Shown here in pieces: positions 1-14,625 of a stretch of DNA of 14,625 bases; positions within the stretch are counted from its first letter, which is position 1; every line of letters starts with the position of its first letter. Made by a program: the position numbers and the translations under genes. The stretch is from Anthoceros angustus (Eukaryota > Plantae > Anthocerotophyta): the NCBI GenBank assembly GCA_010909165.1, contig VJWM01000412.1, forward strand, positions 1 through 14,625. Reading direction: 5' to 3'. The notes under the pieces were generated by a model. It had not been told where the DNA came from and ran no database searches. It saw nothing but the letters and a program-made list of their open reading frames with translations.

Positions 1-325
1 TTATCTAGTCCACTAAAAGACCCTATATATAGCAAGCCTATCCTGCCTAAAACATAAGCTACCTTCCTTAGCAACCTACCTCCTACCGTGGTAGGACATC
101 CTCCTATCATGGTAGGCGTTTTCCCTTTTCTCCTACCACGGTAGGAGTTACTCCTGCGGCAGTAGGATACCTTCCTACCCTCTCCTACCATGGTAGGAAC
201 TATTCCTACACTGGTAGGTGATCAAAACACTAGCAGGGTCATTCTCCTACGGTGGTAGGATCTCTCCTACCCTCGTCTACCATGGTAGGAGTTTCTCCTA
301 GTGGTAGGACACCTCCTACCACTCA
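1..325 (-). mobile_element. 5' (U3) end of a minus-strand LTR related to the gypsy-like LTR family in this window; continues left of the window
   Basis: Ends on + in CCTCCTACCACTCA (minus strand TGAGTGGTAGG), resembling the terminus CCCTACTACCTCA at 14510. It is CCTAC/GTAGG-rich and has CCTATATAT..CCTTAGCAAC context resembling 14040-14510. No TSD or second terminus is visible. Confidence 0.5.
80..320. repeat. Array of ~9 imperfect copies of the 16-bp palindrome TCCTACCATGGTAGGA
   Basis: Perfect copy at 183-198. Variants include TCCTACCGTGGTAGGA, TCCTATCATGGTAGG, TCCTACCACGGTAGGA, TCCTACACTGGTAGG and TCCTACGGTGGTAGGA, with irregular spacers. Confidence 0.85.
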
Positions 326-1375
326 TGTAGGTTACCTTTTCTCCTCACGGAAGGTCGTTTGACCCGTTTCTTTTCCATATCCTCTTTGCCTTCCCGACAT
401 GGTCCTACAACTCCCGCTCAAAAGGAGACGCCCTCTGAGGGTAGGTGTGAGGATGGAGAGTGGCCCACGGAGATTGATGATCTCAAATGCAATATCATAG
501 CGGCGCTCATCTTCATAACCGGATATTGAAGGCCAACAAAGTGTTGCGGCCAAGAGGAGGACATTGGGTCCTCACGATGATGATAGGAAGAGCACAGTGC
601 GGTGAGGCCTGATTTTGATGAGGCCATAAGCGACATGGACTCAAGGGTGAATCGGGCAGCGCCAAGGGTGGAAGATGGCGCGGGCGAGGAGAGACAGCCC
701 GCCCTCCGGTCACCCTAGGTGGTGACCACCCTACAGGTCGCGGACTACGTGGTGACAGGACACGCCCGGTGATCGCCCGGACTAAAGGTGGCCAACCATA
801 AGCGGGGCTTGGCGGGAGTCAGCGGAGGCTGTGAGGAAGGGCAGGGGCCTAGTGACACCCCTGCGGGAATAGAGGAGGTGGGGAGACAATCCCACGAAGA
901 GACTAAGGGACGGGGTCCACCGTCGAGGTAGGGAGGTGGGGAGATTCCTCACCCTGGGGAAAGCGGGGCCGGGAGAAGAGTCAAATGCAAAAGGCCCGAA
1001 GAAGTTAGACATCGGCCGGTGGAAGAAAGACTACAGAAATGCTCATGAGGGTGAAGGAACAGATTGTGCCCCCACACATTGGGAAGATGACAAGGTGGGG
1101 AGGAAAGAGCAAAGGAGGAGGCGAGCCAATCATTGAGCACAACACTTCCCATCCCGGCGAGGTGAAGACTAGATATGGTCAAAGACCATAAATGATGAGG
1201 AATGATAAAGGATAGGTGATGTGACATCCTTTAAGGATGATCTTAGGTGAAGTTGCTAGAATAGAATTTACCAAGGACGAACATGACTTAGATGCGGTCT
1301 TAAATCTTGGCGGTGAAATGATAAAATATTGGAAAAGGTGACTGGTGGTCACTAAGGAGGTTATATGGAAGGCCT

Positions 1376-1390
1376 CCTATAAGAGGAGGA
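1376..1390 (+). promoter_or_regulatory. Putative TATA box of the gypsy-like LTR (CCTATAAGAGGAGG)
   Basis: Typical plant LTR CCTATAAA(A)GG context. A homologous CCTACAAAAGGAGG lies on the minus strand at ~13003-13017. Confidence 0.5.
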
Positions 1391-1634
1391 GGATTTCACA
1401 AAGTAAAGTATCATGTCTTGCTTCCATACTACAGTCCTTTGCCCTTGTAAAGGAATTTTTGTGCATGTGAACCAGCTGATACGGTAGAGGAAGTCGGTGG
1501 TGAGTGCTGGTGGAGGACTTGCTCCACATAAGTGCCTAAGCAGTTGCTCCCCTTGTGAATGGTTGCTGTGAGCTTTGCTTTGGGTGTGTGGCAATGCCCA
1601 GGGAACTCTCGGCTTGAGGGTAGACTACGGGGAA

Positions 1635-1639
1635 AGACT
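1635..1639 (+). repeat. Left target-site duplication AGACT of the copia element
   Basis: Identical AGACT at 9157-9161. The uninterrupted homologous LTR has a single copy (AGTCT, 12756-12760). Confidence 0.95.
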
Positions 1640-1727
1640 TGATGAAATAGGTCTAGCTTAGGGCACTATTCATTAGGGCCTCATTACTTAAACATTAATT
1701 TAGAGCTAGGGCTTTAGGTAGTTAGTT

Positions 1728-1800
1728 AGTTACAACAACTTATAGTTGCAACAACTTATGGTTGCAACCACTTATGGAACAACATATTGTTGTAACCACC
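1728..1800 (+). promoter_or_regulatory. 16-bp tandem array (RGTTRCAACAACTTAT x4-5) in copia U3, candidate enhancer
   Basis: AGTTACAACAACTTAT 1728-1743, AGTTGCAACAACTTAT 1744-1759, GGTTGCAACCACTTAT 1760-1775, then degenerate copies. Repeated at 8990-9065. Lies immediately upstream of TATTTAAA. Confidence 0.75.
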
Positions 1801-1809
1801 CAACCACCC

Positions 1810-1817
1810 TATTTAAA
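1810..1817 (+). promoter_or_regulatory. Putative TATA box of the copia LTR (TATTTAAA)
   Basis: CCTATTTAAAAGG context. Also present at 9077-9084. Confidence 0.65.
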
Positions 1818-1890
1818 AGGCTTGTACTTTACTCATTAATCAATTCATTCCATTGTTTCTCTTCTATCTAAGAGCTATTGATTCTCATCA

Positions 1891-1901
1891 TGGTATCGAG
1901 C
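1891..1901 (+). other. Primer binding site, initiator tRNA-Met type
   Basis: TGGTATCGAGC directly after the LTR, equal to canonical TGGTATCAGAGC minus one A. Confidence 0.9.
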
Positions 1902-4057
1902 ATTTAGCTCTTTGTGCTTGAGCACCTGCTTCCTTATGCTCTAGGCAATTTACTCTCCAATGCTTTTGCGTTTGTAGTACTTCAAATGAAGATAATGCGT
2001 GGAGATTTCGCCTTAGACAATCATCGGTGACAGCACAATGATGCACACATTGTGCATCAATTTCTTCTCGCCTCCATGGATTCCTTTAATCCAGCGGACA
2101 AAATTTAGGAGGAAGATCAAGGCTTCAAAGAAGAAGAAACAACATCAAATCAAATCTTCTTACATTCGGAGGAGTTTGACCTCAATTCTCCTCAGTTGAT
2201 GTTTTAGAGGCACAAGTATGTTGTCTCATTGAAGCCCTTTTGTCTAAGTCGGAGATAGAGTACAAGATATCATTTATGCTCGTAAAGCTCTCCTTTCTAC
2301 ATTTAGCCTTTATCAATATAGTGCTAGAGTCGCCATCTCTAAGTACATAAAAATAAGGCTAGTATCTTCGCTCCTAATCCGGATCATCTGCGGCAATCTC
2401 TTGATTCCATTAGAGCGAGAACTTAGAATAAATCACTCGCTATCAATGAGAAATTGACTTACAATACACAACAAATCAATATTATCATAGACTTGTTGAC
2501 CGAGACCTTTCACAAGGTCTCTTCTCACTTGATTGTAAGTCTGCGATTCGATGATGCGAAATTCATAATTTGAAGAAATGTTGTGCTCGCGCCTCTTTCC
2601 GCAAAACAATGCAAGAAGGCGGCGTGTCAACCACGGCATAACCTGCATCATTAAAATTACTTGCAATGGTGGGGTCGGACGATCTCGACGTGGATATTGA
2701 TGACGGCGAGCAAAATTTTACAGCGCCCAAAAGAGATGGCGAAGAACAACAATCTATATGGCGAGATGAATGGGAGCAATTTAAAAGGAAGAAAAGGAGA
2801 AAGCTAAAAGCGTAATGAATCCAAGCCTCAAGTGATTCAAGGTGACAACTTTAAAGACAAAGATAGATTCAACGGCAAGTGCGGCGTATGGCAACACCGT
2901 GCCCAAGGTGTCTATGACGCGACTTATGGAATATTGTCAGCGATGCGGAAGAATGTTCCACTTGGGACTCGATGCTATAGATGAATGGGAAGCCAAAGAT
3001 CGGAGGCAGACGTTTTAATGAACGGACTTACAAGCGATGGTACTCCAAGTTGCGCAAAACACCGCAAGATGTGGGAGAAGTTAGCTCACTTTATGCCTCC
3101 AAAGATGGAATGAGCTTATTGGCGCCACACGTCACTTATATACTATAAGGATGAAGGAGGCGATTCCTTACAACAACACTTGAGCAACTTCCGTATTGCA
3201 AGAATAATTTCAATGCATCCTCAAGAAAACTTACGGAGAAACAAACTTTTATTGCTCTCCTCGCCACTTGCCGCCCTCCTATAGGCCCTTTGTGACAACG
3301 CAAAATGCGGTCCTTAGAGCTGCACAAAAAGCAAGAAATTAACGGGCTCCACGGATATCGGCGTAAGTGAATTAATTGGAGCACTTATTGAGGAGGGCAA
3401 GCCGTCGAAATGAAAATCCCGATCAGGCCAGTAATGTATACGGGGCGGAGGAAGAGGGCGTGGCCGAGGCGGAAACTTCACTCCTAGACCGACTCCTACT
3501 CAAAATTTTCAAGGACCATCCACTTCTTCATTTAAACCTTCAAAGGGCATGAAGGCTGGAGTTACAGCAATTGGTGCAAGATGACCAACCATATGGAGAA
3601 GGATTGTTGGAAGAAGAAAAATGGTGAGCCAAAGAAGGAGGTCACCAGAGCACATGTTGCCGTTAAGAAGAAGCCCTCCACGGCAACTCCATCAAGATTT
3701 ATGCGCTTGGCAAGTTCCAAGCCATCAAACCAAAATTGGTATTTACAGTGGTGCAACATCTCATATATGTCACGATCTAACTCTTTTGAGTCGTATTCGC
3801 CATCAAAAGGACAACAAGCAGTGCTCTAGGCGGCGACCATAACCTCACCATATTTGGTGTAGGTTCCGTGGCATTAAAGTGCTCCACCGGCGGGTTCTTA
3901 CTCTCTCCCATGTCCTTTATGTACCCTCCATGTGCAAGAATCTAGTGTCACCGCTAGTTTATGTCAAGAACATAACATGCAAATTATCCTTGAAGCCGAT
4001 TTGTGTCTCCTTTACTATCATACTAATAAGTATCACAATCGCTCGGCACACTAGAAG

Positions 4058-4940
4058 ATGGACTCTATAAACTCTCGGTCAAGTGGGTCCGTTACACCTC
4101 ATCAATGTAGCCTCCCATTCCACTCTTCAAGCACCATGCTTTGGCACCGATTAGGTCATCCGAATAGCCAAAAGCTTATCCAAATGTCTAAGGAAACATA
4201 TAGAACTCCTGTTCCTAAACTTGAACCTCTCCCCTGGTGTGAAGCTTGCGTCATAACCAAACGTCATCAAGCTCCATTCCACAATCCATCCCCTCAGAGG
4301 GCTAGGGCACCCTTAGAGTTGGTTCACACAGACATTTGTGGTCCTATGTCTGCACCTTCATTTAGTGGTTGTAGATATTTTTTAACCTTCACTGATGATT
4401 ATTCCCGGTTCGTCCTCACCTACATCCTCCGCCATAAGAGTCAGGCCTTTTCTTTCTTCAAAGAATATATGATGTGGGCAGAGAGACTTACCGACGAAGC
4501 TTAAAACTCTTCGCTCCGATAATGGAGGAGAGTTCACTTCAAAAATTTGCTGAATTTTGCCCGAAGGTATAGCGCAACAACTTAGTGTGGTACACACCTC
4601 AAAGAAATGGCAGAAAACAAAATTTACGCCTCCGAGGAGATCACAGGTTTTGCTCACCCAAGCTACATTATCTAAAAGTTATTGGGTGAAGCTATATTGA
4701 CAACATATCTCCTTAATAGCCGACTTCCGCAGTCAAGGCATGACTCCATATGAAGCTTTTCTTGGGAAAACCTTCTATTGATCATTTACGAATCTTGGAT
4801 CCCCTTATGTGTTCATCCCCAAAGTACGCAAGAAGTGGATCCCAAGGCAGCAAATATACCTTTATTGGCTACAGAAGGCATTAAGGGTTACAAGTTATTT
4901 GACCCATCTACCCGAAAGCTCATTTATGCTAGGGCGTGAC
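4058..4940 (+). pseudogene. Copia GAG-pre-integrase and integrase core (rve) segment
   Basis: ORF 4058-4504 contains WHRLGH..CEAC (HHCC), HTDICGP and YFLTFTDDYSR. KTLRSDNGGEFTS follows after a frameshift. Confidence 0.93.
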
Positions 4941-5467
4941 CTTTCATGAATCTCATATTCTTTCTCCTATTATGGGGCATCCTCCCATTACTCCCGATGC
5001 TCCTTCCTCTGCGCATCCGAGCCTTCCACTTTGATGACGATGATTTTGTCATCATTCATTCACTCCCTCCGCAAGCTCCTATGGATGAACCTACATTGCG
5101 GGAGGAGGAGGAGAATATATTCCAAGACGACCAACTACTCCGGATCACGATTTAGAAGAACCTCAACATTTAGCGATGATGAAATCGACTATGATGTTGA
5201 AATTCGAGGAGGATCGTATTCCTTTTGAGGATGAGCCCGTCGGCGAGCAAGTGGATGAATTCGACGAGCGAGCAAACTGCGTTACTGCGCAGGAACTCAA
5301 CAAGTGGTCGACATTGAAGAACACATTCAACAACGCACCAAGGTACAATCTTAGGACTAGACCATTGCGGGACTGCTGGATGGAAGGAACCACCTTTGGG
5401 ATATCTTGTCGCATGACCCCATTTCTCCTCTCACACCTTATTATCAAAAAGCAAAGCCAGTTGATCC

Positions 5468-6971
5468 AGAGGAACCGCTAACCTTGAAACAAGCATTTTC
5501 CTCTCACGAAAGACACATGGAAGGTAGCGGTAGATTGATACAACTCTTTAGTAGAAAACTCCACATGGGAATTAGTTAAACCACCCAAAAGGGAGAAAAA
5601 TAGTGGGAAGTAAATGGGTCTTTAAAATCAAACGTAAGGGTGATGGTTCTATTGAGCGATATAAGGCAAGGTGGTAGCGAGGGTTTACCAGATCCGGGTT
5701 TAGATTACATACCTGGCTACCTATGCACAGCAAAGTTTGCCTCCTCGAATTATAATAGCCTTGTCCGCTCAACATGACTTACATCTTCACATGATGGACG
5801 TCAAAGCGCCTATCTGCATGGCGAAAGAAATATACATGAGACAACTCAAGGCTATGAAGTCAAAGGTAAAGAAGACCATGTATGCAGCTCATTAAAGGCA
5901 TTTATGGCCTTAAGCAATCGCAAGGAATGGAATAATGATATACATGACAAGCTTACAAAATATGGTTTTGTTCAAAGCAAAGCGGATGCTAGCATGTATA
6001 TCCCAAGACTAAACGATTACACAATTTACCTCTTACTATATGTGGATGACTTATTTTTAGCTTCATCTTCACTCTCCCATCTAGCTGAAATTAAAGCATG
6101 GTTGAGAAGTCATTATGAAAATGAGCGGACACAGGAGACCTTAGTTATGCCCTTGGCGTTAACATTATAAGAAATAGAGGTAATAAATCCATTTCCTTGG
6201 TTCAAACAAAATATATAAAAGAAAGCTTAAATAAGTTTGGACTAGAAGATGCTAAGCCGGCCCACACCATTTCCAAGTGGCACAAGGCTTACAGAGATAT
6301 GAGCCCTAAAAGCAGCGAGAAATGTCAGAATGTACCATACGGACATGCTTTGGCACCTTAATATATTTAAGTAACTTCACAAGACCCGATATATCTTTTG
6401 AAGTTAGTGCGATCTCACAATTTTTAGAGAATCACGGCGACAACATTGGCAATGTGTCAAGAGAATATTCAGGTATTTAAAAGGGACTATGCACACAGAT
6501 TGATGTATAAACATGTTCCGGCATATCTAAGTTACAATTAACGACTTATCTGACTATCTTGGAGATCCGATAGCCAAATGTCCGCTATGCATTACGCTAG
6601 GAGGTGCACCCATTTCATTTCAGTAAGAAACAACCAACCATTGCTTTGTCGATCAGTCGAGTATAGGGTCCTCACCTCGTCTCCAAGGATATAGTGGAGT
6701 AGGTTAGCATTGAGAGTTGAATTATCCCAAGATGGACCTACACCTCTCTACATGAGGGGCTATTGCCTTAGCTAGGAACCCTGCTTTCCACTCAACTAAA
6801 CATATAGCGATGAGTATCATTACATACGGAAATGTTAGAAAATAAAACAATAGATATCAATTATATACCAACTCAAACAACCCAGCTGACCTTTTAACCA
6901 AGTCATTAGGAAGAGATTTGCATTTAAAACACATGAAAATGTTAGGAGTACAAGAGGTTAAGCCTAGATAG
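5468..6971 (+). pseudogene. Copia reverse transcriptase (RVT_2 type) and RNase H segment
   Basis: EEPLTLKQA, KIVGSKWVFKIK, HMMDVK, GFVQSKAD, LLLYVDDL, TRPDISF, KRIFRYLKGT, TKHI, ADLLTKSL. Confidence 0.93.
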
Positions 6972-6986
6972 TGGGTATTTCCAATT

Positions 6987-8500
6987 TTACAATCCACAAA
7001 GTTTATCTAGCATGTTTATTTCCTCTTCTATTTCCAAGTAATCATCTGTACTCCTTCTCTTCTCTCTAATGCCCAAAAGGACCCTACAAAACACTCCATG
7101 GGTTACAGGAAGAAAAATGGTGTTGAGTTAGTCATTCGGAAGTTAGGTCACTTACTATACAAGTGCTTGGTGTGTCCTTCGTACTCTTCACATGGATATG
7201 CACCTAACCACATCATTTTTATCCCTTTTCTCACATACATATTCCATGGGGACTTCGTGGTCGTCCTTTCCTCCGGAAGCACCATGTGTTGCTCGCATAG
7301 GTTTCAGGTGGCAAATAGGAGTTTGGTATTTTCCTTTTTGTTTTGTTATAGGTTGTAGAGGTAGGGCAAACCTCACATGGCTTGTGCCTACCCTTTCTCC
7401 ACATCTGCAAAATAGATGTAGATTAGCTTATTATTAGCATAGGTTACATAGTTACTAGCCCCTAACTATAGGTTTTACACCTACTCACTTTTCTTTTCCC
7501 TAGCCCCTACTTCTCCTATGTAGCATATGCTCCACTTGGGCTGCCCTCACATACACTGGGGCCTCGTCTGTTTATGGAGTCCCACTCCTCCGACTCTTCT
7601 TCTATGTTGAAGTCGTCATGCCGGGACACTCAGGATACACTCCAGCCCTCTGGTTGGATTATCTACATCAACAATCATTAGTATTTTTATGCAATCAAAT
7701 TATTTATTGCAATTTATTTTGCATTTTGGCTTACGCCCCTCGACTTCTTTGATGACAACATCGGTTTTCCGGTGCTTGTATCACCAAGGCGTCATCCTCC
7801 ATCGGCCATTTCTCCACTGTTTACCTCGGCACATGCTTGCGAATTCACAAGAGAAATTAGGATCTTCCATATCATTTCCTATATTACGGCCGGGGCCCGA
7901 CATGGATCTCTTCACCCGTGCAAGTGCATCTCTATACCGACATACAGGCGCTTCAACTCAATTTTCCTTTCTCCGCGGCAAGTTTCTTCTTCTTCTATGC
8001 GGTTTGCTCTTTTCATTTTCTTATGGCCTCGTCCTTTGGAGCATGGGGGGCGGCTTTCCTCCACGAGGACCGCCACCACATTAGGTATATTATTCTTCAA
8101 ACATGCAAGAGATATGGAAAATGCAATGGAAAAATATGAGGAAAAATATGCAATGGCAAATGGACATGGAATCTCACCTATATCGCGTCATATTATAATC
8201 GAATAGTCTCATTACAACTGCAACATGGAGTTAATATCAGCAATCCATGCATTTTTCGAGAGGGCGCACCCACAAAACAGCGTCCCGCGAGGCGCCAATC
8301 ACCTCGGCAGCAGTTGCGATTGGCCAGCACAGTGCGGCGCGGAGCGCGCGGGCCGTAGCGGCGCAGGCCAGGCGGTGGCGGCAGCGCGGCGTGGCGCAGC
8401 GGCGCGAGCACGATGGGCGCGGCCGGCAGCTCGGTGTGCGCGAGCGCGATGCGGGAGGAGGAGAGCCGACAATGACGGCTATCCTCCGACACCCGCCTCG
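6987..8500 (-). CDS. Antisense multi-exon accessory gene inside the copia 3' region; putative transcription-factor-like protein (NF-YA A1-like and AP2/ERF-like segments); frames disrupted as given
   Basis: Five minus-strand GT..AG introns of 72-85 nt at 8218-8302, ~8095-8177, 7663-7734, 7405-7488 and 7084-7155. Exon peptides include DEAPVYVRAAQVEHMLHRR (7568-7512), YVCEKRDK (7241-7218), MMWLGAYPCEE (7216-7184) and STDDYLEIEEEINMLDKLCGL* (stop 6989-6987). The 5' end and start codon are uncertain. Confidence 0.7.
7084..7155 (-). other. Spliceosomal intron (72 nt)
   Basis: Donor GTAAGT, internal CTAAC, acceptor TTTTGTAG. Confidence 0.8.
7405..7488 (-). other. Spliceosomal intron (84 nt)
   Basis: Donor GTGAGT, branch-like CTAAT, acceptor TCTATTTTGCAG. 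Confidence 0.85.
7663..7734 (-). other. Spliceosomal intron (72 nt)
   Basis: Donor GTAAGC, very AT-rich body, branch-like CTAAT, acceptor TGTAG. Confidence 0.8.
8095..8177 (-). other. Probable spliceosomal intron (~76-83 nt)
   Basis: Donor AG|GTGAGA and U-rich body. The acceptor is ambiguous (TTTGAAG at 8095, or TCTTGCAtG near 8102 if a base is miscalled). Confidence 0.6.
8218..8302 (-). other. Probable spliceosomal intron (85 nt)
   Basis: Donor AG|GTGATT, branch-like CTGAT, acceptor TGTTGCAG. It leaves a 40-nt exon at 8178-8217. Confidence 0.65.
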
Positions 8501-8890
8501 TGCAGCGGCGGTGCGGAAGGCCTTAACGGCATCTGCGTGCCACCTCGTGGTGGGGGCCGGTTAGATAAGCCGTGGGCTTATCCATTAAAATGGCCGATTT
8601 ATTATAAGCCGTTATATTATGCATATTTTTATCTTTTATTAGGCCCTTTTTATTTATTTATTTTTATTTTTATTTAACCTATTTTTTATTTAGGCCTCTT
8701 TTAAGCCTATTTAGAGCTATTATTTTCAACCCGTGAATATTTTGGTGGACATATTAAGTTTTCTATTTCAGGCTTATTTATTCATCAAAAGCTTAAGTTA
8801 GCACTTTTCTTGCTTATAACTTTTGATTAAGTGGGAGTCTATCTATGATTTAGACCTCATTTTGAAGCTAGAATTCACCCCTACATTCAT

Positions 8891-8902
8891 AGTGAGTGGG
8901 AG
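8891..8902 (+). other. Polypurine tract of the copia element
   Basis: AGTGAGTGGGAG directly abuts the 3' LTR. Confidence 0.8.
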
Positions 8903-9156
8903 TGATGAAATAGGTCTAGCTTAGGGCACTATTCATTAGGGCCTCATTACTTAAACATTAATTTAGAGCTAGGGCTTTAGGTAGTTAGTTGTTACAACAA
9001 CTTATAGTTGCAACAACTTATGGTTGCAACTTCTATGGTTACAACAACATATTGTTGTAACCACCAACCACCAGCCTATTTAAAGGCTTGTACTTTACTC
9101 ATTAATCAATTCATTCCATTGTTTCTCTTCTATCTAAGAGCTATTGATTCTCATCA
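8903..9156 (+). repeat. Copia 3' LTR (254 bp)
   Basis: TGATGA..TCATCA. Differs from the 5' LTR almost only by small indels in the central repeat array. Confidence 0.97.
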
Positions 9157-9161
9157 AGACT
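9157..9161 (+). repeat. Right target-site duplication AGACT
   Basis: Matches 1635-1639. Confidence 0.95.
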
Positions 9162-10157
9162 CCACGGAGGTGTTATCTCATGTCAAACTCATAGCGGCCC
9201 AAGGAAGAACTTTCTTGGTGGAGGCCGACCCAGGCGTTGTGCCGTAAGGGCTCAGCATCCAGCCCGAGGTTAGAATAGGAGGAAGAGGATGAGAAGATGA
9301 GTAGAGGATTAGAAGTGTAGACGTTAGTGGAAGGCCACAGTGAGCCTAAGGGACGAATCCCAAATGCAAGTAAAAGGCGCTCCCACAGGTGGAAGAGTGG
9401 TCTTAGGCGGGGATGCGGTGTGGATCGGGGGTCACAGGCGCTGCGATAGGCTCCCTGCTAAGCGGGACACAATTGTGTTGTGTCGTTGTAGGTCGAGGAT
9501 TGGTGATTTTGGAGCGATGCAAGTGGTGCGTTGTAGAGGAGAGTAGAGGCGCCTTGCTTGTTTAGAAGGTGAGAGTTGTGTCTGCGGATAGCGATCGGTT
9601 GTCACAGACCTCGAACTTTCACACAAGTCTCATGGGACGAAACCCAACGTCTGAGCGATAGTGGGATAAGTGTGGCCGCTAGAGGGAGAATCTCGGGCGG
9701 GGTTAGAATAGGAGGAAGAGGATGAGAAGATGAGTAGAGGATTAGAAGTGTAGGCGTTAGTGGAAGGCCACAGGCGAGCCTAAGGCGAATCCCAAATGCA
9801 AGTAAAAGGCGCTCCACAGGTGGAAGAGTGGTCTTAAGTAGGGACGTGCGGTGTGGATCGGGGGTCCCCACAGGCGCCTGCGATAGGCTCCCTCTAAGGC
9901 GGGACACCTGGTGTGTTGTGTCGTTGTAGGTCGAGATTGGTGATTTTGGAGCGGTGCAAGTGGTATTTGTAAGAGGAGAGTAGAGCGCCTTGCTTGTTTA
10001 GAAGGTGAGGTTGTGTCTGCGGTGGCGATCGGTTGTCCAGACCTCGAACTTTCACACAAGTCTCATGGGACGAAACCCAACGTACGAAGCGATAGTGGGA
10101 TAAGTGTGGCCGCTAGAGTGGGAGAATCTCGGAAGCCGCGGGGTTTTCCCTACCACA
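9162..10157 (+). mobile_element. Right part (R/U5) of the gypsy-like 5' LTR
   Basis: 9162-9368 is homologous (inverted) to 12510-12755. Ends CCCTACCACA, followed by a TTTT spacer and a PBS. Confidence 0.85.
9268..10141 (+). repeat. Direct tandem duplication, ~433-441 bp x2 (9268-9700 and 9701-10141)
   Basis: Both copies start GGTTAGAATAGGAGGAAGAGG and end ..GGGAGAATCTCGG..GCGG. GGTT microhomology at the junctions. Confidence 0.95.
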
Positions 10158-10161
10158 TTTT

Positions 10162-10180
10162 TGGCTCCGTTGCCGGGGAT
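10162..10180 (+). other. Primer binding site of Athila type (tRNA-Asp-like, possibly tRNA-Glu)
   Basis: TGGCTCCGTTGCCGGGGAT is one mismatch from the Athila consensus TGGCGCCGTTGCCGGGGA. It lies 4 nt after the LTR-terminal CA. Confidence 0.85.
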
Positions 10181-10384
10181 TTGTTGTTGAAAGTTTGAAG
10201 CTTTGTGGTTTCCATCGCTAGGCTGCAGAATGTTTTTCAAAGGGACTGAGGGTCGACCATATGTTGTAAAGGAGGAGATCCACGCCGTCTAAATTGTCAC
10301 AGGGGTGAATGGCTGAGGCACTAAAGGGTGTGGGTTGCTTCCTGCTTAACAACTGTGGGTTGGAGGATATGAGGAGGCTTGCAG

Positions 10385-12429
10385 ATGTGTGGTAGGGGAC
10401 GATTTCGAGGAGAGGAACACGGGAGATCATCCCCGCCCGCTACTGCAAGAGATTTGCGCGCTTCACGGAGGAATCGTCTGAGAGAAGAGATTGCTGCTGC
10501 CGTCCCTCGTCGACAACAGGAGGAAGACGCGCTGCGGGCAATCGAAGAGGAGGCCGGCTACGCGCGGCCAGCGGAGGAAAGAGCGGCGGAGAGCGGGAGG
10601 CGAAGGTAGGAGGGAGCTTCGCGGAGTGGAAGGAGGTTGTGGAGGAAGTGTTCGTGTCGAAGAAAGAAGAGGAGACATCCTCTCCCGAGCGCGACCCACA
10701 CTTTGCGATCGTCGCGGAGTTTCCACGCCGCTGGACCTTGCGAGACGGCGATTCCACATCCTCCGGCCAGCGACGGCAGTCGTGGATGGAAGTTCGGGCT
10801 GGTCGGAGGACTTGGCTGAACGCCTCGATCGCATCACTGCTTAGCTCGATCTTTTGGGACGGACCACAGGGGAGGTTGCTACTCCTCTGGCGGTTCAGGA
10901 TTTCAGCACCCAAAGATCCCGAACGGTTCTCTGGTCCACCGAGGGAAGAAGAAGCATAGGGGTAGCGGGAACGATCGAAACGAGCAACATGAGTGGAGCG
11001 GGGGGAGGGCATACGCTCCACGGTCAGCGATCGTCAAATTCGGCGAGAAAAAGAAGGGAGACGACGCGGAGGCATTCGTGAGAACTTTTGAGCACGTCTC
11101 CCACGCTAATTTGAAGGATGGAGTCGCCATTGCGCATCTTTCGGGACTGCGAGACACGCTGCGGTGGTATGGCGCACCTACAATGCGGTGGCGCCAGCGG
11201 TTGGGAAGCCCTCAAAGCGGCCTTCTTGAATCGGTTAGGTCTCGATTATGCACACCATACTTTGGCAAGGACCCTTAAGGAAGAAGCGAGAATCTCATTC
11301 GATTATGTGGAAAGGTTTTACGGGTATCTAGACGAGTTCGAAATGTGCAGAGGTGGGATCCACCCACCTCTAGGTACTCACAAACAAGCGCTAGATTGGT
11401 TCGTGGTGGCTTGTCTCGGAAAATGGAGGTACACTGCTGGGACGAGGCAGGAGCCCTCCGATTGGCTGAGGAATGGGAATCCGCCGAGTTAGGGAGGAGG
11501 AGGAAGAAGAGGCGAAGTCATAAGAAGAGGAAAGGGTCGAGGAGGTCGAGCTCCTCGTCTTCCTCTGCCTCCTCCAGCTCGTCGCCCTCATCCTCATCAG
11601 ACAATGAGGACAGCGGAACTCAAGAAAGTTCCACATCGGATGAAGAATCAGAGAAGGCCTACGAACGACGAATGAAGAAGGACCTGGAAAAGGTCAAAAG
11701 AAGGCAGGAAGAGGCGGAACGCGCGCTGGAGAAGGAGCGGAAAGGAAAGACGGTCCGTCGGATGGAGAAGGGAGAAACGTCCACAGCAGGAGGTGGAATT
11801 GCGGGCCAAGTGGAGGCTTTGACCAAGAGATTGACCAAATTAGAGGTCAAAGCTGTGAAAAATCAAGCTCCGCGGAGATCTCCCTCACCGGCGAGACAGT
11901 TGGCGTACTGCTCAATTTGTCATCAAACGGGGCATACCAACAGGGAATGTATTCGCGCACCACGACATGCGGTAAATCATGTGGATACCGTCATGCCAGG
12001 GGATTATTGGTATGTGGATGAAGCTTACCAGGTGCAAGCGGTCACTGGAAGTCGGCCACCTCAATCAATGAGGGCGACTTACCAACCTGCTACACCAGTT
12101 CCCTCGAGGTATGGATCGCGATCGACATCGCCAGGACCATGGAGACCGGATTCATCACAGAGGCCGATGGCGATTCCACAAGGATGCTGCTATAATTGCG
12201 GAGCACCAGGTCACTACTCAAACGAATGCCCAGAACCACGCAGCAAGTGGGTTATGTCCCTTTGTCAAGTCGCAAGGAATTGGGACATAAGATGGGGATC
12301 CGGTGCTCGGTGTGGCCTTGATAACACCGGCCGACGGTCGGGGTTCTGAGCCGGTGGTAGAGAGGCGACCCAACCGAGACGGCTGGATTCGTCGAAATCG
12401 TACTGCCCACCTTCAACACCGGCGTCGTG
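10385..12429 (+). pseudogene. Ty3/gypsy-like gag (capsid-like region, Ser-rich tract, coiled coil, CCHC knuckles), frameshifted and interrupted
   Basis: Peptides MCGRGRFRGEEH.., DDAEAFVRTFE, WEALKAAFLNR and SSSSSSASSSSS. Knuckles CSICHQTGHTNREC (11909-11950) and CYNCGAPGHYSNEC (12188-12229). Located downstream of the PBS. No pol is visible in the window, so the lineage is inferred from the PBS and long LTR. Confidence 0.85.
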
Positions 12430-14510
12430 GTCACGGTAGGGACCCCCTCTGGCCAAACTTCTCCACCCGTGATTTTGAGACCTTAGCCCGGCTTCCGGTC
12501 TCGGTTTGGTGCATTTGGGACCCTCCCTTAGGCTCGACTTGGGCCTTCTTCTTACTCCTAATCTCTACCTACTCCTCTACTCAACATTCAGCCACATTCT
12601 CCTCAACATACCTCAACTCAACTCCTCATCCTCCTAATCTAACCTTACTTCAAGCTCAGCCCTAGCTCGCCCTTACAGCTGGGCACAGTGCGCCTACAAG
12701 CCAACAAGTTCTTCCTTGGGCGGTTGCTATGAGTTTGCACAGACGAGAACCTCCGAGTCTTTCCTGTAGTCTACCCTCAAGCCGAGTTCCTTGGGCATCG
12801 CCACACACCCAAAGCAAAGCAATTTCGGCAACCATTCACAAGGAGCAACTGCGGGCGCCCGCAGCGAGCTCTCCGCCAAGCACTCCGACCACGCAAACTC
12901 CTCTCTACCGGACCTTTGCGTTAGCTTGCGGTACGAAATTCCTTCACAAGGAGCAAAGGACTCGCGGTTTGGGGCGCAAGACCGATTTTTACTTCACAAG
13001 CTCCCTCCTTTTGTAGGGAGGTCCTCACATCACCTCCCACAGCGCGCCCTCCACCGCCTCACTCCTTATTTTAGTGTATCCTACCGGACTTTAAGTTCGA
13101 CATCCAAGCATCTTGGGTGAAATTCTATTCTAGCAAATTCACCTATGTGAGCCTTAATGGCTCTGTCAACATTCCTATCTAGCTAGTCAACACACCCTCG
13201 GGTTGACAAGCATTAATACTGTCCTCCTCTAAAGAAAAGTCTCCCCAAGCAATGAGCCCACGCTCCAAGCTACCACCACCCTCTTCAATTACCTCTAGAT
13301 GCCGTCGCACCGCTGGTGATCCTACGGATGTAGGGCCACCCTCTACACCTCCTACGTGGTCACTTCTTATGGCCCTACCGCCTCCACGCTCTCCACAAGA
13401 AGGTCTCCCGTGGCGGATCTTGCTCCATGCCTTCCTCTTCCTCCTCGAGTCATCCTCTCGGCCTTCCATATACAGCCGGATGTGTTGGGCTCTTCCTTGC
13501 TCCTAGCAACCAACTTGCCCTTCTTAGGTGCAGGCGCTTTCACCATCTTGTACCTTCAAAATAAGCGCACAAACAAGACAAGCTTGGCACGCCCACATGC
13601 TCGTTTCCACCTAGTTGTCACCTCGGTGCCTACACACAATTGTGAGATTTCTTCACTCGCCACAAGATCCACCAAGAGAGCAACTTCAGCCCTTTTCCAC
13701 TTACTTCCTCTTCACTCCACGGTCCCACCTAGCTCAAACTTGATGTCCTCACAACATACACCTCCTTACCTTCAAATCCCTCACTTGCAAGGTCCTAGGC
13801 ACACACAAAATTCAGCGCCCTTGCCCTCTTCACGGTGCTTCAAATCCCTTCACACACAACTCCTTATGCACACCTCCTTCTCCTTGCACACACACGGCGT
13901 TCCCACCAAGTCCTTGCTCTAGCTTTCCGTGCATGCACAAGCTCTTCCTCGCGATTCCTCGACTTCCTAGGTGCCACTCCCTACACACTTGCATGGCCAC
14001 ACCCTACACTACCTACCCCACATATTTATGTGCTATTATTCCTAATATATCCTATTTATCCACAACCTTGCCTATACCCTCTTTAGCAACTTCCTAGGTT
14101 TGTACACCTTATCTATTGCTTCCCAAGTATCAAGTAAGCTTTCCAAGTATCCAAGTAGGGTTGCTTCCCGTATCCTTCCAAGTATCCAAGTAGGGTGTGC
14201 ACCCACTTGTGGAGACCTCACCCTCCTACGGTGGGAGACACTCTCATCTACCTATCTACCTACCTAACTAATGCGTAGGGAGTCCCTACCCTACATCCTA
14301 CCCATGTAGGGCCACCACGTCACCTACCTACGCATCTCATCCCTACTTGTTCCTCTTCCCTACTTGTTCCCTACCCGGTGGGGTACGCCCTGGACATGCG
14401 TGGACACGCACGCCCTACCCATCCCTCATATCCTACCCATGACATACATGGGGTGCCCCACCTATGTAGGGTCCCTACCCTACGTACCCTCTTGCACCCC
14501 TACTACCTCA
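12430..14510 (-). mobile_element. ~2.1-kb LTR (probably solo) of a related family inserted antisense into the gag
   Basis: Inverted homology to the left LTR core (12510-13180). Left end GGTAGGGACCCC mirrors GGGGTTTTCCCTACC and the right end is ..CTACCTCA. Coding-like sequence resumes at 14511. Flanks TCGTG/TCGTT are only an imperfect TSD and the left TG/CA end is not clean. Confidence 0.75.
14120..14505. repeat. Short repeats in the U3 of the antisense LTR
   Basis: TTCCAAGTATCCAAGTAGGGT at 14141-14161 and 14176-14196. CCCTACTTGTTCC twice (14341 and 14358). Many CCCTAC/GTAGGG motifs. Confidence 0.8.
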
Positions 14511-14625
14511 TCGTTGCGGCGCCTCCGAGACAGATAAGCCGGCGAAGCAGACGTCGCTGGACGGACTGAAGAAGGAACTGGAGGCGCTGGAAGGCAGGCC
14601 CGCAACGCTCGCGACCGCGCTCGTC
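14511..14625 (+). pseudogene. Probable continuation of the gypsy-like gag(-pol) after the LTR insertion
   Basis: Abrupt compositional switch to GC-rich coding-like sequence. One frame reads PAKQTSLDGLKKELEALEGRPATLATALV. Confidence 0.55.

Follow-up and report, generated by a model that had tools for sequence, protein, structure and literature searches.

The window analyzed here, a stretch of 14,625 nucleotides, contains a complete, recently inserted Ty1/copia LTR retrotransposon (positions 1640-9156; 7,517 nt), and the gap between its pol stop (6971) and its polypurine tract (8891) is occupied by a minus-strand gene that we model with six exons. Comparison with contigs from other DNA runs revealed that the antisense coding sequence is linked to pol and conserved among copies in two organisms, referred to as A and B. 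We consider it very likely that a multi-copy family carries this gene as a fixed part and that the gene is real, selected and built in. An earlier note on this DNA had likewise argued for an integral accessory gene rather than a chance capture, a view supported by a pN/pS of about 0.19 in exon 5 and by the junction of the gene with pol in both organisms. On balance, we favor the interpretation that a young copia family holds a fixed antisense gene with five predicted introns that encodes a nuclear helper, which would promote expression of the element or protect it against silencing.

The host element was recognized by its architecture. Its 5' LTR (1640-1890; 251 nt) and 3' LTR (8903-9156; 254 nt), both with TG..CA ends, differ from each other by two mismatches and 11 gap columns, and they are bordered by a 5-bp target-site duplication, AGACT, at 1635-1639 and 9157-9161. 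The primer binding site, which we take to be of the initiator-Met tRNA type, directly follows the 5' LTR (1891-1901), and a purine run abutting the 3' LTR forms the polypurine tract (8891-8902). The gag-pol region extends on the plus strand from approximately 2500 to the stop codon TAG at 6969-6971 and is broken by missing-letter errors of the window. In a Pfam scan of 16 pieces, two of the three gag-pol pieces of at least 97 residues gave matches: gag_pre-integrs (E 1e-8) and rve (E 4e-4) at 4055-4501, and RVT_2 (E 1.5e-11) at 5778-6167. Integrase thus lies upstream of a reverse transcriptase of the RVT_2 type, which is the copia order. For RNase H, Pfam returned no match in the error-rich reading frames that close pol; the terminal motif there looks typical. 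With LTRs, target-site duplication, primer binding site, polypurine tract and domain order all found, the earlier description of a complete copia element holds. The nearest reverse transcriptase and integrase matches are just 28-46% identical to the element. CWG trinucleotides are depleted in gag-pol, with 53 observed against a shuffle mean of 118 and a minimum of 93 in 500 shuffles; this depletion points to CHG methylation and hence to a plant as the likely host.

The flanks of the element join up and match a related reverse repeat at about 12.7 kb, and the element therefore sits cleanly within another repeat. The reverse copy (12510-13160) is 74-88% alike to the flanking repeat (1228-1639, 9184-9212 and 9710-9800) and displays the empty insertion site. 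Within the repeat that hosts the copia insertion, two tandem copies of a 433-nt unit (9265-9704 and 9698-10145) are 90.6% identical. Farther along, gag-like frames with a zinc knuckle (10820-12349; PF00098, E 1e-5) show little CG or CWG depletion, with no pol recognized behind them within the window. A near-palindromic CCTACC..GGTAGG motif is repeated at least five times at 71-322. The LTRs of the element themselves contain, at 1713-1809 and 8975-9064, a 16-nt unit in tandem whose palindromic core reads GTTGCAAC; it is a candidate site for the binding of a regulator.

Read on the minus strand, the predicted gene lies downstream of an AT-rich region (8561-8890), a candidate for its promoter and leader. 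The predicted exon 1 (8303-8560) is 75% G+C, has a candidate ATG at 8532 and is covered over 8388-8561 in organism B. It is followed by the predicted intron 1 (8218-8302; 85 nt, donor AG/GTGATT), by a predicted 40-nt exon 2 (8178-8217), by the predicted, T-rich intron 2 (8095-8177; 83 nt, donor AG/GTGAGA), and by a predicted exon 3 (7735-8094) that organism B contigs cover in part. Intron 3 (7663-7734; 72 nt, donor GC/GTAAGC), also a prediction, is 24% G+C with stops in all three frames. Exon 4 (7489-7662), intron 4 (7405-7488; 84 nt, donor AA/GTGAGT), exon 5 (7156-7404) and intron 5 (7084-7155; 72 nt, phase 1, donor TA/GTAAGT) lead to the last exon (6987-7083), which ends with TAA at 6989-6987, leaving a spacer of 15 bp to the pol stop. 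All introns have GT..AG ends. The five minus-strand GT..AG intervals of uniform size described earlier are thus present, with lengths of 85, 83, 72, 84 and 72 nt from intron 1 to intron 5 and at the junctions then proposed, as are the donors GTAAGT, GTGAGT, GTAAGC and AG/GTGAGA (introns 5, 4, 3 and 2, respectively). Branch motifs had been described in four of the introns. We find branch-like motifs at most 45 nt from the acceptor in three of the five (introns 1, 3 and 4; in intron 4, CTAAT at 7437-7433) and none in intron 2, while the CTAAC of intron 5 is farther from its acceptor and varies between copies; in organism B, both it and the near branch motif of intron 4 are variable.

The exon lengths total approximately 383 codons in the window's letters and somewhat more in the true sequence. 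Exons 1-3 join in frame across introns 1 and 2 for 112 codons in the window's own letters, but each of the two introns is crossed by one frame without a stop and could instead be coding. We judge splicing as drawn to be very probable for introns 4 and 5, and the predicted introns 1-3 to be correct with a more modest likelihood. Exon 1 has retained CG and CWG (observed/expected 1.1-1.25) while the rest of the element is CWG-depleted, a pattern that fits either a 5' island escaping methylation or a recent gain.

How strong are the splice signals by themselves? Using plant splice tables, we scored the best intron chain against 1000 dinucleotide shuffles under three thresholds. The chain exceeded the shuffles at P 0.002-0.015 under two of these and at P 0.06-0.08 under the third, and the segment holding the gene ranked second (two thresholds) and seventh (third) among 66 equal segments on both strands. 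One stretch of the minus strand (12801-14421; 1.6 kb, 7-8 candidate introns) outscored the gene under all three thresholds; it is probably G/A/T-rich LTR-like sequence. Taken alone, the motifs are suggestive and moderately above chance. The introns might accordingly be read as chance motifs in non-coding spacer DNA, given the non-significant chain under one threshold and the higher-scoring stretch elsewhere in the window. We regard this as very improbable for the gene as a whole in view of the contrast between exons and introns, the agreement of frame and phase, and the conserved blocks that stop at splice signals. Motifs alone do not establish the gene; introns 4 and 5 were confirmed by the comparison of copies described below, which refutes the chance-motif reading for these two.

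Contigs were compared over 6300-8900 from three DNA runs, X1 (organism A) and X2 and X3 (one sample of organism B); positions 8127-8387 lie outside the contigs of all runs, and 7779-8735 outside those of X1, which does not speak for absence. A run that may be of RNA yielded no contigs, and this likewise says nothing about expression. Counts from this comparison refer to the best 40 of 188 substitutions and the best 12 of 129 length differences. Contigs of organism A match the window with 0-3 other letters but many gaps. One X1 contig in pol differs from the window by two other letters and nine gaps over 248 nt, and one in the antisense gene by three other letters and 17 gaps over 300 nt; all of the 12 length differences listed are letters absent from the window. 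Near-zero substitutions combined with many missing letters indicate that the frameshifts in both pol and the antisense gene are mostly assembly errors, so that broken reading frames in the window are not to be read as decay. The frameshifted exons of the earlier note are accordingly present in the window's letters but mostly are not a feature of the family. By comparison with the short-read contigs, the window lacks many letters, up to about 1 in 18 against one contig, which gives it the look of an unpolished long-read assembly.

Contig depths in X1 are of the same order in pol (68 and 134) and in the gene (104, 137, 86 and 54), depth being no measure of copy number. Four joints (6939-7151, 6953-7065, 6958-7061 and 6958-7150; one from X1, the others from X2 and X3) are single contigs that match the end of pol and, beyond a diverged stretch, one of exons 5 and 6, and a further joint (8054-8816, X3) ties exon 3 to the region before the polypurine tract in organism B. 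The conserved blocks end at 7150-7151, the end of the intron-5 donor, and, in the joint 7437-7584, at the first base of the CTAAT of intron 4. In X3, contigs skip 7764-8848 and 8054-8816 (depths 4.3 and 15); these contigs may come from copies whose antisense gene is missing its 5' part or has other sequence in its place.

The comparison of X3 with 7040-7500, in which counts refer to the best 40 of 58 substitutions and the best 12 of 17 length differences, allowed us to ask how the individual parts of the gene evolve. The frame of exon 5 was established by reading unbroken stretches in the frame set by the acceptor phase and by the listed length differences, with codons at breaks skipped; seven of the 12 length differences were used, three being intronic and two alternative placements from a sister contig. 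This frame is free of stops over 77 codons, and the 24 of 25 listed changes that could be scored comprise 14 silent and 10 replacement changes; the resulting pN/pS of 0.186 has a P of 0.0012 under a base-matched null. Read in its other two frames, the exon has six and two stops, with pN/pS of 5.4 and 3.1. In the gap-free part of exon 5 (7156-7224), six of the seven listed sites fall at third positions of the sole open minus-strand frame and are silent there (P 0.007). Exon 4 gives a weaker signal, with six of 10 listed sites at third positions (P 0.08). In the contigs, the exon 5 length is divisible by three, which the phase-1 introns on either side require, and the length of exon 6 leads the frame to the TAA at 6989-6987.

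Intron 5 behaves differently. Its 11 listed variable sites are spread across all phases, its length changes are -2, +1 and -3, and it is more variable than the adjoining first and second codon positions (Fisher P 0.03, listed changes). Among the changes listed, none affects its GT or AG, its first 16 bases or its last 11 bases. Three predictions of the earlier note thereby find support: selection on the exons against replacement changes, introns that diverge faster than exons (variation in all phases of intron 5, mostly silent changes in exon 5), and conserved splice sites, the last for intron 5 and the best-ranked changes. The note had also placed the stop codon, TAA at 6989-6987, 15 bp from the pol stop; that codon is present in the window, but the exact stop is not kept in organism B, where it reads GAA and the TGG at 6983-6981, two codons on, reads TGA. 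Provided that no unlisted gap lies between, the protein end in organism B would be kept by a replacement stop 9 bp from the pol stop. These comparisons show that the minus strand evolves as protein code in exon 5 and at the end of the last exon, and not in intron 5. The GT..AG ends, the phase and the stop agree with the minus strand only. A plus-strand open frame (7011-7358), whose third positions coincide in part of exon 5 with those of the antisense frame, was considered and rejected, since it contains frame-breaking length changes in the intron-5 interval and listed changes among copies also create stops in it.

These data also bear on whether the gene could be a piece of a host gene that was captured once and is carried as a functionless passenger, its coding signal inherited from the host. 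LTR elements are known to transduce host sequence, as noted in a review of the field (PMC7264820), and a protein without a known family would be in keeping with such an origin. The changes that distinguish element copies are nevertheless biased to silent sites in exon 5, the stop is replaced two codons away in organism B, and the contigs that carry the variants have high depth and connect to pol, which argues against a single-copy host gene. We consider the passenger reading largely refuted and its remaining probability slight, and we return to the selected, built-in gene.

What does the antisense gene encode? Protein searches were run without a long in-frame query, and their sensitivity was lowered by the letter errors of the window. 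Pfam assigned no family to the antisense protein (three frames and ten pieces), and HMMER found no match among 1.84 billion proteins for one of the three frames, which holds most of the supported pieces. A word search with an exon-5 frame returned eight candidates, none of them a match, and an Atlas search gave best scores of 0.81 and 0.77, below the useful level. Locus scans yielded chance matches of 10-11 residues only (seven loci in metagenomes, nine in bacterial genomes and none in viral contigs), and PDB sequences gave no significant match. The gene product is likely a helper protein of no known family, and since no homolog was found, function can be discussed by analogy only.

The only recurring PDB match was to the AP2 protein WRI1 (PDB 7wq5), with a non-significant E 0.74 over 19 residues and E 1.2 for the whole frame. 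The query giving E 0.74 is formed by the 24 residues under selection with which exon 5 ends, and it aligns with the third strand and the start of the helix of the AP2 repeats of WRI1. A version of the match with E 0.006 was rejected because it includes residues that are out of frame by the copy data. AP2 itself had no Pfam match in the antisense frames, and we regard an AP2-like fold of the antisense protein as rather unlikely.

With respect to origin, it is conceivable that a DNA transposon gene, encoding a transposase or an accessory protein, entered the element downstream of pol in reverse orientation and was domesticated there, with its introns retained and its ends lost. The introns imply capture as DNA or in antisense, and antisense ORFs of Retand elements are recorded as bearing Transposase_28 (PMC6317226 Additional file 4; PMC11963269). 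Among 19 short inverted pairs listed, in contrast, none is convincing as terminal inverted repeats at the ends of the cargo, and neither Pfam nor HMMER detected a transposase or Transposase_28; Transposase_28 (PF04195) and the plant mobile domain (PF10536) were both without a Pfam match in the three frames and ten pieces, at the sensitivity that the letter errors allow. We give this origin perhaps one chance in five. As a claim about where the gene came from, it is compatible with a present role as a nuclear helper.

The model that we favor starts from two findings: the gene lies within the LTR-bounded unit, and other copies from both organisms have it linked to pol. Genomic RNA transcribed from the 5' LTR would read the introns as CT..AC, would leave them unspliced, and would be recopied by reverse transcriptase in every cycle. 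Because splicing is strand-specific, antisense introns stay in the genomic RNA, which fits the observation that the young copies all keep their introns. The earlier note had anticipated that antisense introns survive reverse transcription, and in agreement with this none of the 15 joints listed, of 18, removes an intron; no processed copies were seen among those. A separate antisense mRNA would start in the AT-rich region before the polypurine tract or in the 3' LTR, be spliced, and end within the RNase H coding region.

The 15-bp spacer dictates that the antisense 3' end overlaps the RNase H coding region of pol, and the 3' UTR placed there raises the possibility that it is the antisense RNA that is useful, by limiting the element via double-stranded RNA, and that the protein is incidental. 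Antisense RNAs of Ty1 and micropia, described in reviews (PMC12786077, PMC7264820), provide precedents. Selection at the level of codons is left unexplained by a function of RNA only, and we consider this alternative improbable.

According to the model of a nuclear helper, a protein of roughly 400 residues would instead act in trans in the nucleus, on the DNA or chromatin of the element. We suggest this role because Grande gene23 and Retand TRP28 offer an analogy and because the gene has a 5' island rich in CG and CWG in an otherwise CWG-depleted element; a nuclear regulator or anti-silencing factor has, in our estimate, a little less than an even chance. The main competing explanation accepts a selected gene and assigns its protein to the particle or integration stage, in RNA export, assembly or the tethering of integrase to chromatin, and not to transcription or silencing. 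The selection on exon 5 applies equally to such a role, for which retroviral accessory proteins and the integration-steering MBD of an arthropod copia family are precedents (PMC7264820, PMC6673714). Pfam detected no chromodomain, PHD, MBD or other reader family in any frame, however, and a separate antisense promoter would better suit a regulator made independently of the genomic RNA. A particle or integration role therefore seems to us possible but unlikely, and we retain the nuclear helper as the working model.

We may take this model one step further. Plant copia elements are thought to be compact. We speculate, with low confidence, that they include a hidden class of multi-intron antisense accessory genes, residing in copia lineages of little-studied plants, and that the member described here encodes an AP2-like, sequence-specific DNA-binding anti-silencing protein. 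If true, this protein would be the copia counterpart of transposon anti-silencing factors. The class would be invisible to ORF-based surveys, and the view that plant copia elements acquire no accessory genes would be an artefact of method.

An antisense third gene is present in the Chlamydomonas element REM1. In plants, antisense extra ORFs at the 3' side of pol are common in three Ty3/gypsy lineages, where they occur in 47% of Athila, 60% of Ogre and 86% of Retand elements (PMC6317226). In copia they are rare: the corresponding table, covering 5,376 elements, records them in 1% of SIRE elements and in none of 13 of the other 15 lineages, the rows for Bianca and Ikeros being ambiguous (PMC6317226 Additional file 5). 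To be counted there, an ORF had to be unspliced and at least 250 codons long (PMC6317226), a size that no exon of the present gene reaches, and the gene would consequently have been missed. Similarly, a screen for known domains saw none gained by copia elements of plants (PMC9289625). A 2025 review describes plant LTR elements as generally without introns, naming Ogre and EVADE as exceptions (PMC12786077), and a 2020 review calls for searches for antisense and spliced transcripts (PMC7264820). In the literature searched, mostly open-access papers, we found no plant copia family described as carrying an antisense gene with several introns.

The closest counterparts are the antisense ORFs of Ty3/gypsy elements termed aORF-3R or eORF-3'R, which include maize Grande gene23, rice RIRE2, Retand TRP28 and the plant-mobile-domain ORFs of Ogre. 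These share with the present gene their place, their orientation, their conservation across copies and an unclear function (PMC7264820, PMC11963269, PMC6317226). Grande gene23 is described as nuclear and transcribed from its own promoter (PMC7264820), and Retand TRP28 is predicted to bind DNA (PMC11963269). Unlike these, the present gene is carried by a Ty1/copia element, has five predicted introns and gave no match to Transposase_28 or another Pfam family. Like our gene, the env-like eORF-3'F of SIRE (Sirevirus) elements is carried by a copia element, in the interval that separates pol from the 3' LTR (PMC6317226). It is in the sense orientation (74% of elements, against 1% antisense), whereas the gene described here is antisense and predicted to be spliced, within a 7.5-kb element with 250-nt LTRs (PMC6317226 for SIRE). 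The brtn gene of Boty-like Botrytis elements (Zhao 2011, as cited in PMC7264820 and PMC8365987) is likewise described as antisense and as lying downstream of pol, ahead of the 3' LTR, but its carrier is a fungal Ty3/gypsy element. CopiaMBD of arthropods is comparable in being a copia family that has held on to a chromatin-related function acquired by capture; there, an MBD domain was captured and the account in PMC6673714, as far as it was available, describes no antisense or spliced gene, whereas our gene has no MBD match. An antisense extra gene of the kind known from Ty3/gypsy elements is thus found here in a copia element, with five predicted introns, intact and under selection by the comparison of copies. 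The case shows how intron-split antisense genes escape detection in surveys of unspliced ORFs or known domains and how spliceosomal introns can persist indefinitely in a retroelement, and it offers a live, testable case in which to ask what antisense extra ORFs do.
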